Source: Nitrososphaeria archaeon (lineage in GTDB: Archaea > Thermoproteota > Nitrososphaeria > Geothermarchaeales > JDFR-13). From it: a stretch of 64,000 nucleotides of DNA. Position 1 is the first letter of the stretch; each line of letters begins with the position of its first letter. The translations under genes and the position numbers were made by a program. Under the pieces are notes generated by a model that was not told where the DNA came from, did not search any database, and saw nothing but the letters and a program-made list of their open reading frames with translations. Below are positions 1 through 64,000 of this stretch, piece by piece. The stretch lies in assembly GCA_027078545.1 (NCBI GenBank), contig JALWXN010000004.1, forward strand, positions 192,001 through 256,000. Direction: 5' to 3'.

Positions 1-116
1 GCTAGACTAAACAATTATTCACCACTTCGAATCCGAAATAGAAATTTTATATAAGAAGACTTAGGAAATAGCTTATATAGAAAAGAAATATGCTAGGTCA
101 GTGAAGGTGGAACGAG

Positions 117-470
117 ATGAAAATGTCTAGCCGGAACTACAAGGTATTCGCGTTGATCCTGGGCAACGCCCTACTAGTCCTAGCAATATTCCTAGAAACC
201 AGCTTCAGACCCGAAGCCGTCATAGTATTCTCATCATACTTCGTAATATCATCCATACTATCCAGGTACATAGAAAGCCCTGGATCCCTATTCCACATCA
301 CAGTCTCCCTCCTCGTACTATCAATCGTAATATACAACAGGCTCATCGGAGACACGAGAAACATACACATAGACATCGCAGTCTTATCAACATACATGGC
401 AGTCACAACAGCAAGAGAAATATACCACGAAGCAAGGAAGAGACGGCAAACCAACAAACCAAAGCCATAA
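117..470 (+). CDS. Small hypothetical membrane protein (about 4 hydrophobic segments)
   Basis: 117-aa ORF with hydrophobic stretches and a basic tail; SD-like GAAGGTGG and TATA-like elements upstream. Confidence 0.6.
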   Translation: MKMSSRNYKVFALILGNALLVLAIFLETSFRPEAVIVFSSYFVISSILSRYIESPGSLFHITVSLLVLSIVIYNRLIGDTRNIHIDIAVLSTYMAVTTAREIYHEARKRRQTNKPKP

Positions 471-703
471 AACCCCCGGCATAAATACCGAGGGACACCA
501 AGCCACCCAAAAACATCAACAATACAGATAAACAACACCCTCCACCCTTGAGACAGGACAACCAATAGAGGATCGAGGCACGAATCCACAAAGCTGTTGA
601 TGGGTTGCTAGGATAATGGAAGCCGTCTGATGATTCGGTAGGGGGATTTTAGACAGGTTGTTAAATAAATAATGCCATTATAGTTATTTGGGGGCTAAAA
701 CCC

Positions 704-1804
704 GTGTATAAGCAAGGTATTCCCCTAATACTTATAGCAATACTCGTAACCGGGTTAACTCCCATCCAGGCCGTGTCGATTGATGATGATCCTCCCGTAA
801 GGGTGTTGCTGAAGTATATTGATGAGGGCTTCACCCATATAGGGGATGGGGTCTATGTCATCGACTACATGGAATATCTAAAGCCTCGTAACAGGACTGT
901 ATTAGTAAATGGCGAGAAGCTCCCCCGCGAAGCGGAGGAGTTCATGAGTAACCACGTACTGAATTCCCAGATCATGAAGATGTATGAAAAATACGTGTCT
1001 AGCATAAAGTCCCTAGTGGTCACGGCCCTCGAGATCGAGCAGAGCGTCACCGTGATACCCACGATACACCACTACAACGAGAAGAAGGATATAGTCCTCC
1101 TGAGATACCGTATAAACCTCTTCATGGACGACAAGTATAGAGACTTTGTAGAGGCCAAGATAAAGGAGCTCTACCCAGTCCTGATCAGACACTTCAGGGC
1201 ATGGTCGTCAAAGGCAGCTGAACAGTTCTACTACATGACGGGGATAGACATCAGCGGCGAGTATAGGAACGAGACCATCATAGTCCTCATAGCAGACATG
1301 AAGACGGAGCCCCACTACATAGTGGGGAGGGAGGTATATATCCCCAAGGGCTCCAGAGTAGTCGAGGACCCGATCAACGTCACCCACCTAAAAGAGGTGC
1401 TGAGAGACGCCATGAATAGATGGCCAGAGCTGGTGGGCCATGACTACTCATTCGGAATACTCAGGATATTCCTCACAGCATACGACAACCCCCCAACAGA
1501 GGAGATACTGGCGAAGGCAACCATGCTGAGGAGGGAGATACTGGGGAGGGACGACCTACCCATACAGGTAGTCCTCTTCAGAAAAATTCGCATCACCGAC
1601 ATAGAGATAGCCCCATACAGACCAGCAGAGACATCGCTACAGCCCCCCACAGACCCTGAGACCCAGCCCCAAACCCAGGAACAGCAAGACCCAGCGGCCG
1701 AGGAAGACCCGAGCCCAATCACCGCCATAGCCATAACAGCCACCACAGCCACGATACTAGCAGCACTAACCCACATACTGAGACGCATCAGGAGAACAGG
1801 GTAG
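704..1804 (+). CDS. Putative cell-surface protein with signal peptide, P/T/Q/E linker and C-terminal membrane anchor
   Basis: N-terminal hydrophobic segment; PPTDPETQPQTQEQQDP linker; C-terminal hydrophobic helix followed by RRIRR. Confidence 0.7.
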   Translation: MYKQGIPLILIAILVTGLTPIQAVSIDDDPPVRVLLKYIDEGFTHIGDGVYVIDYMEYLKPRNRTVLVNGEKLPREAEEFMSNHVLNSQIMKMYEKYVSSIKSLVVTALEIEQSVTVIPTIHHYNEKKDIVLLRYRINLFMDDKYRDFVEAKIKELYPVLIRHFRAWSSKAAEQFYYMTGIDISGEYRNETIIVLIADMKTEPHYIVGREVYIPKGSRVVEDPINVTHLKEVLRDAMNRWPELVGHDYSFGILRIFLTAYDNPPTEEILAKATMLRREILGRDDLPIQVVLFRKIRITDIEIAPYRPAETSLQPPTDPETQPQTQEQQDPAAEEDPSPITAIAITATTATILAALTHILRRIRRTG

Positions 1805-1840
1805 GAGCCAAGAACCAGCCGGACAACCCCCCACTAAACA

Positions 1841-1857
1841 AGGTAAAACTTATATAC
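1841..1857 (+). promoter_or_regulatory. Probable 16S rRNA promoter (BRE plus TATA box)
   Basis: AGGTAAAA-CTTATATA about 210 nt upstream of the mature 16S and just upstream of a structured leader. Confidence 0.6.
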
Positions 1858-1999
1858 CCACCCCCATAAACATAAAGATGGAACACCAGTCCGTGTGGCG
1901 GTATCCAGGCGACAGAGGCGCCCGCCTCGAATGACCCCTGGATCTCCACACACGGACACACCACCAGATGTCGGTCCAACCGAGGAAAAGATGGTTGGG

Positions 2000-2038
2000 C
2001 CGGAGGAGGGACACGCACAGACAACCCACCAACCCCCC
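2000..2038 (+). other. 5' arm of the pre-16S processing stem (bulge-helix-bulge)
   Basis: CCGGAGGAGGGACAC-GCAC-AGA-CAACCCACCAACCCCCC pairs with 3577-3615. Confidence 0.9.
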
Positions 2039-2062
2039 GCACAGGCTATACTCCCCGCCAAA

Positions 2063-3561
<1,499 letters not shown>

Positions 3562-3576
3562 GGTGTTCTGGGTGGT

Positions 3577-3615
3577 GGGGGGTTGGTGGGTTGGTGTTGG
3601 GTGTCCCTCCTCCGG
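3577..3615 (+). other. 3' arm of the pre-16S processing stem (bulge-helix-bulge)
   Basis: GGGGGGTTGGTGGGTTG-GTGT-TGG-GTGTCCCTCCTCCGG is complementary to 2000-2038. Confidence 0.9.
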
Positions 3616-3660
3616 TTTTGTTATGTTGTTTGTTGTGCTATTGTTTTGATTGTTGTTTCT
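3616..3660 (+). terminator. U-rich tracts after the 16S processing stem, likely the terminator region
   Basis: TTTTG and TTGTTTTG runs immediately after the stem. Confidence 0.4.
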
Positions 3661-4532
3661 AGGTGTTTGTTGAGTTGTTGTGTTGTTTTTGGTGGGTTGG
3701 TTGTTTCTATTCTGTTTTTTCGGGTTTGTTTGTAGTTGTGGGGTTTTAGTGTTTTTTTGAGTTTTTGTAGGGTTTTTTGTTTGTTGGTTTCGATTCTTAT
3801 TATGTATCCTTGTGGTTCGTCGTAGATCATTAGGGTTATGTGTGTGTCTGGCTGGGGTTTGTAGTGTGCCTCTATTTGTGGCCATCCCCAGTTCTGTGTT
3901 GATTCTAGGATTGGTGGTAGGTTGTTTTTGAGTGATTCTTCGAGTATTTTTCGGGCTATGTCTAGGTATGTCCTCATCTTCTCCCTCTTTGTTTGTTGGC
4001 GTGGGCGGGTGTGTCTTGTTATTCGTTCTTGTGTTACTTGTTTGAGTGTGTCTATTCCTTGTCTGACTAGGTTTTTTATGTGGGTTGTGTCGAGGGTTTC
4101 TAGTCTGTATCTGAGGATGGTGAATGCTACTCCGTCTGGGTGGATCTGTTCCTCTATGTCTAGTCCTTGTTGCCGTAGCTTCTCCGCGTTTTTTCTGCGT
4201 ATGTGGTGGTATTTGAAGGCTTCTGGGTATTTCTGCATTAGTTGTTGTAGGAATTCTCCTTTCCATGCTCCTTCCATTGGTTTTACTTCTTCCCATTCCT
4301 GGTCTAGGTCGAAGAGGATTGTTTCGAAGATCTTCTCTTTTGGTGTCTCGAGGGCTAGGATCATGTTGTCCATGTCTATCCAGATGGCTTCTATGGAGTA
4401 GTCCTCGATCAGGCTTACGGTTACTGATCGGTGGTCTATGGCTGTGGCTATCTCTGGGGGTATGGTCTCGTCCTCTAGTACTAGCTCGGTTATGACCCTC
4501 ATCAGGTCGTATGCCTTTGTTAGGCTCCTCAT
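3621..4532 (-). CDS. Hypothetical protein, paralog of 5293..6222
   Basis: Shares L..L...YPEAF....R..A.K core with the 309-aa ORF; ATG at 4532 preceded by SD-like GAGGGGGG (ORF is open to 4556). Confidence 0.75.
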   Translation of the reverse strand: MRSLTKAYDLMRVITELVLEDETIPPEIATAIDHRSVTVSLIEDYSIEAIWIDMDNMILALETPKEKIFETILFDLDQEWEEVKPMEGAWKGEFLQQLMQKYPEAFKYHHIRRKNAEKLRQQGLDIEEQIHPDGVAFTILRYRLETLDTTHIKNLVRQGIDTLKQVTQERITRHTRPRQQTKREKMRTYLDIARKILEESLKNNLPPILESTQNWGWPQIEAHYKPQPDTHITLMIYDEPQGYIIRIETNKQKTLQKLKKTLKPHNYKQTRKNRIETTNPPKTTQQLNKHLETTIKTIAQQTT

Positions 4533-4665
4533 AACTCCCCCCTCTTCTCCTCCCAATGTAAGATGTAATCTTGGGGTATGGCTGTTTTAACTTATTTCTT
4601 GACTAGGTTATCTGTGTCTGGAGAGTGTATTGGTTAAATTTTGATTTAGATATCTATTTTTTGGA

Positions 4666-5331
4666 ATGAGGCTTGCTTTACTGTCTCTCGCTTTGGGAGC
4701 CATATTTCTATATGTTGTCCTTAGTTATCCTCTGGTCTATCCTCTAGCTGAAAAAGATGGTAGAAGGGTATGTCTCGACTTAGAGGCGCTGGAGATAGAT
4801 ATGACGATTATCGTTGTTGGTGAGACTAGTGCCTATGTAGATGGGGTTATAGAGGTGTATATAGATAGGGGTATGGGGGTTGTACGTCTAGAGCCTGATG
4901 ATCTAGATGATTTTGACTGGATGGAGGTTGATGGGCTCGGCATAGTCGTGTTCTATGGCGATTGGCTGGCCAGCCATGTGTCAGACCCGAGGATAGCAGG
5001 CTTTATTGCTGAAATCGAGTTTGATAGGATAGGTCTTGTAGCGATCGATGGCAATACATCTAGCCTCTTTACCCTTCTGGATATGGTGGGTATCTATAAA
5101 CTTGTACAAGAGGGTGGTGTAAAGTGGAACCCTGCATATTCAAATCCTCATGTGGTGGGGTATATGCATCTTGAGGGGGTGATGCCTAATGGAAGCATAT
5201 ACTACTTCCCCTCGATCTTAATGTCGAATAGTAGGCTTGAGATAGATGCGGCTATCGCGATTGCCAATTGGATGGCTGGTGAAGACTACGAGTCAGAGCT
5301 GGACTGTGAATGGGTCCAGCTCCCGGGGTAG
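4666..5331 (+). CDS. Hypothetical secreted or membrane-anchored acidic protein
   Basis: N-terminal hydrophobic signal/anchor; 221-aa ORF; AT-rich promoter-like region upstream. Confidence 0.7.
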   Translation: MRLALLSLALGAIFLYVVLSYPLVYPLAEKDGRRVCLDLEALEIDMTIIVVGETSAYVDGVIEVYIDRGMGVVRLEPDDLDDFDWMEVDGLGIVVFYGDWLASHVSDPRIAGFIAEIEFDRIGLVAIDGNTSSLFTLLDMVGIYKLVQEGGVKWNPAYSNPHVVGYMHLEGVMPNGSIYYFPSILMSNSRLEIDAAIAIANWMAGEDYESELDCEWVQLPG

Positions 5332-6222
5332 TGTATCCCTAATCCACTGCCTCAGTCTTAGTGTTCCTATGAATACTTCTCTGTATAGTAGCTTCTCTGT
5401 ATGGAGTGTCTCTTTATACCTGCCCGTCTCTAGTAGTTCCCGGCGTTTCTCGGGTGTCGCGGGCCTCATCACTACATGGTATTTATGGCTGTCCATCTCT
5501 ATCTCTAGGGCTTTGACCAGCCTGCTCTTCTCCGTTCTGATATGGATCGCCGTGGGGGTCAGGTTGGATAGGTATACTGCCTGGGGTGTCTCGCCGATCC
5601 TGAGTAGGCTCTTCAGAGCAGTCTTCGCGGTCTCGTATAGCTCGTCTGTCGTCCTGGTCTCCCCCCTCCTATAGTAGGGATCGGCGGCGTCTCGATCCCT
5701 ACCCATCTCCCTACACCATCTCTGGAATGCCTCGGTGGCCTCCCTTGTCCTTGCGAGTATCTCGCCCGGCCCCCACCTGGCTATACGGAGCTTTAGCCTC
5801 GTATATGTATAGCTGTTCCGATCCACAATCGTCTCCAGCCTAATATTCATCTCCCTCGAGACTTTCTGAGCCGCCTCACGGGACATATCTAGATGTCTGA
5901 AGGCCTCGGGATACCTCTCCCTAAGGCTCTCTAGGGTGCTGGGGCTACTCCAGTCATCCACGTCCGAGAACTCGTCCTCCGCCCCGGGGTATAGCTGGGC
6001 TATCATCTCGGCTAGCTCATAGCCACCGCTCCTCGCCTCTAGCAGCCTGCCCTGCCGCCTAAGCTCCAGCTCCTCCAGCCTATCATCATCTAGGGTGATG
6101 AGGACCCTCCCCTCGTTTATGGATATGGAATAGTATGGGGCGAATATCGTCTCCCCGATTAGGTGCTTGGCGGCCAGATACGACATATCCAGGTTCTCCC
6201 GGATCTTCCCATGTCTAGTCAT
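5293..6222 (-). CDS. Hypothetical protein, third gene of the TGT-like/nuclease operon, paralog of 3621..4532
   Basis: ATG overlaps the upstream stop by 8 nt; YPEAF motif shared with the paralog. Confidence 0.8.
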   Translation of the reverse strand: MTRHGKIRENLDMSYLAAKHLIGETIFAPYYSISINEGRVLITLDDDRLEELELRRQGRLLEARSGGYELAEMIAQLYPGAEDEFSDVDDWSSPSTLESLRERYPEAFRHLDMSREAAQKVSREMNIRLETIVDRNSYTYTRLKLRIARWGPGEILARTREATEAFQRWCREMGRDRDAADPYYRRGETRTTDELYETAKTALKSLLRIGETPQAVYLSNLTPTAIHIRTEKSRLVKALEIEMDSHKYHVVMRPATPEKRRELLETGRYKETLHTEKLLYREVFIGTLRLRQWIRDTLPRELDPFTVQL

Positions 6223-7441
6223 CTCGATCCCTCCAAAGGATTATGTATCCCTTATTACTCCTATGGTCGTAGCCAATTATTACGACAATTCTGGATAGTT
6301 TTTCCACCCGCCGATTCAGTAGGTCCTTTCCAACTACTCGTGTCAGCAGATCATAGTATTCACTGACTTGTTTAACGGCATTCTTTAAGGATCTCCTCCC
6401 TTCCCTTTCTTCAAACCTATACTTTATCTCTGCTACATACATCTCATTCTCGATAAATCCTATTATATCGGGTCTGCGATTAGCGAGGATCTCCCTTAAT
6501 ACATCTTTATAGGGATCGTGTTTAGTGGGCTCAACATACACTTCACGTATTCCGATGCTGTACAGGAAATTGATGGCTAAACTCTTCCCCAGGACGTCTC
6601 TTTTAGTCATGAACCCATCATTCCTTCCTTCTAGACGGTCTTTATGACTCTCCCTCATTATGGTGTCGGCTAGACTTCTAAGATTTTCATCCCTTATCCT
6701 GTATGTATACCTCTCTACTTCCAAGCCCGCTATTCTGGTTTTCTCTTTTTCGAGTATCTCCAACGAATCCGAAATAGGTTTAAAAAGCTTCTTCTTAACA
6801 TTCTTCTCGACGTCAAGAGACGTCTTCTTAAGCTTCTTTCCATGTCTGTAGTATAGATCGATGCTATATAGGGAGCTCTCTAACTTCTCGACTCTGTAAA
6901 CTGCTGGTCTAGATCCTCGCCTAGGTTCTACTATCCATAAATTAGCTTTTCCAAGTTTCATCTGAAACTTGAGTGTTACTACTTGACCTGCACGTGTTTT
7001 GCTGGGATACTCAGCTAGTAGTGCCACTCCACATCCTCTCTCCTTTTCATAGCTCCATCTCTCAGTGGATAGATATACGTCTCCCATCTTGACTACTATC
7101 TGGTTTATGTTGATGCTTAGAACTATTGGTAAGGTTTTCCTTATCGCTTCGTTAAAGTCTTTTATAAAATTGTAGACGTTGAAGGGTTTGATATTTACCC
7201 AATATTCCCCAGGCTTAAGGCCGCTAAACATTATTTCCTTCTCTTTCTCGCCCCCAAGGTGTCTCCAGTAGTAGATATACTGTTCTCCATCGTGGATCTC
7301 TAATTTGAAGACATCTGTACCCAGCATGTCGCGGGCATATTCAAATGTCAGACCGTGAATAACCAGTGTAGGGTATTTACCTCTCCTAATGACCGCGTTT
7401 GCAAGTATCTCAATGGACTCAGGCCTTATAGTTTCTCCCAC
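6215..7441 (-). CDS. Protein with C-terminal PD-(D/E)xK nuclease domain
   Basis: RRPDIIG...VAEIK...AVKQVSEY gives PD, ExK and QxxxY motifs; lower GC than neighbours. Confidence 0.75.
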   Translation of the reverse strand: MGETIRPESIEILANAVIRRGKYPTLVIHGLTFEYARDMLGTDVFKLEIHDGEQYIYYWRHLGGEKEKEIMFSGLKPGEYWVNIKPFNVYNFIKDFNEAIRKTLPIVLSININQIVVKMGDVYLSTERWSYEKERGCGVALLAEYPSKTRAGQVVTLKFQMKLGKANLWIVEPRRGSRPAVYRVEKLESSLYSIDLYYRHGKKLKKTSLDVEKNVKKKLFKPISDSLEILEKEKTRIAGLEVERYTYRIRDENLRSLADTIMRESHKDRLEGRNDGFMTKRDVLGKSLAINFLYSIGIREVYVEPTKHDPYKDVLREILANRRPDIIGFIENEMYVAEIKYRFEEREGRRSLKNAVKQVSEYYDLLTRVVGKDLLNRRVEKLSRIVVIIGYDHRSNKGYIILWRDRDD

Positions 7442-7444
7442 GGT

Positions 7445-9037
7445 TTACACACCGTGTTCCTTAGATTTTCCAAATAGTTGGAATGGATTTACACCCTCTA
7501 GGATCTCCACTTCTCCGCTATGGGTGATGTATACTCCTCCGGGTCTTAGTAGTCTGGCTGGTTCTCTGTAGGATCCCCACCTCCCAGGCGTGGCTATCCT
7601 CCTCTCCCTGTCTATGTAGGGCTCTTCGATATAGTCTGTTACTAGCCATCCATCCTCACCTATCCCCCTGCCTAGATCCTCGATGGCCGCCTCCCTGGGT
7701 TTTCCACTGGGGCCTAGAAGCCTAATAGTCACGTCGAAGCCTCCTCCCCAGGTCTCCTTCCTTATGGTCATGGATCCCCATCTAGCTGTTAGGACTAGTC
7801 TGGTGACTAGTTCTCTAACCTGGGCTTCACCCTGGTCAGGACTCTCCTCTACTAGGTCTATACCCCTGTATAGGAGGCTGTCGAGTAGGCGGCCTATGTT
7901 GGCCCTGCCTGGCGGCATGTCCCATACCAGGATTATCCTGGTGTCCCGATGTGTATCTATCCATGCTCTAAACTCTTCCAGCACTTGTATGGATATCCGG
8001 CTGGTGTCGAATACCCGGCCCGTCAGGACTAGGTATCTAGGCCTATGCTCACCAGCCATCTTGAGGCCCAGTCTCCATAGGCTGTGCCTCCCACCTATCA
8101 TGAGGTCGTTTAGTATCAAGAGGTCGTCATACGTCTCTAGGATGAGGTCGTATCTCTCCACCCTGTAGTCCCTACTCTCCTCCCCAGCGTAGTGCCTAAT
8201 CAGTTCACGGCTTATCATGAGGTTGTGGAGGGATATGTACCGCCTCTCCCTCCTGAGCCTAGGCCCCGTGGCCAGGCACACATCGCAGTTACAGTGGTAG
8301 AACCCCCTCCTAATGTCTATGGCCTCGCCCAGCCCTCCATACACCGTCATCCTAGTGGCGTCGATAAACCATGAGTATCCAGCCAGCCTTATCCTCTCCG
8401 GATCCAGAGCCATCAGGTCGGGGATGTGCCTAGGCCCGGCCCCACCAAGTACCAACACCTCCTTGAATGGGTATTCGAGGATGAGCTCTAGGAGGTGCTT
8501 CAGATATTCATGGGTGTATCTGATGCCTGCTAGCCCAGCCCTCCTGAGGTAGGGCTCTATATACTGGTTTGTGGATAGGTAGGGAGACGCATGTATAGCC
8601 ACGGTCTCGAAGCCCAGCTCAGCCAGCCTCTCACATGCATATCTCTTATGCTCGGGGTAAGCCCCCTTTACAAGGGGTATTATGTTGAACCTCCCCCTAA
8701 GCCTCTCCACCACCTCTAGAGACTTCAATGTGTTTCGCCAGCTGGCCTCCTCATCGTCTAGATATGTGGGGGTGTCCCAGGCTATTATATAGTCGAAGCC
8801 ATGCTCCGAGGCGAATCCTAGGAAGTCTTGTAGCGTCTCCTCCCTCTCCAGATACTCGTCAGGCATGATGCTTGAGAGTATCAGCTTTATACCGGGGTTG
8901 GCCTCCCTAATAAGACGTATATCCTCCGGGCTTATCACCACCTCGTAGTATGGTAGGACTGCATATCCAAAGTGGTGGGCCGCCTCGGCGAAGATCCTCA
9001 ACGCGTCTCTACCGACTATGGGGATGAAGTGGTCCAT
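7445..9037 (-). CDS. TGT-fold (tRNA-guanine transglycosylase-like) domain fused to a degenerate calcineurin-like metallophosphoesterase domain
   Basis: WDTPT, PLVKG, VLVLG and CNCDVC...SLHNL Zn site; C-terminal LILNDLMIG, LVLTGRVFD and TPGRWG. Confidence 0.75.
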   Translation of the reverse strand: MDHFIPIVGRDALRIFAEAAHHFGYAVLPYYEVVISPEDIRLIREANPGIKLILSSIMPDEYLEREETLQDFLGFASEHGFDYIIAWDTPTYLDDEEASWRNTLKSLEVVERLRGRFNIIPLVKGAYPEHKRYACERLAELGFETVAIHASPYLSTNQYIEPYLRRAGLAGIRYTHEYLKHLLELILEYPFKEVLVLGGAGPRHIPDLMALDPERIRLAGYSWFIDATRMTVYGGLGEAIDIRRGFYHCNCDVCLATGPRLRRERRYISLHNLMISRELIRHYAGEESRDYRVERYDLILETYDDLLILNDLMIGGRHSLWRLGLKMAGEHRPRYLVLTGRVFDTSRISIQVLEEFRAWIDTHRDTRIILVWDMPPGRANIGRLLDSLLYRGIDLVEESPDQGEAQVRELVTRLVLTARWGSMTIRKETWGGGFDVTIRLLGPSGKPREAAIEDLGRGIGEDGWLVTDYIEEPYIDRERRIATPGRWGSYREPARLLRPGGVYITHSGEVEILEGVNPFQLFGKSKEHGV

Positions 9038-9189
9038 TCCACTTAATACTATGGCCTCGTGAGAGATTCATATCCTCGGCGTTTCTGCAACACCCCTAGA
9101 CTGGTGAAACTGTTCATGAATCAGCCTAGTATCCGGGTCTCCACACTATTTATTTCTGGATCTACCCATGTATACCTTGGTGTACCAAT

Positions 9190-9441
9190 GTGCTGGTAAC
9201 GGTGTCTATAAAGGTTAGGAGGGAGGTCGTGGATCTGGCTGATAAGATGGTCCGCCTCGGCCTGGCTAGGAGTAGGTCCCACGCCTTCAACAGGATGATT
9301 GAGAAGGGTCTGGATAAGATTCGGGAGGAGGTGGGCTTCTGGGAGGATACGCTCATTAGGCTTGAGGATCTCTCCAGATCTGGTTATAGGATCAGGCATG
9401 GAGGCCTCTCGAGGCTTTTGGTGGAGGGTAGGAGCAGGTGA
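9190..9441 (+). CDS. Putative VapB-type antitoxin (ribbon-helix-helix-like)
   Basis: VTVSIKV strand plus SRSHAFNRMI helix; GTGA overlap with the downstream PIN gene. Confidence 0.65.
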   Translation: MLVTVSIKVRREVVDLADKMVRLGLARSRSHAFNRMIEKGLDKIREEVGFWEDTLIRLEDLSRSGYRIRHGGLSRLLVEGRSR

Positions 9442-9839
9442 TATGTCTAGACACAGATATAATTATCTCCTACCTCGACGAGCTGGATCCTAACCATCAA
9501 ACAGCTGTGGAGCTCCTATCAGGGATACGTGGCAGGAGAGTGGTGAGCTGGTTGACCATAGTCGAGCTATCCAGCGTCTATTCACGGGCGGGTATGGAGT
9601 CTCCAGCAGCGCTGGCCCTATACTCCATCGAGAAGGTAGGAGCCGAGCTGGTCGACCTAGACATGGAGACGGTCATTAGGGAGGCCCTCAAACTATCCAG
9701 CCGGCTACGCCTTAAGACACTCGACCTGCTACACATATCTGCCTCCCTACAGGCCGGGTGTAGGTTCTTCATGACGCTGGACAAGGAGATTAGGAAGGCG
9801 TCTGATGAGATTGGGAAGATGGGGATTAGGATAATATGA
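9438..9839 (+). CDS. vapC: PIN-domain toxin (VapC family)
   Basis: LDTDII, TIVEL, TLDLLH and MTLDK acidic PIN motifs; 133 aa. Confidence 0.9.
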   Translation: MICLDTDIIISYLDELDPNHQTAVELLSGIRGRRVVSWLTIVELSSVYSRAGMESPAALALYSIEKVGAELVDLDMETVIREALKLSSRLRLKTLDLLHISASLQAGCRFFMTLDKEIRKASDEIGKMGIRII

Positions 9840-9951
9840 ACTCGTGTAAGGCTTGCTGACTACTCCTCATGGTTTGGGGGACTGGGTTCTCGGCGCCAGA
9901 ATATGTGGATAAGAGATTTATTAGAGATGTGTGGATTATAGACAGTTGGAT

Positions 9952-10028
9952 GGGCCCGTAGCTCAGCCTGGCGGAGCACCGGGCTCATAACCCGGGGGTC
10001 GTGGGTTCAAATCCCACCGGGCCCACCA
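9952..10028 (+). tRNA. tRNA-Ile2 (CAT, agmatidine type), CCA encoded
   Basis: Cloverleaf with CAT anticodon and GGGCCCG acceptor stem typical of archaeal Ile; a separate elongator Met lies at 56049. Confidence 0.85.
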
Positions 10029-10073
10029 GGGATATCTACATATCTCCCTTGGCTGTGAATAGTTTTCCTGGCT

Positions 10074-10622
10074 ATGGTTCTCAGGGTGGGGCTCTACACC
10101 AATAATAGGGCTAAGATAGAGGGTGTCTATAGGGTCTTCGAGGAGCTCTATAGGGATGTCGAGCTGGTGACTAGTGGATCCGGGCTAGTCTTAAAGGATC
10201 AGCCCACATCCCTCGAAGAGATTGTGGAGGGAGCTGTTGCTAGGGCTAGGCATATGATACACAACTTCGATGTGGACTATGGCGTGGGTGTGGAGGCCGG
10301 TGTCTCCCCCCTAGGGCTATATGGTGTATACATAGTTCTACAGGTAGCCGCTGTGACGAGGGATGGGATAGGCTTTGGGCTGGGCGGCTCCTCAGCCTAT
10401 TTCATAGACCATAGCCTAGGCTCCAGGATCGTTAGTAGCTCCATGGCGCGTGTACTGGAGAGTATAACTGGTGATCCTAGCATGAGGGAGTCGAAGGGCT
10501 TCATAGGCTACCTGACCCGGGGAAAGGTTGATAGGGCTGTGCTGACATATGAGGCTACCCGGAACGCGCTCCACACCTTTCTAAATGGCCATGTATTCAA
10601 GATGCCTAGTAAGGATCTCTAG
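10074..10622 (+). CDS. yjjX: Inosine/xanthosine triphosphatase (YjjX/DUF84 family)
   Basis: TNNRAKI, DQPTS..EI..GA..RA, GVGVEAG and GFIGYLT.G...R motifs. Confidence 0.8.
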   Translation: MVLRVGLYTNNRAKIEGVYRVFEELYRDVELVTSGSGLVLKDQPTSLEEIVEGAVARARHMIHNFDVDYGVGVEAGVSPLGLYGVYIVLQVAAVTRDGIGFGLGGSSAYFIDHSLGSRIVSSSMARVLESITGDPSMRESKGFIGYLTRGKVDRAVLTYEATRNALHTFLNGHVFKMPSKDL

Positions 10623-11366
10623 GAGGGCTGTCTCCACCGCTCCGCCATAGATGAGTAGGGCTGTGGCTATGGATAGGGAGGCCGCCACGTAGATCACATC
10701 CCAGAACCCTATCTTCATGGTGGTGAAGGGGGTGTGTCTAGCCCCCTCCCTGAAGCCCCGTAGCTCGAGGGTCTCGGCCACGCTTATACTCTTCCTTACA
10801 CTTATGATGATGAGTGGTATGAGGATCGCTGTATAGTTCCTTATCCTCGTGGTTATGCCGCCAGTATCTAGTCTATGGCCACGGGATAGCTGTGCCTCCA
10901 CTATCTCTGTCAACACCCTTGCCAATACATGTATGAAGCGGAGTGAGAGTGAGAATGCTAGGGTGATGGTTAGGGGCATACCCATCTTCTCCAGTGTTAT
11001 GGCGAAGTCGTCGGGATTGGTGGTTAGGAAGAACGTGTTTAGGCTCATGACTAGGTTTAGGAGCTTCTGGGTGGGTAGGAGACTCGCCATCGGGTCTCCG
11101 GAGACTAGGTAGTTGGCTAGGAAGACTAGGGTCATGAGTGGAGCCAGGGTCACCAGGTTTTTCACCAGTTTTCTCCCTAGCCGCCCCAGTAGTAGTAGCG
11201 TGGCTAGTAGGAGGGCTGTTATGAGTAGCTGGATCGCTTGGCTGTTAACCAGTATGGTGAGGACCATATAGATGAATGCTACTAGTAGCTTGGCCCTAGG
11301 ATCCAGCCTGTATAGGGCTGCGTCTCGCTCCTCGAATCTGAAGGCCTCTAGCCCGATCCTATACAT
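10581..11366 (-). CDS. ecfT: ECF transporter transmembrane T component
   Basis: LDPRAKL, LRFI, AQLSRG and LELRGF conserved Arg motifs. Confidence 0.9.
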   Translation of the reverse strand: MYRIGLEAFRFEERDAALYRLDPRAKLLVAFIYMVLTILVNSQAIQLLITALLLATLLLLGRLGRKLVKNLVTLAPLMTLVFLANYLVSGDPMASLLPTQKLLNLVMSLNTFFLTTNPDDFAITLEKMGMPLTITLAFSLSLRFIHVLARVLTEIVEAQLSRGHRLDTGGITTRIRNYTAILIPLIIISVRKSISVAETLELRGFREGARHTPFTTMKIGFWDVIYVAASLSIATALLIYGGAVETALLEILTRHLEYMAI

Positions 11367-12174
11367 TGTCGAGCACCCCCGCCACCTCGGCGAATACTCC
11401 GCAGTATCCGTGATAGTCCCTGATGACGCCGCTGGTCTTCATGTAGCTTGTTGAGCGGGCATATGTAGGCTTGACCAAGCCATACCTTCCCAGCTGGCCG
11501 GGATCTAGGTCTATGAGCTCCTGTGTATAGCCCCTATACACGACTTGGCCGCCGCTGAGTATGACTACCCTCCCCTCCCTCTCTAGAACCAGCTCCATGT
11601 CATGTGTCACTATGACTACGGCCCCTCCTCTTGAGAGGTGTCTATCTATGGCCCATTGGAGCCTCCTCCTATAGTCGCCGTCGAGCCCTATTGTGGGCTC
11701 GTCCAGGACTAGGTATCGGGGGCTCCAGCCAGTCATTATGGCTATGGATAGTATCCTCTTCTCTCCCCCGCTGAGGGTGAAGGGTGATCTGTCCCGGTAT
11801 CTTGATAGGCCGTACTCCCTTAGGATCTCCTCGGCCCGTTGGTCAGGGTTCTCCACGCCGAAGTTCCTGAGTGTCGTGGATATCTCCTCGATTACTGTGG
11901 GCATGTAGAACATCTTCTCGGGGTTTTGGAATACTATGGAGACCTTCTCGGCCAGTCTGGATACTGGTGTCTCCCTTGTGTCTAGGCCGTCCACCAATAC
12001 TCTTCCCCTACTCGGTTTTAGGAGGCCGTTTAGATGTCGTATCAGGGTTGTCTTGCCCGAGCCGTTGTCCCCGAGGATATAGTATATCTCCCCCTCCACT
12101 ATCTCGAGGGAGACGTCTCTAAGGACGTAGTTCCCGCCGTCATAGGTGTACCAGAGGTTCTCCACCCTTATCAA
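11359..12174 (-). CDS. ecfA: ECF transporter ATPase
   Basis: GDNGSGKTT, FQNPE, LSGGE, LDEPT and VTHD. Confidence 0.92.
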   Translation of the reverse strand: MIRVENLWYTYDGGNYVLRDVSLEIVEGEIYYILGDNGSGKTTLIRHLNGLLKPSRGRVLVDGLDTRETPVSRLAEKVSIVFQNPEKMFYMPTVIEEISTTLRNFGVENPDQRAEEILREYGLSRYRDRSPFTLSGGEKRILSIAIMTGWSPRYLVLDEPTIGLDGDYRRRLQWAIDRHLSRGGAVVIVTHDMELVLEREGRVVILSGGQVVYRGYTQELIDLDPGQLGRYGLVKPTYARSTSYMKTSGVIRDYHGYCGVFAEVAGVLDNV

Positions 12175-12968
12175 CTGTTTACACCCCTGGTGTTGACCAC
12201 CTGTTTAAGGTCGTGGCTCAGGCGGATGTGTAGGGGTATGTTCAGCCTATGTTCCTCCGAGCCTAGGAGGTTGAGTAGCCTCCCCGGACTACCCGTGTAT
12301 CTGACCACTCCCCTGTCTATGTAGATCACTGTGTCGACGAATCCTATCCAGTAGTCTAGTCTATGGTCTATGACGAGGAGTGTGCTCTGGCCCGGGATAT
12401 AGGTGTCTAGGAGGCTCTGGAGGTTCTTCACCGCCATTGGTGATAGGTATGCCGAGGGCTCGTCGAGTATAAGCATCTTAGGCTCTAGCACCAGCATACT
12501 GGCTATAACCACCTTCTGTAGCTCGCCTCCCGAGAGTGTGTCTGTGGTTCTCCCCCATAGATGTGATATTCCTAGGTTCTCCATCACCCGCCTAGTTATC
12601 CTCTCCATCTCCTCTGTGGTCAGCCCCCTAAACTCTAGGGAGAAGGCTATCTCCCTCTCGACCTTGGTCATCAGGACCTGCTCCTCAGGGTTCTGCCTGA
12701 GATAGCCCACTGTCTCGGCCAGCCTCTGTATAGGTGTCTCTGACACCTTCATCCCGTCCACCACGACCTCGCCGGAGTATTCCCCCTGGTAGAAGTGGGG
12801 TATTAGGCCGGTGATGCACCTGGCCAGAGTGGTCTTACCGGATCCGCTGGCCCCTACAAGTAGGTATCTCCTCCCCCGCTCGAGTCTCAGGTCTATCCCT
12901 CTGAGGGCTTTATCCCTGGCCCCTAGATACTTGAACTCTAGGTTCTCTATGGATACTATCTCCTTCAT
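12171..12968 (-). CDS. ecfA: ECF transporter ATPase
   Basis: GASGSGKTT, GLIPHF, QNPE, LSGGE and LDEPS. Confidence 0.92.
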   Translation of the reverse strand: MKEIVSIENLEFKYLGARDKALRGIDLRLERGRRYLLVGASGSGKTTLARCITGLIPHFYQGEYSGEVVVDGMKVSETPIQRLAETVGYLRQNPEEQVLMTKVEREIAFSLEFRGLTTEEMERITRRVMENLGISHLWGRTTDTLSGGELQKVVIASMLVLEPKMLILDEPSAYLSPMAVKNLQSLLDTYIPGQSTLLVIDHRLDYWIGFVDTVIYIDRGVVRYTGSPGRLLNLLGSEEHRLNIPLHIRLSHDLKQVVNTRGVNS

Positions 12969-12978
12969 CACGCCTCTC

Positions 12979-14001
12979 CTAGCTAAGCCTTTCAATTCTA
13001 TAGCCGAGGTCTTTAACCGTTTCCCCCAGGCTTTCGATAATTATCTCCCTCAGCTCCTCCCTATCCATCTTCCCAAATTCGATGTTGTAGATCGTTTCGT
13101 GCCCCCCTCCTGACGCCGTGATCCCCCTCTCCCTCAGTTTCTCGCCCAGCTTCTCCACCAGACGTTTAACCAGTCCGCCCTTCCCGTCGACCGCCCTGAT
13201 ATGGATCTTACCCCTCTTCTTGTATCCATATACTATTGCTACGTCCCCGCCTATGGATAGTAGCTGTCTAGAGACCTTGTTGTGGTGGGAGCTTACATCG
13301 GTCAGGAGTATTATGGTCCCATCCGCCTTCCACCCCTCCAGCCTGAGCATGGCCTTGACTATAGCCATCCTCTCCGAACTGTCCCTCTCCTCCCTGGGTA
13401 GCTTGGCGTAGATGTCCTTGATCGTGTAGCCTGTAAGCTCCATGAGCCTAGCCACCCTATACATCGTCATCGGGGTGGCTAGTTGGAGGAACCTGGTCTC
13501 AACGTATATAGCTGCGAGTGCCATGACTAGGAGGTTGTCATCCATCTCTTCCATTCCGAGGATCTGGTCTACTATGTCTAGGACGATCTCGATTGTGGAG
13601 GACGCGTCTACACCATGTATGAAGCATCGGCCCGGGGGCTTCTCCATGGCTAGGTGATGGTCTATCCAGACGACCCTATCCCTGATCTCATGGATCTTCT
13701 CGGCCAGATCCCCCAGTAGCTTTGGGTTCGAGGTGTCTACCATGATGTAGAGGTCGTAGTCCGGCGATGCTTCAGTGATATACTCTATCCCCACGTCTAG
13801 GTTGTCTAGGAGGCTTAGGGTTATGCCGGAGAGACCCTCCGGCACGTATATATCAACCCTCTCAACCCCCCTCCTTAGGAGGAGTGTTCTAAGTAGTTCT
13901 GCCGATGCCACTGCATCTATATCCGCGTGTCTATGGGTTGTGATTAGGGCTGAACCGGCCTTCTCGAGCAGGCCTGTTAGACAGTCTACCCCCATCACCA
14001 T
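12979..14001 (-). CDS. DHH-family phosphoesterase (NrnA-like)
   Basis: THRHADIDA, VDT, IDHH and SGGGH. Confidence 0.9.
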   Translation of the reverse strand: MVMGVDCLTGLLEKAGSALITTHRHADIDAVASAELLRTLLLRRGVERVDIYVPEGLSGITLSLLDNLDVGIEYITEASPDYDLYIMVDTSNPKLLGDLAEKIHEIRDRVVWIDHHLAMEKPPGRCFIHGVDASSTIEIVLDIVDQILGMEEMDDNLLVMALAAIYVETRFLQLATPMTMYRVARLMELTGYTIKDIYAKLPREERDSSERMAIVKAMLRLEGWKADGTIILLTDVSSHHNKVSRQLLSIGGDVAIVYGYKKRGKIHIRAVDGKGGLVKRLVEKLGEKLRERGITASGGGHETIYNIEFGKMDREELREIIIESLGETVKDLGYRIERLS

Positions 14002-14039
14002 CTAAGATGACTGGTGATCCATCGTTATATCTGGCTAGT

Positions 14040-14399
14040 CTATGACACCTGTGCCGGCCCTCCCCCCATCAACTTCCTTATCTCGGCCTCAGCCTTCTTC
14101 ATATCTTCTAGGAGCTTCTTCTCCTGGTCCTCCAGGATCTTTATCCTGGTCTCTAGGAGCTTTATCGACTCTTCAAGCTCCTTAGCCACGTCCTCCTTCT
14201 TGACCTTTATGAATACTCCTCCCACTAGTCTATATACATATTCGTCCTCACTGTTCTTCATGGCCTCGTAGGCGTTCTTGTTCTCTAGGAGTGTTACCTG
14301 TAGCTGCTGTTTCTGTAGGGCTATGCTCTGATAGGTCTTCTGCATATCGTTGAGCTGTTTGAGGAGCTGCTGCACCTTCGGGGGTATCTCTCTGCTCAC
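14040..14399 (-). CDS. pfdB: Prefoldin beta subunit
   Basis: IPPKVQ, VYRLVGGVFIK and coiled coils. Confidence 0.95.
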   Translation of the reverse strand: MSREIPPKVQQLLKQLNDMQKTYQSIALQKQQLQVTLLENKNAYEAMKNSEDEYVYRLVGGVFIKVKKEDVAKELEESIKLLETRIKILEDQEKKLLEDMKKAEAEIRKLMGGGPAQVS

Positions 14400-14438
14400 C
14401 GCTTCTCACCTCGCCGTGCTGTTTATGTAAGGGTCTCT

Positions 14439-14672
14439 CTATAGATTCTCCTTCTCTGGTAATAAATTCTCAAGCATCGCGACTCCTCGTAGAATGCTGT
14501 TTATTATGCCTCGGAACTCGGTCTGGCTTTTGCTCTCGACCTCGAGGACGACTTCTCCATCGATCCTAACAATCCTTATCAGTGGGTCGTCGACAGCTAT
14601 CGCCGTGGCTATACGTATCTTCTCCTCTCCCCTGCCTAGGAAGATTCTCGCTCTATATCTACACCCCTCCAT
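14439..14672 (-). CDS. KEOPS Pcc1-family protein
   Basis: Position between Brix and pfdB; C-terminal FRGIINSILR resembles the Pcc1 R...NS.LR motif. Confidence 0.65.
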   Translation of the reverse strand: MEGCRYRARIFLGRGEEKIRIATAIAVDDPLIRIVRIDGEVVLEVESKSQTEFRGIINSILRGVAMLENLLPEKENL

Positions 14673-15163
14673 CTCCTCACCCTTATAACTGGGTATAGCT
14701 CCTCCTCCCCATGTCTAAACACTATCCTGTGCTCCTCACCCTCCTCTACGTGTAGTGAGGCCTCTACACCGCTCCTCCTAGGGTCGTGTAGCGGTAGGTC
14801 TAGGTAGGCCTCTAGGAATCTGTAGAGCTCTCCCCCTCCCTCCCCTGATAGTGTGGAGACTATCCTCCTCTCCCTGTTCTTCTGGTCTACTAGGAGCTTC
14901 ACCCCTCCTATGTATGCCTCTCCAAGTATGGAGAGTGTTTTGTAGCCCGGCTCTGTGAATAGGATCTTGCCCGGGTTGCCCTTCCAGGTCTCGATTATGA
15001 TGACCTTTGAATATCCCTTTGTAACCGCGTATTCCCATAGGTCTCGTAGGCTCTTCTTCCCCCTGTTTATCTTCGTCGATGTCGGGATGACCCAGCTGAG
15101 CTCCTTAGCTAGTCTGCTCACCCTCCTAGTCGGGCGTCTGGAGGTCGTTATGAGGATGGCTAT
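14636..15163 (-). CDS. Brix/Imp4-domain ribosome biogenesis protein, probable ATA start
   Basis: In-frame ILITTSRRPTRR upstream of the ORF-track start; INRGKKSL and WKGNPG motifs. Confidence 0.85.
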   Translation of the reverse strand: MAILITTSRRPTRRVSRLAKELSWVIPTSTKINRGKKSLRDLWEYAVTKGYSKVIIIETWKGNPGKILFTEPGYKTLSILGEAYIGGVKLLVDQKNRERRIVSTLSGEGGGELYRFLEAYLDLPLHDPRRSGVEASLHVEEGEEHRIVFRHGEEELYPVIRVRRWRGVDIERESS

Positions 15164-15180
15164 TTTGGAGCCCCTCCGGG

Positions 15181-15414
15181 CTACCTCACCTTATGGGTTA
15201 GGAAGGGCTCGTAGGCGCCTCCGGCGAAGGTGTATCCACACTTCCTACATCTCCATATCCCTACTGATACCCACTCCACCTTCTTGTGCATGCACTGGGG
15301 GCATTCATACTTGGAGAGCTTCTTCAGCATGACTAGGTTCCAACGCTTCCTTAGTGAGGCTCCGTAGCGAGGCCCGAATCTGGCGGCTATATTTGGTATC
15401 TTCTTCTTGGCCAT
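15181..15414 (-). CDS. rpl37ae: 50S ribosomal protein L37Ae (eL43)
   Basis: RFGPRYGASLRK, CPQC and GIWRCRKCG..FAGGAY. Confidence 0.97.
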   Translation of the reverse strand: MAKKKIPNIAARFGPRYGASLRKRWNLVMLKKLSKYECPQCMHKKVEWVSVGIWRCRKCGYTFAGGAYEPFLTHKVR

Positions 15415-15458
15415 GGCTTATTACCTCCCTCTACACCCACTATACTCTGGTTATCCCG

Positions 15459-16310
15459 CTAGCCACTTATAATTCCACGTTCCCTCAATATATTCCGTAT
15501 CTCTATGCTCTTCTCATATGCCAGGTCTAGGGCCTTGAAGACGTCTTCATAGGATAGGCTGCCCTTTAGGAGTTGTATGCTGCATATCTCCCCTGTCGAT
15601 AGGTGTGTATATGTTATCAGGGCGTCGGCCACCTCCTCCTCGGAGGCTGTGGGGTCTACGAACATCTTGTCTCCATACATGGCTATGGTGTTTGCTATCG
15701 GGACCTCCTCTATCTGGAAGGGCTTCCTCGGCACCTCCTTGATATTGTTGTTATTAACGTTCTCGAGGTTCTCCCGTATATAGTCTAGATCCGGCATCTC
15801 CGCAGTGGCTAGGGCTGCTACAGCACCGATGACGGCTGCGTCTATGATGTTTCCATCGTCGTTTAGGATGTTGAAGTCGACGAATATCTTTAGGACTGCT
15901 TCTCCAGGGACTATCACGTATTTCTTGAAGTCTATTATCCCGCTCTCCCTGAGGCTTCTATCGACGACCCTACTCATCTCTATCTCGTACTCGTCTGGTG
16001 GGCCTGCCTCGGCCTCGAATGAGGCTGTGGGTAGGATCTCGCCCTCCACGAGGAGTATCGCGCTGTCTGGCGAGTCGGTGAATGGTGTGCCTATCTCGAA
16101 GTTTACGCCGGTAACCACTATCGTGTCTCCTAGATAGACTGTGGCGGAGCCGAAGGCCTTCTCTATGGTGCCCACCTTGATGTCTATGGGTCTGTACTGG
16201 GTGAGCTCCCTACCGTCCTCCCTCATCCCCTTCCCGAGGAAGTTTCTAGCCTGCTCCATCCGTAGGATCTCGGATAGGGTTTTACCCTTATACTCCTTGC
16301 TCATTACCAT
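15459..16310 (-). CDS. rrp42: Exosome subunit Rrp42
   Basis: REDGR...YRPI, GPPDE, SRVVDRSLRES and DGNIIDA. Confidence 0.95.
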   Translation of the reverse strand: MVMSKEYKGKTLSEILRMEQARNFLGKGMREDGRELTQYRPIDIKVGTIEKAFGSATVYLGDTIVVTGVNFEIGTPFTDSPDSAILLVEGEILPTASFEAEAGPPDEYEIEMSRVVDRSLRESGIIDFKKYVIVPGEAVLKIFVDFNILNDDGNIIDAAVIGAVAALATAEMPDLDYIRENLENVNNNNIKEVPRKPFQIEEVPIANTIAMYGDKMFVDPTASEEEVADALITYTHLSTGEICSIQLLKGSLSYEDVFKALDLAYEKSIEIRNILRERGIISG

Positions 16311-17028
16311 CTCCCTCCGATGGTATCTCACTCATCTTCTCGATCAGTCCCTTAAGGGCCCTCTTCTGCTCCTCATACAGCTCCAGGGCTCCTGCCAAGG
16401 CCTTCTCGAAGGCCTCTTTAAACTCCTCATGTGTAAGCTTGCCATCCATCTGTAGGAGTACTACCCTCTTCAGGTTGGGCATGATGGCTATGGGGAGGTC
16501 CGCCTCACCCTCCTTATCCTCCTCCTCCCCCACGTCGACCACTATCTTGCCACTGACCTTACCAGCTGAACATCCCACGACCATGTCTCTAAGGGGTATA
16601 CCCGCCTCGGCCAGTGCCACTGATGCTGCTGTTATGCTGGCTACCCTGGTGCTCCCCTCGGCCTGGAGGACCTCTATGAAGATGTCTATACTCATCTCGG
16701 GGAACTTCTCGAGTATCACCGCCTGTTCGAGGGCGGTTCTTATAACCTTGGATAGCTCTATCTCCCTCCTCGAGGGTTTGGGCGACTTCCTCTCGGTAGT
16801 GCTGTATGGAGCCATGTGGTATCTACAGTTTATTATCGCCCTGTCCTGTAGGGCCTCGAACTTTGGGAAGTGTTCCTTCGGCCCATATACACCTACTACT
16901 ATCCAGTTCTTACCCAGCCTGATCTCGGCCGATCCATCCGCGTTTTTCAGGATACCCGCGTTGATAGAGTATTTCCTAAGTTCATCCGGCTTTCTACCGT
17001 CTACCCTTATGAACTCCTCCTTACTCAT
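16288..17028 (-). CDS. rrp41: Exosome catalytic subunit Rrp41
   Basis: RVDGRKPDELR, ADGSA, YHMAPYSTTERK and SRREIELS. Confidence 0.97.
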   Translation of the reverse strand: MSKEEFIRVDGRKPDELRKYSINAGILKNADGSAEIRLGKNWIVVGVYGPKEHFPKFEALQDRAIINCRYHMAPYSTTERKSPKPSRREIELSKVIRTALEQAVILEKFPEMSIDIFIEVLQAEGSTRVASITAASVALAEAGIPLRDMVVGCSAGKVSGKIVVDVGEEEDKEGEADLPIAIMPNLKRVVLLQMDGKLTHEEFKEAFEKALAGALELYEEQKRALKGLIEKMSEIPSEGDGNEQGV

Positions 17029-17048
17029 ATCCTATAAACACCTCCTCA

Positions 17049-17819
17049 TCAAGACGTGTCGTTCTCCCCGTCTTCGAGGGTCGTCCCGAGCATGGAGGCT
17101 ATCTTGCCCGTCAACCCTGGGGCGAATGTACGGGATATAATCGTGTTTATAATCCTCTTGAGTAGGAGATACTTCTCATATTCTCCCTTGAAGAGTATCA
17201 CGCCGTTCTGGCCTATCACGATGTCCCCATCTATATTCTCCTTGATCATCTTTATCATGCTCCCCTTCTTACCGATGATCCTCGGGATCTTTGTTGTGTG
17301 GACCTTGATGACGAAGTAGCCCCTCAGCTTACCGATGTGGCGTGGGGAGACCGTGGTCTTCTCCGGGTTTAGGGAGAGGATTGCGTGGGACTGTGCATTT
17401 ATGTCGTAGATCACGGCTCCTATCAGGTCGCCTATGGAGAACTGCTGTGTCAGGTCATAGGTCTTGGGGTCGAAGCGCCTCTCGCCTCCCTGCCTCCTAA
17501 TCAGCTCCTGGGCCGCTAGGAAGGCCTTTGTGGATGCTCCTATATCGACTATCCAGCCGTTGGGGGCGTATGCTGTCACCACTCCTACCACGTAGTCCCC
17601 CTTCCTGGGGGTGTATACATTCTTATATGGTATTAGGTCTAGCCCCCTACCAGTCTTCTTTATCACTCCGAGGTGGGTCGCTACGTAGCCTATCGGCGTC
17701 TTTATGAAGTAGGCCTCCCCCGAGTTTGTATCTCCATATCTAGGCCTCTTTGGGACCTTCTCGCCTGGGGTCACTATCCACATCTTCTTGTTGGTATCCC
17801 TCTCTTCCTGGTTCTCCAT
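17049..17819 (-). CDS. rrp4: Exosome cap subunit Rrp4
   Basis: IVTPGE, YTPRKGDYVVG S1 domain and KH motif PRIIGKKGSMI. Confidence 0.93.
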   Translation of the reverse strand: MENQEERDTNKKMWIVTPGEKVPKRPRYGDTNSGEAYFIKTPIGYVATHLGVIKKTGRGLDLIPYKNVYTPRKGDYVVGVVTAYAPNGWIVDIGASTKAFLAAQELIRRQGGERRFDPKTYDLTQQFSIGDLIGAVIYDINAQSHAILSLNPEKTTVSPRHIGKLRGYFVIKVHTTKIPRIIGKKGSMIKMIKENIDGDIVIGQNGVILFKGEYEKYLLLKRIINTIISRTFAPGLTGKIASMLGTTLEDGENDTS

Positions 17820-17838
17820 AGTGCTCCACCCTCGCCCT

Positions 17839-18546
17839 CTATACCGTCTTCTCCTCCACTATCTCCACGTATGCTACTCCGCCGGTCATCCTCGATATCT
17901 TCTCCATGAAGTCCACCTTCATGCCGGAGGGTATCGAGACGGTGACGTCTAGGGAACCGTCGTTTAGCCAGTCCTCCTTTATAATGTCGCTGGCATTCCT
18001 GATGTAGCCATATACCTTGCCCACGTAGGCAGGCGGTATCTTGATAGAGAGGATCGATATCTGCTTCTTGATCGGTATGTATTTGGAGAGGTCTGATATG
18101 ACCTGGTTTATCTGTTCCTCGACGGGCTTGAAGGGGTCTATCTTTACACCCCCCTCTTCTAGGGCGGTCTCTATCCTCAGGGGTGGTATGGGGGCTGATG
18201 TCCTGGCGTCTACACAGTACCTAGAGATGTAGTCTATTATCTGCCTCTTCTTCTCCTCTATAAGCCTCCTCCTCTGGTCAGCCCTTATCTGGAGCTCCCC
18301 CTCCCTAACTATCTTCTCAGCTATCTTCTCCACATCCGTGGTTCCGAATACTGACATGAGGTCTGACTTGGATGCCCTTAGACCCTTGTTGGCATCTGTA
18401 TATACCTCGTCGAATACGAGGACGTTGGTGAAGTCCTTCCGCCTCCCCAGCTTGTATTCAAGTGCCTTGTCGGGGTCTACGAGTACCTCGAACTTCTTAC
18501 CACCTTTTTTGTACCTCGCTATGGTGTAATTCGTCAATTTAACCAC
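17839..18546 (-). CDS. sdo1: Ribosome maturation protein SBDS/Sdo1
   Basis: GKKFEVLVDP, DANKGLRAS and PIPPLRIE. Confidence 0.96.
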   Translation of the reverse strand: MVKLTNYTIARYKKGGKKFEVLVDPDKALEYKLGRRKDFTNVLVFDEVYTDANKGLRASKSDLMSVFGTTDVEKIAEKIVREGELQIRADQRRRLIEEKKRQIIDYISRYCVDARTSAPIPPLRIETALEEGGVKIDPFKPVEEQINQVISDLSKYIPIKKQISILSIKIPPAYVGKVYGYIRNASDIIKEDWLNDGSLDVTVSIPSGMKVDFMEKISRMTGGVAYVEIVEEKTV

Positions 18547-18635
18547 CGGTTGTTATCTGGGGATGGATCGATATGTAATTTATGGATTATTGTTCCACCA
18601 CCGTCTCTAGAAAATGATTATTCACCCTGGATTCC

Positions 18636-19382
18636 TTATAACTCCTCATACTTCTGCTTAGCCATCTCGATATACTTCTTCGCCTCGTCCACCCCTATGA
18701 ACTTGGCGTCCATGTCCTTGACGCTTATCTCTAGGAACCTGATCTCTATCGACTCCTTCTTACCGATGTTCTTCTTCCTACTGGCGTATAGTATGGCCCC
18801 AGCGGCTAGCACCTTCAGCTCCTCGAGGTCGGCCTCTGGGTTGTAGTACTTCTCTATGAAGTCTAGGGCTGAGTCTGAGTCGGCCCCTATGGCTGCGGCT
18901 ACGTATTTGATGAAGGAGCCGCTTGGGTCTGTTACATAGATGGCTGGTGTGCCGTCCGGGTTTATACCGCCGAATATTATGGCTACTCCGAAGGGCCTTA
19001 TCCCGCCCTGCTGTGTGAAGCCCTGCTTGATATTCCCTATACGCCTAGCCACTACGTCTACATATGGTGGCTCGTCGTAGAGGATCCTCTGATACTGGCA
19101 GAACTCCCTTGCATAGTCGATGAGGACTCTTCCATCCGGTACGTAGCCGGAGATGGCTCCACCTATATTCCTATCTATTATGAATAGCTTCCTACTGTGG
19201 TTCTTGTCCTGGAACCTTGCGAAGGGCTCCTCAGCCGCTAGGACCACCCCGTGTTTAGACTGGATCCCTAGGGAGATGGTCCCCCTCTTAACGGTCTCGA
19301 GGGCATACTCTACCTGGAAGATACGGCCGTCTGGGGAGAATACGGTTATGGCCCTGTCATAAGCCGCCTGTGTAGGTATCAT
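18636..19382 (-). CDS. psmA: Proteasome alpha subunit
   Basis: YDRAITVFSPDGRIFQVEYA. Confidence 0.98.
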   Translation of the reverse strand: MIPTQAAYDRAITVFSPDGRIFQVEYALETVKRGTISLGIQSKHGVVLAAEEPFARFQDKNHSRKLFIIDRNIGGAISGYVPDGRVLIDYAREFCQYQRILYDEPPYVDVVARRIGNIKQGFTQQGGIRPFGVAIIFGGINPDGTPAIYVTDPSGSFIKYVAAAIGADSDSALDFIEKYYNPEADLEELKVLAAGAILYASRKKNIGKKESIEIRFLEISVKDMDAKFIGVDEAKKYIEMAKQKYEEL

Positions 19383-19450
19383 TCTCTATGTACACCCCAC
19401 GCCAACTACATTAACAGTTGGATGACCTAATTAAAAATTGGCTGTTGATA

Positions 19451-19795
19451 CTACTCAGGCTTCCTGATGGGCCATGGCCTGGTTTCCTCAACACTCTTCC
19501 TACGCACCTGCCTCAACGTGTTGGCCACGATTATATATTTAGGCCTAGTCCCACTCTCCTCCATGGCTTTCCATAGGGCGTATATAGTCTTGTCTAGATA
19601 TTCCTGGAGCACCCGGTATATGAACTCCTCCTGATCCGTGTGTATAAGCTTCACCCTTGCTAGGCAGTAGTCGTGTGGCCCGTATAGCTTTAGATACTTC
19701 TTCAGCATTCGATAGGCTATCCTGTGTGGGGGGAGCACTGTCCCCACCCTGACGTATCGATACCTATATATCTTTACCATAGGGCTCTCCACCAC
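19451..19795 (-). CDS. rnp2: RNase P protein Pop5/Rpp14, divergent
   Basis: RYRY N-terminus, LYG motif and superoperon position upstream of psmA. Confidence 0.6.
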   Translation of the reverse strand: MVESPMVKIYRYRYVRVGTVLPPHRIAYRMLKKYLKLYGPHDYCLARVKLIHTDQEEFIYRVLQEYLDKTIYALWKAMEESGTRPKYIIVANTLRQVRRKSVEETRPWPIRKPE

Positions 19796-20397
19796 CGGTT
19801 CAGGCTCCTGGTGACCATGGCCTCAAGGGTCTTGGGTACTTCATGTAGGTCTCTAACCCTGTACTCGTCGGCCTCTGTGGAGACTGTTAGTACCCCTCTC
19901 TTGTCGAATGTCTGCGCCATCCTCAGGTATTCACACCAGTCGCCGGTGAAGTCTAGTATGGGGTCTATATTGATCTCTATGGTGAATCTATGCCTAGAGA
20001 GTTCTATGGCTTCTCTAGTCGAGATCTTGTCCTGCATATTGATGGTGGTTACGCCTAGTTTGTAGAGGATGTTTACATCCATCTTCTCCAGCGTCTTGGA
20101 GCTGGCTATGTAGACCCCTATGTATCCCCTCCTCTTCAGTTCGCGCATGATGTCGCTGTATCTCTCCAGCTCCTTCCTCCTCCTAGCCTCTGTGGCGTCG
20201 AGTCTGATCATCGGTCCTCTCCGCCTCTCCCCGATGTTTTCTATGGTTATGAAGGGCTCCCCCATGGTCAGCTCTAGCTGGTCAACCTCTTCCAGGCTCT
20301 TGATCTGGATGAATATGTATCTAAAGCCCATTCCGTATATCCTCCTAAGTGTCCATGGCTGGATTATCCTTGATGGTAGGTATGAGTAGAACTGCAT
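19774..20397 (-). CDS. rnp3: RNase P protein Rpp30, divergent
   Basis: MGF, IEIN and VSTEA...VR PHP-like motifs; position between DUF54 and Pop5. Confidence 0.55.
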   Translation of the reverse strand: MQFYSYLPSRIIQPWTLRRIYGMGFRYIFIQIKSLEEVDQLELTMGEPFITIENIGERRRGPMIRLDATEARRRKELERYSDIMRELKRRGYIGVYIASSKTLEKMDVNILYKLGVTTINMQDKISTREAIELSRHRFTIEINIDPILDFTGDWCEYLRMAQTFDKRGVLTVSTEADEYRVRDLHEVPKTLEAMVTRSLNRWWRALW

Positions 20398-20398
20398 T

Positions 20399-20812
20399 TC
20401 AGGGTCTTCCCATCAAACTATCTATCATCTTCCTCAGCCTATCCGCCTTGACGCCGGATACTACGACCTGTACCGGGTCTACATCGCCTAGCTGGATATT
20501 GCCCCCTCTACATATGCTGGACTTGTCGATCCTTATGTAGAGCCTATTCCCATGGTAATGCTCATCGAGGTATTCATATAGATAGGCTACATCGCTTCTA
20601 GACATGGATCTCAGTATCTTTTCCAGGGTCTCCATCACTCTCTCCCTGCCCCTCAGGACTATCCTGTAGTATGTTATCGGGTTTTTGTGGTGGCCTGTGA
20701 GGTCGGTCCGCCTAATATCTGTCACGTCGTAATTGACGATCCGTTTTAGGGAGTTGAGGATTTTGTCGGGGTTGTCGGTTGCATGTACAATAATGTTTAG
20801 CTCTATCCTCAT
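20399..20812 (-). CDS. DUF54-family exosome-associated RNA-binding protein
   Basis: IVHATDNPDKI, GHHKNPI and LYIRIDK. Confidence 0.88.
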   Translation of the reverse strand: MRIELNIIVHATDNPDKILNSLKRIVNYDVTDIRRTDLTGHHKNPITYYRIVLRGRERVMETLEKILRSMSRSDVAYLYEYLDEHYHGNRLYIRIDKSSICRGGNIQLGDVDPVQVVVSGVKADRLRKMIDSLMGRP

Positions 20813-20874
20813 GCCCCCTCAATTTAGAAGTTATCGAGATGCCTTGATATTTAGTGGGTGGAGGTGGGGGATAG

Positions 20875-21867
20875 ATGATTGTGATGGGTATAGAGTCTAC
20901 GGCCCACACCTTTGGAGTGGGTATTATCGATGGGGAGGGTAATATCCTGGCTGATGTGAGGTCTAGATACACGCCTCCTAGGGGGATGGGTATCGAGCCC
21001 TTCAACGCTGCGGAGCACCACTCTAAGGAGGCTGTTAATGTGTTTAGGAAGGCCCTCTCTGAGGCTGGGATTGGAGTTGAGGATATAGATGTCATCGCTT
21101 TTAGTAGGGGACCGGGTCTGGGGCCTTGTCTAAGGGTAGGCGCTTCTCTTGCGAGGTATCTAGCCCTGAGACATGGTAAGCCTCTCTATCCAGTCCATCA
21201 TGGGGTCGGTCATCTCGAGCTTGTTACGCATTACTACTCCCTTAGGAATCCTCTCCACCTGCTGGTGTCGGGGGGCCATACCTCCATCCTAGTCCTGAAC
21301 GAGTGTAGGTATAGGGTGTTTGGGGAGACGCTGGACATAACGATTGGAAACCTGCTAGACGTTTTGGCTAGGGAGGCGGGCCTAGACTTTCCCGGTGGGC
21401 CGGTGATAGAGTCGTTGGCGGAGGGGGGTGGGGAGCTTCTCGACCTCCCCTATACGATTATAGGTACTAGTTTCCAGTTCTCGGGGATCCTCACGAAGGC
21501 TATACAGCTTCTCAGGAGCCATAGGATAGAGGATGTGGCCTATTCTGTCCAGGAGGTGGCGTTCTCAATAATTGTCGAGGCTGTTGAGAGGGCGTTGAGG
21601 GCTGTCCCGTTCGACGTCGACGGCATAGCGATCTCCGGTGGGGTCGCCTCTAACGACACCCTATACAAGAAGTTGGGTGTAATGGCTGAGAGGTATGGAC
21701 TCAAGGTTTATAGGCTGCCTAAGAGGCTGAACGGGGATAACGGTGTACAGATCGCTGTTGTAGGCCTCAGGATGGCATTGGCGGGGGTGGAGCCGCCTGA
21801 CCTCTCATCCACCGGTGTGGTGCAGAGGTGGAGGATTGACGAGGTAGATATACCGTGGGCCTGCTAG
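20875..21867 (+). CDS. kae1: KEOPS t6A synthase Kae1
   Basis: GIESTAHTFGVGI, GPGLGPCL, HHGVGH, VSGGHT and DNG. Confidence 0.97.
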   Translation: MIVMGIESTAHTFGVGIIDGEGNILADVRSRYTPPRGMGIEPFNAAEHHSKEAVNVFRKALSEAGIGVEDIDVIAFSRGPGLGPCLRVGASLARYLALRHGKPLYPVHHGVGHLELVTHYYSLRNPLHLLVSGGHTSILVLNECRYRVFGETLDITIGNLLDVLAREAGLDFPGGPVIESLAEGGGELLDLPYTIIGTSFQFSGILTKAIQLLRSHRIEDVAYSVQEVAFSIIVEAVERALRAVPFDVDGIAISGGVASNDTLYKKLGVMAERYGLKVYRLPKRLNGDNGVQIAVVGLRMALAGVEPPDLSSTGVVQRWRIDEVDIPWAC

Positions 21868-22514
21868 ACCGGCTGGTGGAGTCCTCAACCTTGATCTCTA
21901 GGAATGCAGAGGCAGATGTATATCTCGTTGACGGATTCCTGGGTAGGCCCGCAATACTTAAGATAAGGGTTCCAAAGGGGTATAGGGATGAGAGGCTTGA
22001 TAGGCGGCTTAGACAGCTCCGTAGCTATAGGGAGGCTGTGATACTCCATAGGCTTAGGGATAGGGGTCTCCCGGTGCCGATGCTCTACTTCGCCTCGCTT
22101 AGGGAGGGCGTCTTGATAATGGAGTATATAGAGGGTATAGCCCTGGCCCAGGCATTATCCAGCCTCGAGGTAGATGAGGCGGTGAGATACTTCTCCATAC
22201 TTGGTGGTGTGGCTAGGGAGATGCATGGAGCAGGTGTTATACATGGGGATCTAAACCTGAACAACGTCTTGGTAAGGGGTGGCGACTTATGGCTGATCGA
22301 CTTCGGCCTGTCATACTGGTCCGAGTCTCCGAAGGACATGGCGATAGATCTGGATAGTCTTAGACGGTCACTAGACTCTACAGTCCCCAGCCTGGCGGAC
22401 AAGCTATTCAGTGTGTTCTTGAATAGCTATAGGGAGGGTAATAACTACTATGATGAGGTGCTCAGGTTCTATTCACGTCTGAGGAGGATGGGGAGGTACT
22501 ATGCGGAGAGGTAG
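21855..22514 (+). CDS. bud32: KEOPS kinase Bud32
   Basis: AEA, KIRVPKGYR, HGDL..NN, IDFGL and RGRY-like end. Confidence 0.95.
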   Translation: MGLLDRLVESSTLISRNAEADVYLVDGFLGRPAILKIRVPKGYRDERLDRRLRQLRSYREAVILHRLRDRGLPVPMLYFASLREGVLIMEYIEGIALAQALSSLEVDEAVRYFSILGGVAREMHGAGVIHGDLNLNNVLVRGGDLWLIDFGLSYWSESPKDMAIDLDSLRRSLDSTVPSLADKLFSVFLNSYREGNNYYDEVLRFYSRLRRMGRYYAER

Positions 22515-23145
22515 CCAGGTTATCCGGCTGGTAACCACTAATAGGCATAAGTTCCTCGAGGCCTCCGAGATCCTTTCACGGTATGGTGTGGAGGCTGAAT
22601 GGGTTAGGTATAAGCCCCAGGAGATCCAGAGCGATTCTCTCCTAGAGGTTGTTATATGGAAGGGCTTCGACGCTAAGAAGGTTGTGCCGCCCCCCTTCGT
22701 GGTGGAGGATACCGGTCTGTTTATAGATGCGCTTGGAGGCTTCCCAGGGGTGTATAGCTCCTACGTATTATCAACACTTGGTATAAGGGGTGTCTTGAAG
22801 GCCTTGGAGGGTGTGGAGGATAGGGGTGCGAGGTTCGTCTCCTATGGCCTCCTATACCTTGGGGACAACATGTTTAAGGTCTTCAGGGCTGTGGTGGAGG
22901 GTAGGATAGCCATGTCGCCGAGGGGGGAGGGTGGGTTCGGCTACGACCCTATATTCATCCCCCTAGGGGGTGTTAAGACTTTTGGGGAGATGTCTCTCGA
23001 GGAGAAGAATAGGTATTCCCATAGGGCGGGATTATTTAATAAGATTGGGCGTTATCTAACTAGTCTGAGCATAGGGGAGACAGTTATAAGTATGTTGGTC
23101 AGGGGTGGAGACGATGGCGAGGATGCATATCAGGAGGAAGGGTAA
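22501..23145 (+). CDS. rdgB: Non-canonical purine NTP pyrophosphatase (Ham1/RdgB)
   Basis: TTNRHK, EDTGL, GFPGVYS, GFGYDPIF and SHR. Confidence 0.96.
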   Translation: MRRGSQVIRLVTTNRHKFLEASEILSRYGVEAEWVRYKPQEIQSDSLLEVVIWKGFDAKKVVPPPFVVEDTGLFIDALGGFPGVYSSYVLSTLGIRGVLKALEGVEDRGARFVSYGLLYLGDNMFKVFRAVVEGRIAMSPRGEGGFGYDPIFIPLGGVKTFGEMSLEEKNRYSHRAGLFNKIGRYLTSLSIGETVISMLVRGGDDGEDAYQEEG

Positions 23146-23563
23146 GTCCCACTCTAAGCGGCCCGTAACTATGGCTAAGCCGGACTGGGTAGAGATGTCT
23201 AGGGAGGAGATCGCCGAGCTTGTTATAAAGCTTGCCAGGGAGGGTAAGAGGCCCTCCGAGATAGGTATGATCCTTAGGGATCAGTATGGGATACCCACCT
23301 TCAAGCAGGTCATGGGTGTGAAGCTGACTAAGTTCCTGGAGATGAATGGGGTCACCTATGACCTGCCTGAGGATCTGGCTATGCTTATTGAGAAGGCTAA
23401 GAGGCTTATGAACCATCTGAAGTATCATAAGAAGGATTATAAGAATAAGCATTCGCTGGAGCTTATCGAGGCTAAGATACACCACCTGGCCAAGTATTAT
23501 AAGAGGATTGGTAAGCTCCCTAAGGACTGGAAGTATAAGACGTACGTGGCCCAGGTGGAGTGA
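23114..23563 (+). CDS. rps15: 30S ribosomal protein uS15 (S15/S13e)
   Basis: MARMH.RRKGKSHS.RP, LRDQYGIP and LPEDL. Confidence 0.97.
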   Translation: MARMHIRRKGKSHSKRPVTMAKPDWVEMSREEIAELVIKLAREGKRPSEIGMILRDQYGIPTFKQVMGVKLTKFLEMNGVTYDLPEDLAMLIEKAKRLMNHLKYHKKDYKNKHSLELIEAKIHHLAKYYKRIGKLPKDWKYKTYVAQVE

Positions 23564-24960
23564 TGGCCAGTAGTAGTCTAGCCCCGGGTATCCAGGGGCT
23601 CACCAGTGATGTTGAGAGGGTTGCGGAGCGTCTACATAGCCATGGGGGGATCATCAACATACTCACCCATTATGATGCGGATGGCCTAGTAGCGGGTGGA
23701 TTGGTAGCCAGGTTTCTATCCTCCATCGGTAGAGAATTCCTGTTGAGGACCACGGTCGACCTTACTGATGACGTCCTATCAGGCTTCCTGGGTCTAGGGG
23801 GACGTCTAAACGTCTTTGTAGACCTGGGGTCTGGGGATCTCGACAGGATTATCGATATGCGTGGGGATAGGGAGGTAGTGATTATTGACCATCACAAGCT
23901 GAGTAGGGAGCCGGATGGCGTCACGATTCTAAATCCGGAGCTACATGGATTTGACGGCGGCGCTACTGGGTGTGCATCGATCCTCTCAGGCCTCCTGGGG
24001 TATCAGCTTACTGGTGATCCATACTTCCTCGGGGTCTCGTTAGTGGGTGCCGCTGGGGATATGCAGCTGGCCAACCCTGTGGATGTTACTAAGATGGTTC
24101 TGGATAAGGCTGTCGAGATGGGTGTAGCGGAGGTTAGGAAGGATTTCATATTCTTCTCTAGCCATAGCCTCCCTCTCCATAAGGCTATTACATGGAGCTT
24201 CAACCCCTACATCCCCCACTTCACGGGTAGGGATGATGTTGGTCTGATGCTTGTGAAGAGGTCGGGTATTGATTATGACCCTAGTGAGGGGAGGACGGTT
24301 GATAGTCTAAACGACCTTGAGAGGAATAGGCTCCTCGAGGTTATAGTCCAGTATATAGCTGGCCTCGGGATTAAGGATCTCAGGCCTGGGGATCTCATCC
24401 GTAACTTTGTCGTCCTTAGGTTTGAGGAGCATCCACTACTTAGGCATGTAGATGAGTTTGCTAATCTGGTTAATACTACTGGGCGGATGGGCGAGGAGCG
24501 GCTCGGCCTGCTCCTAGCGTATGGCGTTAGGGGTGGGGTGGTGGATAGGGCTATAGAGCTGTATATGGAGCGTAGGAGGTTTATCGCGAAGTATCTCGAG
24601 ATGGCTGACAGGTCTGCGAAGATATATGACGATATGGTTGCGATCGTGGATCTCAGGGGCCATGACTTCAACCCGAGGTTTAGCGGCACGATCTCAACGA
24701 TACTGTCTAGGTCGTTGAAGTATCAGGATAAGGTCGTCATCCTCCTGGCTAGGTCGGAGAGGGGTGTTAAGCTATCTGCTAGGGCGCCTAGACACCTGGT
24801 TGAGAGGGGCTTCAACCTGGCGGAGATTATGAGGGATCTCTCCAAGAGGTTCTCCGGTATAGGTGGTGGGCATAACGTGGCTGCCGGTGCCACTCTTGAG
24901 GGCTCTACAGACACGCTTGTGAAGGAGATTGTGGAGGCTGTTAAGTCGCGTCTAGGCTAG
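23560..24960 (+). CDS. RecJ-like DHH/DHHA1 phosphoesterase
   Basis: HYDADG, DLGSG, IDHH and GGGHNVAAGA; conserved rps15-DHH-pcc1-rps3ae cluster. Confidence 0.92.
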   Translation: MMASSSLAPGIQGLTSDVERVAERLHSHGGIINILTHYDADGLVAGGLVARFLSSIGREFLLRTTVDLTDDVLSGFLGLGGRLNVFVDLGSGDLDRIIDMRGDREVVIIDHHKLSREPDGVTILNPELHGFDGGATGCASILSGLLGYQLTGDPYFLGVSLVGAAGDMQLANPVDVTKMVLDKAVEMGVAEVRKDFIFFSSHSLPLHKAITWSFNPYIPHFTGRDDVGLMLVKRSGIDYDPSEGRTVDSLNDLERNRLLEVIVQYIAGLGIKDLRPGDLIRNFVVLRFEEHPLLRHVDEFANLVNTTGRMGEERLGLLLAYGVRGGVVDRAIELYMERRRFIAKYLEMADRSAKIYDDMVAIVDLRGHDFNPRFSGTISTILSRSLKYQDKVVILLARSERGVKLSARAPRHLVERGFNLAEIMRDLSKRFSGIGGGHNVAAGATLEGSTDTLVKEIVEAVKSRLG

Positions 24961-24976
24961 TGTTGAGGGTATTGAT

Positions 24977-25201
24977 ATGAAGGTTGAGGTGCTTGTTGAG
25001 GGTTTGGTGGATGGAGGGATAATTGCTGATGCCCTGTCCCCAGATAATTCGGCGGAGGGGTTGGAGATACTGGTCAGTGGTGGGGAGGGATATCTCCACA
25101 TATCTATAGTGGGTAGGCCCAAGTCTGTGAGGGCTGCTATGAACGATATATTCCGCTCTCTACACCCCATCCTCGACGAGGAGTGTGTGGGTAGGGGGTA
25201 G
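24977..25201 (+). CDS. pcc1: KEOPS Pcc1-family protein
   Basis: ALSPDN and VRAAMNDIFR; position before rps3ae. Confidence 0.75.
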   Translation: MKVEVLVEGLVDGGIIADALSPDNSAEGLEILVSGGEGYLHISIVGRPKSVRAAMNDIFRSLHPILDEECVGRG

Positions 25202-25258
25202 GGCCTTTATTAGATATATAGGTCCATAAGTAGACTAGTTAGCAAGGGTGTGGGGAGT

Positions 25259-25849
25259 ATGCCGACTAGGTATGGTGTGAAGAGGGGTAGGAAGAAGGTA
25301 TATGTAATGGTGAAGGCCCCGGACTTTCTGGGTGGGAATGACCTATACTACGTCATTGCAAATTCTCCTGAGAACCTTATAGGTAGGAATATCGAGGTCC
25401 TCCTCTCCGATCTGACCGGTGACTTCAACCATCAGTTCATAAAGGTTAAGCTCAAGATCTATGAGGTGAAGGATTCCTATGCCTATACCAGGTATAATGG
25501 GCATGAGTACTTCAGGGAGTATGAGAGGTCTCTAATCATGAGGGGCACCAGCTATGTAAAGGCTATCAGGGATGTTGAGACGAAGGATGGTGGGCGTTTC
25601 CGTGTCAGGGCCAGCGTATTCACGACGAAGAGGATAACCAGCTCTAGGAAGAGCGCTATTAGGAAGCAGGTCTTCAAGGTGATTGATAAGTGGGCTGAGG
25701 CCTTGGACTCGAAGTCCTTTATAAGGGAGATCTTGATGGGTAAGGTGAATGACGAGATCGCCGAGGCTGCTAGGAAGGTCTATCCTATTAGGGAGGGGTC
25801 GGGGGTATTCAAGGTAAAGGTTCTCCACTGGCCTGGGACGCCTATCTAG
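25259..25849 (+). CDS. rps3ae: 30S ribosomal protein eS1 (S3Ae)
   Basis: LIGRNIEVLLSDLTGD, GHEY.R.Y.RSL..R..S and KVYPIR. Confidence 0.95.
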   Translation: MPTRYGVKRGRKKVYVMVKAPDFLGGNDLYYVIANSPENLIGRNIEVLLSDLTGDFNHQFIKVKLKIYEVKDSYAYTRYNGHEYFREYERSLIMRGTSYVKAIRDVETKDGGRFRVRASVFTTKRITSSRKSAIRKQVFKVIDKWAEALDSKSFIREILMGKVNDEIAEAARKVYPIREGSGVFKVKVLHWPGTPI

Positions 25850-25870
25850 CTTGTCTAGCTGATAGTTGGC

Positions 25871-27055
25871 TCAGTATACCTGTATAGATACTATGTCCCT
25901 GTGTCTCAGGACGTAGTCGGGGGAGACCCTCGTCGTCTTGCCATATACGTAGCCATATTTTATCCTTTCCCCCAGGTCGGAGTGTATCATATATGCCAGC
26001 TCCCTAAGCGTGGTGCCCCTGGGGACTAGATAAGTGTCTGGTAGGACTCTCCCCTCCCCATCGGTCAGTCGGTTGATATCCTTGACTGGGTAGACAGCTA
26101 TGTATCCAAGCATGTCTAGAACTACGTGGTCTACAAGGTTCTGTACACCTGTCCCTCCCCACTCCCCGAATATCTTCTCCCTTATGATGCTTAGTGCCTT
26201 CCTCTCCCTATCCGTGAGTTCTCCTGGCTTCAAGATATCGAAGCCTGGCTCTCCTGGTATGTATCTTATCTTCCCCTCTCTATCGAGCGTCTTGAGGAAG
26301 TATTCGGATACCGCGCTTATTGGGTGGATCTCTATGCCCATTGATCTCAGCCTCTCGAGGTTCTCCTTGGAGTGTGGTAGGTCTATCTTGTTCCCAGCTA
26401 TGGCCATTGGCTTCGCTTCGGAGAGGAGTCTCTCTATGAAGGTGTCCATGTTCTCTACTAGTCTGGATAGGTCTTTCAGGCCTAGTGTCTCTATGATGTT
26501 GTCTATAGCCTCCTTCCTAACCGCTAGGCCCGATAAGACCCTGTGTAGCGCCTCTCCAAGCTCGGTCTTGCTATGCTTAACGTCCCTCTCTATAGTCTCA
26601 TAGTTCTTCTCCAGTATCCCCCTTACCCACATCCTCAGCTCTCGCTGTATAAACTTGATGTCGTCTAGGGGGTCATACTCGCCTGGCTTTCCAACGTTCC
26701 CCTCCATGTCTGTAGCGCCTGAGAGGTCTATGACGTGGATCCAAGCATCGGCCTCCATGATCTTGGATAGGAACTGGTTGCCCAGTCCCCTGCCTCTCCA
26801 TGCGTCGGGGACTAGGCCGGCTGTATCGACTATCTTGATCGGTATGAATCTCCAGCCCTCCCTACATACCGAGTTTACGGGTGTGTCTCTAACCCCGATC
26901 TCGCTACATACACATCTTATCTTTACGTATGCTATTCCCTCGGCCCCCTCTATCGTGGTGAAGGGGTAGTTGCCCGTCTTCTCGGATCCTAGTGTCAGGG
27001 CGTTGAACAGGGTCGTCTTTCCCACGTTGGGTTTTCCGACTATGCCCAGCTTCAT
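25871..27055 (-). CDS. ychF: YchF/OLA1-family ATPase/GTPase
   Basis: GKPNVGKTT, YPFTTI, DTAGLV..A..GRGLGNQFL and TGS domain. Confidence 0.95.
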   Translation of the reverse strand: MKLGIVGKPNVGKTTLFNALTLGSEKTGNYPFTTIEGAEGIAYVKIRCVCSEIGVRDTPVNSVCREGWRFIPIKIVDTAGLVPDAWRGRGLGNQFLSKIMEADAWIHVIDLSGATDMEGNVGKPGEYDPLDDIKFIQRELRMWVRGILEKNYETIERDVKHSKTELGEALHRVLSGLAVRKEAIDNIIETLGLKDLSRLVENMDTFIERLLSEAKPMAIAGNKIDLPHSKENLERLRSMGIEIHPISAVSEYFLKTLDREGKIRYIPGEPGFDILKPGELTDRERKALSIIREKIFGEWGGTGVQNLVDHVVLDMLGYIAVYPVKDINRLTDGEGRVLPDTYLVPRGTTLRELAYMIHSDLGERIKYGYVYGKTTRVSPDYVLRHRDIVSIQVY

Positions 27056-27142
27056 GGAGCTAACTGTTTTTATCATCGGGGGGTTGAATATTTAAGTACT
27101 TGTATGTTGATATGGAGAGTCTGAACCGGTGGTGTTGGAGAT

Positions 27143-27577
27143 ATGTATAAATATATAAATGAGACTTGGAGGCGGCTCTGGTCGGATCCCAAGTATAACC
27201 GTTATCTAACCCAGATGCGTATGAAGTGGCGTAGGGAGCCTGCTATTGTTAGGGTTGAGAGGCCCACTAGGCTTGATAGGGCCCGTGCCCTTGGCTATAG
27301 GGCTAAGCAGGGATATGTGGTTGTCCGTGTAAGGGTTTCTAAGGGTGGGCTCCGTAAGATACCTCCTAAGCTGGGTAGGAGGCAGAAGAGGATGGGTATC
27401 TCCAAGATTAAGCGTCAGCTATCTCTCCAGACCATTGCTGAGCAGAGGGCTAAGAGGAAGTTTAGGAACCTGACTGTGCTTGGGTCCTACTATGTTGGTG
27501 AGGATGGTAAGTATAAATGGTTTGAAGTAGTTATGAGGGATGAGAATCACCCTGCTGTAAAGTCGGTGAGGAGCTAG
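27143..27577 (+). CDS. rpl15e: 50S ribosomal protein eL15
   Basis: [18 protein letters not shown] and [11 protein letters not shown]. Confidence 0.97.
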
Positions 27578-28536
27578 AACCCCTGCTGTCTAGGCTTCAG
27601 CGGCTTGAATAGCTCTCTTAGGAGGACCGTTGCATATTCTCCCCGGCCGAGGGTAAACTCAAGAATTGCTTCACCACTCTCCCTGGATAGGCTTATCTCA
27701 TCTAATATACGTATATAGGTGTTACGCACCCCTCCGTAGAAGTCGTATCCAGCGTGTCTCAGCATGAAGAAGCGCTTCTTTAGTCTGAGGGCCTTCTCCC
27801 TATCCATCCCCAGTAGGTCTTCCAGCTGTGGGGAGGGTGTGGCGTATCCCACTAGTGGGAGTGTCTGTGGTGGGTTGGCGCCCCTCTTCACGAGGTTGTT
27901 GATGGAGAGGTTGAATAGGTATGCCTGTAGGGCCTCATATTTTACTCTCTCGAGTCTCGGCGGTGGATCCTTCTTTATGGCCTTGTATCCATGTATATGG
28001 TTGTTCCTCGAGTGGCCGAACCTCTGGTAGCCATAGTAGTTGAGAATCCTCGTCTCTCCCCTGTTTATCAGCCTTATAGTCTCGAGGACATCGTCTAGGT
28101 CTTCCCCCGGCGGTATGAGAACCCTTATCCTGAATCTGTTTCCTATGTGGATATCTTCTGGCTTGTATGTCTCGTCGATCCTCCCTACTAGGGTGTATCC
28201 CTCCCTATATATCCTGGTCCTAGAGACTATGTGTATCCATGCATCTGAGTATTTATCCTTCCTCCCTATCAGCCTGGCGCCATACTTCTTGATACTCTCC
28301 TCCACATCTCTGCTGGAGACTCCCCATGGCTTGAATATTCTGTAGAGGTACCACCCCCTATCGCCGAGCATGTCTCTACGTATTATCTCCTCTACCTGGA
28401 AGCTGCCCACTCCGTGTTTTATCCTACATTCTATGTGCCTGCCTCTAGTGGTGTAGTAGCATAGGCCTATGGCTACATCCTCATTTACATGGCTGCGACG
28501 GTACTCCATAGTCACCAGTCTCTCGGCTCTATACAC
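27574..28536 (-). CDS. truD: tRNA pseudouridine synthase TruD family, compact
   Basis: [26 protein letters not shown] and [11 protein letters not shown]. Confidence 0.88.
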
Positions 28537-28537
28537 C

Positions 28538-28906
28538 CTATAGGAGTTTCAAGTCGCCCGTGATCCTGTCGATCAGCTCCTCCTTGTCTGGGCCTATGCC
28601 TACACATGTGACGGTCCCTGGCTGTAGCTGTGTGAGGCCTGCATCCCTGACTATCGATACTATTAATCCGTGTTCGGATGCCTTCTCCGCCTTCTCGAGA
28701 AGCTCTGATACGCTCTTCACCTTAAGAACGACCTTCTTCTGGCCTTCCTGGAGCCATGCCAATGCCTTCTCAGGCCTAGACCTAAGGGTTTTGTAGAAGG
28801 AGTCTACCGCTGCGTGTGCCACCTGCGCGGCGAGCTTCCCCCTACCCATCTCTAGGTCTGTCCTCACTATGATGGCCTGTTTATACATCTCCCAATCCCT
28901 ATACAT
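28538..28906 (-). CDS. pth2: Peptidyl-tRNA hydrolase Pth2
   Basis: KQAIIVRTDLEMGRGKLAAQVAHA and DAGLTQ. Confidence 0.97.
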   Translation of the reverse strand: MYRDWEMYKQAIIVRTDLEMGRGKLAAQVAHAAVDSFYKTLRSRPEKALAWLQEGQKKVVLKVKSVSELLEKAEKASEHGLIVSIVRDAGLTQLQPGTVTCVGIGPDKEELIDRITGDLKLL

Positions 28907-28952
28907 CACCTGTCGGGGGATAATATTAGGCCTGTGGGGATGTGTATTGGTG

Positions 28953-30026
28953 ATGAGTGATGACTCCATACCCATCCTAGGCGCCGGCCCGGCAGGGCTC
29001 CTAGCAGGTATAGAGCTGGCTAGGAGGGGGTATCGGACAGTTATATATGACCCTAAGAGGGTTATCGGCCGTCCCCAGCACTGCACCGGTGTCGTCAGCC
29101 CCTCCTTCATAAACTTCACTGGTCTGCCTGGGGAGCTGATCCTTTCCAGGTTTAGGGGGGTGGTTCTGGAGGTTGCTGGTGAGGTTTTCCACGCCTCTAC
29201 GACTACGCCTAAGGCATATGCTATTGACAGGGTGGGCTATGAGGAGTGGCTCTATAGGGTCTATGTGGATCAGGGTGGAGAGGCTAGGCTGGGTACGGGC
29301 GCCGCGCCCCAGGGTATCCATATAGACGCTACTGGTGCCGCCACCTATATCCGGGATGGGGTGGGGGAGACTCTCCCTGCTTTGCAGCTGATCGTGAGGG
29401 CCTCATCCCCACTAGAGGATGGCCATGTATTGATATGGTGGGATAGGGAGGTTAATCCATACTTCTTCTCATGGATAGTCCCCCTCTCCCATGATAGGTT
29501 TAAGGTGGGTACCGCTGGGAGGACTGGGCTATGGAGGGTTTTGACTAGACTCATGGATGGTAGGCTGGGTAGCTACGAGGTTCTCAGGAGGATGTATGGC
29601 TTCGTCGTCCTAGGTGGTCCTAGGGAGCGGTTCAGGAGTGGTGATAAGATATATATAGGCGACTCGGCTGGCCAGGTTAAGCCCTCTACTGGCGGCGGCT
29701 TGATGTACCATGCCCTGGCCGCTAAGATGCTGGCGGAGAGGATTGGTGGGGCTATGGAGTATTCAGACCTCTTCTACTCCATGCTTGGTAGGGAGATCAC
29801 ACTACAGAAGATCCTCAGGAAGATGTTTCTCCTCATGTCTAACGAGGAGACTAGGCAGATCTTCACAGTCCTCTCCCGGAAGGAGGTTCTAAACATGGCG
29901 TTGATGTATGGGGATATGGATTTCCACGCCTCTATACTGGTTAAGATGGTTATGGATATGGATCTTATGAGGCTTCTAGGGAGGCTTGGTATACGGGTCT
30001 TTGCAGAGCTGTTTAGAGGCTTATAA
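28953..30026 (+). CDS. Geranylgeranyl reductase-family FAD oxidoreductase
   Basis: GAGPAG, CTG, FFSWIVP and GDSAGQVKPSTGGG. Confidence 0.85.
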   Translation: MSDDSIPILGAGPAGLLAGIELARRGYRTVIYDPKRVIGRPQHCTGVVSPSFINFTGLPGELILSRFRGVVLEVAGEVFHASTTTPKAYAIDRVGYEEWLYRVYVDQGGEARLGTGAAPQGIHIDATGAATYIRDGVGETLPALQLIVRASSPLEDGHVLIWWDREVNPYFFSWIVPLSHDRFKVGTAGRTGLWRVLTRLMDGRLGSYEVLRRMYGFVVLGGPRERFRSGDKIYIGDSAGQVKPSTGGGLMYHALAAKMLAERIGGAMEYSDLFYSMLGREITLQKILRKMFLLMSNEETRQIFTVLSRKEVLNMALMYGDMDFHASILVKMVMDMDLMRLLGRLGIRVFAELFRGL

Positions 30027-30061
30027 AGACTTTTATAGTGGCTATGTATTATGGTGTGGAT

Positions 30062-30247
30062 ATGAGCTTCGAGATAGAGTATGAGCCGCAGAAATGTATA
30101 TCGTGTAACAAGAACATACTCTACTTCGAGTCATCCGTATACTTCCCATGCCCCTCCTGTGGAGAGGTAATTATATGGAGATGTGAGAAGTGTAGGAGGT
30201 TCGCCAGGGAGTATACATGCCCCAACTGTGGCTTCAAGGGTCCATAG
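30062..30247 (+). CDS. Zn-ribbon protein (HVO_2753/DUF1610 family)
   Basis: CISC, FPCPSCGE, RCEKCR and YTCPNCGFKGP; precedes EF-1beta. Confidence 0.92.
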   Translation: MSFEIEYEPQKCISCNKNILYFESSVYFPCPSCGEVIIWRCEKCRRFAREYTCPNCGFKGP

Positions 30248-30257
30248 GTGTATAGGC

Positions 30258-30533
30258 ATGGCCAAGGTTGGCGTTGTATATAGAGTCATGCCTGACAAGC
30301 CTGGGAAGGAGGCTCTGGACGGGGTTGTCAGTCGTCTTAGGGAGGCCTTGTCAAGCATTGGTGTGGAGATACAGGATGTCCAGGTGGAGCCTGTAGCCTT
30401 CGGCCTATATAGTGCCAAGATCCTCATAGTGGTGGATGAGGAGGATGAGGATATCCTAAACAGGGTTGAGGAGCTGATCCCGAGCGTCGAGGGTATTGGA
30501 AGCGTGGAGAACGTGGGTATGACTAGGCTCTAG
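30258..30533 (+). CDS. ef1b: Elongation factor 1-beta
   Basis: VMP, EPVAFGL and VEGIGSVE. Confidence 0.93.
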   Translation: MAKVGVVYRVMPDKPGKEALDGVVSRLREALSSIGVEIQDVQVEPVAFGLYSAKILIVVDEEDEDILNRVEELIPSVEGIGSVENVGMTRL

Positions 30534-30663
30534 GGGTTAGCCGGGCTAGACATATTTTATTTATCAGTGGCCATTACTGTATGCCTCTTGGACATACCTC
30601 TCTTTAAATGACTACCAGGGAGTAGAATATTTTTTGGATATAAACGTGGGGGAGTAGTATAAG

Positions 30664-32832
30664 ATGGAGAGAAAGGTAGAGTTGGTTGTAAAGGATGCAT
30701 ATCCTAGGGATATTGATAGGGGTATAATCAGGATCCACAGGCTTGTGATGGAGCGTCTAGGTATACATGAGCGTAGCTCTGTCTTGGTGGAGAAGAAGGG
30801 ACGTGTAGTTGGCTGGGTTGCCTCGCTGTCCATGGAGGAGCCGGAGAACATTATAAGGCTCGACGATGAGATGAAGCGTAACCTAGGGGTGACCGATAAT
30901 GATACTGTGATCGTTAGGCCGGTGAAGCTCTTCCCAGCCAAGAAGGTTGTCCTAGTCCCGATAGACAGGATCGAGAATATAGATAGGAACTTTGAGAAGA
31001 CTATCCATAACAGATTGATTAACAGGCCTATACTCAGGGGGAACATCATAACTATAAAGCTTTTCGGGTCGCCTATCTCGCTGAGGGTGAAGAAGGTCAC
31101 TCCGGACGTGCCTGTATACATCACGGATACTACCAGGCTTGTAATTACCAGTGACTTCTCAGAGCAGATCGAGGATACCGAGGTTAGGTACGAGGATATT
31201 GGTGGTCTTGAGAAGGAGATTGAGAAGATCAGGGAGATGGTTGAACTCCCCCTTAGATTCCCCAAGCTGTTTAAGCACCTAGGTATAGATCCGCCGAAGG
31301 GTGTCATCCTATATGGGCCTCCAGGGTGTGGAAAGACTCTGCTGGCGAAGGCCGTGGCGAATGAGAGTGAGGCCAGCTTCTTCGCGATAAATGGTCCGGA
31401 GATTACTAGTAAGTATTACGGAGAGTCGGAGGCGAAGCTTAGGGAGATATTCAGGAAGGCTGAGGAGAATGCCCCCTCAATAATATTCATTGATGAGTTG
31501 GACTCGATAGCGCCTAAGAGGGAGGATGTATCTGGCGAGGCTGAGAAGAGGGTTGTGGCCCAGCTCCTGACGCTGATGGATGGTTTGAAGGGTAGGGGGC
31601 AGGTAATCGTCATAGGAGCCACTAATAGGATCGACGCTATAGACCCTGCCCTTAGGAGGCCTGGTAGGTTTGATAGGGAGATTGAGATACGTATACCTGA
31701 TGAGAAGGGGCGTTACGAGATATTCAAGATACATACTAGGGGTATGCCCCTGGCTGATGATGTGGATATCCGTAAGCTCGCCAGTATAACGCATGGATAT
31801 ACTGGTGCCGATATCCAGGCTATCTGCCGTGAAGCTGCTATGAAGGCCTTGAAGAGGAATCTGCCGCTGATTGAGGAGTATTCAGATACTGGTGAGATAC
31901 CTGATGAGGTGCTGAGTAAGATCCAGGTGACGATGAAGGACTTTATCGACGCGTATAAGGAGATAGTGCCGACAGCTCTTAGGGAGGTTGAGGTCTCGAT
32001 ACCTAAGATAACCTGGGACGATATCGGTGGGCTGAAAGAGGTTAAGAGGATGTTGAAGGAGAATGTGGAGTGGCCCCTGAAGTATCCAGATAAGTTTAAG
32101 AAGCTGGGTATTGATCCGCCTAAGGGTATCCTGCTCTATGGCCCGCCAGGCACTGGTAAGACCTTGTTGGCCCAGGCGATAGCCAGCGAGACGAATATGA
32201 ACTTCATCGTTGTTAAGGGCCCGGAGCTCCTGAGTAAGTGGGTCGGCGAGTCTGAGAAGGGTATTAGGAAGGTGTTTAAGAGGGCTAGGGACGCAGCTCC
32301 TTCAATCATATTCTTCGATGAGATTGAGGCGTTGGTGCCTATGAGGGGTAGCGACGCTGGCTCTAGGGTTACGGATAGGGTTATTAGCCAGTTCCTCACG
32401 GAGCTGGATGGTATAACGAGGCTTGAAGATGTTATCGTGATAGGGGCTACCAATAGGCCGGACATGATTGATCAGGCTCTGCTTAGGCCTGGTAGGATAG
32501 ACCTCATGATATATGTCCCGCCTCCCAACAAGGAGGATAGGTATAGTATATTGAAGATCCACACAGCCAATGTCCCGTTGGATGAGGATGTCTCGCTCTA
32601 TGAGATTGCTGAGGCTACCGAGTTCTACTCAGGTGCAGATCTAAAGGCGCTGGTCAGGGAGGCCGCCCTCACTGCTCTTAGGGAGGGTAGGGAGGTAGTG
32701 AAGCATAGCGACTTCCTGAAGGCTATGGAGAGGGTGCCGCCATCCCTTAATGAGAGTATTATAGAGTGGTATGAGAACTACGGGAAGGCGATCTATAAGA
32801 AGCAGATGAGGCTGCCCGCGGCATTCACGTAG
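30664..32832 (+). CDS. cdc48: Cdc48/VAT AAA+ ATPase
   Basis: Double-psi N-domain and two AAA modules (GPPGCGKT and GPPGTGKT); RRPGRFD. Confidence 0.98.
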
Positions 32833-32843
32833 CATGGGTAGAT

Positions 32844-33116
32844 ATGATGTCGAACGACTATTGGCATGGTAGGCCGGTGACTAACACGGTCTACCAGGAG
32901 CTTAGGAGGATGTTTAGGGAGCTGGCTAAGGGTAGGGAGGAGGCTAATGAGAAGATTGTTATCCAGTATGACTCCTTCATATACTATATGAGGGATGCCT
33001 ACCCCAACATCAGTGAGGAGGAGATTAGGAAGGCTCTGCTCAGGCTTGAGCTCTGGGGGAAGATTAGTGTCGAGAATAATGGTAATACACTGGAGATCCG
33101 TCTCCTGGAGGAGTGA
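32844..33116 (+). CDS. Small hypothetical protein, winged-helix-like
   Basis: ISEEEIRKALLRLELWGKISV wHTH-like pattern; co-oriented between cdc48 and fen. Confidence 0.65.
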   Translation: MMSNDYWHGRPVTNTVYQELRRMFRELAKGREEANEKIVIQYDSFIYYMRDAYPNISEEEIRKALLRLELWGKISVENNGNTLEIRLLEE

Positions 33117-33125
33117 GGTGGTGGG

Positions 33126-34145
33126 ATGGGGGTCAACGTAGCACCCCTCATATCGGAGTATAAGGAGAAGACTGATTTCCCTAGGCTGAGGGGCTGGGTA
33201 ATAGTTATCGATGGCTTCAACACCCTCTACCAGTTCTTAACGACTATAAGGGATAAGACTGGCCGTCCACTTAGGGATAGCAGTGGAAGGGTGACTAGTC
33301 ATCTAAGCGGCCTCTTCTACCGGAATGTAAACCTACTTAAGTTCGGGATTAAGCCCGCCTATGTGTTCGACGGCCCACCGCCCCGTCTAAAGATGCTTGA
33401 GCTTGAGAGGCGTAACAAGATCAAGGCTGAGAGTAGGCAGAAGTTTGAGGAGGCCCTTGCTAGGAAGGATTTCGAGGCGGCTAGAAAATATGCAGCCATG
33501 GCTGCACAGCTGGAGGAGTATATGGTCACAGATGCGAAGGAGCTGTTGAGGTTGATGGGTATACCCGTCATTGATGCTCCGCAGGAGGGTGAGGCCCAGG
33601 CGGCCTATATAGCGATGAAGGGTGATGCCGATGCTGTGGGGTCTCAGGACTACGACTCACTCCTCTTCGGAGCCCCCAAGGTAGTCAGGAATATAACGTT
33701 GACCGGAACCGTGAAGTATCCTAGTAAAGGTATAGAGGTGAGGATGGAGCCTGAGGTCATAAAGCTGGACAAGGTTCTTGATAAGCTTGGGATTACTAGG
33801 CAGCAGCTGGTGGATATCGCCATCCTGATAGGGACGGATTATAACGAGGGTGTCAGGGGGATAGGGCCTAAGAAGGCGTATGACCTTGTGAGGAGGTATG
33901 GCAGTATAGAGAACATACCCGATGTGAGGGGGAAGCTGGATATGGATCTGGTGAGGGAGGTTAGGAAGATATTCCTCTCCCCTGAGGTGACGGATGAGTA
34001 TGACCTTACCTTCAGTACACCGGATTATGAGGGGATAATGCGTTTCCTCTGTGATGAGCATGACTTTAGTAGGGAGCGTGTGAAGAAGGCCCTTGACGAG
34101 CTTAGGAAGGCCCTATCGGTTAAGAGTCTCGACCAGTGGTTCTAA
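33126..34145 (+). CDS. fen: Flap endonuclease 1
   Basis: LYQFL, TSHLSG, EGEAQAA, SQDYDSLLFG and GTDYN..GIGPK. Confidence 0.98.
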   Translation: MGVNVAPLISEYKEKTDFPRLRGWVIVIDGFNTLYQFLTTIRDKTGRPLRDSSGRVTSHLSGLFYRNVNLLKFGIKPAYVFDGPPPRLKMLELERRNKIKAESRQKFEEALARKDFEAARKYAAMAAQLEEYMVTDAKELLRLMGIPVIDAPQEGEAQAAYIAMKGDADAVGSQDYDSLLFGAPKVVRNITLTGTVKYPSKGIEVRMEPEVIKLDKVLDKLGITRQQLVDIAILIGTDYNEGVRGIGPKKAYDLVRRYGSIENIPDVRGKLDMDLVREVRKIFLSPEVTDEYDLTFSTPDYEGIMRFLCDEHDFSRERVKKALDELRKALSVKSLDQWF

Positions 34146-34195
34146 TAAGCTCCAAATCTTTAATTAGGGTCTATTCTAATGAAATATGGTGGTGT

Positions 34196-34272
<77 letters not shown>

Positions 34273-34286
34273 AACTCTTCTTAGGA

Positions 34287-34380
34287 GGGGCCGTGGTGTA
34301 GCTTGGCTAGAACCGAGTTTGGTGGCCAGCATGCGGGCCTCGGGAGCCCGTGGTCGCCGGTTCAAATCCGGCCGGCCCCA
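34287..34380 (+). tRNA. tRNA-Pro (CGG) with 19-nt D-arm intron (34311-34329, position 22/23)
   Basis: Removing the intron gives a sequence identical to tRNA-Pro(TGG) at 38434 except at the wobble base. Confidence 0.93.
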
Positions 34381-34395
34381 CCTGAAGATGCCTGG

Positions 34396-35628
34396 TCATA
34401 TCCTGATCATGCCTGAGAAGTATTCCGCCAAGGCTATGGGAGTCTCTTCACCGTCTTCTTCATAGACTATTAAAGCCCTTCCACGTATCTCGCTATCCGC
34501 CTCGTGCCTGACTACCCCTCTCCTGATTAGTTGGGCTATCTCCTTCGACGACTGGATTTTTAGTGTGGGTATCGTCCTCTCGCTGCATATCCCACTGTAG
34601 ATACATGAGGCGTATCTGCAGGTCTCTCTCGCTAGCTCGTAGACTGGTCTATATGCGCCGGGCGGCTTGGTATATCCATCCTCTATCTCGGGGCCGTCTA
34701 TCTTCCTGAATATCGCTATGTACATCAGCCCCGTGTTGCCCTTATATCTATCGATGTTTAGGCTTGGGAGTATGAAGAAGGACCCTGGCGCGTCGTCGGG
34801 TGAAAAGGTCTCTAGGGGGAGTCGAAGATCCCTATTGATAGGTTCCCATCCATTCTTGAGGGCCTCATGATATACGTCTATCGTCTCCTCCCTGGTCAGG
34901 GTGCATGTCAAGTATACTAGGTATCCACCCCTCCTCACCATCTGGGATATGTGTTTTACAATGGATCTCTGGAGGGAGGAGTATGCCTCTCTATGTTTTA
35001 GGTTGGTGACCACCTCCTGTACCCTTTTATATAGTAGATCGAGGCCGGTGCATGGAGCGTCGAATATGACTAGGTCGTAGGGCCCGGATGAGGGGAGCTT
35101 CTCACCCCTGTGCCTAGAAGTCCAAACATTCCGGAGGCAGTGTCTAACTATGTTGTTCACCAGTCTCCTGTGACGGGCTCTGTTGGGCTCGTTGGCCACG
35201 ATGGCTGAGTCTGGATATGTGTTTGCCGCTATAAATGTCTTCCCTCCAGGGGCAGCCGCCACGTCTAGGATGTGATCCATCTCCTCTCCCCTCCCTATTG
35301 TTTCGAGGATTATGTGTAGGGCTGCGCTGGCCAACTCCATGATGTAGTACCCCCCATTCCTGTGTATAGCGTTGTCCAGGAGTTCATACCCGTCTAGGAC
35401 GACTCCAACCCTCCTCTCTAGGCCCTTTAGGGGGGATATGTCTATCCCTGCCTCACCCAGTATTTTGAAGATATAATCGCCTCTATATCCCGCTAATGTG
35501 TTTATCGATATGGTCTTGATCGGGCGTCTAGCGAGGATCTCCGCCTCCTTCAGCGGGTCTATACCCTCTATAGATGATTCTAGTAGGAGTCTCCCTAGTA
35601 TACTGGGCAGCTCCATCCTATTCCCCAT
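34396..35628 (-). CDS. RsmB/NOP2-family RNA m5C methyltransferase
   Basis: DVAAAPGGKT, DAPCTG and YLTCTL..EE. Confidence 0.9.
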   Translation of the reverse strand: MGNRMELPSILGRLLLESSIEGIDPLKEAEILARRPIKTISINTLAGYRGDYIFKILGEAGIDISPLKGLERRVGVVLDGYELLDNAIHRNGGYYIMELASAALHIILETIGRGEEMDHILDVAAAPGGKTFIAANTYPDSAIVANEPNRARHRRLVNNIVRHCLRNVWTSRHRGEKLPSSGPYDLVIFDAPCTGLDLLYKRVQEVVTNLKHREAYSSLQRSIVKHISQMVRRGGYLVYLTCTLTREETIDVYHEALKNGWEPINRDLRLPLETFSPDDAPGSFFILPSLNIDRYKGNTGLMYIAIFRKIDGPEIEDGYTKPPGAYRPVYELARETCRYASCIYSGICSERTIPTLKIQSSKEIAQLIRRGVVRHEADSEIRGRALIVYEEDGEETPIALAEYFSGMIRI

Positions 35629-35691
35629 GTCTCCCTTGTTAATTTTTAATATGGGTAGGTGAAACCAAATATTCTTGATGCTATAGTGCTT

Positions 35692-35824
35692 GGGGCCGTG
35701 GCCCAGCCAGGAAGGGCGGCCGACAATATCGTTGGCTGAGGCTCCAGATCCCGGTATTAGGACCCTCTGGGGATGACTGGTGGATACCGGTCGGTCGTGG
35801 GTTCAAATCCCACCGGCCCCACCA
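35692..35824 (+). tRNA. tRNA-Trp (CCA) with two introns (35723-35740 at 30/31; 35748-35785 at 37/38)
   Basis: Splicing restores GCCGG-CT-CCA-GA-CCGGT; the first intron forms a full BHB (CGGC/GCTG central helix). Confidence 0.9.
35748..35785 (+). ncRNA. Putative intron-encoded minimal box C'/D' guide (predicted Cm39 of pre-tRNA-Trp)
   Basis: Guide CCGGTATT plus AGGA-CCC-TCT-GGG-GATGAC kink-turn; N+5 lands on C39. Confidence 0.6.
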
Positions 35825-35959
35825 CCCTCCTCACAGGTATAACCACCCCCAAAAATCGGGAAGTGTATAGATTACTGCATAGAGAATTTATATTATGCCG
35901 ATATTATGTCAAGTAGTGATACTCAATGGGTTAGACGGCTCTCGGGAGGTGTGGATTAA

Positions 35960-36454
35960 GTGCCTAATAGGCGTGATGTAATAAAGGCGTTGGCTGCCGC
36001 TTCTGGTCTAGCCTGCCTAGCCCCATTCATACCTCTGGGCAAGTTCCTTACCCCTGAGTCTGGAACCGCCCCTCCACGTCAGAAAATAGCTAATATCGAG
36101 GATATCCCGATTGGTACTGAGAGATTTGTTGTATATCCCCGTAGTGGTGATCCCGCGAGGGATAAGGATCCTTTTAGGCAGTTCACCGTGGTCAGGACTG
36201 GTGAGCGTGAGGTAGTTGGGTATAGTAGGGTCTGTATCCATCTATGGTGTCTCATATCCCTAGATAAGGAGACTGGAAACACGTTCCAGTGTCCATGCCA
36301 CGGAAGTATTTATACTGTGGAGGATGGCTTTGCAATTGCGGGTCCCGCAGCTAAGCAGCCCAACAGATATCTACCTAAGCTCCTCCTCGAGATAGACGAG
36401 GCGGGCGATATATACGCTGTTGGTGTGGAGGGTGAGATTGGATATGGCAGGTGA
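35960..36454 (+). CDS. Rieske [2Fe-2S] protein with Tat signal
   Basis: NRRDVIK twin-Arg signal; CIHLWC and CPCHGS. Confidence 0.95.
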   Translation: MPNRRDVIKALAAASGLACLAPFIPLGKFLTPESGTAPPRQKIANIEDIPIGTERFVVYPRSGDPARDKDPFRQFTVVRTGEREVVGYSRVCIHLWCLISLDKETGNTFQCPCHGSIYTVEDGFAIAGPAAKQPNRYLPKLLLEIDEAGDIYAVGVEGEIGYGR

Positions 36455-37784
36455 GGAGCAGCAGAAGAAGTCTCTAGTAGATAGGGCCATAGAGGCCTAT
36501 GACTGGACTATTAAGAGGCTAGAGAGGACCATCCTATTCGGTATCCGCTTCGTAGTTCCAAATAGGATCGTGAGTCCCCATGGATTTCTAGGTATGCTCA
36601 CCTTCATAACCTTCATAGTCCTAGGTATTACAGGAGGCCTCTTAATGTTCTACTACCGCCCAACTCTTGACCAGGCATATCCCAGTGTAGAGATGATTAA
36701 CAATGAGGTGGACTTCGGGATAATTATTAGGAATATCCATTACCACGCCTCTAACCTTATGATCTTCCTGGCCATTTACCACCTGTTCTACCAGTTGTTC
36801 TCAGGGAGGTATAAAATTAGGAATGAGGTTATATGGGTAACTGGGGTCATACTCGGTACACTTACAATCATCGAGGCCTACATAGGATACGACTTGATAA
36901 TGAATGAGAGGGCTGTTCTAGCCATCAATATTGGTGCTGCCCTGGCTTATTCAACCCCTGTTATAGGACCTGTAATAGCCGATATAGTGATAGGCACGGG
37001 CTTCAACGACCTAGTCCTTAGAATATATGCTCTACACGTCTTTATACTCCCCTTGACGATGCTCCTACTAATCACGTTACACTTCCCTAGGAACCTGGTC
37101 TTCGACCCAGGTATGGCTGGTATTGTGGTGGGTACCCTGTTCATCACTTCGGCTCTATATCCAGTTCCACTTGGTAATCAGTACGATCCGTTTAGACCAC
37201 TCCCCATAACGATCCCAGAGTGGTATATCAACCCGCTATACGCACTGTTGAGAACAGGTATAGATAAGTTTGTTGCTGGCGTACTCCTCCCCACACTGTT
37301 CATCATGATGTTTATGATAGTTCCGTTTGTTGACAGGTCTAAAGGGATGAGGCTCGCGGATAGGCCTGTGGCCCTGGGTATTGGGCTAGCTGGCGTTTCT
37401 CAGAGCATCGTCACCACAGTCTGGGGGTTCTATGTAGACCCGGATCCAACAAAGGGTTATAATGCCCGTCTAGAGATCGACCCAGTGCTCTTCTTCGGTG
37501 TACTTATACTTCTAAACGTGGCGTCATTCGGCGCTGCATATGCCTACTCCAAGTATAGCAAGGGTAGAAAGCCAGAGCCTGTAAGGAGGGCTACTCAGCA
37601 GTTTAAACTATCTGATGAGGAGTTGACGGCCCTCTTCTACCTGCTATTAGCTGCAGAGATAGCCGTGGTTATACTCTCCCTTGTATCCTACTACATGGGT
37701 AACCTGATCTTCGGAATGCTTATGACGGGGGCGTCGCTGATCGCCTTCGGATTCATTACATATGTCATTAGGTTGATGTCGTGA
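36444..37784 (+). CDS. Cytochrome b subunit of a Rieske/cyt b complex, unsplit with extra C-terminal helices
   Basis: His pairs IHYH...YH and LH...LH; W.TG, GY.L and PEWY. Confidence 0.95.
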   Translation: MAGEEQQKKSLVDRAIEAYDWTIKRLERTILFGIRFVVPNRIVSPHGFLGMLTFITFIVLGITGGLLMFYYRPTLDQAYPSVEMINNEVDFGIIIRNIHYHASNLMIFLAIYHLFYQLFSGRYKIRNEVIWVTGVILGTLTIIEAYIGYDLIMNERAVLAINIGAALAYSTPVIGPVIADIVIGTGFNDLVLRIYALHVFILPLTMLLLITLHFPRNLVFDPGMAGIVVGTLFITSALYPVPLGNQYDPFRPLPITIPEWYINPLYALLRTGIDKFVAGVLLPTLFIMMFMIVPFVDRSKGMRLADRPVALGIGLAGVSQSIVTTVWGFYVDPDPTKGYNARLEIDPVLFFGVLILLNVASFGAAYAYSKYSKGRKPEPVRRATQQFKLSDEELTALFYLLLAAEIAVVILSLVSYYMGNLIFGMLMTGASLIAFGFITYVIRLMS

Positions 37785-37793
37785 GGTGGGATT

Positions 37794-38396
37794 ATGGATC
37801 GTGGCCTCTATTTGGCTAGCGTCTTCCTAATAACAATAGGTCTGCTCGGGGTTTGGCTCGGCTCCTTTGCAGGCGTCTCTGAGTCGTTTGTCGAGATGAC
37901 TCCCCCCTCATTAGCAGTCTTCCTTCTAGGGCTATTCCTACTACCCATAGCTCTCTTCAAGGGTGGGCCTCCCACTGCTGATGCATATGTACCCATAGCC
38001 TTCCTCTTTGTACTTGGATTTCTATTGATTGGCTGGGGATTCATGTTCGGAGGTGAGGGTGAGACAGTCATCCTAGGCACTCAGGAAATGTATCTAGTGA
38101 TGACCGAGTACGCTTTTAACTACACCAACCCAGATATCGAGGTTTATCAGAACTATTTGGTAAGGGTGATACTCGATAATAAAGGAGAGGTTCAGCACTC
38201 GTTCATGGTCCTCGGGGTCTCGGAGGACAGTGGGTATATCGACCCTGAGCAGGTATACACCATGGAGTTCGTGATAAACCAAGACCCTGGGGTGTATGAG
38301 TATCTATGTACCGTCCCTGGTCATAGAGAGGCAGGGATGTACGGAACCTGGATTATTCAAGAGCCTCCTGAGAACGCTACAGCCACTGGTGAATAG
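37794..38396 (+). CDS. Membrane-anchored type-1 blue copper (cupredoxin) protein
   Basis: Three TM helices, then HSF...YLCTVPGHREAGM. Confidence 0.9.
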   Translation: MDRGLYLASVFLITIGLLGVWLGSFAGVSESFVEMTPPSLAVFLLGLFLLPIALFKGGPPTADAYVPIAFLFVLGFLLIGWGFMFGGEGETVILGTQEMYLVMTEYAFNYTNPDIEVYQNYLVRVILDNKGEVQHSFMVLGVSEDSGYIDPEQVYTMEFVINQDPGVYEYLCTVPGHREAGMYGTWIIQEPPENATATGE

Positions 38397-38410
38397 CTTC
38401 CACAGAAACC

Positions 38411-38433
38411 CAAAATTTTTATTTTTTGATTTT
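38411..38433. terminator. A/T-tract terminator region between the cupredoxin gene and the convergent tRNA-Pro
   Basis: CAAAATTTTTATTTTTTGATTTT. Confidence 0.5.
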
Positions 38434-38511
38434 TGGTGGGGCCGGCCGGATTTGAACCGGCGACCACGGGCTCCCAAGGCCCGCATGCTAGCCAAGCTAC
38501 ACCACGGCCCC
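38434..38511 (-). tRNA. tRNA-Pro (TGG), intronless, CCA encoded
   Basis: CGGGC-CT-TGG-GA-GCCCG anticodon arm. Confidence 0.97.
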
Positions 38512-38520
38512 TACTCCATT

Positions 38521-38877
38521 TTAATCTGATAACCCTCCTTCTTTAAGAGCTATTATAGCCGCTGCTATATCTCCCTGGGTAAGCTCCAGGGCTTTTATCG
38601 CCAGCTCCCTATCCACGTTCGCCTGCTCCATGACTATGGCGATGTCCTCCTCGGAGAACTCAGTCTTACCCTCTTCCTCATACTCCTCCTCGTTGCCTAT
38701 TACCTGGTATATCGTGGTCTCGCCCATGGCGATCTTGCTGACGTTCGGGTCTACTATCCGGGTCTTCCTACCATCTCTATATATAAATATGACCTCCTCT
38801 ACATCCAGGTTCTCCATACGCTCTATACCCATCTTCTTCATCATTCTCCTTAGTTCCCTAGATCCTATCCGCCTCAT
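38521..38877 (-). CDS. nac: Nascent polypeptide-associated complex protein
   Basis: RRMMKKMGI, YQVIG and UBA-like EEDI..V.EQA.V...A..AL...GDIAAAI. Confidence 0.95.
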   Translation of the reverse strand: MRRIGSRELRRMMKKMGIERMENLDVEEVIFIYRDGRKTRIVDPNVSKIAMGETTIYQVIGNEEEYEEEGKTEFSEEDIAIVMEQANVDRELAIKALELTQGDIAAAIIALKEGGLSD

Positions 38878-38956
38878 CCCCCATCCTCAAAATAGTTTGT
38901 CATGGGCAGTCTCAATAAATATTTGGGGGTATTGGGAGTAGAATTATTGTAGCAAA

Positions 38957-39436
38957 ATGTCTTGTGAACTGTGTGGATCCAAGTCGGATGAGTTACATCT
39001 CGTCATCTTCTCTGGGAGCCGTGTACTGGCCTGCCAATCCTGTATCAGGAAGTATGGCTTGGTCGTTATACGTAGGTCTGGTGAGCCTAGGAAGAGGCCC
39101 ATCGCTAGGCAGACTAGGCAGCAGCGGAGTGTCAGGCCACCATCCCCTGAGTATGATGTCGTGGAGGACTATGGCCAGATTATTAAGAGGGCTAGGGAGG
39201 AGCGGGGCTTGACCCAGGAGGACCTGGCTAGACTGGTTGGTGTGAAGCTTAGCTACATAAGGAAGGTTGAGCAGGGGAAGATGGTTCCGGAACTCCCTGT
39301 TCTTAGGAAGCTTGAGAAGCTGCTCTCCGTGAAGCTGGTCGAGGAGGCTGTGCCTAGGGAGGAGAAAGCTATATATTCATCTGGAGGGGATGACTCTATT
39401 ACCTTGGGAGACCTTCTAGGTAGGGAGGAGCCGTAG
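38957..39436 (+). CDS. mbf1: Multiprotein bridging factor aMBF1
   Basis: CELCG...C..C Zn ribbon, VVEDYG..IK.ARE HTH and TLGD. Confidence 0.95.
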   Translation: MSCELCGSKSDELHLVIFSGSRVLACQSCIRKYGLVVIRRSGEPRKRPIARQTRQQRSVRPPSPEYDVVEDYGQIIKRAREERGLTQEDLARLVGVKLSYIRKVEQGKMVPELPVLRKLEKLLSVKLVEEAVPREEKAIYSSGGDDSITLGDLLGREEP

Positions 39437-39441
39437 GGTGG

Positions 39442-40707
39442 GTGATGCTCATAAGGGCCGTAGCCATCGTGACGGATAGGAGTAACTTTAGGGAGTTTAG
39501 GGTCTTGGCGGAGGAGGCTGGCTATAGAATCGTCGACACGGTATATGTACGTAGGCTCACGCCACGTGGATTGAGCGAGGCGAAGCTTGAAGAGGTGAAG
39601 GAGGCTGTTAGGCGTAGCCTGGCTGAGGTTGTTCTCTTCGACAAGGAGTTGAAGCCTAAGCATATGTATAACCTGTGGAAACACGTCAATGTCCAGGTTA
39701 GGGATCGTGTGGAGGTGATCCTAGAGATCTTCAGGAGGCATAGCCCCTCTAAGGAGGCTGATCTCCAGATTAAGCTGGCTAGTCTGAACTACGAGCTGGC
39801 TAGGGCTAGGGAGAAGGTTCTCCTAGCCAAGGCTGGTGAGCAGCCGGCCCTCATCATGGGTCCTGGTCAGTACGAGGTGGATAAGTATTACCTCGAGATT
39901 AAGAGGAGGATACAGACTATAAAGAGGAAGCTTGAGGAGGAGCGTAGGAAACGATCTGTACATAGGGATATGAGGAGGCGGCGGGGATATAAGACCATAG
40001 CGATAACTGGCTATACATGCTCGGGGAAGACCACACTATTCAACTATCTCTCCGGGATGTCTATGAAGACTGGTGATGAGCCCTTCACAACACTCTCAAC
40101 GAAGTACTCCCTGTTAAGGATAGGTCTGTGGAAAGTCTATCTCATCGACACCATAGGCTTCATCCAGGATCTTCCCCCATTCGTCATATCCGCATTCTAC
40201 TCAACGTTGGAGGAGGTCTCTGAGGCTGATATTGTATATCTAGTGGTGGACGTCTCCGAGGAGCTGGATAAGGTCTCGGCTAAGCTGGAAACCTCTCTAG
40301 ATATCCTCGACAAGCTTGGGTTTAGGGGTAAGGTCATCATTGTGGGCAACAAGGTTGACCAGATCAATAATATGGAGGCGTTGAAACCGGTTAAGAGCCT
40401 ATTTGACGCGACCGGCCACCCATCCATCTTTATCTCGGCCGCTACTGGTGAGGGGGTTGATAAGCTACTCAGACTGACTGAGGAGCTTCTGGGGACAGGT
40501 GTGGAGATGAGGGTGGAGATCCCATATACGAGGAGGGACTTCTTCGAGATAGTTGGTATGGTGAAGGAGGAGGGTCTCGGCGGCTTCGAGGAGCTGGATG
40601 ATAGGATGGTTTTTAGGGGTAGGCTTCCAGAGCATATCGTGGATAAGCTTATCCATAAAGGTGTTAAGGTCTATGCGGAGGGCCTCCGTTCTACGTCTGG
40701 GGCATAG
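39442..40707 (+). CDS. hflX: GTPase HflX
   Basis: EA.LQ..LA, GPGQ, GYTCSGKTT, FTTL, DTIGFI and NKVD. Confidence 0.95.
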   Translation: MMLIRAVAIVTDRSNFREFRVLAEEAGYRIVDTVYVRRLTPRGLSEAKLEEVKEAVRRSLAEVVLFDKELKPKHMYNLWKHVNVQVRDRVEVILEIFRRHSPSKEADLQIKLASLNYELARAREKVLLAKAGEQPALIMGPGQYEVDKYYLEIKRRIQTIKRKLEEERRKRSVHRDMRRRRGYKTIAITGYTCSGKTTLFNYLSGMSMKTGDEPFTTLSTKYSLLRIGLWKVYLIDTIGFIQDLPPFVISAFYSTLEEVSEADIVYLVVDVSEELDKVSAKLETSLDILDKLGFRGKVIIVGNKVDQINNMEALKPVKSLFDATGHPSIFISAATGEGVDKLLRLTEELLGTGVEMRVEIPYTRRDFFEIVGMVKEEGLGGFEELDDRMVFRGRLPEHIVDKLIHKGVKVYAEGLRSTSGA

Positions 40708-41218
40708 GGTGCCTAGGGATGAGAGGGCATCCACCCACCTAGCCCTGGCGGCACGGGCCCTTGGCGCTGAGGAGCTGATATACTCTGGGGATAGGGATCC
40801 GGAGCTGGAGGCTAAGATCAGGGATGTGGTTGAGAGGTGGGGCGGGGGCTTCAGAATAACATATACCGATAGACCCCTGGAGATCCTTAGGAGATATTCG
40901 GGACAGGGCTATGCCACGGTCCACCTCACGATGTATGGAGTGGGTATAAACGACGTGATGGACTCTATACTCCGGAGGGAGAAGGTACTGGTCATTGTGG
41001 GTGGTGAGAAGGTGCCCCGGATATATTTCGAGGAGGCGGATTATAACGTCGCTGTGGGGTGGCAGCCCCATTCAGAGATAGCCGCCCTAGCAATCTTCCT
41101 AGACCGCTACTTCCAGGGGTGGGAGGTGGATACCGTGGATCCACATCCCCCCACCATCATCCCGATGAAGAGGGGTAAGCTGGTCATAAGGCCTGAGCCG
41201 GGAGGCTCTGATACATAG
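40673..41218 (+). CDS. trm56: tRNA (cytidine56-2'-O)-methyltransferase
   Basis: LRLGHR..RD.R.STH, VHLTMYG, GGEKVP and QPHSEIAALA. Confidence 0.95.
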   Translation: MRRASVLRLGHRVPRDERASTHLALAARALGAEELIYSGDRDPELEAKIRDVVERWGGGFRITYTDRPLEILRRYSGQGYATVHLTMYGVGINDVMDSILRREKVLVIVGGEKVPRIYFEEADYNVAVGWQPHSEIAALAIFLDRYFQGWEVDTVDPHPPTIIPMKRGKLVIRPEPGGSDT

Positions 41219-41266
41219 GCACTATTTAATCAATCATGGCCGCCTGATGATTATTGGGTGGAGTAG

Positions 41267-41815
41267 GTGGAGGAGTGGAACGATAAGAACTCGGCTGTAT
41301 ACGTCTATAAGAAGATTGTAGAGGCGTATAAGGGCCCCCTCGCTGGGAAGATAATCGAGGTCTTGGCTGAGCATGGAGAGCTCACGGAGGATGAGCTGGC
41401 TGAGAAGGTGGGGGCTGACGAGGCCGAGGTTAGGAGGGTTATATGGGTCCTCGCCAGTGAGGGCCTCATAGTTTCGAAGAAGGTTGTCAACGAGACTGGA
41501 TGGATCACCTTCTACTGGCAGCTCCCACTAGACCAGGTGGACGGCCTTGTACTAGGCCTATATAGACATATTATCGATAGGCTGGAGGAGAAGCTCCGGT
41601 ATGAGACGGAGAACATCTTCTACTGGTGTATGGATCCTAACCATAGTAGGCTGACCTTCTCCGAGGCTACTGAGAACATGTTTAGATGCCCCGTCTGTGG
41701 GAAGACTCTGATGCCCTATGACAATAGCGAGTTAATAGCCGCGATCAAGTACTGTATCTCCGAGATGAGGAAGATTATGAAGGACTATTTCGTGGAGGAG
41801 AAGGCTGAGGAGTAG
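41267..41815 (+). CDS. tfe: Transcription factor E alpha
   Basis: wHTH, ETGW..FYW, RL.YE and F.CPVCG. Confidence 0.92.
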   Translation: MEEWNDKNSAVYVYKKIVEAYKGPLAGKIIEVLAEHGELTEDELAEKVGADEAEVRRVIWVLASEGLIVSKKVVNETGWITFYWQLPLDQVDGLVLGLYRHIIDRLEEKLRYETENIFYWCMDPNHSRLTFSEATENMFRCPVCGKTLMPYDNSELIAAIKYCISEMRKIMKDYFVEEKAEE

Positions 41816-41923
41816 GTCCCAACGTCTCTCCACCCCTGTATATAGCTCCAGACCCTGGATAATCCTCCTCTGTTCCTTTATTTAGACCTCTCAAAATAGA
41901 TAATATGAGGTGTCGAGGGGGAA

Positions 41924-42391
41924 ATGCCTACATGGGGATATAGTTTCAGGATACCGGAGGAGGAGAAGGAGAAATATGTGAAGGCTAGTTTAAGGGAGGT
42001 CTCCATATCGCCTAAACACGCCGTGGAGATCGCCCGGGAGATTAGGGGTATGTATCTAGAGGAGGCTAGGCGTTTCCTAGAGGATGTCGTTGCGATGAGG
42101 AGGCCGGTGGCCTTCAAGAGATATAAGAAGAAGGTTCCCCATAGGAGGGGGCTTAACAAGTGGTATGCTGGTAGATACCCTGTTAAGGCGGCGAAGTACT
42201 TCCTGAGGCTCCTAGACAACCTAGCTAACAACGCTGAGAATAACGATCTAGATATTGAGAGGCTGAAGATAGTCCACTGCGCAGCCCATAGGGGTAGGAA
42301 GATTAGGAAGTATATTCCCCGTGCATTTGGCCGCTCCTCCCCATACTTCGATAAGCTCGTCCATGTGGAGATTGTAGCTAAGGAGGTGTAG
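41924..42391 (+). CDS. rpl22: 50S ribosomal protein uL22
   Basis: ISPKH, GRYPVKAA and PRAFGR. Confidence 0.97.
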   Translation: MPTWGYSFRIPEEEKEKYVKASLREVSISPKHAVEIAREIRGMYLEEARRFLEDVVAMRRPVAFKRYKKKVPHRRGLNKWYAGRYPVKAAKYFLRLLDNLANNAENNDLDIERLKIVHCAAHRGRKIRKYIPRAFGRSSPYFDKLVHVEIVAKEV

Positions 42392-42395
42392 ACTG

Positions 42396-43052
42396 GTGGC
42401 GATGGAGAAGAGTATGGATAGTATTAAGCAGATACTGAGTAGGAATAGGAAGGCCATGCTCCTGGACGAGTGGCTGGCTAAGGAGCTGGTCAACGCTGGG
42501 TATTCACGGGTATCCGTCGTGGCATCGCCTAAGGAGGGGCTGGGCACTAAGATCACGATCTATGCTGCCAGGCCTAGCCTGGTGATAGGGCGTAGGGGTA
42601 GCAGGGTGAGGGAGCTTGTTAAGAAGATCGAGGAGGTCTTCGGCTATAAGAATGTAAACATTACTGTTCAGGAGGTGGAGGAGCCGGAGCTCGACCCTAG
42701 GATAATGGCCTGGCAGATAGAGAGGCAGCTGACTAGGGGTGTCCGATACAGAAGAGTAGGGATCTGGGCTATCAACGTCATCAAGAATGCTGGTGCATAT
42801 GCGGCGGAGATCGTCATATCCGGTAAGCTCAGGACTGTCAGGGCAGCCTATCAGAAGTTTAAGTCTGGGGATATTCTGAAGAGTGGGGAGCTGGCCGAGA
42901 GGCTTGTGGAGACGGCTAAGAGGCCGGTCCTAACCAAATATGGTATAATCGGTGTCAAGGTATCAATTATGAGGCAGTCCTTGAAGGATTATCTCGAGTC
43001 TCTAGAGGGTGGTGGTGATGAAGAGTCTGGAGGAGTTGAGGGAGAAGAGTAA
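42396..43052 (+). CDS. rps3: 30S ribosomal protein uS3
   Basis: RPSLVIGRRG, PELDP and ISGKL. Confidence 0.96.
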   Translation: MAMEKSMDSIKQILSRNRKAMLLDEWLAKELVNAGYSRVSVVASPKEGLGTKITIYAARPSLVIGRRGSRVRELVKKIEEVFGYKNVNITVQEVEEPELDPRIMAWQIERQLTRGVRYRRVGIWAINVIKNAGAYAAEIVISGKLRTVRAAYQKFKSGDILKSGELAERLVETAKRPVLTKYGIIGVKVSIMRQSLKDYLESLEGGGDEESGGVEGEE

Positions 43053-43218
43053 CGAGGAGTTGATAGAGATCCTGCTTGAGCTGGAGGAGGAGCTCTTCAG
43101 GATCAGGAGGGTTATAGCCTCCGGTGGACAGGTGGAGAAGCCCGGAAGGGTTAAGCATATCCGTCGGCAGAGGGCTAGGATACTAACTATTCTTAGGGAG
43201 AGGGGTGTAAAGCTATGA
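43018..43218 (+). CDS. rpl29: 50S ribosomal protein uL29
   Basis: ELR and PGRVK.IRR..ARILT. Confidence 0.93.
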   Translation: MKSLEELREKSNEELIEILLELEEELFRIRRVIASGGQVEKPGRVKHIRRQRARILTILRERGVKL

Positions 43219-43469
43219 AGACGCTGTATGAGAAGACGCTTACAGGTAGGGAGGTCGAGATAATATCGTCCCCGGATAGGGGGCTGGTAGGGCTGAGAGG
43301 GATGGTCCTGCTTGAGCAGGAGAACATGCTCCATATCAGGGTTGGGAGTAGGGTTGTGAGGATTCCTAAGAAGGATCTAGTTCTAAAGGTTTATGAGGAT
43401 AGTTCGTATAGAATCTTGTCGTATCCAGAGTTTGAGGGTAGCTATATAAGGAGGTTGAAGAGGCTATGA
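43215..43469 (+). CDS. rnp1: RNase P protein Rpp29
   Basis: G..VEI..S....VGLRG.V..E..NML and IPK; position between uL29 and uS17. Confidence 0.85.
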   Translation: MKTLYEKTLTGREVEIISSPDRGLVGLRGMVLLEQENMLHIRVGSRVVRIPKKDLVLKVYEDSSYRILSYPEFEGSYIRRLKRL

Positions 43470-43810
43470 AGGCTGGTAGTAAGGTTCGAGACCCGGGTCT
43501 GGGCTTCCCCCTGCCTAAGAAGACGTGTAACGATCCGAACTGTCCATATCATGGGACGCTTAAGGTCAGGGGTATACTCCTGGAGGGTAGGGTAGTCAGT
43601 GCTAAGATGAATAAGGCGGCCGTCATTATGCGTGAATATCTCCACTATGTGAAGAAGTATAGGAGGTATGAGCGTAGGAGGAGTAGGATCACGGTATATG
43701 TCCCCCCATGTATAGATGTCTTCGAGGGGGATGAGGTGGTCGCTGGGGAGTGTAGACCGATAAGTAAAACTATATCTTTTGTCGTGGTGTATAACAAGAG
43801 CCGAGGGTGA
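43466..43810 (+). CDS. rps17: 30S ribosomal protein uS17
   Basis: CNDPNCPYHG and GECRPISKT. Confidence 0.97.
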   Translation: MKAGSKVRDPGLGFPLPKKTCNDPNCPYHGTLKVRGILLEGRVVSAKMNKAAVIMREYLHYVKKYRRYERRRSRITVYVPPCIDVFEGDEVVAGECRPISKTISFVVVYNKSRG

Positions 43811-44235
43811 TCGTGATGGGGAGGATACTCTATGGTGTATTGGTTAAGAGGCAGAGGATAACAAGGGCTGTCCCTGTGGGCAGCATAGTCAACTGTGCAG
43901 ACAATAGTGGTGCCAAGAAGCTTAAGGTTATCCAGGTGGTTGGGTATAAGGGTAGGCTGAAGAAGAGGCCAGCCGCCTGTGTGGGGGATCATATCAAGGT
44001 TAGCGTGTATCAGGGCCCCTATAGGCTGAGGAAGCAGGTTCTAGACGCTGTTCTGGTTAGGCAGAAGTTCCCGATTAGGAGGCCTGACGGTACTAGGGTT
44101 ATGTTTGAGGATAATGCTGCGGTATTGATAACGCCTGAGGGTAATCCGATGGGGACTGAGATAAAAGGTCCGATAGCGAAGGAGGCCGCGGATCTCTGGT
44201 CCCGTATAGCTAGTATGGCTACTATCATCGTTTGA
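43807..44235 (+). CDS. rpl14: 50S ribosomal protein uL14
   Basis: CADNSGAK and FEDNAAV. Confidence 0.97.
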   Translation: MIVMGRILYGVLVKRQRITRAVPVGSIVNCADNSGAKKLKVIQVVGYKGRLKKRPAACVGDHIKVSVYQGPYRLRKQVLDAVLVRQKFPIRRPDGTRVMFEDNAAVLITPEGNPMGTEIKGPIAKEAADLWSRIASMATIIV

Positions 44236-44246
44236 CGGTGGGGTGT

Positions 44247-44621
44247 ATGGCTAGTAAACAGTATAGTAAGAAGCCTTCTAAGCAGAGGAAGCGGTTCTTC
44301 AACGCGCCTAACCATAGGAGGGCCAAGATAATGTCTGTCCACCTATCCCCAGAGCTTAGGGAGAAGTATGGCCGCCGCTCCTTCCCGGTGAGGGTCGGCG
44401 ACACCGTGAGGATAATGAGGGGTGACCATAAAGGTGTGGAGGGCAAGGTGATCAGGGTTGATAGGAAGAAGTATAGGGTTTATATCGAGAACGTGTATAG
44501 GGAGAATAGCCGTGGTGAGAGGGTGAACATCCCTATCCACTACTCCAACGTGATGCTTGTGGATATTGATCTATCTGATGAGTGGAGGCGTAGGAAGCTG
44601 GAGGGTGGTGAAGGTGGCTAG
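44247..44621 (+). CDS. rpl24: 50S ribosomal protein uL24
   Basis: KPSKQRK..FNAP and GDTVRIMRG. Confidence 0.96.
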   Translation: MASKQYSKKPSKQRKRFFNAPNHRRAKIMSVHLSPELREKYGRRSFPVRVGDTVRIMRGDHKGVEGKVIRVDRKKYRVYIENVYRENSRGERVNIPIHYSNVMLVDIDLSDEWRRRKLEGGEGG

Positions 44622-45348
44622 GAAGGGTGGTAGGAGGGCTCTCAAGAGGCTGGCAGCCCCTATTACATATAGGGTTCCCAGGAAGACTGGTAAGTGGGTT
44701 GTTAAGGCGTCTCCCGGCCCTCATCCGGCGGATAAGTCTATCCCCTTGGCTATACTCCTCAGGGATGTCCTAGGCATAGCTAAGAACCTACGTGAGGTCC
44801 GGTATATACTTAGGAAGGGATATGTAAAGGTTGATGGCCGCCCCATAGCGGATTATAGGTGGCCAGTAGGCCTGATGGATGTTATAGAGCTGACACCTGT
44901 CAATAGGTTCTATAGGATCCTACCGGCGAAGAAGTATTTGATTCAGCCGGTGGAGATTGGGGCTGAGGAGTCGTCTATAAAGCCTCTCAGGATAAAGGTA
45001 AAGACGATGGTTAAGGGTGGTAAGATACAGCTCACGATGCATGATGGGAGGAACTTCCTTGTGGAGCCTGATACCGACCTGGCTAAGCTGAAGCCTGGGG
45101 ACTCCATCATATATGACCTTGTGAAGAGGGAGGTTTTGGAGACTCTCCCACTCTCAGAGGGCTATCTAGGACTTGTTACTGGTGGTAGTAAGATAGGGGT
45201 TGTCGGTGAGATCAAGGGTATTAGGAAGCCAGACCCGTTGAAGCCTAGGCTTGTGAAGCTGGCTACAGATCTGTATGGAGAGTTTGAGACTGTCTTTGAC
45301 TATGTCTTCGTGGTTGGTAGGGATAAGCCATACATCAGTATTCCGTGA
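44614..45348 (+). CDS. rps4e: 30S ribosomal protein eS4
   Basis: LKRLAAP, PGPH, VGLMDVI and HDGRN. Confidence 0.96.
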   Translation: MARKGGRRALKRLAAPITYRVPRKTGKWVVKASPGPHPADKSIPLAILLRDVLGIAKNLREVRYILRKGYVKVDGRPIADYRWPVGLMDVIELTPVNRFYRILPAKKYLIQPVEIGAEESSIKPLRIKVKTMVKGGKIQLTMHDGRNFLVEPDTDLAKLKPGDSIIYDLVKREVLETLPLSEGYLGLVTGGSKIGVVGEIKGIRKPDPLKPRLVKLATDLYGEFETVFDYVFVVGRDKPYISIP

Positions 45349-45359
45349 GGTGGTTTGGG

Positions 45360-45899
45360 ATGTCCGTGGAGGGTAGTGTGGAGAAGAAGAGAAATGTGAT
45401 GGAGGAGGTACGTGTGGAGAAGGTTGTTGTGCATATCTCTGTAGGTGGTGACTGGGAGCGTCTCCAGAAGGCTGTCAAGCTCCTCGAGACCCTGACTGGT
45501 AGGAAGCCCGTTGTTAGGAGGGCTAAGAAGACTATTAAGGCATTTGGGATTAGTAGGAAGCAGCCTATATCGACCATGGTTACCCTGAGGGGTGAGGAGG
45601 CGGAGGAGTTTCTGAAGAGGGCTTTGGAGGCTGTCGATAATAAGATCAAGGCATCGTCCTTCGACGGGATGGGTAATGTGGCCTTCGGGATAAAGGAGCA
45701 TCTGATGCTTCCAGGCGTAAAGTATGATCCGGAGATTGGGGTATTCGGTATGGATGTGATTGTCCACCTAGTCAAGCCGGGCTATAGGGTTAAGCTTAGG
45801 AGGTATAGGCGGTCAAGGCTGGGTAAGAGGAACATAGTTACTAAGGAGGAGGCCATAGAATTTATGCGTAGCCGGTTCGGAGTGGAGGTGGTTGAGTGA
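45360..45899 (+). CDS. rpl5: 50S ribosomal protein uL5
   Basis: [19 protein letters not shown] and YDPEIG.FGMD. Confidence 0.97.
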
Positions 45900-46057
45900 T
45901 GGGGATTAAACATGTGGAGAGGAGGTATGGAAAGGGTAGTAGGAGATGTATAAGATGTGGGACCCATGTAGCGGTTATCCAGAAGTATAAATTGATGCTG
46001 TGTCGGAGATGTTTTAGGGAGGTTGCATACGAACTCGGCTTTAAGAAGTATATGTAG
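45899..46057 (+). CDS. rps14: 30S ribosomal protein uS14 (absent from the ORF track, 52 aa)
   Basis: Translated by hand: [21 protein letters not shown]...[19 protein letters not shown]. Confidence 0.96.
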
Positions 46058-46069
46058 GGTGGTGCCGAG

Positions 46070-46462
46070 ATGGTGCAGCTAGACATCATTAGTAATATGA
46101 TGTCGGCGATCAAGAATGCGGAGGCTGTTAGGAAGAAGGAGGTAGTTATATATCCAGCCTCCAAGTTCGCCCTCGAGATTCTTAAGCTGCTCAAGAGGGA
46201 GGGGTATATAGAGGATTTCCAGCTGATTGAGGATGGCCGTGGAAACAAGATCCGAATACTCCTGAACGGCTATATCAACGACTGTAAGGCGATCAAGCCG
46301 CGTTTCCCCGTAAGTAAGGATGAGATTCCTGAATATGTGAAGCAGTTCCTCCCGTCGAGGGATATAGGGATACTTATAATCTCAACCCCACAGGGTGTGA
46401 TGACTCATAACGAGTGTCTGGAGAAGGGTATTGGTGGAGTGTTGGTGGCATATGTATACTGA
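46070..46462 (+). CDS. rps8: 30S ribosomal protein uS8
   Basis: IKNAE, EDGR, IKPRFPV and STPQGVMTH. Confidence 0.97.
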   Translation: MVQLDIISNMMSAIKNAEAVRKKEVVIYPASKFALEILKLLKREGYIEDFQLIEDGRGNKIRILLNGYINDCKAIKPRFPVSKDEIPEYVKQFLPSRDIGILIISTPQGVMTHNECLEKGIGGVLVAYVY

Positions 46463-46475
46463 GGAGGTGGCTGGG

Positions 46476-47036
46476 ATGGCGGAGAAGATACATAGGGATT
46501 ATATAGAGATACCCGAGGGGATTGAGGTAGAGGTTGTGGGGGGTAAGAAGGTCGTTGTACGTGGGCCGAAGGGAAGTATTGAGAAGGACTTCTCTAAGAC
46601 ACCTGCATACCTAGGCCTCGAGAATGGTAAGGTTGTTGTGGAGGTTAGGTGGAAGGGGAAGAGGGGATTCGCCCTGCTAAACACGATTCTGAGCCATCTC
46701 AAGAACATGTTTACAGGGGTGACTAAGGGCTATGTCTATAAGCTGAAGGCCTACTACATCCACTTCCCGATAGATGTCTACGTCGATGGTGATTATGTGG
46801 TTATCAAGAACTTCGTGGGTGAGAGGGGTCTTAGAAAGGCTAGGATACTCCCGGGTGTCAAGGTGGAGGTCGTCAAGAAGGGCGGGGATATAGACCTGAT
46901 AGTCACCGGGATTGATAAGGAGGCTGTTGGGCAGACGGCCGCCAATATAATGCAGGCCACGAAGATTAAGAATAAGGATCCCCGTGTATTCTTGGACGGG
47001 ATATATCTATATGAGAAGGGTGTCGGCGATGGTTAG
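46476..47036 (+). CDS. rpl6: 50S ribosomal protein uL6
   Basis: GPKG, HFPI, KNFVGE and DPRVFLDGIY. Confidence 0.97.
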   Translation: MAEKIHRDYIEIPEGIEVEVVGGKKVVVRGPKGSIEKDFSKTPAYLGLENGKVVVEVRWKGKRGFALLNTILSHLKNMFTGVTKGYVYKLKAYYIHFPIDVYVDGDYVVIKNFVGERGLRKARILPGVKVEVVKKGGDIDLIVTGIDKEAVGQTAANIMQATKIKNKDPRVFLDGIYLYEKGVGDG

Positions 47037-47433
47037 GAAGAGGCCCAGACTTACGGAGGAGGAGAGGAGGCTTCTCGAGCTTAGGAATGAGATGAATAGG
47101 TCGAGGCCTGAGTTTATAAGGCAGGAGAGCTGGCGATATGTCCGTGTGAAGGAGAGTTGGCGTAGGCCACGTGGTATAGATAGTAAGATGCGTCTCAAGA
47201 AGAAGGGTAAGCCGCCCCTAGTCTCGATAGGCTATAGGGGGCCTAGGCTTGTGAGGGGGCGCCACCCAACAGGTTTTGAGGAGGTATTGGTGTATAACCC
47301 GGATGACCTGGATAAGGTGGATCCTGAGAGGCAGGCCGTCAGGATAGCCGGCTCTGTAGGTAGGAAGAAGAGGATGGAAATAATAGCCAAGGCAGACTCA
47401 CTAGGTATTGTGGTTCTGAATAGGAGGTTGTAG
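47029..47433 (+). CDS. rpl32e: 50S ribosomal protein eL32
   Basis: WRRPRGIDSKMR and RGRHPTG. Confidence 0.97.
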   Translation: MVRKRPRLTEEERRLLELRNEMNRSRPEFIRQESWRYVRVKESWRRPRGIDSKMRLKKKGKPPLVSIGYRGPRLVRGRHPTGFEEVLVYNPDDLDKVDPERQAVRIAGSVGRKKRMEIIAKADSLGIVVLNRRL

Positions 47434-47437
47434 GGCC

Positions 47438-47869
47438 ATGCCTAACCTGAGGAGTAAGAGGGAGCTTATAGCTAGGTATCTAGGCGTGGGTGTGGATAGG
47501 GTATGGATAGACCCTGAGAATGCGGAGGAGGTTCTCGACATCGATACTAGGGAGGATGTGAGGATACTGCTGAGGAGGGGTATTGTAAAGGTTAAGCCGG
47601 TGAAGGGGCAGAAGCATGTGGTGGAGAAGAAGAAGCGTGGATATGGTAGTAAGAAGGGTAAGAAGACTGCTAGGGCTCCTAGGAAGAGGCTCTGGATCGA
47701 GAGGGTCCGTGCTCAGAGGAAGCTGCTTAGATACCTTAGGGATAAGGGGTTGATAACTAGGAGGGAGTACCGCACACTGTATATGCGTGTGAAGGGTGGT
47801 ATGTTTAGGAGTAAGGTCCACCTCCTAGAGTATATTAAGGAGCATATCTGGAGGGTTAGGGGTGAGTAG
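47438..47869 (+). CDS. rpl19e: 50S ribosomal protein eL19
   Basis: VG..RVWIDP, GSKKG and WI..VR..R. Confidence 0.96.
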   Translation: MPNLRSKRELIARYLGVGVDRVWIDPENAEEVLDIDTREDVRILLRRGIVKVKPVKGQKHVVEKKKRGYGSKKGKKTARAPRKRLWIERVRAQRKLLRYLRDKGLITRREYRTLYMRVKGGMFRSKVHLLEYIKEHIWRVRGE

Positions 47870-47871
47870 GT

Positions 47872-48483
47872 ATGCCGGGTGCTAAGGGGCCTAACTACGT
47901 GGTTAAGTTTAGGCGTTTGAGGGAGAGGAGGACCAACTATAGGCTTAGATATAAGCTCCTGAAGAGTGGGCTTCCCTTCTTCATTGTTAGGCGTAGCCTT
48001 AGATATGTATATGTATCGATAGCCGAGCCCGCGATAGGTGGGGATAAGACCCTCTTAACGGTCTCCTCCAAGATACTGCGTAGATATGGCTTCCCAGCCC
48101 TGAAGAATACATCAGCAGCATATCTGACGGGCTATATAGCTGGGAGGATGGCTCTCCAGAAGGGTGTTGAGAAGGCTATTGTGAACCTGGGCTATGCATG
48201 GACGAAGAGGGCCTCCATACCCTTCGCCGCAGCTATGGGGGCTATTGATGCTGGTCTGGAGATCCCTCTTGGTGAGGAGAAGGAGGTGGACTGGTCTAGG
48301 ATTAGGGGTGAGCATATAGCTAGCTATGCTGAGAGGCTTAGGGAGGAGGATGAGGAGCTGTATAAGAAGAGGTTCTCGAAATATTTGGAGCAGGGCGTTA
48401 AGCCTGAGGATCTACCAAAAATATTTGACGAGGTGTTGGAGAAGATTAAGATGGAGTATGGGGGTGTAGAGGATGGCGAATAG
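47872..48483 (+). CDS. rpl18: 50S ribosomal protein uL18
   Basis: GP.Y.V.FRR.RE..TNY, NTSAAYLTG and RIRGEHI. Confidence 0.96.
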   Translation: MPGAKGPNYVVKFRRLRERRTNYRLRYKLLKSGLPFFIVRRSLRYVYVSIAEPAIGGDKTLLTVSSKILRRYGFPALKNTSAAYLTGYIAGRMALQKGVEKAIVNLGYAWTKRASIPFAAAMGAIDAGLEIPLGEEKEVDWSRIRGEHIASYAERLREEDEELYKKRFSKYLEQGVKPEDLPKIFDEVLEKIKMEYGGVEDGE

Positions 48484-49117
48484 GGTTGAGCCGCCTAATC
48501 TAGAGGAGTGGGAGCCTAAGACGAAGCTTGGGCAGATGGTAAAGTCTCAGATGATCTATTCATACGACTATATCCTGAAGAATGGCTATGTGGTGAAGGA
48601 GCCGGAGATTGTTAAGCTACTGGTCCCTAACCTGGAGTATGAGGTCTTGGAGGTTAGGCTTGTCCAGAAGATGACTGACTCGGGTAGGAGGACGAAGTTC
48701 AGGGCTCTGGTAGTGGTGGGTAATAGGGATGGCCTTATAGGTGCTGGTGTGGGTAAGGCTCGTGAGGTTCCGGAGGCTATTAACAAGGCGTTGAATAACG
48801 CCCTCCTCAACCTGGTCCCGGTTAAGCGTGGATGTGGCAGCTGGGAGTGTGGATGTGGCACCAACCATTCACTGGCCCATGCCTCCAAGGGTAGCTGGGG
48901 TAGTGTGGAGGTCACGCTTAGGCCTGGACCTAGGGGGCTAGGAATAGTTGCTGGTGAGACTGCGAAGAAGGTTATCCAGCTTGCTGGTGTGGAGGATGTA
49001 TGGGCGATTGCCTTTGGGGAGACTAGGACGCCTATATCATTCGCGATGGCTACCTATGACGCCCTGAGGAATACGTATAAGACTGTTTACCTACCTAGGA
49101 AGAAGGAGGTTGAGTAG
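48473..49117 (+). CDS. rps5: 30S ribosomal protein uS5
   Basis: VQKMTDSGRR and RGCGSWEC. Confidence 0.97.
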   Translation: MANRVEPPNLEEWEPKTKLGQMVKSQMIYSYDYILKNGYVVKEPEIVKLLVPNLEYEVLEVRLVQKMTDSGRRTKFRALVVVGNRDGLIGAGVGKAREVPEAINKALNNALLNLVPVKRGCGSWECGCGTNHSLAHASKGSWGSVEVTLRPGPRGLGIVAGETAKKVIQLAGVEDVWAIAFGETRTPISFAMATYDALRNTYKTVYLPRKKEVE

Positions 49118-49120
49118 CCC

Positions 49121-49585
49121 ATGCCCTCTCTACTAGTGATTAGGATTAGGGGCCAGCCTGATGTGAGGTATGACATTAAGGAGACCCTTAGGAGGTTTAG
49201 GCTGTTTAAGAAGTTCCACGCAACGATTGTCAGGGACACTCCTGAGATCCTAGGGATGTTGAAGAAGGTTGAGAACTATGTTGCATATGGCCCGGTCTCT
49301 CCGGAGGTTATTAAGGAGCTCCTGCTTAAGAGGGGGCGGCTAATAGGGAATAAGCCGTTGACAGAGGAATATGTGAGGGAGAAGCTGGGGATGAGTATTG
49401 ACGAGTTGGCTGAGAAGATCTATAATGGGGAGCTTAGCCTGAAGGATATCCCTGGCCTGAAGCCGGTCTTCCGTCTACACCCACCCCGGGGAGGCTTCAA
49501 AAGGTCTACCAAGCTCCATGTCAAGATGGGTGGGGAGCTGGGTAGGAGGGACGATATAGAGAAGCTTGTCGTCAGGATGGTCTGA
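49121..49585 (+). CDS. rpl30: 50S ribosomal protein uL30
   Basis: IRIRG and FRLHPPRGG. Confidence 0.96.
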   Translation: MPSLLVIRIRGQPDVRYDIKETLRRFRLFKKFHATIVRDTPEILGMLKKVENYVAYGPVSPEVIKELLLKRGRLIGNKPLTEEYVREKLGMSIDELAEKIYNGELSLKDIPGLKPVFRLHPPRGGFKRSTKLHVKMGGELGRRDDIEKLVVRMV

Positions 49586-49648
49586 ATCGAATTTATTTAC
49601 CTACTCAGCTCTTTAGGAAATTATAAATAATTAGATGGGTGAGTCGGG

Positions 49649-50059
49649 ATGCCCCATAGGCTTAGGAAGACTAGGTGGAGGCGTGGTAGTAGGACGCATG
49701 GTTATGGCCGTGTAGGCCAGCATAGGAAGTCCGGCGATAGGGGTGGTTATGGCCTAGCCGGGCTCCGGAAGCATAAAAGATTCTATATGATGAAGTATAT
49801 GCCTGACCACTTCGGTAAGCATGGCTTCGTATCCAGGTTCCCTAGGAAGAGGTCTATCTCCGTCTCTGATCTCGAGAGGTTTATAGACATGGGTATGGAG
49901 GAGGTGGATCTCACGAAGCTGGGTTTTGACAAGCTGGTCAGTAAGGGGAGAATATCTAAGCCTATCAAGGTTATTGTTAAGGAGGCTACGGAGAGGGCTA
50001 TCGAGAAGGTTAGGGAGGCTGGTGGAGAGGTTGTGCTCAGCGGGGCGGAGGCCGATTGA
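49649..50059 (+). CDS. rpl15: 50S ribosomal protein uL15
   Basis: RGSRTHGYG...HR..G.RGG.G.AG and FGKHGF. Confidence 0.96.
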   Translation: MPHRLRKTRWRRGSRTHGYGRVGQHRKSGDRGGYGLAGLRKHKRFYMMKYMPDHFGKHGFVSRFPRKRSISVSDLERFIDMGMEEVDLTKLGFDKLVSKGRISKPIKVIVKEATERAIEKVREAGGEVVLSGAEAD

Positions 50060-51483
50060 GCACGGTAAAGACATTCTTCAGGAAGGTTGGCTCCGTACTT
50101 CCTGAGATTAAGAAGCCTGAGAAGAAGCTCTCCCTGAGAACTAGGATCCTATGGTCGGTACTGATCCTGGTCCTATACTTCATCATGGGTGGTATACCCC
50201 TATATGGTGTTACAAGCTCTCCCAACGACCCCTTCGCAGCCTTTAGAATAATCTTCGCCGCTACCACTGGTACCCTGCTGGAGCTAGGTATAGGGCCAAT
50301 AGTCACGGCAGGCCTGATTATGCAGCTTCTGAAGGGTGCCGAGATAATCAAGTTTGACTTTACAGATCCTGAGGAGAGGGCTATATTCACGGCTGCTACC
50401 AAGTTCCTGACAATCATCGTGACTATTGTGCAGGCTTCCGCCCTCGTCATGAGTAACTATCTCCGCTTTGTATCGACGAGTGTTAGTATAGTTATAATCA
50501 CGTATCTCCAGCTGGTGATAGCCACGATCTTCGTCATGCTTATGGACGAGGCTGTGCAGAAGGGGTGGGGTATCGGGAGTGGTATAAGCCTGTTCATAGC
50601 GGCTGGCGTCGCCAAGACGATCTTCGTAAATCTGTTTAGCCCAATTGTGATAAACTTCGGAGACTTCTCGGAGCCCCTGGGCCTGGTTCCACTCATTATA
50701 CAGAAGGCCTTCGAGGGGGACTTCACCCGTGTATGGGTGAGGGAGGGTAACTACCCCAGTATGCTGAGCTTCCTCATGACCATAGCCGTTATAATTATTA
50801 TCCTCTATGCGGAGGGTGTGAGGATAGAGCTCCCAATATCCCATGCTAGGTTCAGGGGTATTAGGAGTGTGTATCCAGTGAAGCTCCTATATGTCTCTAA
50901 CATCCCGATAATCCTGGCGTCCACACTCATCGCGGATCTCAATATATTGGCGAATGTGATATGGAACAACCTGAATCCGGATGGGACCGATCCGCTCCTA
51001 AACATGATTGTATATTTCGAGACGGGGGAGAATGGTACCCAGGTGTTGAAGGGTGGGATACTCTACTACTTGATCGGCCCCACAGATATTTTCCAGGCTA
51101 TTGAGGACCCGATTAGAACCGTTGTATTCATCATATCCATGACCATAATGGCTGTGATCTTCGCCTATCTCTGGGTAGAGGTCGGTGGCCTCTCATCCGC
51201 CAGTGTGTCCCAGCAGTTGATCGACAGTGGTATGCAGGTACCCGGCTTCAGGAGAAGGGCATACAGCGTAAACCTTATACTAAGCAAGTATATCCCGACC
51301 GTGACGCTTATAGGCGGGCTTTTCGTAGGTATAATAGCGTCGGTCTCACAGATACTGGGCGTCTTCGGGGGAGGCATGGGTATCCTACTCATGATCGATA
51401 TTATGATGAACCTCTACCAGGCCCTCCTAAGGGAGCAGCTGGAGGAGTACTACCCAGCGATCACGAGGCTGATAAAGATCTAG
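50056..51483 (+). CDS. secY: Preprotein translocase SecY/Sec61alpha
   Basis: ELGIGPIVTAG, GWGIGSGISLFI, YVSNIP and PGFR. Confidence 0.98.
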   Translation: MSTVKTFFRKVGSVLPEIKKPEKKLSLRTRILWSVLILVLYFIMGGIPLYGVTSSPNDPFAAFRIIFAATTGTLLELGIGPIVTAGLIMQLLKGAEIIKFDFTDPEERAIFTAATKFLTIIVTIVQASALVMSNYLRFVSTSVSIVIITYLQLVIATIFVMLMDEAVQKGWGIGSGISLFIAAGVAKTIFVNLFSPIVINFGDFSEPLGLVPLIIQKAFEGDFTRVWVREGNYPSMLSFLMTIAVIIIILYAEGVRIELPISHARFRGIRSVYPVKLLYVSNIPIILASTLIADLNILANVIWNNLNPDGTDPLLNMIVYFETGENGTQVLKGGILYYLIGPTDIFQAIEDPIRTVVFIISMTIMAVIFAYLWVEVGGLSSASVSQQLIDSGMQVPGFRRRAYSVNLILSKYIPTVTLIGGLFVGIIASVSQILGVFGGGMGILLMIDIMMNLYQALLREQLEEYYPAITRLIKI

Positions 51484-51485
51484 GG

Positions 51486-52091
51486 GTGGTTAGGATGGGG
51501 ATAGCGATCATCGTGGGTGTGCCCGGGGTGGGGAAGACCACGGTGCTTAACGGCGCTGTGAAACGTCTCAGCGAGAAGTATAACATAAAGCTGGTGAACT
51601 ATGGGGATGTGATGCTGGAGATAGCCAGGGCGGAGGGGCTGGTCAATAATAGGGATGAGATGAGGCTTCTCTCTATCGAGGATCAGTTGAGGCTTCAGCG
51701 AGAGGCGGCGGCGAAGATCAGTGGGGATGCTAAGAAGGTGGACCTCCTGATACTTGATACCCATCTCTTCATAAAGACTCCTAGGGGCAGGTGGCCGGGG
51801 CTGAGTGAGAACAACCTCCCATATCTAGAGGGTGTTAAGCAGCTCATCCTTGTGGAGGCCGATCCGAGGGACATAGTTAGTAGGAGGGAGAGGGATAGGT
51901 CTAGACGCCGATCCGACTATGGAGGGGCGGAGGAGGTTGCGGAGGATCAGATGTATAATAGGTTGATGGCGGCGAACATCTCGATAAGATATGGCTGTCC
52001 AGTATATATCCTCAGGAATGAGGAGGGGGCTGTTGAGTCGGCTATCGAGGAGCTGTATCAACTCCTTGGCTCCGTGGTTTCTGAGGGGTGA
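51486..52091 (+). CDS. adkA: Archaeal adenylate kinase
   Basis: GVPGVGKTT, NYGD.M, RDEMR and DTH. Confidence 0.95.
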   Translation: MVRMGIAIIVGVPGVGKTTVLNGAVKRLSEKYNIKLVNYGDVMLEIARAEGLVNNRDEMRLLSIEDQLRLQREAAAKISGDAKKVDLLILDTHLFIKTPRGRWPGLSENNLPYLEGVKQLILVEADPRDIVSRRERDRSRRRSDYGGAEEVAEDQMYNRLMAANISIRYGCPVYILRNEEGAVESAIEELYQLLGSVVSEG

Positions 52092-52100
52092 CCCCGTGAA

Positions 52101-52550
52101 ATGTCTCCGGAGCTGGTGGCTATAGGGGTTATAACCGTCTTCGCAGTCATCACGAATATACTCAACACCCTCGTTACCATTAGGTTCGTATATACCCCTG
52201 ATTTCATAGAGAAGAGGAGGCAGGTCCAGAAGGTGAGGGAGGAGTATAGGAAGGCTCTGATGTCTAAGGATGAGAAGCAGATAAAGAAGTTGGAGCAGAG
52301 GATCAATGCCATCAAGAAGATCGAGTCTGAGCTGACTATGAAGACCTTCAGGATCATGCCCCTCTCACTTGGGATATTCTACATATTCTGGTGGCTCATG
52401 AGTGGATGGTACTCTGAGCTGGGGAACTTTGTCTATCTCCCCTATATACTGCCCTTCGTGGGCACTAATATGAACTTCCTCTCATGGTATATCTTCGCAT
52501 CTATAGTCTTCGGCGCCCTATTTAGACGCCTATTCTACCCTAAGATGTGA
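52101..52550 (+). CDS. DUF106/EMC3-TMCO1 (Oxa1 superfamily) membrane protein
   Basis: TM-coiled coil-TM architecture with WY motif; position after adk. Confidence 0.85.
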   Translation: MSPELVAIGVITVFAVITNILNTLVTIRFVYTPDFIEKRRQVQKVREEYRKALMSKDEKQIKKLEQRINAIKKIESELTMKTFRIMPLSLGIFYIFWWLMSGWYSELGNFVYLPYILPFVGTNMNFLSWYIFASIVFGALFRRLFYPKM

Positions 52551-52578
52551 ATATTTGTCTAGGCGGCGTGATGTGGGG

Positions 52579-53133
52579 ATGGGGGATATAATAATAACGA
52601 TATCCGGCTTCCATGGTGTGGGTAAGTCGACCCTCGCACGATACATATCCGAGAAGTATGGGTTGTGGAGGGTCTCCTCGGGGGAGATTTTTAGGAGGCT
52701 GGCTAGGGAGAAGGGATATACCCTGGAGGAGTTCTCCAGGATCGCTGAGAAGGAGGAGTGGGTGGATAGGCTGATCGACAATACCGTGGTGGAGGAGTGT
52801 AGGAGGGGTGGGTGTGTAGCGGATGGCCTATTGACCGGCTTCTTCCTCAGGGATGTTGCTAGTCTAAAGATATGGCTGAAATGCCCCCTGGAGATAAGGG
52901 TTAGGAGGATCGCGGAGAGGGAGGGTAGGCCTATAGAGGAGGTTTATAGGGAGACTCTTGCTAGGGAGGAGAGTGAGGTAAAGAGGTTTAGGGAGATGTA
53001 TGGGATAGATGTGACGGATCTATCGATATACGACCTTGTGATAGATACCTCTAGAATATCCCTGGAGGGGCTCTATAGGATTGTAGACGCAGCGTTGATG
53101 GATATCCTTGATAGGGTGGGCCGTGATGGGTAG
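52579..53133 (+). CDS. cmk: Cytidylate kinase
   Basis: ISG..GVGKST, SGEIFR and YDLVIDT. Confidence 0.93.
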   Translation: MGDIIITISGFHGVGKSTLARYISEKYGLWRVSSGEIFRRLAREKGYTLEEFSRIAEKEEWVDRLIDNTVVEECRRGGCVADGLLTGFFLRDVASLKIWLKCPLEIRVRRIAEREGRPIEEVYRETLAREESEVKRFREMYGIDVTDLSIYDLVIDTSRISLEGLYRIVDAALMDILDRVGRDG

Positions 53134-54133
53134 CCTGGACGAGGCCTTTAGATGGATGGGTCTGAGGGAGGGTTTCAGGGTTATTGATGAGGATGTTGAT
53201 CTAGGTGCTGGTATACATCCCTTGGAGAGGAGTGGTAGGGAATATATCTCCAAGGGTGTTGTAAATCTGGATAAGCCTAGGGGGCCCACTAGTCACCAGG
53301 TAGCTACCTGGGTACGTAGGTTATTGGAGGTTGATAAGACTGGTCATGGGGGGACCCTAGACCCAGCCGTGTCGGGTGTTCTCCCCATAGGTATTGAGAA
53401 GGCGACGCCTGCGATCAGGTATGTTGTGGGTTCGGCGAAGGAGTATGTAGGGATTATTAAGCTTCATGGCGATGTGGATGATGAGGAGCTGGACCGTGTT
53501 CTTAGGATGTTTAGGAGGGGTAGGATATACCAGAAGCCGCCCTTTAGGAGCTCTGTGAGGAGGAAGCTCCGCACTAGGGAGATCTATAGCTTCGAGGTTT
53601 TGGAGAGGGAGGGTAGGGATCTACTGTTCAGGATAAGGTGTGAGTCTGGCTTCTATGTTAGGAAGCTGGCGCATGACATTGGGCTTATCCTTGGTGTTGG
53701 TGCCCATCTAGATGAGCTTAGACGTACCGCTGCGGGCCCGTTCGACGAGTCGACTATCGTAAGTTTCTATGAGCTCTACGCTGCTTACAAGCTTTTTAGA
53801 GAGGGTGTTGAGAAGGCTGTTAAGAAGACTATTCTCCCCTACGAGTACATCTTCAGGGACTATCCCAAGATAGTTGTTAAGGACTCCGCGGTGGCGTCTA
53901 TAGCCTATGGTGCTCAGCTCAAGAGGCCGGGGATATACGCTGTATCGGGGAGTTTTAAGGCGGGTGATATAGTCGCCCTATTCACCAAGAAGAGCGAGTT
54001 GGTGGCTACTATTAGGGCGTTGGTATCGCTGGATGAGTTGTTGGGGATGGAGCGTGGACAGGTGGGTGAGACGGAGAGGGTCTTCATAGAGCGTGACCTA
54101 TACCCGAAGATGTGGATAAGGAGGGAGGGCTAG
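53126..54133 (+). CDS. cbf5: H/ACA pseudouridine synthase Cbf5
   Basis: DKPRGPTSHQV, GHGGTLDP, IYQKPP..S.V and PUA domain. Confidence 0.97.
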   Translation: MGSLDEAFRWMGLREGFRVIDEDVDLGAGIHPLERSGREYISKGVVNLDKPRGPTSHQVATWVRRLLEVDKTGHGGTLDPAVSGVLPIGIEKATPAIRYVVGSAKEYVGIIKLHGDVDDEELDRVLRMFRRGRIYQKPPFRSSVRRKLRTREIYSFEVLEREGRDLLFRIRCESGFYVRKLAHDIGLILGVGAHLDELRRTAAGPFDESTIVSFYELYAAYKLFREGVEKAVKKTILPYEYIFRDYPKIVVKDSAVASIAYGAQLKRPGIYAVSGSFKAGDIVALFTKKSELVATIRALVSLDELLGMERGQVGETERVFIERDLYPKMWIRREG

Positions 54134-54195
54134 AGAGCTGGTTAGAGAGGGTTAATCATTATTAGGGGCCGGCCTCCATACTGATTTTTAGCTGG

Positions 54196-54308
54196 GCCGG
54201 GATGCCCGAGTGGACCAAGGGGTCGCCGCATCGGCCTAGGCCTGGAGATGCTCGGGATAGCCGATGGGGCTCTGCCCCGCGTGGGTTCGAATCCCACTCC
54301 CGGCGCCA
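54196..54308 (+). tRNA. tRNA-Ser (GGA) with two introns (54226-54239 at 29/30; 54248-54258 at 37/38)
   Basis: Long variable arm and G73; splicing restores TCGGC-CT-GGA-GA-GCCGA; first intron has a BHB with GGGT/GCCT helix. Confidence 0.88.
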
Positions 54309-55160
54309 CTACCCTAATATCTCCCTAGCCATCCTGGTGAATCCATCTATATAGGTCTCGGGCCTCCCCACATCTACCCTGTCCTCACTATCTATCTCTA
54401 TCGCTATTCCCCTGGTCCATTCCCTGATCATGTCTCTTATGGGGTCTACCAATTCCCACTTTGTCCCTTCCTCCTCGTATCTCGCCATGTAGCGGAATAA
54501 TTCTCTAGGGACTCTGTATATAGCTATTACCGCCAGGTTGGATGGGGGGTTTCGAGGTTTCTCAACTATATCGCTGATCAGGTATATCCCAGTATCTATC
54601 TCCTCCCCAGTGATTACCCCGTAGTGCCTGGGATCCTCAACCTTCTCAACATATGTTGATATTGGGGCTTGGTTCTCAATGGCCTTATTTATAAGCCTAG
54701 AGACATAGTTCTCCCCCTCTCGATCCAGTATGTAGTCGTCCCCAGTATGTATGATGAAGTCTCCATCAACGTATTCCCTGGCTAGGTATACTGCTGGGCC
54801 GAATCCCCTCGGAGTTTCTTGGTATGCGGTCACAATATCCATCTCGTCCAGCATCCTATGGAGATCCTCGAGTATATCCGCCTCTCCAGTCTTCCCCTCT
54901 CGATATAGGGTCTCTAGTAGATCCTCGTCCCTGGATAGGTATCTCTCTATAGCGGTCTTTTTGGGGGAGGATATTATAACCAGGTGTCTGATACCGGCCC
55001 CGTAGAGCTTGGACAGGACTGCATGTATAACGGGTATAACGGCTGTCCTGCCCCTGTATCTCACCGGTAGTGGGAGGAGTTCCTTTGGGACGGCCTTTGT
55101 TATCGGGGTCATCCTGGTACCTATACCTGCTATGGGGAGGACCGCGGTCTCCACATTCAT
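54309..55160 (-). CDS. Sugar-1-phosphate nucleotidyltransferase (GalU-like)
   Basis: AVLPIAGIGTRM.P.TKAVPKELLP, QETPRGFG, GDD and VEKP. Confidence 0.9.
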   Translation of the reverse strand: MNVETAVLPIAGIGTRMTPITKAVPKELLPLPVRYRGRTAVIPVIHAVLSKLYGAGIRHLVIISSPKKTAIERYLSRDEDLLETLYREGKTGEADILEDLHRMLDEMDIVTAYQETPRGFGPAVYLAREYVDGDFIIHTGDDYILDREGENYVSRLINKAIENQAPISTYVEKVEDPRHYGVITGEEIDTGIYLISDIVEKPRNPPSNLAVIAIYRVPRELFRYMARYEEEGTKWELVDPIRDMIREWTRGIAIEIDSEDRVDVGRPETYIDGFTRMAREILG

Positions 55161-55214
55161 CTCACATCTCCAATGAATTGGGCGCTGATCTGAAAAAATA
55201 CTTGGCGTATTTCT

Positions 55215-55289
55215 TGGAGCCCCGGGCGGGATTTGAACCCGCGTCCTCCGGCTTACCAAGCCGGCGCTCTACCACTAAGCTACCGGGGC
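55215..55289 (-). tRNA. tRNA-Thr (GGT), CCA encoded
   Basis: CCGGC-TT-GGT-AA-GCCGG anticodon arm. Confidence 0.97.
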
Positions 55290-55339
55290 ATGCGCTAGAA
55301 TATTTTATCCCCAGAATCTTTTTATTGGTTTTGCTATAT

Positions 55340-55807
55340 TCATAGGTTTCTAACCGTTCTCCACAGCTTGTCCCCCTTGTAATGGAGGTTCTTCACTATC
55401 TTTCCCTTCTCACCGATGTCGGATTGGTTGAGTAGGGCCTGGCCGATGGCTATGGGTGTCCCCTGGAATTTTATGAGGACTAGCCTATCCTTCACCAGGT
55501 TCTCGTGGCTAGTGATGCCGGGGGCCATGAGGTCAGCCCCTCTAAGGACTGCCTCGGCGGCGCCTCTATCAACCTCTACCCAGCCCTCTATATCTACGCA
55601 GCCTATGGTCTCTAGGAAGGGGTATAGCAGCCTATCCCTCTGTATAACGACTAGTCTACACTCGTCTTCAAATATGTAGATCTTGTTGTCGTCTATGCTT
55701 GTTGTGAAACCCCTCCTAAACTCTGTCTTGGGCTTGGCCCCGGCCATTGTGAGGAATGTGAGGATCTTCTCCATCTTCTTATGGCTGAGTGGCTGGATCG
55801 TCGGCAT
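55340..55807 (-). CDS. PUA-domain RNA-binding protein
   Basis: VDRGA...V..GADLMAPGI and G..VKNLH..GD.LW. Confidence 0.9.
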   Translation of the reverse strand: MPTIQPLSHKKMEKILTFLTMAGAKPKTEFRRGFTTSIDDNKIYIFEDECRLVVIQRDRLLYPFLETIGCVDIEGWVEVDRGAAEAVLRGADLMAPGITSHENLVKDRLVLIKFQGTPIAIGQALLNQSDIGEKGKIVKNLHYKGDKLWRTVRNL

Positions 55808-55840
55808 CGCTACATGTCCACCAGTTCCTTGTAGATATTA

Positions 55841-55929
55841 TGGTGGGGCCGGTGGGATTTGAACCCACGACACCCCGGTTTCTGTTGTTTTCTTCAGCCG
55901 GGTGCTCTCCCAGGCTGAGCTACGGCCCC
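55841..55929 (-). tRNA. tRNA-Phe (GAA) with 12-nt intron (55880-55891, 37/38)
   Basis: CCCGG-CT-GAA-G[AAAACAACAGAA]A-CCGGG. Confidence 0.93.
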
Positions 55930-56048
55930 TCTAGTCAAAATTAGTCTTACACACCCCTTAAAATAGTTATGTCGCGGTGTACCGACTATGACTGTAGCTA
56001 CTCTCCAGTAATGTTAAATAGAGGGGGTATCGAATCTCTAATTTAGTT

Positions 56049-56168
56049 GCCGCCGTAGCTCAAAGGTGGAGCGCCCGGCTCATAACTAGGATGTTATGAG
56101 CTATGACCCTATGGGGGATGATGTGGGAGACCGGGAGGTCGCGGGTTCGAATCCCGCCGGCGGCACCA
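56049..56168 (+). tRNA. Elongator tRNA-Met (CAT) with 45-nt intron (56085-56129, 37/38)
   Basis: GCCGCCG acceptor stem; BHB central helix CTCA/TGGG. Confidence 0.93.
56085..56129 (+). ncRNA. Putative intron-encoded box C'/D' guide (predicted Cm34 of tRNA-Met)
   Basis: GTTATGAGC is antisense to the anticodon loop and is followed by ATGA-CCCT-AT-GGGG-GATGATG. Confidence 0.65.
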
Positions 56169-56282
56169 GAGAATTATTCCTCCTATATTTCCTGTATGCC
56201 TCTGAGGGCTCAGGGATAAGTAGATCCCTTAGTGGTCAGGCATAGTAGTGGCTTCTCAATTATGTTGTGGCTGGTAGGATTC

Positions 56283-56356
56283 TGGTGGACCCGGGGGGAT
56301 TTGAACCCCCGCCACCCGCGTGCGAGGCGGGCGTTCTACCATTAAACTACGGGCCC
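56283..56356 (-). tRNA. tRNA-Ala (CGC), CCA encoded
   Basis: G3:U70 acceptor pair; CCCGC-CT-CGC-AC-GCGGG anticodon arm. Confidence 0.97.
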
Positions 56357-56490
56357 TTCAAAGATGTTTCTCTCTCCTCCCTACCTATAAAGTATACATT
56401 GTCTAGATGGCGTTTCCATCTATCTATGGTTTCTTATTTTATTAAGTGCTGCTGAGGTGTCTAAGTATTAGTGTCAAGGGTGTTGGTAAG

Positions 56491-56958
56491 ATGGTTAGTG
56501 TTAAGGACGTCCCATACGACGTTCTTATAGACAGGTTGGCCAAGTATATCAAGGAGAATGTTGAGGAGGTCTCTCCTCCGGAGTGGGCCCTGTATGTGAA
56601 GACTGGGCCTTCTAGGCAACGCCCACCTGATAACCCGGACTGGTGGTATGTGAGGGCTGCATCCATGCTGAGGAAGATCTATCTCTATGGCCCTCTAAGC
56701 ATCAATGATCTTAGGAGGATGTATGGTGGTAGGAAGGATAGGGGCGTCAAGCCTGAGCATTTCTACCCCGCCGGAGGAGCTATAATAAGGAATATCCTGA
56801 AGCAGTTGGAGGCGGCGGGGCTGGTTAGTAAGACGAAGGAGGGGAGGGTGCTTACTCCCAAGGGGAGGTCTCTTCTAGACAAGCTCTCCGCCGAGATCAG
56901 TAGGGAGCTTGGGTTGAAGAAGTGGTATGAGCTCTACTCGCTCGACGAGGGTGAGTAG
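56491..56958 (+). CDS. rps19e: 30S ribosomal protein eS19
   Basis: PEWA.YVKTG, WWYVRAAS and LKQLEAAG. Confidence 0.97.
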   Translation: MVSVKDVPYDVLIDRLAKYIKENVEEVSPPEWALYVKTGPSRQRPPDNPDWWYVRAASMLRKIYLYGPLSINDLRRMYGGRKDRGVKPEHFYPAGGAIIRNILKQLEAAGLVSKTKEGRVLTPKGRSLLDKLSAEISRELGLKKWYELYSLDEGE

Positions 56959-56959
56959 T

Positions 56960-57238
56960 ATGCAGGAGCCTGTTAAGAGTGATGATGAGGCTAAGCGTAG
57001 GGAGGAGGCGTTGAAGGAGGCTGTCCTACGAAGATTCCTGGAGCCTAAGGCTAGGGAGAGGCTGAGTAATCTCAGACTGGTTAATCCGGATCTGGTGGTG
57101 GAGATCCGAGAATTTATTTATAACCTGGCTGTCTCAGGTAGATTGAAGAAGCCCCTCTCAGATGAGGAGCTTAAATCTCTGCTCCATAAGATCCAGAGTA
57201 GCCGTAGGCGGGAGTATAGGTTTAGGGGGTTGTGGTGA
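56960..57238 (+). CDS. PDCD5-like DNA-binding protein
   Basis: [16 protein letters not shown] and LSDEELK.LL. Confidence 0.92.
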
Positions 57239-57239
57239 G

Positions 57240-57419
57240 ATGGCGAGGTATAAGGATCCGGCGTTTAAGAATAGGCTGGCTAAAGCCTACAAGAGTAATA
57301 GGGCCCCACCAGTCTGGGTAATTGCTAGGACTAATGGAAGGGTTAGGACCAATCCTAAGAGGCGGCACTGGAGGAGGAATAAGCTCAAGCTTAGGACTAA
57401 GGAGGGTTTCTTCGACTGA
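57240..57419 (+). CDS. rpl39e: 50S ribosomal protein eL39
   Basis: K.RLAKA.K.NR.PP.WV and RRHWRR.KL. Confidence 0.95.
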
Positions 57420-57430
57420 GGTGATAGGCC

Positions 57431-57838
57431 ATGTCGGAGGAGGAGAGGATGGATAAGGCTGAGGAGCCTGGCGAGGCTGTTGAGGAGGTTGTGGAGGCTG
57501 AGGCCAAGGAGCTGGAGGAGAGTGTCGAGCTGGGTAGGGATATCATACCTGAGGATGTGACGATACGCTTGGAGAGGGTGTATATCGTTCCGCTGTGGCG
57601 GTCATGGGTAAGGAAGAGGGGGATTAGGAGGGCGAAGAAGGCTGTAAACTATCTACGTAGATTCGTCTCTAGGCATATGAAGACGCCTGATGTGAAGATC
57701 TCTGAGGAGGTTAATAGATATATCTGGAGGAACGGTATTAGGAACCCGCCTAGACGTATAAAGGTGAGGGTCCTCCTCGGGGATGACCAGGTGGCCTATG
57801 TCTTCCTAGAGAAGGGTGGCAATGAGGTAGATGCTTAG
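57431..57838 (+). CDS. rpl31e: 50S ribosomal protein eL31 with acidic N-terminal extension
   Basis: ERVYIVPL, RAKKA, RHMK and IW..G...PP..I.V. Confidence 0.95.
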   Translation: MSEEERMDKAEEPGEAVEEVVEAEAKELEESVELGRDIIPEDVTIRLERVYIVPLWRSWVRKRGIRRAKKAVNYLRRFVSRHMKTPDVKISEEVNRYIWRNGIRNPPRRIKVRVLLGDDQVAYVFLEKGGNEVDA

Positions 57839-58541
57839 GCTGAAAGTCTTCGGCTCCCCCAATATAGGCCTCTATCTAGCGGCTACTAACAGGTATTTCC
57901 TCTACCACTCCCAGATCCCTAGACATAAGGTGGAGATGATCTCCAAGGAGTTGGATGTCGAGGGTATTCAGATACCCCTGATCGATACCGTGATAACCTC
58001 GCCCTTCCTGGTATGTAACAGTAATGGTGTCGTTGTGCCAGACCTGTTTGAAGAGTATGCGTATAGGGCGCTTAGGGAGGCTTTGGAGGCTAGGGGTGTC
58101 TCCCTAGGGGTTGTTGATCATAAGTATAATGCTCTTGGCAACACGATAGTGGCCAATGATAAGGGGGCTGTAGTCTCGCCAGTTATTCCTCTCCATATAA
58201 AGAGGCTGATAAGTGATGTCTTGGACGTGGAGGTATCCACCTCTACTGTGGGGAGGTTCAGCTATACAGGCTCCCTAGTCGTGGTTAACAATAGGGCTGG
58301 CCTGGTGGCCCCAGTAATCCATGAGGATGAGAAGCTCCTCATGGAGGATGTGCTTGGTGTTAAGCTCTACGAGGGGACTGTCAACGGTGGTGTGGAGTTT
58401 ATTAAACTAGGCCTTGTTGTTAATGATTATGGCGTGCTTGTGGGCGACTCGTCACAGGGTCCAGAGCTGATGAATATCTCCACAATATTCGAGGGTGTAG
58501 AGTATGTCCCTGGAGGAGAGGATATCGAGTCTAATCGTTGA
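57831..58541 (+). CDS. eif6: Translation initiation factor 6
   Basis: GSPNIG, ALGN.I.ANDKGA and GTVN.G. Confidence 0.95.
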   Translation: MLRLKVFGSPNIGLYLAATNRYFLYHSQIPRHKVEMISKELDVEGIQIPLIDTVITSPFLVCNSNGVVVPDLFEEYAYRALREALEARGVSLGVVDHKYNALGNTIVANDKGAVVSPVIPLHIKRLISDVLDVEVSTSTVGRFSYTGSLVVVNNRAGLVAPVIHEDEKLLMEDVLGVKLYEGTVNGGVEFIKLGLVVNDYGVLVGDSSQGPELMNISTIFEGVEYVPGGEDIESNR

Positions 58542-58938
58542 GCAGAGGAATATAACTAGGATCATGGAGAGCCTCTACAACGAGGTGGTGACTCTACAGA
58601 CCTCCCTCGAGGATAGGAGGAACGCCCTCCGCTTTCTTGAGAAGTATGGCTCTGTGGAGGAGGATATGGATGTTCTCTTCCCAGTCGGTGGCGGATTATA
58701 TCTAAGGGCTGTTATACAGCCGAAGTCAAAGATATTCAGGTCTGTAGGTGCCGGTGTATATCTCACAGACGATGTCTCCAAGGTCATCGATGTTCTGAAG
58801 AAGAATATTGAGGATCTTGAGAAGGCTCTTGAGGAGAGGAATGAGTTGTTGGAGAGGTATAGGGCTAGGTATGACGAGATAACCGCCGAGTTGTCGGAGC
58901 TATATTTCAAGCTGCAGGGTGGGGAGAGGAGGAAGTAG
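58504..58938 (+). CDS. pfdA: Prefoldin alpha subunit
   Basis: LFPVGGG and SVGAG hairpins between coiled coils. Confidence 0.92.
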   Translation: MSLEERISSLIVEQRNITRIMESLYNEVVTLQTSLEDRRNALRFLEKYGSVEEDMDVLFPVGGGLYLRAVIQPKSKIFRSVGAGVYLTDDVSKVIDVLKKNIEDLEKALEERNELLERYRARYDEITAELSELYFKLQGGERRK

Positions 58939-58940
58939 GG

Positions 58941-59834
58941 GTGTTTAGGAATTTTAGGGAGGGTCTTAGGAGGATAGTTGATAAGGTTGGTTATACCGAG
59001 ATAACCTTGGATAGGCTGGAGCGTTTCAGGGATGATATCCTCATGTTCCTACTCGAGAACGATGTGGCGTATGAGGCTGCTGAGCGGTTTATAGAGAGCT
59101 TCTTCGAGTATCTGCGGGGGGCTAGGGTCAAGAGGTTCAGCAATATGGGTGAAGTCGTCTTCAACCATATGAAGACATACTTACTGGAGACCTTCTCGGG
59201 ACTCGAGTATGGAGACCTCTCAACCATGAGGGGTGGGGAGGGACCCCTAAAGATACTGGTCGTCGGGGTTAATGGGACGGGGAAGACTACGACCATCGCC
59301 AAGATGGCGTATAGATCTAGGCAGGCGGGGCTTAAGCCCCTACTAGTCTGTGCAGATACGTTTAGGGCTGGGGCGATCGAGCAGCTGAAGTTGCATGGAA
59401 CCAGGGTCGGTGTGGATGTCTATGCCTCTGAATATGGTCATGACCCTGCCGCGGTTGCCTATGACGCTGTGCAGCATGCCGTGGCTAGGGGTTATGACCA
59501 GGTGATTATAGATACTGCGGGGAGGCAGCACTCGAACGTGAATCTGATGGCCGAGTTGGCGAAGATACGCCGTGTCACGGAGCCAGACGTGACCCTACTT
59601 GTACTGGATGCGTTGACTGGGTCAGACGCTATTAGGCAGGCCGAGGAGTTTGATAGGGGGGTCGGTGTAGATACATATGTCTTTACGAAGGTGGATGCTG
59701 ATGTCAAGGGGGGAGCTATCCTAACCACCGCCTTTGTGAATCCGAAGCCCATCGTATATCTCGGTGTTGGGCAGGGATACGGCGATTTAATACCTTTCAA
59801 GGCTAATCTATTCGTCGATCAGCTTTTCTCATGA
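58941..59834 (+). CDS. ftsY: SRP receptor FtsY
   Basis: GVNGTGKTTT, DTFRAGAIEQL, DTAGR and TKVDAD.KGG. Confidence 0.97.
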   Translation: MFRNFREGLRRIVDKVGYTEITLDRLERFRDDILMFLLENDVAYEAAERFIESFFEYLRGARVKRFSNMGEVVFNHMKTYLLETFSGLEYGDLSTMRGGEGPLKILVVGVNGTGKTTTIAKMAYRSRQAGLKPLLVCADTFRAGAIEQLKLHGTRVGVDVYASEYGHDPAAVAYDAVQHAVARGYDQVIIDTAGRQHSNVNLMAELAKIRRVTEPDVTLLVLDALTGSDAIRQAEEFDRGVGVDTYVFTKVDADVKGGAILTTAFVNPKPIVYLGVGQGYGDLIPFKANLFVDQLFS

Positions 59835-59844
59835 GGGGGGATGT

Positions 59845-60765
59845 ATGCATCTACTCTCGATATGGGATCTGTCTAGGGAGGAGATCCTTAAGCTGGTCTT
59901 CCTGACTGAGGAGATAAAATATGGATATATCGATGTGGAGGGCGTCCTAGAGGGCTACACCATGGGCATGATCTTTGAGAAGCCGTCTACCAGGACTAGG
60001 GTCTCATTCGAGGTGGCTATGAACCAGCTTGGGGGTAGGGCTCTATACCTACCCACCTCAACGCTCCAGGTGAGTAGGGGTGAGTCTATAAAGGATACGG
60101 TTAAGGTGCTGGAGAGGTATGTCGACATATTGATGGCTAGGGTCTATAGGCATGAGACTCTTGAGGAGATGGCGGAGCATGCATCTATACCAGTTATAAA
60201 CGGGTTATCCGACCGTGAGCATCCTGTACAGATAGTGTCGGACATGTTCACGATCTATGAGAGGTTTGGGAGGCTGTCGAGGCTTAAGATAGCGTTCATA
60301 GGGGATGGGGCTAATAATGTGGTTAGATCCCTTGTGATCGCCTCTGCTATGCTTGGCCTCAACATGTATGTAGCGGCTCCTAGGGAGTATTGGCTCCCAG
60401 AGGAGGAGTTGGAGAGGGTGTCTAGACTGGCTAGTGAGAATGGAGGCGTGGTGAGATATACTGAGGATCCCTATGAGGCGGTTGAGGATGCGGATGTCGT
60501 CTATACAGACACCTTCGTATCTATGGGGATGGAGGATGAGGCCACTAGGAGGCGCGAGCTCTTCCTTCCTAAGTACCAGGTGAATATGGACCTCATGTCA
60601 CACGCCTCTCAGGACGCCGTCTTTATGCACTGCCTACCGGCGCATAGGGGGGAGGAGGTGGTTGATGAGGTTATCGACTCTGAGTATAGCATCGTCTATG
60701 ACCAGGCGGAGAATAGGCTCCATACGCAGAAGACCATCATACTCTATCTCCTAGAGATGCTATAA
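59845..60765 (+). CDS. argF: Ornithine carbamoyltransferase
   Basis: STRT, HPVQ, SMG, HCLP and QAENRLH. Confidence 0.96.
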   Translation: MHLLSIWDLSREEILKLVFLTEEIKYGYIDVEGVLEGYTMGMIFEKPSTRTRVSFEVAMNQLGGRALYLPTSTLQVSRGESIKDTVKVLERYVDILMARVYRHETLEEMAEHASIPVINGLSDREHPVQIVSDMFTIYERFGRLSRLKIAFIGDGANNVVRSLVIASAMLGLNMYVAAPREYWLPEEELERVSRLASENGGVVRYTEDPYEAVEDADVVYTDTFVSMGMEDEATRRRELFLPKYQVNMDLMSHASQDAVFMHCLPAHRGEEVVDEVIDSEYSIVYDQAENRLHTQKTIILYLLEML

Positions 60766-60779
60766 TCCCCCTAGGCATC

Positions 60780-61574
60780 ATGTCAAGGAAGTATCTCGTC
60801 GTCTATACAGATAGGGATGAGGCCAGCCTCAATCTCTACAGGGCTCTAGAGGAGGTTATGTATAGCCTGGAGGCCAGCATCGACATTGAGTATCTAAAGA
60901 TTGATGACCACCCGATCTATGCAGATCATGTTGATGAGGTTATAGGAGTTAGGCCCAGCCTAGTAATATTCCTTTCTAGGCACAGCGCCAAGTCGGACAC
61001 ACCTACTATATCTGCCCATACCCCTGGGAATCCAGGTGATCAGAACCTCTATGGAGGGCTGCCCAGGTCGTTGCCAATGGCCTCTCCCTGCTTCATAGGG
61101 GGCTTCATAAGGAGGGCTTATCAAAACGTCGCTGTTAGTGGGCTCGACTATGTGGTGACCCTGGAGGTCACCCATCATGGTCCGACAGAATTGTCAGCTC
61201 CCGCGGCCTTCGTGGAGATTGGGCCTAGGCAGAGGAACTGGAATGATTCCAGCGCTGCCTATGTGGTCGCCAAGTCTCTGGTGGAGACGTTTGAGTCGCT
61301 TGATGACCAGACGTGTATACGTGCTGTCGGGTTTGGAGGGCCCCACTATGCCCCTATATTCACGAGTATGATCCTCAAGTCTAACTATGGTTTCGGGCAT
61401 ATAATCTCTAAGTATGTCCTCGAATCCTGTGACGAGAATATTATAGAGATGGCTGTTGAGAGGAATGGGGGTGTCGATGTTGCAGTGGTGAACTGGAAGG
61501 GTTTGAAGGGCGGTGTCCGTCAATGTGTATATTCAAAGCTACAGGAGATGGGCTTGGAGACTCTCCGTGTCTAG
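60780..61574 (+). CDS. dtdA: D-aminoacyl-tRNA deacylase, archaeal type
   Basis: SRHS, HTPGN, EVTHHGP, FVEIG and GFGGPHY. Confidence 0.95.
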   Translation: MSRKYLVVYTDRDEASLNLYRALEEVMYSLEASIDIEYLKIDDHPIYADHVDEVIGVRPSLVIFLSRHSAKSDTPTISAHTPGNPGDQNLYGGLPRSLPMASPCFIGGFIRRAYQNVAVSGLDYVVTLEVTHHGPTELSAPAAFVEIGPRQRNWNDSSAAYVVAKSLVETFESLDDQTCIRAVGFGGPHYAPIFTSMILKSNYGFGHIISKYVLESCDENIIEMAVERNGGVDVAVVNWKGLKGGVRQCVYSKLQEMGLETLRV

Positions 61575-61635
61575 AGGCGGCGGCATTAATTATATTATCT
61601 AGGACTATTAGTAGATGGTGTAGAGGGGGGATACA

Positions 61636-61791
61636 ATGCTGGACAAGCTGATAAATACGTTGAAGCTGGCTCGTAAACCGAGTTTCACGGAGTTTAAGGA
61701 GTATAGTAAGCTTATACTCTTGGGTGTGGCCTTACTAGGCTCTATAGGATTCGTCATCTACATCGTCTTCGAGGTATTCATAGTCGTGTGA
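61636..61791 (+). CDS. secE: Translocase SecE/Sec61gamma (absent from the ORF track, 51 aa)
   Basis: Translated by hand: MLDKLINTLKLARKPSFTEF...LLGSIGFVIY. Confidence 0.93.
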   Translation: MLDKLINTLKLARKPSFTEFKEYSKLILLGVALLGSIGFVIYIVFEVFIVV

Positions 61792-61806
61792 AGGTGGTGT
61801 CCAGGG

Positions 61807-62265
61807 GTGTCTGGGGAGACTGGTAAGAAAAGATTTTTCCTCGTGAAGACTGTGGGTGGTCAGGAGGAGGATGCTGCTAGGATAGCTGAGATGTATGTAA
61901 AGGCGTCCAACGGGAAGATAAAGATATACAGCATCATCAAGCCACCCGCGTCCAAGGGTGAGTTGATTGTGGAGGCGGCTAGGTATACGGATGTATACAA
62001 TGCTTTTGAGGGGATAAAGAGCTTTAAACGTATCCTCCCTGGCCTGGTCTCCTTCGAGGAGATTAAGGAGTTGTTGGCCGAGGAGGAAGAGGTGGAGCTA
62101 AATATTGGTGACGAGGTTGAGATAATCTCTGGGCCTTTCAAGGGTATGAAGGCTAGGGTTGTGAATATCAAGGATAAGGAGGAGATCGTTATCCATCTGA
62201 GCGACGCGTCCGCAGCCCCTATCCCAATTATATTATCAAAGGACTATGTTAGAAAGATTAAGTGA
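61807..62265 (+). CDS. spt5: Transcription elongation factor Spt5/NusG
   Basis: T.GGQE NGN domain and KOW motif GDEVEIISGPFKG. Confidence 0.95.
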   Translation: MSGETGKKRFFLVKTVGGQEEDAARIAEMYVKASNGKIKIYSIIKPPASKGELIVEAARYTDVYNAFEGIKSFKRILPGLVSFEEIKELLAEEEEVELNIGDEVEIISGPFKGMKARVVNIKDKEEIVIHLSDASAAPIPIILSKDYVRKIK

Positions 62266-62277
62266 GGTGGTTGGGGT

Positions 62278-62781
62278 ATGGGTGATAAGAAGCAGGTTAT
62301 AGAGGCCCTCGTCTCGGGAGGTGCGGCTACTGCAGGGCCTCCACTTGGGCCTCAGCTAGGCCCACTTGGTGTCAATGTGAAGGCTGTGGTGGATAAGATC
62401 AATGAGCTGACTGCGGACTTCAAGGGTATGAAGGTCCCTGTGAAGGTCATAGTTGATGTAGAGACTAAGGAGTTCGAGGTGGAGGTAGGTATTCCCACCG
62501 TCTCGGCACTCATAGCTAAGGAGGCTGGTATAGAGAAGGGTTCTAGTGAGCCTGGCAGGGTATTTGTGGGCAACCTGACTTTTGACCAGGTCCTCAAGAT
62601 AAGTAGGATTATTAACCAGAAGATTGGGCTTGATAACCTCAAGTCTGTTGCTCTCCAGGTTATTGGGACCTGTGTAAGTATGGGGGTTAAGGTGGATGGG
62701 AAGGATCCTAAGCAGGTTACTAGGGAGGTTAAGGAGGGTAAGTACGATAAATACTTTGAAGACGTAAGTATTGAGACTTAG
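62278..62781 (+). CDS. rpl11: 50S ribosomal protein uL11
   Basis: GG.AT.GPPLGP.LGP.GVN. Confidence 0.97.
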   Translation: MGDKKQVIEALVSGGAATAGPPLGPQLGPLGVNVKAVVDKINELTADFKGMKVPVKVIVDVETKEFEVEVGIPTVSALIAKEAGIEKGSSEPGRVFVGNLTFDQVLKISRIINQKIGLDNLKSVALQVIGTCVSMGVKVDGKDPKQVTREVKEGKYDKYFEDVSIET

Positions 62782-62798
62782 TTGGGAGGTGTTGATAC

Positions 62799-63467
62799 AT
62801 GTCCCTATCTCTAAGGGCGGTCAAGGTTGTTGATGAGGAGGCTCTTAGGAAGGCTATAAAGGAGGCGCTTGAGAAGAGTAAGCCTAGACGTTTTAGACAG
62901 TCTGTAGATCTTATAGTCTCGCTCTCCGGCCTGGATCTGAAGAAGCCGGAGAATAGGATTAGGGCTGCTATAAGGCTTCCCCACGGCCCCTCCAAGCCTA
63001 GGAAGATAGCTATGTTTGCCGAGGGTATAATGGCTCAGAAGGCTGAGGAGGCGGGGGTTGACAGGGTCATCAGTGAGAAGGAATTGTTGGAGCTCCAGGG
63101 CCAGAAGAGGGCTATAAAGAAGCTGGCTAATCAGTATGACTTCTTCCTGGCGGAGCCTAAGATGATGGCTAATGTTGGTCGTGTAATGGGTTTCGCCCTT
63201 GGACCCCGTGGGAAGATCCCGCAGATCGTGCCTCCCAACGCTGATGTCAAGAGGATGGTCGAGGATCTCCGTAAATCGGTCCTGGTTAATGTGAGGAACA
63301 ACCCTATGGTTCTAGTCTCTATTGGGCATGAGGAGATGGATATTGACCAGCTTGTCGAGAATGCGAAGGCCTTCTTGGAGGCCCTTTCCTCAAAGCTTCC
63401 CGAGAAGGCTGTGATAGACAGGATATATGTGAAGACTACTATGGGCCCGGCTGTGAGGGTTATCTAG
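62799..63467 (+). CDS. rpl1: 50S ribosomal protein uL1
   Basis: F.QSVDL, LGPRGK.P and KTTMGP. Confidence 0.97.
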   Translation: MSLSLRAVKVVDEEALRKAIKEALEKSKPRRFRQSVDLIVSLSGLDLKKPENRIRAAIRLPHGPSKPRKIAMFAEGIMAQKAEEAGVDRVISEKELLELQGQKRAIKKLANQYDFFLAEPKMMANVGRVMGFALGPRGKIPQIVPPNADVKRMVEDLRKSVLVNVRNNPMVLVSIGHEEMDIDQLVENAKAFLEALSSKLPEKAVIDRIYVKTTMGPAVRVI

Positions 63468-63482
63468 CGGGGTGTATATGGG

Positions 63483-64000
63483 ATGAGTGTGGCTGCTAAG
63501 AGGGAGAGGAGGATCCCTGAGAAGAAGGTTAGGATGAGGAAGGAGTTTGAGGAGCTGCTTAGGAATAACCGCTACCTACTTGTTGTCGATGCGTATAGGC
63601 TGAAGGCCTCTATGGCTAATGAGGTTAGGAGGCTCCAGCCGAAGCTGGGCTTCAGGATGAAGGGCGGTAAGATGAGGGTTTTGTTGAAGGCTATTGAGAA
63701 TGTCTATCCGGAGGCTGCTAAGGAGCTTGCCGATAAGCTTAGTGGCCAGCTGCTATTCATCTTCACCAATGAGAATCCCTTCAGGATAGCGTATGAGCTG
63801 GATAAGTTTGAGGTGGCTATGGAGGCCTCTCCGGGTGACATAGCACCTGAGGACATCATCATACCGGAGGGTAACACTGGTATCCCTCCAGGGCCGGTGA
63901 TAGGTGTCTTCTCGGCCCTGAGCATCCCGACTAAGATCGTGGCCGGGAGCATCTATGTGGCTAAGGATGTCTTGGTTGCTAAGAAGGGTGATAAGATCTC
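63483..64000 (+). CDS. rpl10: 50S ribosomal protein uL10/P0, truncated by the window end
   Basis: Translated by hand: IPEKK...FTNENPF...PGDIAPEDIIIPEGNTGIPPGP. Confidence 0.95.
   Translation, partial: MSVAAKRERRIPEKKVRMRKEFEELLRNNRYLLVVDAYRLKASMANEVRRLQPKLGFRMKGGKMRVLLKAIENVYPEAAKELADKLSGQLLFIFTNENPFRIAYELDKFEVAMEASPGDIAPEDIIIPEGNTGIPPGPVIGVFSALSIPTKIVAGSIYVAKDVLVAKKGDKI

What the first reader, a model, noticed from the sequence alone, without database searches (positions are those of the whole stretch)
5293..9037. Candidate new system: TGT-fold pseudoenzyme, PD-(D/E)xK nuclease and unknown protein in one coupled operon
Seen: three minus-strand ORFs with a 3-nt gap (7445/7441) and an 8-nt overlap (6222/6215). 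They sit in an accessory block between the 16S gene and tRNA-Ile2, divergent from VapBC, with a paralog of gene 3 nearby. Known: TGT paralogs (DpdA) insert 7-deazaguanines into DNA in dpd restriction-modification systems, and PD-(D/E)xK...QxxxY nucleases are common defence and repair effectors. No Dpd/Dnd partners or preQ0 synthesis genes are recognisable here, and the TGT domain appears catalytically dead. Inference: this is not a modification system. It could be a sensor-effector module in which a dead TGT fold reads a modified base (for example deazaguanine in viral DNA, or tRNA) and licenses the nuclease.
Basis: partly seen in the sequence, partly recalled or inferred. Interest (0 to 1): 0.85.

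Follow-up and report, generated by a model that had tools for sequence, protein, structure and literature searches.

The report
Dead-TGT, nuclease, unknown-protein archaeal operon
A three-gene operon found only in one family of uncultured hot-subsurface archaea pairs an intact DNA-cutting enzyme with a protein built from two burnt-out enzymes and a fast-changing partner; it looks like a new conflict (defence or addiction) module, but its function is untested.

Summary
Three coupled minus-strand genes sit at the stated coordinates. The trio recurs in at least eight modules from Geothermarchaeales-type Nitrososphaeria. Full-length g1 was found only in this family among 401 genomes of the class.

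- **g1:** a TGT barrel (ArcTGT Z 23.5, DpdA Z 20). It keeps the zinc site and the base-reading Asp. The catalytic nucleophile Asp is replaced by R/K/C. It is fused to a calcineurin-like phosphoesterase domain that has lost its metal-binding motifs. Distant relatives keep those motifs.
- **g2:** beta-rich N-terminal domains plus a PD-(D/E)xK nuclease with invariant D325, E338 and K340. It is the only intact catalytic centre.
- **g3:** a real but very fast-evolving protein of unknown fold.

No genome of the family has a canonical TGT. The window's genome also lacks QueC and QueD. A Dpd-like modification system is therefore very unlikely.

The modules are multi-copy, tandem or convergent, and often decayed, most often in g2. 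Solo g3 copies remain under purifying selection. This pattern fits a conflict module with g2 as the effector.

Against a defence role, the flanks are housekeeping genes and no known system matches. The "reader of deazaguanine" idea is untested.

The scan noted this stretch before, but only in this genome, not on other DNA.

The parts
7445..9037 (-). g1: 530-aa fusion of a TGT-fold domain and a degenerate metallophosphoesterase domain
   Evidence: ORF. AF2 model pLDDT 87.8. Only 14 close clusters among 5.8 billion proteins. dN/dS 0.14 against the ortholog in L043.
8177..9037 (-). g1 residues 1-287: TGT-type TIM barrel. It keeps the Zn site (C249, C251, C254, H271) and the base-reading Asp D88 (WDxPT). 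The nucleophile position is R217.
   Evidence: VIA: ArcTGT 1iq8 Z 23.5, TGT 3unt Z 20.0, DpdA 7ui4 Z 20.0, QTRT2 6fv5 Z 19.3, Cap10 9ntn Z 16.3; generic TIM barrels reach at most 14.9. Foldseek E 3.5e-8. hhalign to ArcTGT 95.9%. PADLOC 'TGT' E 4e-12. Nucleophile column is R/K/C here and S/Y/A/V/H/T in distant relatives.
7448..8176 (-). g1 residues 288-530: calcineurin-like phosphoesterase fold with the metal-binding motifs lost (NDLMI for SDxH, TGR for GD, TDYI for GHxH)
   Evidence: Homologous domains in L054 and L055 pass Pfam Metallophos_2 (7e-10 and 7e-9) and keep all motifs. BFVD Foldseek hits phage calcineurin-like and SbcD proteins at E 1e-7 to 1e-5. Atlas feature hit 0.82 is a lead only.
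6215..7441 (-). g2: 408-aa protein with beta-rich N-terminal domains (about 1-250) and a C-terminal PD-(D/E)xK nuclease (about 275-408)
   Evidence: ORF. AF2 model pLDDT 87.6. GC is 0.40 against 0.54-0.57 in g1 and g3.
6218..6619 (-). g2 nuclease domain. D325 (6467-6469), E338 (6428-6430) and K340 (6422-6424) are invariant. Q358...Y362 occurs only in a subclade.
   Evidence: Alignment A3 invariants. VIA Z 5-7.5 to 3fov, LHK-Exo 3syy, HsdR 3h1t, Hjc 1ob8, NucS 2vld, Cas4 4ic1 and HamA. Atlas YraN/PDDEXK_9 TM 0.62-0.66 by target. Weak Pfam AHJR-like and Hjc hits in members.
5293..6222 (-). g3: 309-aa fast-evolving protein with no known family; W91 and a YP(E/x)AF motif are conserved
   Evidence: ORF. 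Profile-detectable homologs always lie directly after g2. Alignment A4. dN/dS 0.28. No Pfam, NCBIfam, PADLOC, PHROG or Atlas match.
3621..4556 (-). Solo second g3 copy (g3b), the remnant of a second tandem module whose g1b-g2b are missing here
   Evidence: Matches the g3 profile at 3.6e-83. It is the ortholog of the in-module g3b of L006 with dN/dS 0.10. Synteny is anchored by the 221-aa ORF 4666-5331, which is 46% identical to the L006 194-aa gene.

Best explanation
This is a lineage-specific three-gene conflict module of Geothermarchaeales-type archaea, of the defence or addiction type. Its only working catalytic centre is the PD-(D/E)xK nuclease of g2.

g1 is non-catalytic in both of its domains. 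The TGT barrel lacks the covalent-catalysis Asp, and the phosphoesterase domain lacks its metal ligands. g1 is nevertheless strongly conserved on the ligand face of the barrel. It keeps the residues that read the Watson-Crick edge of guanine-type bases in TGT, DpdA and Cap10, and it keeps the zinc module.

The most likely working model is that g1 binds a guanine-like base, either flipped out of a nucleic acid or as a free nucleotide, and acts as the sensing or regulatory subunit of the g2 nuclease. g3, the fastest-evolving part, would act as an inhibitor, immunity factor or adaptor.

Shown here: folds, motif states, conserved synteny, restricted distribution, multi-copy and decay pattern, purifying selection.

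Inferred: that the three proteins form a complex, that g1 binds a base, that g2 is toxic or the effector, and the role of g3.
For: - **Conserved order:** g1-g2-g3 occurs in 8 complete modules at 30-55% g1 identity, including one permuted as g2-g3-g1. g2 and g3 are adjacent wherever both were found in the family genomes.
- **Co-diversification:** g1 and g2 diverge together (Mantel rho 0.47, p 0.018, n=8).
- **Translational coupling:** a 3-nt gap and an 8-nt overlap.
- **g1 TGT domain:** TGT fold with the nucleophile Asp replaced. D88, K124, GG198-199 and the Zn site are kept. Cap10 uses D/S, D and K to read the same base edge (10.1101/2025.04.06.647259). All three catalytic Asp are invariant and required in TGT/DpdA (PMC10164549).
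- **g1 phosphoesterase domain:** the motifs are lost only in this clade.
- **g2:** invariant D325, E338, K340 on a PD-(D/E)xK fold.
- **Conflict-like dynamics:**
  - Up to 3 divergent copies per genome, in tandem or convergent arrays.
  - Full-length g1 in no other family among the 401 class genomes searched.
  - Repeated inactivation, most often of g2: deleted in L006a, stop codons in G011 and G023, a fragment in G052.
  - A solo g3 kept at dN/dS 0.10.
  - A toxin-antitoxin pair inserted inside one module, and VapBC next to this one.
Against: - No known defence genes, integrases or transposases flank the modules in the long contigs. The neighbours are citrate synthase, FEN1, peroxiredoxin and similar genes.
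- PADLOC recognises no system.
- No relatives were found in viral contigs.
- The locus has a conserved chromosomal position in the genus.
- The family may carry it near-universally, because absences coincide with fragmented assemblies. That would also fit a housekeeping role.
- Whether D60 or S55 occupies the general acid position is unresolved, so residual non-canonical catalysis by g1 cannot be excluded.
- No experiment or expression data exist.
Confidence: 0.45

Rival explanations
1. Housekeeping nucleic-acid processing or repair complex. A structure-specific Hjc/YraN-like nuclease (g2) would be guided by a non-catalytic scaffold (g1). The complex would be specific to this family, perhaps compensating for a lost pathway.
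For: The position next to NTPase_I-T and the tRNA is fixed in the genus. The flanks are housekeeping genes. g1 is under purifying selection (dN/dS 0.14). The module is present in most family genomes where the assembly allows it to be seen. The whole family lacks ArcTGT.
Against: There are up to three deeply divergent paralogous modules per genome. Pseudogenes and deletions of single components are frequent. g3 evolves extremely fast (mean identity 24%). Full-length relatives are absent from sister families.
Confidence: 0.2
2. Pure toxin-antitoxin or addiction-type selfish module. g2 nuclease would be the toxin, g3 the antitoxin and g1 an accessory regulator, with no antiviral role.
For: g2 is lost preferentially. 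Orphan g3 copies persist under purifying selection (dN/dS 0.10). g2 and g3 are always adjacent and overlap. Modules are scattered among housekeeping genes.
Against: A 530-aa, highly conserved g1 co-diversifying with g2 is unusual baggage for a toxin-antitoxin pair. One module (L006a) keeps g1 and g3 without g2. No mobile-element context was seen.
Confidence: 0.15
3. g1 is still an enzyme with non-canonical chemistry. For example, it could be a hydrolytic glycosylase using D60 that removes a guanine-type or modified base, after which g2 cuts at the abasic site. This would be a base-excision restriction system.
For: Polar residues on the catalytic face of the barrel are invariant (S55, S56, D60, D88, T91, Y92, K124, H149, Y153). 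hhalign places D60 on the general acid/base Asp.
Against: Alanine substitution of the nucleophile Asp abolishes activity in DpdA (PMC10164549). That position is variable across this family (R/K/C/S/Y/A/V/H/T). MAFFT places S55, not D60, at the acid/base position. The SGG(Y/F)Q loop is deleted.
Confidence: 0.12
4. Dpd-like modification-restriction system. g1 would insert a 7-deazaguanine into DNA and g2 would restrict unmodified DNA.
For: The fold resembles DpdA (Z 20). A nuclease gene is adjacent.
Against: The nucleophile Asp is absent. No PF01702 TGT was found in 14 of 14 family genomes. The window's own genome has no true QueC and no QueD. No DpdB-like ATPase or helicase partners are present.
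Confidence: 0.04

Closest known systems
DpdA, the DNA preQ0 insertase of the Dpd restriction-modification system, and phage DpdA
   Same: TGT-type TIM barrel with a Zn module (VIA Z 20.0 to 7ui4). The base-reading Asp is conserved. The gene sits beside a nuclease gene.
   Different: The nucleophile Asp (D256 in DpdA) is replaced. There is no DpdB/C or helicase partner. No canonical TGT was found in any of 14 family genomes, and the window's genome has no QueC or QueD. g1 carries an extra (dead) phosphoesterase domain.
QTRT2, the non-catalytic subunit of eukaryotic tRNA-guanine transglycosylase
   Same: A TGT-fold paralog that has lost catalysis but keeps the fold and the Zn site, and works as a binding partner (VIA Z 19.3 to 6fv5).
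   Different: QTRT2 pairs with a catalytic TGT paralog. Here no catalytic TGT was found in any genome of the family searched, and the neighbour is a PD-(D/E)xK nuclease.
Cap10, the TGT-like protein of type IV CBASS
   Same: A TGT-fold protein recruited into an immune operon and remodelled away from tRNA. It reads the base with Asp/Asp/Lys, and g1 has D88 and K124. The best library hit of g1 is the PADLOC 'TGT' model (E 4e-12). That this model represents Cap10 is from memory and was not checked. VIA Z 16.3 to 9ntn.
   Different: Cap10 keeps the catalytic Asp (D248) and lacks the Zn site. It needs Cap9 (QueC-like) and a CD-NTase, and neither is present here.
ArcTGT, archaeosine tRNA-guanine transglycosylase
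   Same: The closest structure (Z 23.5, 18% identity) and the only PDB sequence hit (1iq8, E 1.4e-4). It is the likely evolutionary source.
   Different: g1 has no C-terminal PUA-type domains, no TDSGG motif and no nucleophile Asp. It does not reach the Pfam TGT threshold.
Hjc/YraN/Cas4/HamA-type PD-(D/E)xK nucleases
   Same: The g2 C-terminal domain has the same fold and an invariant D...ExK.
   Different: g2 has about 250 residues of N-terminal beta-rich domains with no assigned family. The QxxxY motif is only partly conserved. There is no helicase or ATPase partner.
YfcE/MJ0936-type calcineurin-like phosphoesterases (Metallophos_2)
   Same: Homologous fold. Distant TGT-fused relatives pass the Pfam threshold and keep the DxH, GD, G(N/C)xD, HGH and GHxH motifs.
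   Different: In the g1 clade these metal-binding motifs are lost or no longer conserved.

Membership tests
Catalytic TGT/DpdA transglycosylases | TGT-type (beta/alpha)8 barrel | tested here: met
   VIA Z 23.5 (1iq8), 20.0 (3unt) and 20.0 (7ui4), standing above generic TIM barrels at 14.9 or less. Foldseek E 3.5e-8.
Catalytic TGT/DpdA transglycosylases | Structural Zn site CxCxxC...H | tested here: met
   C249, C251, C254 and H271 are invariant in alignment A1 and align to the ArcTGT Zn motif.
Catalytic TGT/DpdA transglycosylases | Base-recognising Asp (Z. mobilis D156, DpdA D130) | tested here: met
   Invariant D88 in WDxPT aligns to LDxPT of ArcTGT in both hhalign and MAFFT.
Catalytic TGT/DpdA transglycosylases | General acid/base Asp in the TDSGG motif (DpdA D95) | tested here: inconclusive
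   hhalign aligns D60 to it, with a 7-residue deletion of SGGYQ. MAFFT aligns S55 to it.
Catalytic TGT/DpdA transglycosylases | Nucleophile Asp (Z. mobilis D280, DpdA D256, P. horikoshii D249) | tested here: not met
   It aligns to R217 (R/K/C within the clade) in HMMER against 1iq8, hhalign and MAFFT. The column is variable across the wider family. The Asp is invariant and essential in TGT/DpdA (PMC10164549).
Catalytic TGT/DpdA transglycosylases | Pfam PF01702 above the gathering score | tested here: not met
   No hit for P0001. One of 13 members reaches E 0.22.
Dpd restriction-modification system | preQ0 supply (QueC, QueD) in the genome | tested here: not met
   For QueC only partial PP-loop matches in unrelated 333-506 aa ORFs were found. 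There was no PTPS/QueD match. The genome is 92% complete.
Dpd restriction-modification system | DpdB/DpdC and helicase/nuclease partners DpdD-K in the cluster | tested here: not met
   The cluster has three genes. PADLOC, Pfam and NCBIfam find none of these partners in them or in the neighbours.
Type IV CBASS | CD-NTase plus QueC-like Cap9 next to the TGT-like Cap10 | tested here: not met
   The neighbours are a PD-(D/E)xK protein, an unknown protein, VapBC and a tRNA. There is no QueC-family gene in the genome.
Calcineurin-like metallophosphoesterases | MPE fold and homology | tested here: met
   Alignable relatives L054 and L055 pass Pfam Metallophos_2. BFVD Foldseek hits phage MPE and SbcD proteins.
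Calcineurin-like metallophosphoesterases | Metal-binding motifs DxH, GD, GNH(D/E), H, GHxH | tested here: not met
   The g1 clade has NDLMI, TG(R/K/N/P), WDMPP and TDYI at these positions. Distant relatives keep SDxH, GD, GCSD, HGH and GHxH.
PD-(D/E)xK nucleases | Restriction-endonuclease-like fold | tested here: met
   Residues 275-408 give a consistent list of PD-(D/E)xK proteins at Z 5-7.5. The Z values are middling and are supported by the Atlas YraN/PDDEXK_9 matches.
PD-(D/E)xK nucleases | Catalytic D...(D/E)xK | tested here: met
   D325, E338 and K340 are invariant in 11 sequences at 18-92% identity.
PD-(D/E)xK nucleases | Nuclease activity | not testable with these tools
   Needs a biochemical assay.
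RecB/Cas4-type nucleases | QxxxY motif after the ExK strand | tested here: inconclusive
   Present in 5 of 11 members, including the window (Q358...Y362). It is replaced by ExxxQ, ExxxH or QxxxF in the others.

The most novel reading that the evidence does not exclude
An ArcTGT-derived barrel that can no longer exchange bases has become a dedicated reader of a guanine-type or 7-deazaguanine base in foreign nucleic acid, or of a guanine nucleotide signal. It switches on a partner PD-(D/E)xK nuclease. This would be the first immune sensor built from a TGT pseudoenzyme, in a lineage that has itself given up archaeosine. In evolution, the nuclease in trans would have replaced a phosphoesterase domain that was once active in cis.
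Probability: 0.15. Interest if true: 0.85.

Novelty: new variant of a known kind. Interest (0 to 1): 0.6.

Why it matters
TGT-fold proteins are known as tRNA and DNA base-exchange enzymes (TGT, ArcTGT, DpdA) and, recently, as a remodelled immune component (Cap10). Here the fold has lost its covalent-catalysis residue in a whole protein family. It is fused to a phosphoesterase that is active in distant relatives and dead in this clade. It is also locked to a nuclease gene.

If the module is a sensor-effector system, it would add a new sensing principle, a base-pocket pseudoenzyme, to archaeal immunity. It would also show stepwise replacement of a catalytic module.

Separately, no canonical TGT was found in any of the 14 genomes of the family, and the window's genome also lacks QueC and QueD. 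This predicts that these archaea lack archaeosine, a modification otherwise nearly universal in archaea.

The limits are real. The hosts are uncultured, the family is tiny, and no functional data exist.

Tried and rejected
- **Complex prediction of g1 with g2:** score 0.17, below the mark. It gave no verdict and is used neither for nor against binding.
- **Foldseek of full-length g2 against PDB:** nothing below E 1e-3. The nuclease fold came out only with VIA wide and the Atlas search.
- **Profile search of g2 against PDB sequences:** no hits.
- **Searches on g3:** Atlas feature search gave no usable hit. PHROGs gave one weak head-morphogenesis hit (E 0.004). I dismissed both.
- **hhalign of the genes downstream of distant active-phosphoesterase relatives against g2 and g3 (L054, L055, L067, L069):** no significant similarity. 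An apparently similar three-gene layout there cannot be called homologous.
- **Empty-site comparison in same-genus genomes:** the G007 contig ends right after VapB, so presence or absence there is unknown.
- **Viral contig scan:** no relatives.
- **Literature search for a described TGT-like plus nuclease archaeal system:** nothing specific.
- **ORF 4666-5331 as the gene-3 paralog:** rejected. The paralog is ORF 3621-4556.
- **Host preQ0 making a cluster-borne pathway unnecessary:** rejected. The genome has no TGT, QueC or QueD at all.
- **AbrB or cradle-loop barrel reading of the g2 N-terminus:** it rests only on Z of about 5.3-5.4 to 2glw and 2d9r, with no Pfam support. It stays a weak lead.

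Full report
**Observation.** The window is archaeal. It carries an archaeal 16S rRNA at 2063-3561 and belongs to a 1.24-Mb, 92%-complete genome. Three minus-strand ORFs lie at 7445-9037 (g1, 530 aa), 6215-7441 (g2, 408 aa, GTG start) and 5293-6222 (g3, 309 aa). g1 and g2 are separated by 3 nt, and g2 and g3 overlap by 8 nt. Upstream and divergent from g1 lies a PIN-domain VapC with a small partner ORF. Beyond that are a tRNA with anticodon CAT and an NTPase_I-T gene.

**Conservation and distribution.**
- A word-indexed search of 5.8 billion proteins found only 14 clusters related to g1 and 4 related to g2.
- Record titles place the relatives in Candidatus Geothermarchaeota/Nitrososphaeria MAGs, including JdFR-13 and JdFR-14.
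- Among 401 genomes of the class, full-length g1 occurs only in the window's own family (8 of 13 genomes plus the window's genome). Some genomes carry up to three copies.
- The weak hits elsewhere are ordinary ArcTGT genes.
- An iterated profile search over the fetched loci shows g1-g2-g3 in the same order in the window, L003, L006, L009, L049, L050 and L052. In L048 the order is the same but g2 is broken. L050 also holds a second module permuted to g2-g3-g1.
- Wherever g2 and g3 were both found in the family genomes, they are adjacent.
- Pairwise distances of g1 and g2 across eight modules are correlated (Mantel rho 0.47, p 0.018). g3 is close to saturation, with a mean identity of 24%.
- dN/dS is 0.14 for g1 and 0.28 for g3.

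So the refutation criterion "homologs do not co-occur" is not met.

**g1, TGT domain.** The AF2 model (pLDDT 87.8) has an N-terminal barrel at residues 1-287.
- It matches ArcTGT (Z 23.5), bacterial TGT (20.0), DpdA (20.0), QTRT2 (19.3) and Cap10 (16.3). Generic TIM barrels reach at most 14.9. Foldseek gives E 3.5e-8.
- The zinc motif C249-x-C251-xx-C254...H271 is invariant.
- Profile-profile alignment to ArcTGT (95.9%) aligns invariant D88 (WDxPT) with the base-reading Asp. It aligns K124 with the Gln/Lys that reads O6, and GG198-199 with the LFGAG loop.
- The nucleophile Asp of the FD-SAS motif aligns with R217 in three independent alignments.
- That column is R/K/C in the clade. In the wider family it is S, Y, A, V, H or T.
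- In TGT and DpdA all three active-site Asp are invariant, and mutation of the nucleophile abolishes exchange (PMC10164549).
- The general acid position is ambiguous: D60 by hhalign, S55 by MAFFT.

Canonical transglycosylation is therefore very unlikely, while a guanine-type pocket seems to be retained.

**g1, second domain.** Residues 288-530 are homologous to calcineurin-like phosphoesterases.
- Divergent relatives (L054, L055 and P0031-P0051) pass Pfam Metallophos_2. They keep SDxH, GD, G(C/N)xD, HGH and GHxH.
- The Geothermarchaeal clade has NDLMI, TG(R/K/N/P), WDMPP and TDYI at those positions.
- BFVD Foldseek hits phage calcineurin-like and SbcD proteins with this half, and phage TGT/DpdA-like proteins with the other half.
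- The distant relatives also lack the TGT nucleophile. The nucleophile was therefore lost early, in a protein that still had an active phosphoesterase. The phosphoesterase decayed only in the clade that carries g2 and g3.

**g2.** The model (pLDDT 87.6) has beta-rich N-terminal domains and a C-terminal alpha/beta domain at 275-408.
- The C-terminal domain gives a uniform list of PD-(D/E)xK proteins: 3fov, LHK-Exo, HsdR, Hjc, NucS, Cas4 and HamA, at Z 5-7.5.
- It also matches YraN/PDDEXK_9 clusters in the Atlas.
- D325, E338 and K340 are invariant. QxxxY is present only in a subclade.
- g2 has a GC content of 0.40, against 0.54-0.57 for g1 and g3.

**g3.** No family, fold or feature match was found. 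Only W91 and a YPxAF motif are conserved.

**Deazaguanine metabolism.** The window's genome has no PF01702 TGT, no true QueC and no QueD. None of the 14 genomes of the family has a canonical TGT, including a single-contig 1.6-Mb genome. This removes the substrate for a Dpd-like system. It also makes g1 the only TGT-fold protein of these organisms.

**Dynamics.**
- The window and L006 are syntenic. The ancestor carried two tandem modules.
- The window kept module a plus a solo g3b (3621-4556, dN/dS 0.10). L006 kept module b plus g1a-g3a without g2a.
- g2 carries stop codons in G011 and G023 and is a fragment in G052. g3 is broken in G049 and G015. g1 is broken in G019.
- A DUF3368/UPF0175 toxin-antitoxin pair is inserted between g1 and g2 in L003.
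- L005 carries a 437-aa gene made of two g2 N-terminal domains.
- This turnover, with the nuclease lost most often and orphan g3 retained, is what conflict systems with a toxic effector show.

**Points against a defence role.**
- Module flanks in the long contigs are housekeeping genes.
- The locus position is conserved in the genus.
- No viral relatives were found.
- PADLOC recognises no system. It hits only a 'TGT' model with g1 residues 50-165.

**Verdict.** The "not a modification system" inference is well supported. The sensor-licensing mechanism and the defence role remain inference.

I rate this as a new variant of a known kind: a nuclease-based conflict module with a pseudoenzyme partner. 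Interest is moderate to high. Earlier notes of this scan on the same stretch reached similar readings. They concern this genome only and were not used as evidence.

Noticed in passing
whole genome G000 and the 13 other genomes of its family: No canonical TGT (PF01702) was found in any of the 14 family genomes. The window's genome has no true QueC or QueD. This archaeal family probably lacks archaeosine in its tRNA, which is unusual for archaea.
   Followed up: partly
window 6215-7441: g2 has a GC content of about 0.40. The genes on either side in the same operon have 0.54-0.57. This suggests cassette replacement or a different mutational or selective regime.
   Followed up: no
window 3600-4400: There is strong strand asymmetry just after the 16S gene (GC skew up to +0.43, AT skew down to -0.71). 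It overlaps the solo g3b gene, which is still under purifying selection (dN/dS 0.10).
   Followed up: partly
L003 5899-8154: Three opposite-strand genes are inserted between g1 and g2 of one module: a DUF3368 (PIN-like) and UPF0175 toxin-antitoxin pair plus a 364-aa unknown. A 66-aa g2 N-terminal fragment is left beside the full g2.
   Followed up: no
L005 1662-2975: A 437-aa gene consists of two tandem copies of the g2 N-terminal beta domains without the nuclease domain. It lies upstream of a complete g1-g2 pair.
   Followed up: no
L067 6001-10481; L069 385-3955; L054 7575-10822: Distant TGT-phosphoesterase fusions with intact phosphoesterase motifs are also followed by tightly spaced unknown genes: two in L067 (650+287 aa) and L069 (408+211 aa), and one in L054 (472 aa). 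No homology to g2 or g3 was detectable.
   Followed up: partly
L054 7575-7830: One distant relative has a Cys-rich N-terminal extension of about 85 aa with several CxxC pairs in front of the TGT-like barrel. Several other distant relatives have N-terminal extensions of similar length.
   Followed up: no
window 34287-34382, 35692-35821, 55844-55929, 56049-56165: ARAGORN gives an odd tRNA call with a two-base anticodon. Three Rfam tRNA matches are 86-130 nt long and are probably intron-containing archaeal tRNAs.
   Followed up: no
L066 7154-12220: Next to one distant g1 relative lies an anaerobic ribonucleotide reductase (NrdD) gene interrupted by intein and LAGLIDADG domains.
   Followed up: no
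window 4666-5331: A 221-aa ORF of unknown function is conserved at 46% identity in L006, between the two tandem modules and on the opposite strand. It might belong to the module array.
   Followed up: partly

Follow-up and report, generated by a model that had tools for sequence, protein, structure and literature searches.

Gene 1 opens a conserved, translationally coupled three-gene cassette on the minus strand of the window, by which we mean the whole 64,000-nucleotide stretch of Nitrososphaeria archaeon DNA that was analysed. The genes and their main parts are as follows.

7445..9037, minus strand: gene 1, 530 aa, a TGT-like barrel fused to a degenerate metallophosphoesterase (MPE) domain (open reading frame calls, homologues, AF2)
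8174..9037, minus strand: residues 1-288 of gene 1, a TGT-fold (beta/alpha)8 barrel with its Zn subdomain (Foldseek, VIA, hhalign, PADLOC)
7445..8173, minus strand: residues 289-530 of gene 1, the degenerate MPE domain (alignment with motif-keeping relatives, structure matches)
6215..7441, minus strand: gene 2 (g408), 408 aa, with a PD-(D/E)xK nuclease domain at its C-terminus (alignment, AF2, VIA)
7433..7441, minus strand: the N-terminal codons GTG-GGA-GAA (Met-Gly-Glu) of gene 2 (sequence)
6422..6472, minus strand: the PD-x12-ExK catalytic motif of gene 2, residues 324-340 (invariant in the g408 alignment)
5293..6222, minus strand: gene 3 (g309), 309 aa, from an uncharacterised family (always 3' of gene 2 in the window clade)
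3621..4556, minus strand: a 311-aa orphan, paralogous to gene 3, that immediately follows the 16S rRNA gene (2063-3561) (phmmer and HMM matches)

Gene 2 begins 3 nt past the stop codon of gene 1, and genes 2 and 3 overlap by 8 nt. Elsewhere genes 1 and 2 overlap by up to 14 nt or are separated by up to 16 nt, except for gaps of 43 nt at two loci and of 80 nt at one (L056). The arrangement of TGT-MPE fusion, g408 and g309 recurs in genomes G000, G007 (three cassettes) and G009 and on metagenome contig L001; only a partial cassette was found in G008, G013 and L004, some of these being cut by contig ends. The 89%-identical relative L003 has an intact gene 1 beside disrupted copies of genes 2 and 3.

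The gene 2 product consists of a flexible Met-Gly-Glu tail, an all-beta N-terminal part and the C-terminal PD-(D/E)xK domain, and residues G2, P324, D325, E338 and K340 are invariant in its family. In the AF2 model (pLDDT 84.7) residues 1-9 are coil of low confidence, as would suit a free tail. Foldseek returned no match to this model at E <= 0.001. VIA gave modest scores (Z 5-7.3), with ~43 of 50 rows being PD-(D/E)xK proteins aligned over residues 275-408, among them Hjc, NucS, HsdR, Cas4 and lambda-exonuclease, and the remaining rows unrelated folds on the N-terminal part. PADLOC and Pfam searches with gene 2, gene 3 and the other neighbours found nothing, and gene 3 was equally without a PDB match, a profile search yielding nothing credible.

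The product of gene 1, which has 15 full-length homologues at 33-94% identity, was modelled with AF2 (pLDDT 87.8) and compared with known structures. ArcTGT (1j2b/1iq8) was the top PDB match in Foldseek (E ~2e-8). VIA returned 1iq8 (Z 23.2, 266 residues, 20% identity), DpdA (7ui4, Z 20.5), bacterial TGT (3unt, Z 20.1), QTRT2 (Z 19.1) and Cap10 (9ntn_B, Z 16.7), all of these matches spanning residues 1-288. The barrel aligned with crenarchaeal ArcTGTs at 99.3% probability in hhalign, and ArcTGT is its nearest homologue in both sequence and fold. A single library HMM, the PADLOC 'TGT' model, recognised the product (residues 50-165, E 4e-12); Pfam and NCBIfam gave no match at E <= 1, PF01702 included, a PF01702 search of the whole genome also failed to recover it, and PHROGs yielded nothing useful.

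These comparisons bear out an initial annotation of the locus, which had called the N-terminal part TGT-like. It had also argued that the protein, having no PUA domain, is neither ArcTGT nor ArcS; Pfam indeed finds no PUA domain, and the C-terminal half has an MPE fold. All of the motif strings that it quoted were located in the product where it had placed them. The architecture, which it did not recognise, is no orphan: the window protein represents a derived clade within a superfamily, confined to Thermoproteota, of TGT-like barrels with the 'LSxxMPDE' motif. The other members have either intact MPE motifs or no MPE domain at all, and the TGT nucleophile is missing throughout the superfamily. 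We found no description of a TGT-MPE fusion in the literature searched, and a search for fused, longer forms, itself weak evidence, returned none.

The residues of the barrel that correspond to the TGT active site were examined by HMMER and hhalign alignment and across the family.

8855..8875, minus strand: SSIMPDE, residues 55-61, where TGTs have the 'DSG' general acid/base (family alignment)
8765..8779, minus strand: WDTPT, residues 87-91, aligned to LDIPT (nearly invariant in the family)
8663..8671, minus strand: VKG, residues 123-125 (family alignment)
8378..8392, minus strand: IRLAG, residues 216-220 (HMMER and hhalign agree)
8222..8293, minus strand: Zn motif C249-x-C251-x2-C254 ... H271-N272 (invariant in the close family)

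Asp88 of WDTPT aligns with the base-recognising Asp of TGTs (Zm D156, Ph ArcTGT D130, Cap10 D122), and Lys124 stands where the TGT 'QG' motif has Gln, as does Lys154 of Cap10, with Gly125 kept. The position of the covalent nucleophile (Ph D249, Zm D280, DpdA D256, Cap10 D248) is occupied by Ala219 in both alignments, and across the whole superfamily it is A, S, G, C or V and never Asp. Asp226 (in FIDA) was considered as a displaced nucleophile and rejected, since both alignments choose Ala219 and residue 226 is S, A, E, Q or N in relatives. At the level of sequence, C249, C251, C254 and H271 align with C279, C281, C284 and H307 of 1iq8, so that the Zn site appears to be kept; some members of the wide family are without the Zn cysteines. 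The initial annotation had read these four sites in the same way, with the base-binding Asp and the Zn site kept, QG reading KG and the nucleophile lost in IRLAG. Its call that the 'DSG' Asp is lost, with SSIM in its place, is uncertain. The string is there, within the family-wide signature LS(S/T/M)(I/V)MPD(E/K), and HMMER puts Ser55 at the 'DSG' Asp (Zm D102, Ph D95); hhalign, however, puts Asp60 at that position (IMPDE against IMTDSG of ArcTGT). Both residues are invariant, and Asp60 may stand in for the 'DSG' Asp, so that a general acid/base is possibly still present. The gene 1 product is best explained as a non-catalytic, or at least a non-canonical, member of the TGT superfamily.

A non-canonical enzyme would have a new active site made up of Ser55, Asp60, Glu61 and, in the TGT-MPE branch, His149, for example for hydrolytic N-glycosidase activity or another reaction on a nucleotide, a nucleic acid or the N-terminus of the partner. 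We regard this as improbable. The invariance of Ser55, Asp60, Gly125 and His149 among 25 diverse members speaks for it, as does the hhalign placement of Asp60, and the intact MPE of relatives suggests ancestral coupled chemistry on a phosphorylated substrate. Residue 149 is His in the TGT-MPE branch, however, and Pro in stand-alone relatives; the canonical position has no nucleophile; and loss of either catalytic Asp abolishes the activity of TGT and DpdA (PMC10164549).

The C-terminal domain was aligned motif by motif with relatives alignable over the full length of the protein, which are matched by Pfam Metallophos and Metallophos_2 and keep D-x-H (SDLHxG), G-D-x-x-D (GDxFD), H-G-H and G-H-x-H. 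In the gene 1 product motif I reads NDLMIG (310-315, H to M), motif II GRVFD (340-344, D to R), motif III WDMP (372-375, in place of G-N-H-D/E), motif IV LLG and motif V TDYIEE (DYIE 468-471), followed by TPGRW at 483-487. All His ligands are thus replaced in the window clade, and the ligand positions vary within it. In the Atlas, the gene 1 model matches the 599-aa MPE-bearing cluster of these relatives with a TM of 0.78 over residues 1-515, BFVD gave SbcD/Mre11/calcineurin-like matches (E 1e-6 to 7e-5), and a PDB profile search gave weak SbcD/Mre11/YfcE matches. The MPE fold and motif order, and the replacement of the metal ligands, had both been proposed in the initial annotation and are confirmed here. 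In our preferred reading the domain has decayed to a structural module. Inactivated MPE domains are known as structural or interaction modules elsewhere, for example in the B-subunits of eukaryotic replicative polymerases, and MPE domains that are dead as enzymes can retain affinity for phosphorylated ligands.

Compared with the 89%-identical orthologue (dS ~0.6), the TGT part has a dN/dS of 0.086 and the MPE part one of 0.106. Both parts are under purifying selection and are therefore retained for a non-canonical role. The initial annotation had gone further, proposing that both domains are kept as binders of a free base, nucleotide or cyclic nucleotide, which would make the protein a sensor that signals to the cassette nuclease. 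Retention at dN/dS ~0.09-0.11 stands; the receptor itself we consider a doubtful prospect. Conservation of Asp88 and Lys124 in the pocket, selection on both domains and the residual binding capacity of dead MPE domains all suit it, and it is compatible with a trigger that competes against the protein tail discussed below. Yet no nucleotide cyclase or other signal generator was found in the cassette or among the PADLOC matches, the MPE domain is dispensable in stand-alone relatives with the same operon logic, and its ligand residues are not simply substituted but variable within the clade.

The genes downstream of the barrel were compared across the superfamily. A partner gene lies directly downstream in all 12 of the wide-family genome loci examined, and those partners are homologous to one another; no homology to g408 was detectable (hhalign probability 0.2%), and a PDB profile search with the wide partner family gave nothing credible. 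Across ~30 loci the translationally coupled partners are LAGLIDADG-type or PD-(D/E)xK nucleases, two types that are not homologous, and start with Met-Gly-(Gln/Glu/Gly/Ser). Independent support comes from three partner types only, namely g408, the LAGLIDADG-like family and, in L020, a protein of 110 aa. The wide partner family shows no variation at G2 and Q3, nor does g408 at G2, and the adjacent partners have an x-G-Q/E start in 23 of 23 cases; the Met-Gly-Glu of gene 2 is its clade's version of a family-wide Met-Gly-Gln-[Tyr/Phe/Leu] tail. Since Gly is encoded here by any of its four codons, Gln by either of its two and the start by ATG, GTG or TTG, selection acts at the protein level. Stand-alone TGT-like relatives of 365 aa, which have no MPE domain, are followed by a protein starting M-G-(G/S/E) in six of eight loci, and the three such partners that were scanned are LAGLIDADG_3 proteins (PF14528, E 1.7e-16, 1.8e-16 and 2.7e-10). 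Ham1 precedes the stand-alone form at no more than three loci, all of them closely related. Residue 152 of the barrel is Pro in the window clade, with its Met-Gly-Glu partners, and Glu, Gln or Asp elsewhere; this correlation reflects a single evolutionary event and was discarded as evidence.

That the partners are DNA nucleases could also mean that the barrel flips and binds a guanine-like, possibly modified, base of DNA or RNA without exchanging it and so targets the nuclease, as in a modification-dependent restriction or homing cassette. The Zn subdomain, with which TGTs contact nucleic acid, is retained together with Asp88 and Lys124, the DNA-acting TGT DpdA is the second-best structural match, and some relatives have an intact SbcD/Mre11-like MPE. 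We nevertheless judge a nucleic-acid reader to be unlikely: it leaves the invariant Met-Gly-Gln/Glu start of non-homologous partners unexplained, the Zn cysteines are gone in some of the wide family, and the stacking and general-acid region is rewritten.

The genomic background was examined for the canonical pathway. ArcTGT, QueC, QueD and FolE are all absent from the window's genome, a search that for QueC, QueD and FolE covered this genome only, and PF06508 gave only partial PP-loop matches in unrelated long open reading frames of 333-506 aa. PF01702 TGT was found in none of 17 genomes across the whole order. Because the nucleophile is absent and the genome holds none of these four enzymes, canonical deazaguanine exchange on tRNA or DNA by gene 1 is unlikely.

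The gene 1 family is present in 8 of the 13 genomes of the taxonomic family, with at most 3 copies each, and one other genus carries at least six copies per genome. One strain has decayed partner genes. This distribution is defence-like, or like that of a selfish element. In congener G003 the contig ends 600 bp past vapC. Orthologues at a syntenic site diverge fast (42% identity within the genus), and sister families that are also without ArcTGT carry no member. A divergent tRNA-modifying or tRNA-binding factor, substituting for ArcTGT in a lineage that has lost archaeosine, would fit the order-wide absence of PF01702 and the proximity of the barrel to ArcTGT in sequence and fold. We hold such a housekeeping role to be highly improbable, however, given its patchy presence in one taxonomic family, its absence from sister families equally without ArcTGT, its multiple nuclease-linked copies, the rapid divergence of its syntenic orthologues and the absence of both a preQ0 pathway and the nucleophile. 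The constant position of gene 1 just 5' of a nuclease gene with a Met-Gly-Gln/Glu start indicates that it probably controls the nuclease and not tRNA modification.

This N-terminus of the downstream nuclease is the only family-wide partner feature that was found. In type IV CBASS, the TGT-fold base pocket of Cap10 (D73, S74, D122 and K154) binds an adduct on the N-terminal Gly2 of its partner, holding the deazaguanylated Gly2 of its CD-NTase (bioRxiv 10.1101/2025.04.06.647259). Conservation of the partner N-terminus, together with the analogy to Cap10-CdnD, suggests that what the barrel binds is the N-terminal tail of a protein, which may carry a conjugated base. The reading that we prefer, with somewhat less than even confidence, is that gene 1 may encode a reader without catalytic function, one that grips the nuclease by its glycine tail. 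Removal of Met would free the N-terminal glycine tail, either bare or with a base-like adduct, and the tail would sit in the remodelled former nucleobase pocket, where Asp88 and Lys124 are kept and neither Ser55 nor Asp60 varies. Held in this way, the nuclease would stay sequestered, or licensed, until some trigger set it free, and the cassette would serve as a defence-type or addiction-type nuclease-control module. With no QueC-like conjugating enzyme in the cassette or the genome, a deazaguanine adduct is unlikely here.

Several observations count against a tail ligand. Conservation of the N-terminus inside any one partner family could in part reflect common descent; the intact gene 1 beside broken genes 2 and 3 in L003 argues that gene 1 may have a separate role; and the persistence of the Zn subdomain could just as well reflect retained nucleic-acid binding. 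The pattern of Cap10, which has the catalytic Asp248 but no longer a Zn site, is reversed in the gene 1 family. Complex prediction with the TGT-MPE and gene 2 alignments gave no answer (score 0.00) and neither supports nor opposes binding.

More tentatively, the wider family may constitute an undescribed, Thermoproteota-wide class of nuclease control, in which a TGT-derived barrel, by itself or joined to an MPE that is live or dead, recognises the free glycine at the N-terminus of a LAGLIDADG or PD-(D/E)xK nuclease translated with it, a glycine that may carry a nucleobase or other adduct. To our knowledge, members of the TGT superfamily were for long regarded as acting on nucleic acids only. 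If the tail reading is true, it would be a second, CBASS-independent use of an N-terminal tail in a transglycosylase pocket, and might be the basis of a new defence system in archaea or of a new selfish element. The contact of Gly2 tail and pocket offers a concrete hypothesis for several unannotated families that reach at least six copies per genome in some Thermoproteota. The superfamily also documents the stepwise decay of an enzyme fusion around a constant core, from a live MPE through a dead MPE to none. Archaeal defence and selfish-element biology is poorly charted, which makes a conserved nuclease-control cassette noteworthy there.

Among known systems, SbcD/Mre11-type calcineurin-like MPEs share fold and motif order with the C-terminal domain of gene 1 and differ in their His ligands, all replaced in the window clade. 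ArcTGT (1iq8/1j2b), the best match in structure and sequence, has the same Zn motif and base-binding Asp; gene 1, in contrast, has no nucleophile Asp, PUA domain or C1/C2 tRNA-binding domains, scores below the Pfam TGT threshold, has a rewritten 'DSG' region and stands in a nuclease operon. QTRT2 (PDB 6fv5) is likewise a TGT-fold pseudoenzyme that has kept fold and Zn site and lost catalysis, but it is the dimer partner of an active TGT on tRNA, and the genome of gene 1 has no active TGT. DpdA (PDB 7ui4) shares the TGT fold and lies within a restriction-type gene cluster; it keeps all three invariant Asp residues (95, 130 and 256) and needs preQ0 (PMC10164549), whereas gene 1 has no nucleophile and its genome no preQ0 synthesis.

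Cap10 (PDB 9ntn), among the top structural matches of gene 1, resembles it in having a TGT barrel with an Asp and Lys pocket, Lys for the Gln of 'QG', and an adjacent partner gene, and in the PADLOC TGT model match. By analogy, the invariant Gly2 of g408 and of the wide partners may correspond to the partner Gly2 that Cap10 holds. It differs in having Asp248 and the 'DS' Asp73 and no Zn site, where gene 1 has Ala219 and a Zn site, and in a CD-NTase partner within CBASS, where gene 1 has a nuclease and an extra MPE domain. By PADLOC and Pfam, none of the other components of type IV CBASS (CD-NTase, QueC-like Cap9, OGG-like Cap11 or a Cap effector) lies beside gene 1, and its genome has no deazaguanine pathway. 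Cap10, described in 2025, is one TGT branch that grips a protein N-terminus; the gene 1 family would be a second, much larger and archaeal branch, distinguished by its nuclease partners, by the residues that it has retained and by a genome, that of the window, free of the deazaguanine pathway.

The initial annotation described a double pseudoenzyme, an inactive tRNA-guanine transglycosylase (TGT)-type barrel fused to an inactive metallophosphoesterase (MPE). Its observations on this reading frame were confirmed with one residue-level correction, and each motif string it quoted was found where it had been placed. The gene is the first of a three-gene cassette, and gene 3 has an orphan paralogue directly after the 16S rRNA gene (2063-3561):

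7445-9037, minus strand: gene 1, TGT-MPE protein, 530-aa ORF
6215-7441, minus strand: gene 2 (g408), 408 aa, starting 3 nt past the gene 1 stop
5293-6222, minus strand: gene 3 (g309), 309 aa, overlapping gene 2 by 8 nt
3621-4556, minus strand: orphan paralogue of gene 3, 311 aa, with no accompanying gene 1 or gene 2

The gene 1 protein was recognized by no Pfam or NCBIfam model, and the PADLOC 'TGT' model was the only library HMM to detect it (E 4e-12, residues 50-165). Full-length homologues (n = 14, 33-94% identity) all came from Thermoprotei-type metagenomes, an exhaustive phmmer search returned 66 relatives, and a literature search found no paper describing a TGT-MPE family.

The best structural match of the AF2 model (pLDDT 87.8) was archaeosine TGT (ArcTGT; Foldseek E ~2e-8). 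VIA comparison ranked ArcTGT 1iq8 first (Z 23.2, rmsd 3.3, 266 residues), followed by DpdA 7ui4 (Z 20.5), bacterial TGT (Z 20.1), the pseudoenzyme QTRT2 (Z 19.1) and Cap10 9ntn, the TGT-like protein of type IV CBASS (Z 16.7), with generic TIM barrels below these TGT-type matches (Z <=14.6). A profile of 25 sequences aligned with crenarchaeal ArcTGTs at 99.3% probability, and the zinc motif C249/C251/C254...H271 and the base-binding Asp88 aligned to their ArcTGT counterparts. HMMER and hhalign agreed in placing Ala219 at the position of the covalent nucleophile Asp, a position occupied by Asp in none of the relatives. In TGT and DpdA three active-site Asp residues are invariant, and exchange is lost when either the nucleophile or the general acid is mutated (PMC10164549). 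The correction concerns the 'DSG' Asp, read initially as SSIM: HMMER places Ser55 there, but hhalign aligns IMPDE with IMTDSG and puts the invariant Asp60 at this position, so the earlier call may be a five-residue misregister. 'QG' is replaced by Lys124-Gly125; Lys124 is the same lysine as K154 of Cap10, which reads the base in that protein (bioRxiv 10.1101/2025.04.06.647259). A rival explanation would make the barrel a base-flipping reader of nucleic acid.

For relatives of 500-617 aa the alignment spans both domains, and their C-terminal halves match Pfam Metallophos/Metallophos_2 and keep SDLHxG, GDxFD, HGH and GHxH; the window clade has NDLMIG, GRVFD, WDMP, LLG and TDYIEE at the same places. 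The whole gene 1 model superimposed (TM 0.78, residues 1-515) on a 599-aa MPE-bearing Thermoproteota cluster of the ESM Atlas, a BFVD search returned phage SbcD, Mre11 and calcineurin-like proteins (E 1e-6 to 7e-5), and PDB profile matches of the MPE half were weak, yet MPEs throughout. With the TGT nucleophile lost and the MPE motifs replaced where relatives have them intact, 'double pseudoenzyme' is therefore right for canonical chemistry. Purifying selection acts on both halves (dN/dS 0.086 and 0.106, dS ~0.6). The gene 1 protein as a non-canonical enzyme is a further rival.

The window's genome (92% complete) lacks a PF01702 TGT, QueD and FolE, and for QueC it has only partial PP-loop matches without a true QueC; this makes tRNA or DNA deazaguanine exchange fed by endogenous preQ0 very unlikely. 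Gene 1 was the sole tblastn match to crenarchaeal ArcTGTs (E 2e-5). Canonical TGT (PF01702) was found in 0/17 genomes of the window's order and ArcTGT in 13/14 genomes from the class's other orders; archaeosine appears to have disappeared entirely from this lineage. That gene 1 is a housekeeping replacement for ArcTGT is disfavoured because its distribution is patchy, multi-copy and nuclease-linked. A TGT-like profile detected 30 positive genomes among 401 of the phylum, including 14/17 of one genus with up to at least six copies per genome; within the window's class, strong matches were confined to its own taxonomic family (8/13 genomes, up to three copies).

The initial interpretation is supported in part: canonical catalysis is gone from both halves, as first proposed, but gene context was left out. 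The three-gene set was found again in relatives, in one metagenome contig with a toxin-antitoxin insertion between gene 1 and genes 2 and 3. The related genome G007 carries two complete cassettes back to back in different gene orders (L026:3595-11212; g408-g309-TGT-MPE on the plus strand, then TGT-MPE-g408-g309 on the minus strand), and a third copy 40 kb away. G2 and P324-D325...E338-x-K340 are invariant in gene 2, and the C-terminal domain of its model matched PD-(D/E)xK nucleases only, at modest Z (5-7.3). Gene 3 belongs to no recognizable family. In an 89%-identical relative (L003:9597-11450) genes 2 and 3 have been disrupted and in part joined together, giving ORFs of 166, 320 and 103 aa, whereas TGT-MPE remains intact and conserved. 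A 437-aa protein 1.3 kb upstream of another cassette (L004:1662-2975) consists of two tandem gene 2 N-terminal all-beta domains without the nuclease domain. The cassette is flanked in the window, as on contig L003, by a VapB-like/VapC (PIN) pair (9190-9839), tRNA-Met (9952-10028) and an ITPase/XTPase-type NTPase_I-T gene (PF01931; 10074-10622).

More distant TGT-MPE genes with intact MPE motifs (the wide family) were directly followed by a 385-850-aa partner at 12/12 loci examined. The partners form one homologous set that shows no detectable homology to g408 and has sub-threshold matches to HTH_26 and LAGLIDADG_3. One wide-family TGT-MPE gene is closely preceded by a gene for an HhH-GPD (EndoIII/OGG-like) glycosylase (L053:6519-7211); an OGG-like Cap11 is often present in type IV CBASS, and this single-locus neighbour may be there by chance. 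A third, stand-alone form (~365 aa) has no MPE domain, shares LS(S/T/M)(I/V)MPDE, xDxxTY and (L/V)KGA with TGT-MPE and likewise lacks the nucleophile. A ~300-aa partner follows it in 6/8 loci; LAGLIDADG_3 exceeded the Pfam threshold in 3/3 partners scanned (E 1.7e-16, 1.8e-16, 2.7e-10), two of which PADLOC called homing endonucleases. Directly upstream of this form, three closely related loci have a Ham1 (non-canonical purine NTPase) gene. Loci L059-L066, from other Thermoproteota, pair a stand-alone TGT-like gene with a LAGLIDADG_3 protein starting Met-Gly-Gly-Gly-Ser, and also carry a conserved ~220-aa gene of unknown family (N-terminus K-I-T-V-W-G-W-G-D). In a split form (L020:1002-3176), separate TGT-like (237 aa) and MPE (373 aa, Metallophos_2) genes adjoin; a 110-aa protein starting Met-Gly-Gln-Tyr follows, and a HEPN/nucleotidyltransferase toxin-antitoxin pair lies alongside.

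Every adjacent partner starts with Met-Gly, and the tail differs by group: partners in the wide family, and most of those in the window's family, have Met-Gly-Gln-(Tyr/Phe/Leu), those of the window's immediate clade have Met-Gly-Glu, and those next to the stand-alone form have Met-Gly-(Gly/Ser/Glu). Each of the four Gly codons and either Gln codon occurs at partner starts, as do ATG, GTG and TTG initiation codons, so selection acts on the protein itself rather than on a sequence needed for translational coupling. Residues 1-9 of the g408 model form a low-confidence coil. One rival would have the gene 1 protein sense a small molecule. The reading we tentatively prefer, by analogy, is that it may be a non-catalytic reader that holds its partner nuclease by the Gly tail, in which case the MPE domain of the window clade would be a structural relic. 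In the Cap10-CdnD complex, Gly2 of the CD-NTase, bearing 7-amido-7-deazaguanine, occupies the TGT base pocket (bioRxiv 10.1101/2025.04.06.647259), and from that complex one would expect Gly2 to be conserved, as it is here, in nuclease partners that are not homologous but are paired with a TGT barrel lacking the nucleophile.

Follow-up and report, generated by a model that had tools for sequence, protein, structure and literature searches.

The question raised by this locus is whether a 38-nt intron in a tRNA-Trp gene can guide the 2′-O-methylation of C39 in the precursor of which it is itself a part. Intron-guided formation of Cm34 and Um39/Cm39 in tRNA-Trp is established in Haloferax and Pyrococcus (PMC7994747, PMC6313347, PMC7714728). 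The earlier note on this DNA had proposed that the intron is a stripped-down guide with a single motif, which acts on the unspliced pre-tRNA of a TACK archaeon. Judging from the sequence and from its relatives, we put the probability that the intron actually guides Cm39 of tRNA-Trp at roughly 0.65. Coordinates refer to the window, i.e. the whole 64,000-nt stretch that was analysed, unless another contig position is given.

The tRNA-Trp(CCA) gene (35692-35824, + strand) ends with an encoded CCA (35822-35824). Its exons comprise 35692-35722, 35741-35747 and 35786-35821. Once the two introns are excised, the acceptor, D, T and anticodon stems all pair, with the anticodon stem GCCGG/CCGGU and the loop CUCCAGA. 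The numbering of tRNA positions was anchored on the T-arm and the acceptor stem. ARAGORN at default settings did not call the gene. In Rfam only the ends of the gene align as tRNA-like, and a scan of the 38-nt intron at E<=10 gave no match to a snoRNA or sRNA family.

Intron 1 (35723-35740, + strand, 18 nt) lies between positions 30 and 31 and forms a hairpin in the minimum free energy (MFE) fold. Its splice motif is a canonical hBHBh′ with the bulges CG-A and AG-G, the inner helix CAAU/GUUG and the central helix CGGC/GCUG, in which the pairs are C17-G38, G18-U37, G19-C36 and C20-G35 (here and in other base pairs the last two digits of 357nn are given). It is kept, with compensating changes, in the related genes L003-L006. 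Intron 2 (35748-35785, + strand, 38 nt) occupies the canonical 37/38 site, as read from the sequence and from relatives. The splice motif of intron 2 has 3-nt bulges, and its central helix contains one mismatch or adopts an alternative register; heteromeric splicing endonucleases of this group accept relaxed motifs (PMC4090602). The boundaries of both introns are ambiguous by one base, a repeated A in the case of the 38-nt intron and a repeated G in the case of the 18-nt intron. DNA of the locus is present in hydrothermal-vent metagenomes, and in the contigs from there strain variants occur only in the two hairpin loops: T35766C in intron 2 and C35730T, the sole variant in intron 1.

Two observations were made in passing. 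In two congeners, L004 (G003) and L005 (G001), the tRNA-Trp gene apparently has a third intron of ~15 nt in the D-arm around position 22/23, on top of the 30/31 and 37/38 introns. In the window, another intron-containing tRNA (34287-34383, + strand) lies directly 3′ of tRNA-Gly(GCC). ARAGORN gives it an odd two-base anticodon, and Rfam matches only its ends.

The order of elements in intron 2 is AUC-CCGGUAUU-AGGA-CCC UCU GGG-G A U-GA-CU-GGUGGAU. The antisense element CCGGUAUU (35751-35758, + strand) stands directly 5′ of the D′-like box. Read as CCGGTATT, it is antiparallel to GATACCGG (35783-35790) and forms with it eight base pairs, seven Watson-Crick pairs and the G-U pair U58-G83. The target strand GAU-ACCGG (35783-35790, + strand) consists of three intron bases, A38 and C39-G42. 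G35754, the fifth base 5′ of AGGA, stands opposite C35787, which is C39. Thus both the complementarity to the 3′ intron-exon junction and the pairing of G35754 with C39, as the earlier note had described them, can be read directly, and the register recurs in the relatives. The run of 8 bp is the best target anywhere in the pre-tRNA-Trp of this genome. The predicted energy of the duplex is -11.7 kcal/mol at 37 C and -5.35 at 70 C.

The D′-like box AGGA (35759-35762, + strand), whose GA would contribute to tandem sheared pairs, takes the place of CUGA in most relatives of the class. It is followed by the C-stem hairpin CCC-UCU-GGG (35763-35771, + strand), in which CCC (35763-65) pairs with GGG (35769-71) and UCU is the loop; CC...GG between D′ and GAUGA is kept throughout family f1. 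Next comes the three-base bulge G-A-U, then GA (35772-35779, + strand), where relatives have AUGAUGA or AUGAUGU. In the predicted kink-turn the sheared pairs G75-A62 and A76-G61 are extended by C77-G60 and U78-A59. The kink-turn with its AGGA, CCC/GGG stem, GAU bulge and GA had been recognized before and aligns with the CUGA...AUGAUGU of the relatives. The previous reading of the second strand as a GAU bulge plus GAC needs a correction: GAUGA is the beginning of a C′ box. Because A73-U74-G75-A76 is the R-U-G-A start of C′ and AGGA is D′, this is an ordinary C′/D′ motif with a hairpin spacer. The C′ box AUGAcug (35773-35779) is degenerate in its second half. The 3′ end of the intron (35780-35785, + strand) belongs to the splice motif. 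GUGG (35780-83) pairs with tRNA residues C35-C32 to make the central helix with its one mismatch, and A84 and U85 of the intron together with A38 form the 3′ bulge. In the introns of relatives this helix is formed by a terminal GGAG and two further bases.

The other half of a box C/D guide is missing from intron 2. There is no terminal kink-turn of box C (RUGAUGA) and box D (CUGA) in the intron: a RUGA-type box does not precede the guide, and 3′ of C′ no nnGA box is accompanied by a guide. The usual distance of ~12 nt between box C and D′ has no counterpart, as there is no box C and only 11 intron bases precede D′. Over the 5′ exon-intron junction we found no usable guide for C34. Only CUGG (35777-80) complements positions 34-37, and the UCUGGAGC element of the relatives is absent. 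Consequently, the sequence contains one kink-turn of C′/D′ type with neither a terminal C/D pair nor a position-34 guide, as had been suggested. Two candidates for the missing parts were rejected. The CUGA of intron 1 is part of the splice motif of that intron, and relatives without intron 1 keep the kink-turn. UGGA (35781-84) as box D would leave no space for a guide, and its bases make up the splice-motif helix.

ViennaRNA prefers folds that compete with the guide duplex, for example one pairing 38-44 with GACUGGU. UCUGGGG (35766-72), which is complementary to the anticodon loop, dominates the MFE fold at 37 C; it is not conserved in L004-L006, and we therefore treated this pairing as incidental. 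The CCGGU/ACUGG helix of the 70 C MFE fold was rejected for the same lack of conservation. None of the competing helices is conserved, and protein bound to the kink-turn would block them. These folds do bear on another reading, according to which the complementarity serves splicing or folding: an alternative helix would hold 39-43 or join the ends of the intron for the endonuclease, and the resemblance to a kink-turn would be incidental. The two ends of the intron, AUC...GAU, are complementary, folding predicts several alternative helices, and the relaxed splice motif with its central-helix mismatch would suit such a role. Three observations make this reading quite improbable. The guide, once paired, abolishes the anticodon stem on which the splice motif depends; relatives carry canonical CUGA and AUGAUGU boxes; and in 23 genera a constant 4 nt separates the C39-pairing base from the GA of D′, whereas the distance to the splice sites varies.

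The comparison with relatives used a BLAST search of the gene against 41 related genomes and a search of 401 genomes of the same class with the intron-neutral pattern CTCCAG...GGTTCRARTCC. Together they recovered tRNA-Trp genes from about 45 genera. The same mini-intron is present in MAGs that bear the labels Candidatus Geothermarchaeota, Nitrososphaeria or Thermoprotei archaeon, and the deposition of relatives under the first two names agrees with a TACK host. In 71 tRNA-Trp introns with a kink-turn, the kink-turn was located by its own motif, and then the base opposite the fifth guide nucleotide was read. For L006 and some others the automatic choice of the kink-turn did not succeed; about 25 sequences were corrected manually, and the L006 duplex was read by hand.

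Among these 71 introns of the class, at least 7 bp in the exact C39 register were found in 23 of 41 genera and in 14 of 18 families. Half of the unique guide/target cases (31/62) reach at least 7 bp, compared with 0.14 expected for shuffled guides, which give such a duplex in the C39 register in about 0.2% of sequences. In most lineages no site anywhere in the pre-tRNA is a better target than position 39, and the duplexes there comprise 7-11 bp. Of g2-g9, a fraction of 0.73 is paired in register, as against 0.29-0.43 when the guide is shifted by 1-4. As the related genes are not independent, these counts and those of covariation are descriptive, but the pattern spans many families.

Covariation of guide and target, which the earlier note had named as a check, was found at both intron and exon positions of the duplex. 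The g7:41 pair occurs as GC, AU, CG and GU and tracks the stem types CCGGU, CCCGU and CCUGU. For g2:i-2 and g3:i-1 the combinations UA, CG, AU and GC are seen. These two pairs involve intron bases only, so the constraint of the anticodon stem cannot explain their covariation. The same data bear on the view that a short, G+C-rich intron resembles a guide by chance. The motifs are indeed short, and a loose genome-wide search for GA-hairpin-NRUGA gave 130 matches versus 86 in shuffled sequence. Conservation, register and covariation across families, and the clear homology to L066, a complete box C/D intron, make a chance resemblance extremely unlikely, and the comparison with relatives excludes it.

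Most tRNA-Trp introns in the 401 genomes of the class read guide-CUGA-spacer-AUGAUGU, and in many there is also UCUGGAGC, which is complementary to the anticodon loop. The L066 intron is a complete canonical box C/D RNA: GUGAUGA, 12 nt, CUGA, AAAG, UGAUGA, 12 nt, CUGA, with C39 at D′+5 and C34 at D+5. The earlier note had called the longer dual-guide tRNA-Trp introns euryarchaeal. They are known from there, but the L066 intron places them in this class as well. Within the window's own family the introns form a graded series. Those of L007 and L008 (58-64 nt) combine kink-turn and position-39 guide with the anticodon complement; those of L009, L014, L061 and L062 (64-65 nt) have an extra 5′ hairpin. 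In the introns of L001-L006 the kink-turn and the position-39 guide are the only guide elements, and in the window's genus and in L003 (38-42 nt) nothing but guide, kink-turn and splice helix is left. Since fuller versions exist in the same class, up to L066 with the same relation of D′ to C39, the intron of the window is a reduced homologue. It descends from the box C/D guide found in archaeal pre-tRNA-Trp introns and retains only the internal C′/D′ module; box C, box D and the guide for C34 have been lost in the window's genus. One MAG of the comparison, G013, has two differing tRNA-Trp genes (contigs C56 and C107; L062 and L003), one carrying a 42-nt mini-intron like that of the window's genus, the other the 64-nt type of its own genus. 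The presence of both types suggests a mixed bin.

A reduced guide may be an inactive one. It is conceivable that the kink-turn and the complementarity are relics of a full box C/D intron that no longer direct methylation; in a variant of this reading the kink-turn binds only L7Ae and, for example, stabilises or folds the intron or the pre-tRNA. Neither a terminal C/D pair nor a C34 guide is left, and the boxes are degenerate. Many lineages lack the position-39 guide, and because 18 of 41 genera lost the complementarity, it is dispensable. Against this background stands the group with reduced introns, L001-L006. There the duplex keeps 7-9 bp in exact register although the sequences differ (UAUU/GAUA, UGC/GCA, or extension to 43-44), which argues for continued selection after the reduction. 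The strain-level variants spare everything but the hairpin loops, and the design recurs, with its box+5 register, in four other introns of this genome. Taken together, we consider a relic unlikely and an active guide the better reading.

These four further introns with one kink-turn and an upstream guide were found by a genome scan in the genes of tRNA-Met, tRNA-Lys(UUU), tRNA-Lys(CUU) and tRNA-Cys. The loose GA-hairpin-NRUGA motif, unspecific alone, became useful only after filtering for tRNA context. A second box pair was not found in any of the four introns. In the window, the elongator tRNA-Met(CAU) (56049-56168, + strand) has a 45-nt intron (56085-56129) with the guide GUUAUGAGC (56093-56101), one U, the D′-like AUGA, CCC-UAUG-GGG, the G-A-U bulge and GAUGU. 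G56098, the fifth base 5′ of D′, pairs with the wobble base C34 (56081). The other three genes lie outside the window. The tRNA-Lys(UUU) gene (G000:C4 about 292,080-292,240, + strand) and the tRNA-Lys(CUU) gene (G000:C4 about 115,530-115,700, - strand) have introns of ~50 nt at 37/38 with the order guide-ACGA-CCC...GGGG-GAUGA. Their guides differ in step with the anticodons: D′+5 is U34 in a duplex of 9 bp for the former and C34 in a duplex of 11 bp for the latter, and both duplexes cross the 5′ exon-intron junction. The tRNA-Cys(GCA) gene (G000:C4:492715-492823, - strand) has a 33-nt intron that contains GAGA-CCAAGCCAGG-GAUGA. Its 'guide', made up of the anticodon bases GCAG and the intron bases GUGUA, pairs over 8 bp with AC-ACCUGC, and D′+5 is C39. 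This intron could be a second candidate guide for Cm39; a slipped copy of the anticodon stem is an equally good explanation. Its 'guide' repeats the 5′ strand of that stem, a point in favour of the splicing or folding explanation discussed above.

The genome also encodes conventional sRNAs with two kink-turns (11 matches to a strict pattern versus 2 in shuffled sequence). Double-guide box C/D candidates include G000:C4:1076147-1076210, about 707,600-707,700, about 371,140-371,260 and others. Several conventional sRNAs have a D′-GCCC...GGGC-C′ hairpin like that of intron 2. With such a G+C hairpin as the spacer between D′ and C′, both motifs of these candidates would be true kink-turns. A wider proposal is that natural box C/D RNPs with a single kink-turn ('half-mers') function as guides in their own right in this lineage. 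Five or more tRNA introns (Trp and Cys directed at C39; Met, Lys-UUU and Lys-CUU directed at position 34) would direct methylation of the pre-tRNAs that contain them with no second box pair, in cis or through pairs of RNAs bridged by Nop5, and would impose the order methylate-then-splice, in tRNA-Trp maybe gated by the 30/31 intron. We put this forward tentatively, at somewhat less than even odds.

For tRNA-Trp the following mechanism can be envisaged. L7Ae would bind the kink-turn of intron 2, and Nop5-fibrillarin would then dock on the L7Ae-bound kink-turn. The guide would pair with the intron/3′-exon junction of the unspliced pre-tRNA-Trp, and fibrillarin would 2′-O-methylate C39, opposite the fifth guide nucleotide 5′ of D′. 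One kink-turn may suffice either in cis or in a Nop5-bridged pair of RNAs. Three of the eight base pairs use intron bases, therefore only the unspliced pre-tRNA offers the full target, as in the known system and as the earlier note had it. Since the guide takes up 39-42, neither the anticodon stem nor the splice motif of intron 2 can form alongside it, and methylation would precede splicing. Bases 25-28 would be held by the splice motif of intron 1, so that 39-43 stay free as long as intron 1 is present, which may favour methylation. The host has genes for the proteins, with Pfam matches over cut-off for fibrillarin (252 bits), Nop (Nop5; 217 bits) and L7Ae (102 bits). The L7Ae gene lies at G000:C4:324700-324978, and those of Nop5 and fibrillarin lie at C4:52038-53479.

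Several features count against activity. There is no second kink-turn, the boxes AGGA and AUGAcug are degenerate, and the duplex has just 8 bp including a G-U pair in an organism of hydrothermal vents. Box C/D guides are taught as particles with two kink-turns whose symmetry is needed for efficient methylation, and C′/D′ halves alone reportedly performed poorly in vitro. The titles of Tran 2003 and Rashid 2003, in the references of PMC3608112, state that efficient methylation needs symmetric assembly of C/D and C′/D′, a requirement that favours the relic. So does the finding that the tRNA-Trp intron of Haloferax can be deleted without loss of viability (PMC7714728). In crystal structures half-mer C/D RNAs assemble with L7Ae, Nop5 and fibrillarin (PMC6239191, PMC3608112), and a half RNP is therefore physically plausible.

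The intron shares features with four known or proposed systems. The C′/D′ motif of the intron guide that Singh described in 2004 is said to guide position 39. The guide in the Haloferax volcanii pre-tRNA-Trp intron and Pyrococcus sR50 (Clouet d'Orval 2001 and Singh 2004, as cited in PMC7994747, PMC6313347 and PMC7714728) has the same host gene, the 37/38 site, a D′ guide across the 3′ junction and position 39 at D′+5; the same protein machinery is encoded here, and full-length homologues occur in this class (L066). In contrast to that guide of about 65-105 nt, the present intron has 38 nt, no box C, box D or C34 guide, AGGA as D′, a degenerate second half of C′, and a hairpin as the C′/D′ spacer, which makes a true kink-turn rather than a K-loop. 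The gene described here also has a second intron, at 30/31. The tRNA-Trp intron of Sulfolobus solfataricus (65 nt, a stable circle; Danan 2012, PMC3326292) is reported to have 7-bp complementarities to 34 and 39 and no consensus C/D boxes. It too is a TACK-side tRNA-Trp intron complementary to position 39, but neither a kink-turn nor the box+5 register was described for it. The intron of the window is shorter and has the position-39 complementarity only. For the 66-nt tRNA-Met intron RNA of Nanoarchaeum equitans a guide with one box pair was proposed (Randau 2012, PMC3491384). Like the present intron it is a tRNA intron with a single box pair and a proposed role in methylation. The tRNA, the phylum and the target (34) differ, and here the module is the C′/D′ half of a former double guide and directed at 39. 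Synthetic half-mer box C/D RNAs (Ye 2009 and Xue 2010, as cited in PMC6239191 and PMC3608112) also combine one kink-turn with one guide and assemble with L7Ae, Nop5 and fibrillarin. They are laboratory constructs and usually represent the terminal C/D half, whereas the intron is natural, of C′/D′ type and embedded in its own substrate.

Three features appear to be new: the class-wide module linking C′/D′ to position 39 in Nitrososphaeria-related archaea, the reduction series ending in a natural half guide of 38 nt, and the four sibling half guides alongside it, including the second candidate for position 39 in tRNA-Cys. The lineage seems to have whittled its tRNA-Trp intron guide down to one kink-turn and an 8-nt guide, with the pairing kept under selection. 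If active, such introns would be the minimal natural guide RNP, and intron-guided tRNA methylation would extend from Euryarchaeota to the Nitrososphaeria/Geothermarchaeota side of TACK. Activity would also predict new modification sites, Cm39 in tRNA-Trp and tRNA-Cys, and it would provide a concrete functional reason to retain short tRNA introns and to modify the tRNA before splicing.

What the first reader, a model, noticed from the sequence alone, without database searches (positions are those of the whole stretch)
56085..56129. tRNA-Met intron encodes a guide antisense to its own anticodon loop (predicted Cm34)
Seen: GTTATGAGC (56093-56101) is the exact reverse complement of tRNA positions 31-39 (GCTCATAAC). 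It is followed by D'-like ATGA, a CCC/GGG stem and C'-like GATGATG. N+5 (G56098) pairs with C34. The NNGA-CCC-loop-GGG-GAUGA module matches the one in the Trp intron. Known: Cm34 of elongator Met is guided in trans by sR-tMet in Haloferax. Inference: a shared family of miniature intron-borne guides in this lineage.
Basis: partly seen in the sequence, partly recalled or inferred. Interest (0 to 1): 0.7.

Follow-up and report, generated by a model that had tools for sequence, protein, structure and literature searches.

The report
Self-targeting methylation guide in tRNA-Met intron
The 45-base intron of this archaeon's elongator methionine tRNA gene holds a short antisense stretch next to a single protein-binding kink-turn, placed to direct sugar methylation of the tRNA's own wobble base before splicing; sister introns in both lysine tRNAs and in tRNA-Trp are built the same way, which would give these introns a job.

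Summary
Observation confirmed. The tRNA-Met(CAU) gene is at window 56049-56168, with a 45-nt intron at 37/38 (56085-56129). GUUAUGAGC (56093-56101) is the exact complement of G31-A37 plus the first two intron bases. Then come one base, AUGA (D'-like), a CCC/GGG stem, and the bulge GAU followed by GA (C'-like AUGAUGU): a textbook kink-turn. The base five positions before D' pairs with C34.

Chance gives such a complement in about 1 of 1000 shuffled introns. Comparison decides it:
- 22 homologous introns in tRNA-Met, Lys(CUU) and Lys(UUU) of one Nitrososphaeria family keep the same register.
- They show compensatory changes at nt 34-36 and at the intron's first bases.
- About 20 tRNA-Met introns of Micrarchaeota, Hadesarchaea and other DPANN archaea have the same design.
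- In tRNA-Trp the same module points at C39, a known box C/D target.
- Nop5, fibrillarin and L7Ae are encoded in the genome.

Most likely this is a single-kink-turn ("half") box C/D guide acting on its own precursor (confidence about 0.7). Methylation is unmeasured, and half guides lost site-specificity in vitro.

Prior art: the euryarchaeal Trp intron guide, and the stable C/D-like tRNA-Met intron RNA of Nanoarchaeum equitans (Randau 2012), for which the passages I read name no target. This scan had already noted the design in DPANN and Hadarchaeota (e1-5066943). New here are the Nitrososphaeria family and the Lys tRNAs.

The parts
56049..56168 (+). Elongator tRNA-Met(CAU) gene with encoded CCA; 5' exon 56049-56084, intron 56085-56129, 3' exon 56130-56168
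   Evidence: ARAGORN -i; Rfam RF00005 61.2 bits. Elongator identity by elimination. The CAU tRNA at C4:509179 has A1-U72 and G29-G31 (initiator). The intronless CAU tRNA (window 9952-10028) shares its first 26 nt with a relative's tRNA-Ile(GAU), so it is tRNA-Ile2.
56078..56086 (+). Target strand: G31 C32 U33 C34 A35 U36 A37 plus intron bases 1-2 (A, C); C34 = 56081
   Evidence: Read; pairs with the guide in the minimum-energy fold.
56087..56092 (+). Hairpin loop UAGGAU between target and guide; its length varies among relatives (3-19 nt)
56093..56101 (+). Guide GUUAUGAGC; C56101 (N+2) pairs with G31 and G56098 (N+5) pairs with C34
   Evidence: Covariation: 97% of cells paired against 38-60% when the partner is slid, and 0 of 500 shuffles reach it. 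In 35 sequences 396 of 432 cells are paired.
56103..56106 (+). D'-like box AUGA (CUGA in the orthologues of G001 and G004); G56105 and A56106 form the tandem sheared pairs
   Evidence: all 35 aligned sequences end this box in GA.
56107..56116 (+). Kink-turn C-stem CCC/GGG (56107-09 with 56114-16) capped by loop UAUG; reduced to a 1-bp K-loop in some relatives
   Evidence: helix 2 is 100% paired. The first pair is C-G in 18, G-C in 14 and U-A in 2 sequences.
56117..56124 (+). Three-base bulge GAU (56117-19), sheared G56120 and A56121, then U56122 opposite U56104. In box-C numbering the C' box is AUGAUGU (56118-56124), 6 of 7 matches to RUGAUGA.
   Evidence: Sequence; AUGA is present in 35 of 35 aligned introns.
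56124..56129 (+). 3' strand of the splicing (bulge-helix-bulge) motif: UGGG 56124-27 pairs with C32-A35, and A56128 G56129 with A38 (56130) form the 3' bulge. This pairing and the guide pairing cannot exist together.
   Evidence: Explicit structure and energies; the 4-bp helix can form in 32 of 33 related introns.
35748..35785 (+). Sister element: second intron of tRNA-Trp(CCA). Guide CCGGUAU 35751-57, U, AGGA 35759-62, CCC-UCU-GGG, GAU-GA 35772-76. G35754 (N+5) pairs with C39 (35787) across the 3' splice site.
   Evidence: model R1 hit, 19.1 bits; register kept in 11 genomes of the family, with compensatory changes.

Best explanation
The intron is a minimal, single-kink-turn box C/D-type guide built into its own substrate. 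In the primary transcript the guide (56093-56101) folds back on the anticodon loop and the first two intron bases, giving a 9-bp hairpin directly next to a D'/C' kink-turn. L7Ae would bind the kink-turn and Nop5-fibrillarin would dock on it. The ribose of the nucleotide paired to the fifth guide base before D', which is C34, would then be methylated (Cm34). Afterwards the precursor must refold so that C32-A35 pair with UGGG at the intron's 3' end. That forms the bulge-helix-bulge motif, and the splicing endonuclease then removes the intron. Shown here: the anatomy, the two alternative conserved pairings, the invariant register, covariation, and presence of the three protein genes. Inferred: protein binding, methylation, action in cis rather than by the excised intron, and how one kink-turn suffices (possibly two precursors share one Nop5 dimer).
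For: (1) Exact anatomy at the stated coordinates.
(2) P about 9e-4 for the complement alone.
(3) Sixteen, then 22, homologous introns in tRNA-Met, Lys(CUU) and Lys(UUU) from 10 genomes and 5 genera of one family were found by BLAST and by a covariance model. All have an 8-11 bp guide/target helix, with N+2 paired to nt 31 and N+5 to nt 34.
(4) The guide changes with the anticodon (AUG for CAU, AAG or AGG for CUU, AAA or GAA for UUU) and with intron bases 1-4. Five pairs show double changes; 97% of cells are paired against 38-60% in slid controls.
(5) Loop, K-loop and tail lengths vary widely, but there is never an indel between guide and D'.
(6) The same design occurs in tRNA-Met of Micrarchaeota (including the complete genome NZ_CP060530.1), Hadesarchaea, Nanoarchaeota and others, with 31:N+2 switching G-C, A-U and U-A. 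The register in that set was imposed by the search pattern.
(7) Positive control: the same module in tRNA-Trp introns of 11 genomes of the family puts N+5 on C39. Position 39 of tRNA-Trp is a known intron-guided site in Euryarchaeota (for the literature).
(8) C34 of elongator tRNA-Met is a known box C/D target, reached in trans in Haloferax and Pyrococcus by a guide that also pairs with intron bases.
(9) Nop5, fibrillarin and L7Ae genes are present. No convincing trans guide for this site was found in the 92%-complete genome.
Against: No modification, RNA or binding data exist for this organism; no RNA run holds the locus. Only one kink-turn is present, with no terminal C/D pair and no second guide. 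In vitro, a single-site box C/D complex was active but lost site specificity (Hardin and Batey 2006, abstract read). The D' box here is AUGA, not CUGA, and C' is AUGAUGU. The naked RNA prefers the guide hairpin over the splicing-competent fold by about 11 kcal/mol at 37 C, so an unexplained refolding step is needed. Members of the family f1 set share ancestry, so the conserved register is partly inherited. Nm34 on archaeal tRNA-Lys is not documented in the papers I could read.
Confidence: 0.7

Rival explanations
1. Same chemistry, other topology. The excised (probably circularised) intron assembles into a stable small RNP and methylates C34 of other, still unspliced pre-tRNA-Met molecules in trans, as was concluded for the Haloferax tRNA-Trp intron.
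For: The literature favours trans action for the Trp intron. [quoted passage not shown] Guide complementarity to intron bases 1-3 only requires that the substrate be unspliced, not that it be the same molecule.
Against: The loops between target and guide are often only 3-4 nt, and the cis hairpin dominates the predicted ensemble (-57.2 kcal/mol, z = -3.3). A trans guide would therefore have to compete with it. No RNA data are available here.
Confidence: 0.15
2. The hairpin plus L7Ae-bound kink-turn is a structural or regulatory device without methylation. It would mask the anticodon or order the maturation steps, for example by holding back splicing, aminoacylation or other anticodon-loop enzymes until L7Ae leaves.
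For: The guide pairing and the splicing motif are mutually exclusive, and both are conserved. The tRNA-Cys intron of this genome has a kink-turn module with no evident guide, so kink-turns in these introns may have a more general role.
Against: This does not explain why the helix always ends exactly one base before D', so that nt 34 (or nt 39 in Trp) sits at N+5. It also does not explain why the sites coincide with known box C/D targets.
Confidence: 0.1
3. A relic of mobile or duplicated introns. The Met and Lys introns are copies of one spreading intron, and the complementarity is a leftover of how bulge-helix-bulge introns insert, with no present function.
For: The tRNA-Met and tRNA-Lys genes align at 79% through the intron. 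Intron-rich tRNA sets and intron transposition are known in thermophilic archaea (literature listed).
Against: The guide has been retargeted to each anticodon, and compensatory changes are maintained across genera and phyla. The splicing motif uses a different intron segment.
Confidence: 0.04
4. Chance complementarity in a short intron.
For: Short complements of 7 nt or more occur in 1.4% of shuffled introns.
Against: A 9-nt match has P about 9e-4, and it recurs with covariation in more than 35 introns.
Confidence: 0.01

Closest known systems
Box C/D guide in the intron of euryarchaeal pre-tRNA-Trp (Haloferax volcanii; Pyrococcus sR50; Clouet-d'Orval 2001, Singh 2004, as cited in PMC2584109, PMC4090602 and PMC7994747)
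   Same: It lies in the 37/38 intron and pairs with the anticodon arm of its own precursor across an exon-intron border. It follows the N+5 rule, and the guide pairing competes with the splicing motif. The Trp intron of this genome aims at position 39, one of the two known Trp sites.
   Different: The known Trp intron is a complete sRNA with C/D and C'/D' motifs and two guides (nt 34 and 39) in 60-105 nt. Here there is one kink-turn and one guide in 38-55 nt, and the hosts are tRNA-Met and both tRNA-Lys as well. Reviews call the Trp case unique and state that the Met guide is always outside the intron.
Stable C/D-like RNA from the 66-nt intron of Nanoarchaeum equitans elongator tRNA-Met (Randau 2012, PMC3491384)
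   Same: Same host tRNA and intron site. One box C-like and one box D motif were noted, and the RNA was proposed as a possible methylation guide.
   Different: In the passages I read that paper names no target and no self-complementarity. The intron is longer and has an extra GC hairpin. I did not compare the sequences. No Lys or Trp counterparts and no Nitrososphaeria are mentioned.
Trans-acting guides for Cm34 of elongator tRNA-Met: sR-tMet (Haloferax) and sR49 (Pyrococcus); human SNORD97/SCARNA97
   Same: Same target nucleotide. In archaea the guide also pairs with intron bases, so it acts before splicing.
   Different: Those are separate genes with two box pairs. Here the guide sits inside the substrate and has a single box pair.
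Engineered half-mer (single-site) box C/D RNPs (Hardin and Batey 2006, PMC1635284)
   Same: One kink-turn plus one guide, the same minimal parts list.
   Different: These are artificial constructs and were reported as active but not site-specific. The natural elements keep a strict N+5 register, which suggests that something restores the ruler, such as the hairpin cap, a second precursor or the tRNA body.

Membership tests
Archaeal box C/D sRNA (methylation guide) | Terminal box C (RUGAUGA) and box D (CUGA) forming a kink-turn closed by the RNA's 5' and 3' ends | tested here: not met
   There is no C box upstream of the guide and no D box between C' and the 3' splice site in any of the 16 family introns. 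Rfam gives no C/D family at or near its threshold (sR36 8.4 bits against 55).
Archaeal box C/D sRNA (methylation guide) | Internal D' and C' boxes forming a K-turn or K-loop | tested here: met
   AUGA / CCC-UAUG-GGG / GAU-GA-UGU at 56103-56124. Three relatives have the canonical CUGA and 5-nt K-loops. GA and AUGA are invariant in 35 of 35 sequences, and the C-stem covaries.
Archaeal box C/D sRNA (methylation guide) | Guide of about 8-12 nt immediately upstream of D or D', with the target nucleotide paired to the fifth base | tested here: met
   9 bp here and 8-11 bp in relatives; N+5 = nt 34 in all Met and Lys introns and = nt 39 in the Trp introns.
Archaeal box C/D sRNA (methylation guide) | Bipartite, near-symmetric architecture with two guides of about 12 nt | tested here: not met
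   A single guide and a single box pair.
Archaeal box C/D sRNA (methylation guide) | Partner proteins L7Ae, Nop5 and fibrillarin encoded in the genome | tested here: met
   PF01248 101.7 bits, PF01798 217 bits and PF01269 252 bits, with Nop5 and fibrillarin adjacent.
Archaeal box C/D sRNA (methylation guide) | RNP assembly and 2'-O-methylation of the predicted site | not testable with these tools
   No RNA or modification data; only DNA runs from hydrothermal-vent metagenomes hold the locus.
Intron-encoded pre-tRNA guide (tRNA-Trp type) | Guide located in the anticodon-loop intron and complementary to its own precursor across an exon-intron junction | tested here: met
   The guide pairs with nt 31-37 plus intron bases 1-2, and relatives track the intron bases rather than the 3' exon.
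Intron-encoded pre-tRNA guide (tRNA-Trp type) | Guide conformer and bulge-helix-bulge conformer are alternatives | tested here: met
   -57.2 against -45.7 kcal/mol; nt 32-35 are used in both conformers, and the BHB helix can form in 32 of 33 introns.
Kink-turn (L7Ae-binding motif) | Watson-Crick C-stem, 3-nt bulge, then tandem sheared G.A and A.G pairs | tested here: met
   C56107-09/G56114-16; bulge G56117 A56118 U56119; G56120.A56106 and A56121.G56105; then U.U. Established by sequence inspection and conservation only.
N. equitans tRNA-Met intron C/D-like RNA | Accumulates as a stable RNA after splicing | not testable with these tools
   No transcriptome for this organism.

The most novel reading that the evidence does not exclude
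Archaea widely use a natural single-kink-turn box C/D system that works inside the precursor it modifies. Anticodon-loop introns of tRNA-Met, tRNA-Lys and tRNA-Trp (and others in DPANN) persist because each carries the guide for its own wobble or position-39 ribose methylation. The guide module can move between tRNA genes and be retargeted. The minimal RNP either works with one kink-turn or joins two precursors on one Nop5 dimer.
Probability: 0.55. Interest if true: 0.75.

Novelty: new variant of a known kind. Interest (0 to 1): 0.62.

Why it matters
Why archaeal tRNA genes keep introns at position 37/38 is an old question. The only accepted functional case is the tRNA-Trp intron, which reviews call unique. 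Here the same logic appears in a stripped-down form in four tRNAs of one genome and, for tRNA-Met, across distant archaeal phyla. If the methylation is real, three things follow:
- These introns have a job: to carry the specificity for wobble Nm34.
- A box C/D enzyme can be programmed by one kink-turn and about 9 nt of guide. That bears on how the N+5 ruler works and on the design of minimal programmable RNA methyltransferases.
- Guide modules can hop between tRNA genes and be retargeted, which links intron mobility to the evolution of modification.

The idea is directly testable in vitro with three recombinant proteins and a 120-nt transcript.

Tried and rejected
- RNA evidence: the one run search found only DNA metagenomes (hydrothermal vent) holding the locus. 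Two sponge metatranscriptomes held 6% of the words, too little to mean anything, so no reads were laid.
- Rfam at a permissive threshold gives only tRNA for 56040-56180. The best C/D family (sR36) scores 8.4 bits against a cut-off of 55.
- A supposed tRNA-Leu(CAA) example in G013 is not in a tRNA and was dropped.
- Exact pattern GCTCATA..TATGAGC in 401 genomes of the class: apart from the four genomes of this genus, all hits were coding-sequence noise.
- The scan of all species genomes was cut at 120 rows and was mostly bacterial noise. About 20 true archaeal tRNA-Met hits were extracted, so it gives presence but not a census. Its pattern fixed the guide-to-D' spacing, so that set cannot test the register.
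- Search for a separate trans guide for C34 in the own genome: 20 weak hits, none with a box C or C' in place except the intron itself. My first version of this search was unfiltered and useless.
- I could not find elongator tRNA-Met in G003, G006, G008, G009 or G010 by BLAST with the spliced sequence. The best hits were tRNA-Asn and the Ile2-type CAU tRNA. Whether those genomes lack the Met guide or the gene is unassembled or diverged stays open.
- tRNA-Ile(GAU) was not found in the own genome; a relative's copy was used instead.
- The papers of Joardar 2011 and Clouet-d'Orval 2001 are not held.

Full report
**1. What is there**

The window holds a tRNA gene at 56049-56168 (+). ARAGORN with intron detection calls it tRNA-Met(CAU) with a 45-nt intron after position 37. 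Rfam's tRNA model covers it at 61.2 bits.

Reading the bases gives this layout:
- 5' exon 56049-56084, ending C32 U33 C34 A35 U36 A37.
- Intron 56085-56129.
- 3' exon from A38 (56130), with an encoded CCA.

The intron reads A C / UAGGAU / GUUAUGAGC / U / AUGA / CCC UAUG GGG / GAU GA UGU GGG AG. GUUAUGAGC (56093-56101) is the exact complement of G31-A37 plus intron bases 1-2 (56078-56086). G56098, five bases before AUGA, pairs with C34 (56081).

The segment 56103-56124 has all the sequence features of a kink-turn:
- A 3-bp C-G stem capped by a 4-nt loop.
- A 3-nt bulge (GAU).
- Tandem G.A and A.G pairs (G56120.A56106, A56121.G56105).
- A U.U pair after them.

In box-C numbering the C' box is AUGAUGU, 6 of 7 matches to RUGAUGA.

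The minimum-energy fold of the whole precursor contains the guide/anticodon hairpin (-57.2 kcal/mol, z = -3.3 against shuffles).

**2. Which CAU tRNA is it?**

The genome has three CAU tRNAs.
- One has A1-U72 and G29-G31, so it is the initiator.
- The intronless one (window 9952-10028) shares its first 26 nt exactly with tRNA-Ile(GAU) of a genome of the same family, so it is the agmatidine-type tRNA-Ile2.
- By elimination, the intron-bearing gene is the elongator tRNA-Met.

**3. More than chance**

A perfect complement of 9 nt or more covering C34 arose in 9e-4 of 200,000 shuffles of the intron.

A BLAST search of 61 related genomes with the gene returned orthologues. Unexpectedly, it also returned a paralogue in the same genome at 79% identity through the intron. 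That paralogue is tRNA-Lys(CUU) at C4:115540-115671. A further one is tRNA-Lys(UUU) at C4:292081-292233, which also has a second intron upstream.

I parsed 16 such introns: Met from 4 genomes, Lys(CUU) from 5 and Lys(UUU) from 7. All share the order target / loop / guide / one base / NNGA / stem-loop or 5-nt K-loop / GAUGA / tail.
- The helix is 8-11 bp.
- The guide's last base always pairs with nt 31, and N+5 always pairs with nt 34.
- The guide follows the anticodon: AUG for CAU, AAG or AGG for CUU, AAA or GAA for UUU.
- The guide follows the first intron bases: AC/GU, AUU/AAU, AUC/GAU, CCU/GGG, UCC/GGA, ACCA/UGGU and others.
- Because it tracks the intron bases and not A38-C39, the partner is the unspliced precursor.
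- Three relatives have the canonical CUGA as D'.

On an 11-sequence alignment, 97% of cells form standard pairs, against 38-60% when the 3' partner is slid by 1-3 columns. Five pairs show changes on both sides, and none of 500 shuffles reaches the observed covariation.

Lengths vary freely in the loop (3-19 nt), the K-loop (5-16 nt) and the tail. There is never an indel between guide and D'.

**4. Distribution**

A covariance model built from these introns (R1) gave the following.
- It finds members in 10 of 17 genomes of the order, all in the window's family.
- It finds none in 103 genomes of 11 other families of the class. This means 'not found in those searched', not 'absent'.
- Within the family, Lys(UUU) introns occur in 5 genera and Lys(CUU) in 3. 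The Met intron was seen only in the window's genus (4 of 5 genomes).
- A complete genome of the family (G008) has an intronless tRNA-Lys(CUU).

Outside the class, a pattern scan of one genome per prokaryotic species gave mostly noise. Filtering for tRNA context left about 20 elongator-type tRNA-Met genes with the same design. They come from Micrarchaeota (including the complete genome of Ca. Micrarchaeum sp. A_DKE), a Hadesarchaea MAG, Nanoarchaeota, Nanohaloarchaea and unclassified archaea.

In these genes nt 31 is A or U, and the guide base opposite it is U or A. Over 35 sequences, 396 of 432 helix cells pair, against 38-49% in slid controls. The search pattern fixed the spacing in this second set, so only the family f1 set tests the register.

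**5. A positive control in the same window**

The second intron of tRNA-Trp (window 35748-35785) carries the same module, and R1 picks it up. Its guide CCGGUAU pairs with AU|A38-C39-C-G-G across the 3' splice site. G35754 is at N+5 opposite C39.

In 11 genomes of the family the Trp guide keeps N+5 on C39 while both strands change together:
- The intron end changes AU to GC with the guide changing AU to GC.
- The stem changes CCGG to CCCG or CCCGA with the guide changing CCGG to CGGG or UCGGG.

Position 39 of tRNA-Trp is one of the two sites guided by the Trp intron in Euryarchaeota. The module therefore lands on a site already known to be a box C/D target.

**6. Two conserved, mutually exclusive folds**

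Bases 32-35 can also pair with UGGG at 56124-56127. This gives the 4-bp helix of a bulge-helix-bulge motif with bulges U36-A37-A and A-G-A38. That helix can form in 32 of 33 related introns, and it too follows the anticodon.

The cloverleaf-plus-BHB fold is about 11 kcal/mol less stable than the guide fold in the naked RNA. This is the same situation described for the Haloferax pre-tRNA-Trp.

**7. Mechanism proposed**

L7Ae binds the kink-turn and Nop5-fibrillarin docks. C34 in the guide duplex is 2'-O-methylated. The RNP then leaves or is remodelled, the BHB forms, and the intron is cut out.

The three protein genes are present. I found no credible separate guide for this site in the genome.

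The very short loops and the dominant hairpin favour action in cis. Action in trans by the excised intron, as argued for Haloferax Trp, cannot be excluded.

The weak point is the single kink-turn. A single-site C/D complex made in vitro was active but not site-specific. Something must therefore replace the second box pair as a ruler: the hairpin cap, the tRNA body, or a second precursor on the other half of the Nop5 dimer. This part is inference.

**8. Known or new**

- A 2008 survey stated that the Trp guide is always intronic and the Met guide always outside the intron.
- A 2014 review calls the Trp intron a unique example.
- Randau (2012) reported that the 66-nt intron of N. equitans elongator tRNA-Met is a stable, abundant RNA with one C-like and one D box, and suggested a guide role. 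The passages I read name no target. That is the closest prior art.
- I found no paper on such guides in tRNA-Lys or in Nitrososphaeria among those searchable.
- This scan had already noted the Met design in DPANN and Hadarchaeota, and similar mini-guides in other tRNAs. I had reached the DPANN and Hadesarchaea hits independently before reading that note.

**9. Verdict**

The element works like a box C/D guide. It fails two defining features of the family: it has no terminal C/D pair and is not bipartite. I therefore file it as a new variant, a natural half guide embedded in its substrate, and not as a standard member. Methylation is unproven.

Noticed in passing
own genome C4:115540-115671 (-) and C4:292081-292233 (+), outside the window (loci L076, L077): tRNA-Lys(CUU) and tRNA-Lys(UUU) carry introns homologous to the Met intron. 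Their guides, GGGUAGGAGC and GGUGAAAGC, put N+5 on C34 and U34. ARAGORN miscalls the second gene as tRNA-Leu because of an extra upstream intron.
   Followed up: yes
L253 (G010) and L254 (G009), tRNA-Trp introns: Besides the C39 guide, these two Trp introns contain UCUGGAGC downstream of C'. It is fully complementary to G31-A38 of the anticodon loop, but no recognisable D box follows it. It may be a second (nt 34) guide or an extended splicing helix.
   Followed up: no
own genome C4:492763-492779 (-) (locus L078): The tRNA-Cys(GCA) intron has a GA-CC-loop-GG-GAUGA kink-turn-like module, but I could not find a target for the flanking bases.
   Followed up: partly
own genome C4:425279-425296 (+) and C4:707644-707661 (+): Two further GACCCC-loop-GGGG-GAUGA modules lie outside any tRNA called by ARAGORN. 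They could be ordinary C/D sRNAs or unrecognised intron-bearing tRNAs.
   Followed up: no
window 34287-34382 (+) and whole genome: The tRNA set is very intron-rich: about 30 of 45 ARAGORN calls have introns, several have two, and several are mis-typed (Trp called Ile, Lys called Leu). ARAGORN also reports an odd tRNA-??? right after tRNA-Gly at 34287-34382. No tRNA-Ile(GAU) was found in this 92%-complete assembly.
   Followed up: partly
L239 (G008:C1:1574357-1577421): In a single-contig genome of the same family, tRNA-Lys(CUU) is intronless and the covariance model finds no member. Its Trp intron still has the C39 guide (L255). Loss and gain of these introns within the family could be dated.
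   Followed up: partly
own genome C1:12505-12520 (+): The kink-turn scan also hit the C'/D' region of a free-standing C/D sRNA whose guide GGCUCGAAAGG matches the tRNA-Glu(UUC) anticodon loop. The genome thus uses both trans and intron-borne guides for nt 34.
   Followed up: no
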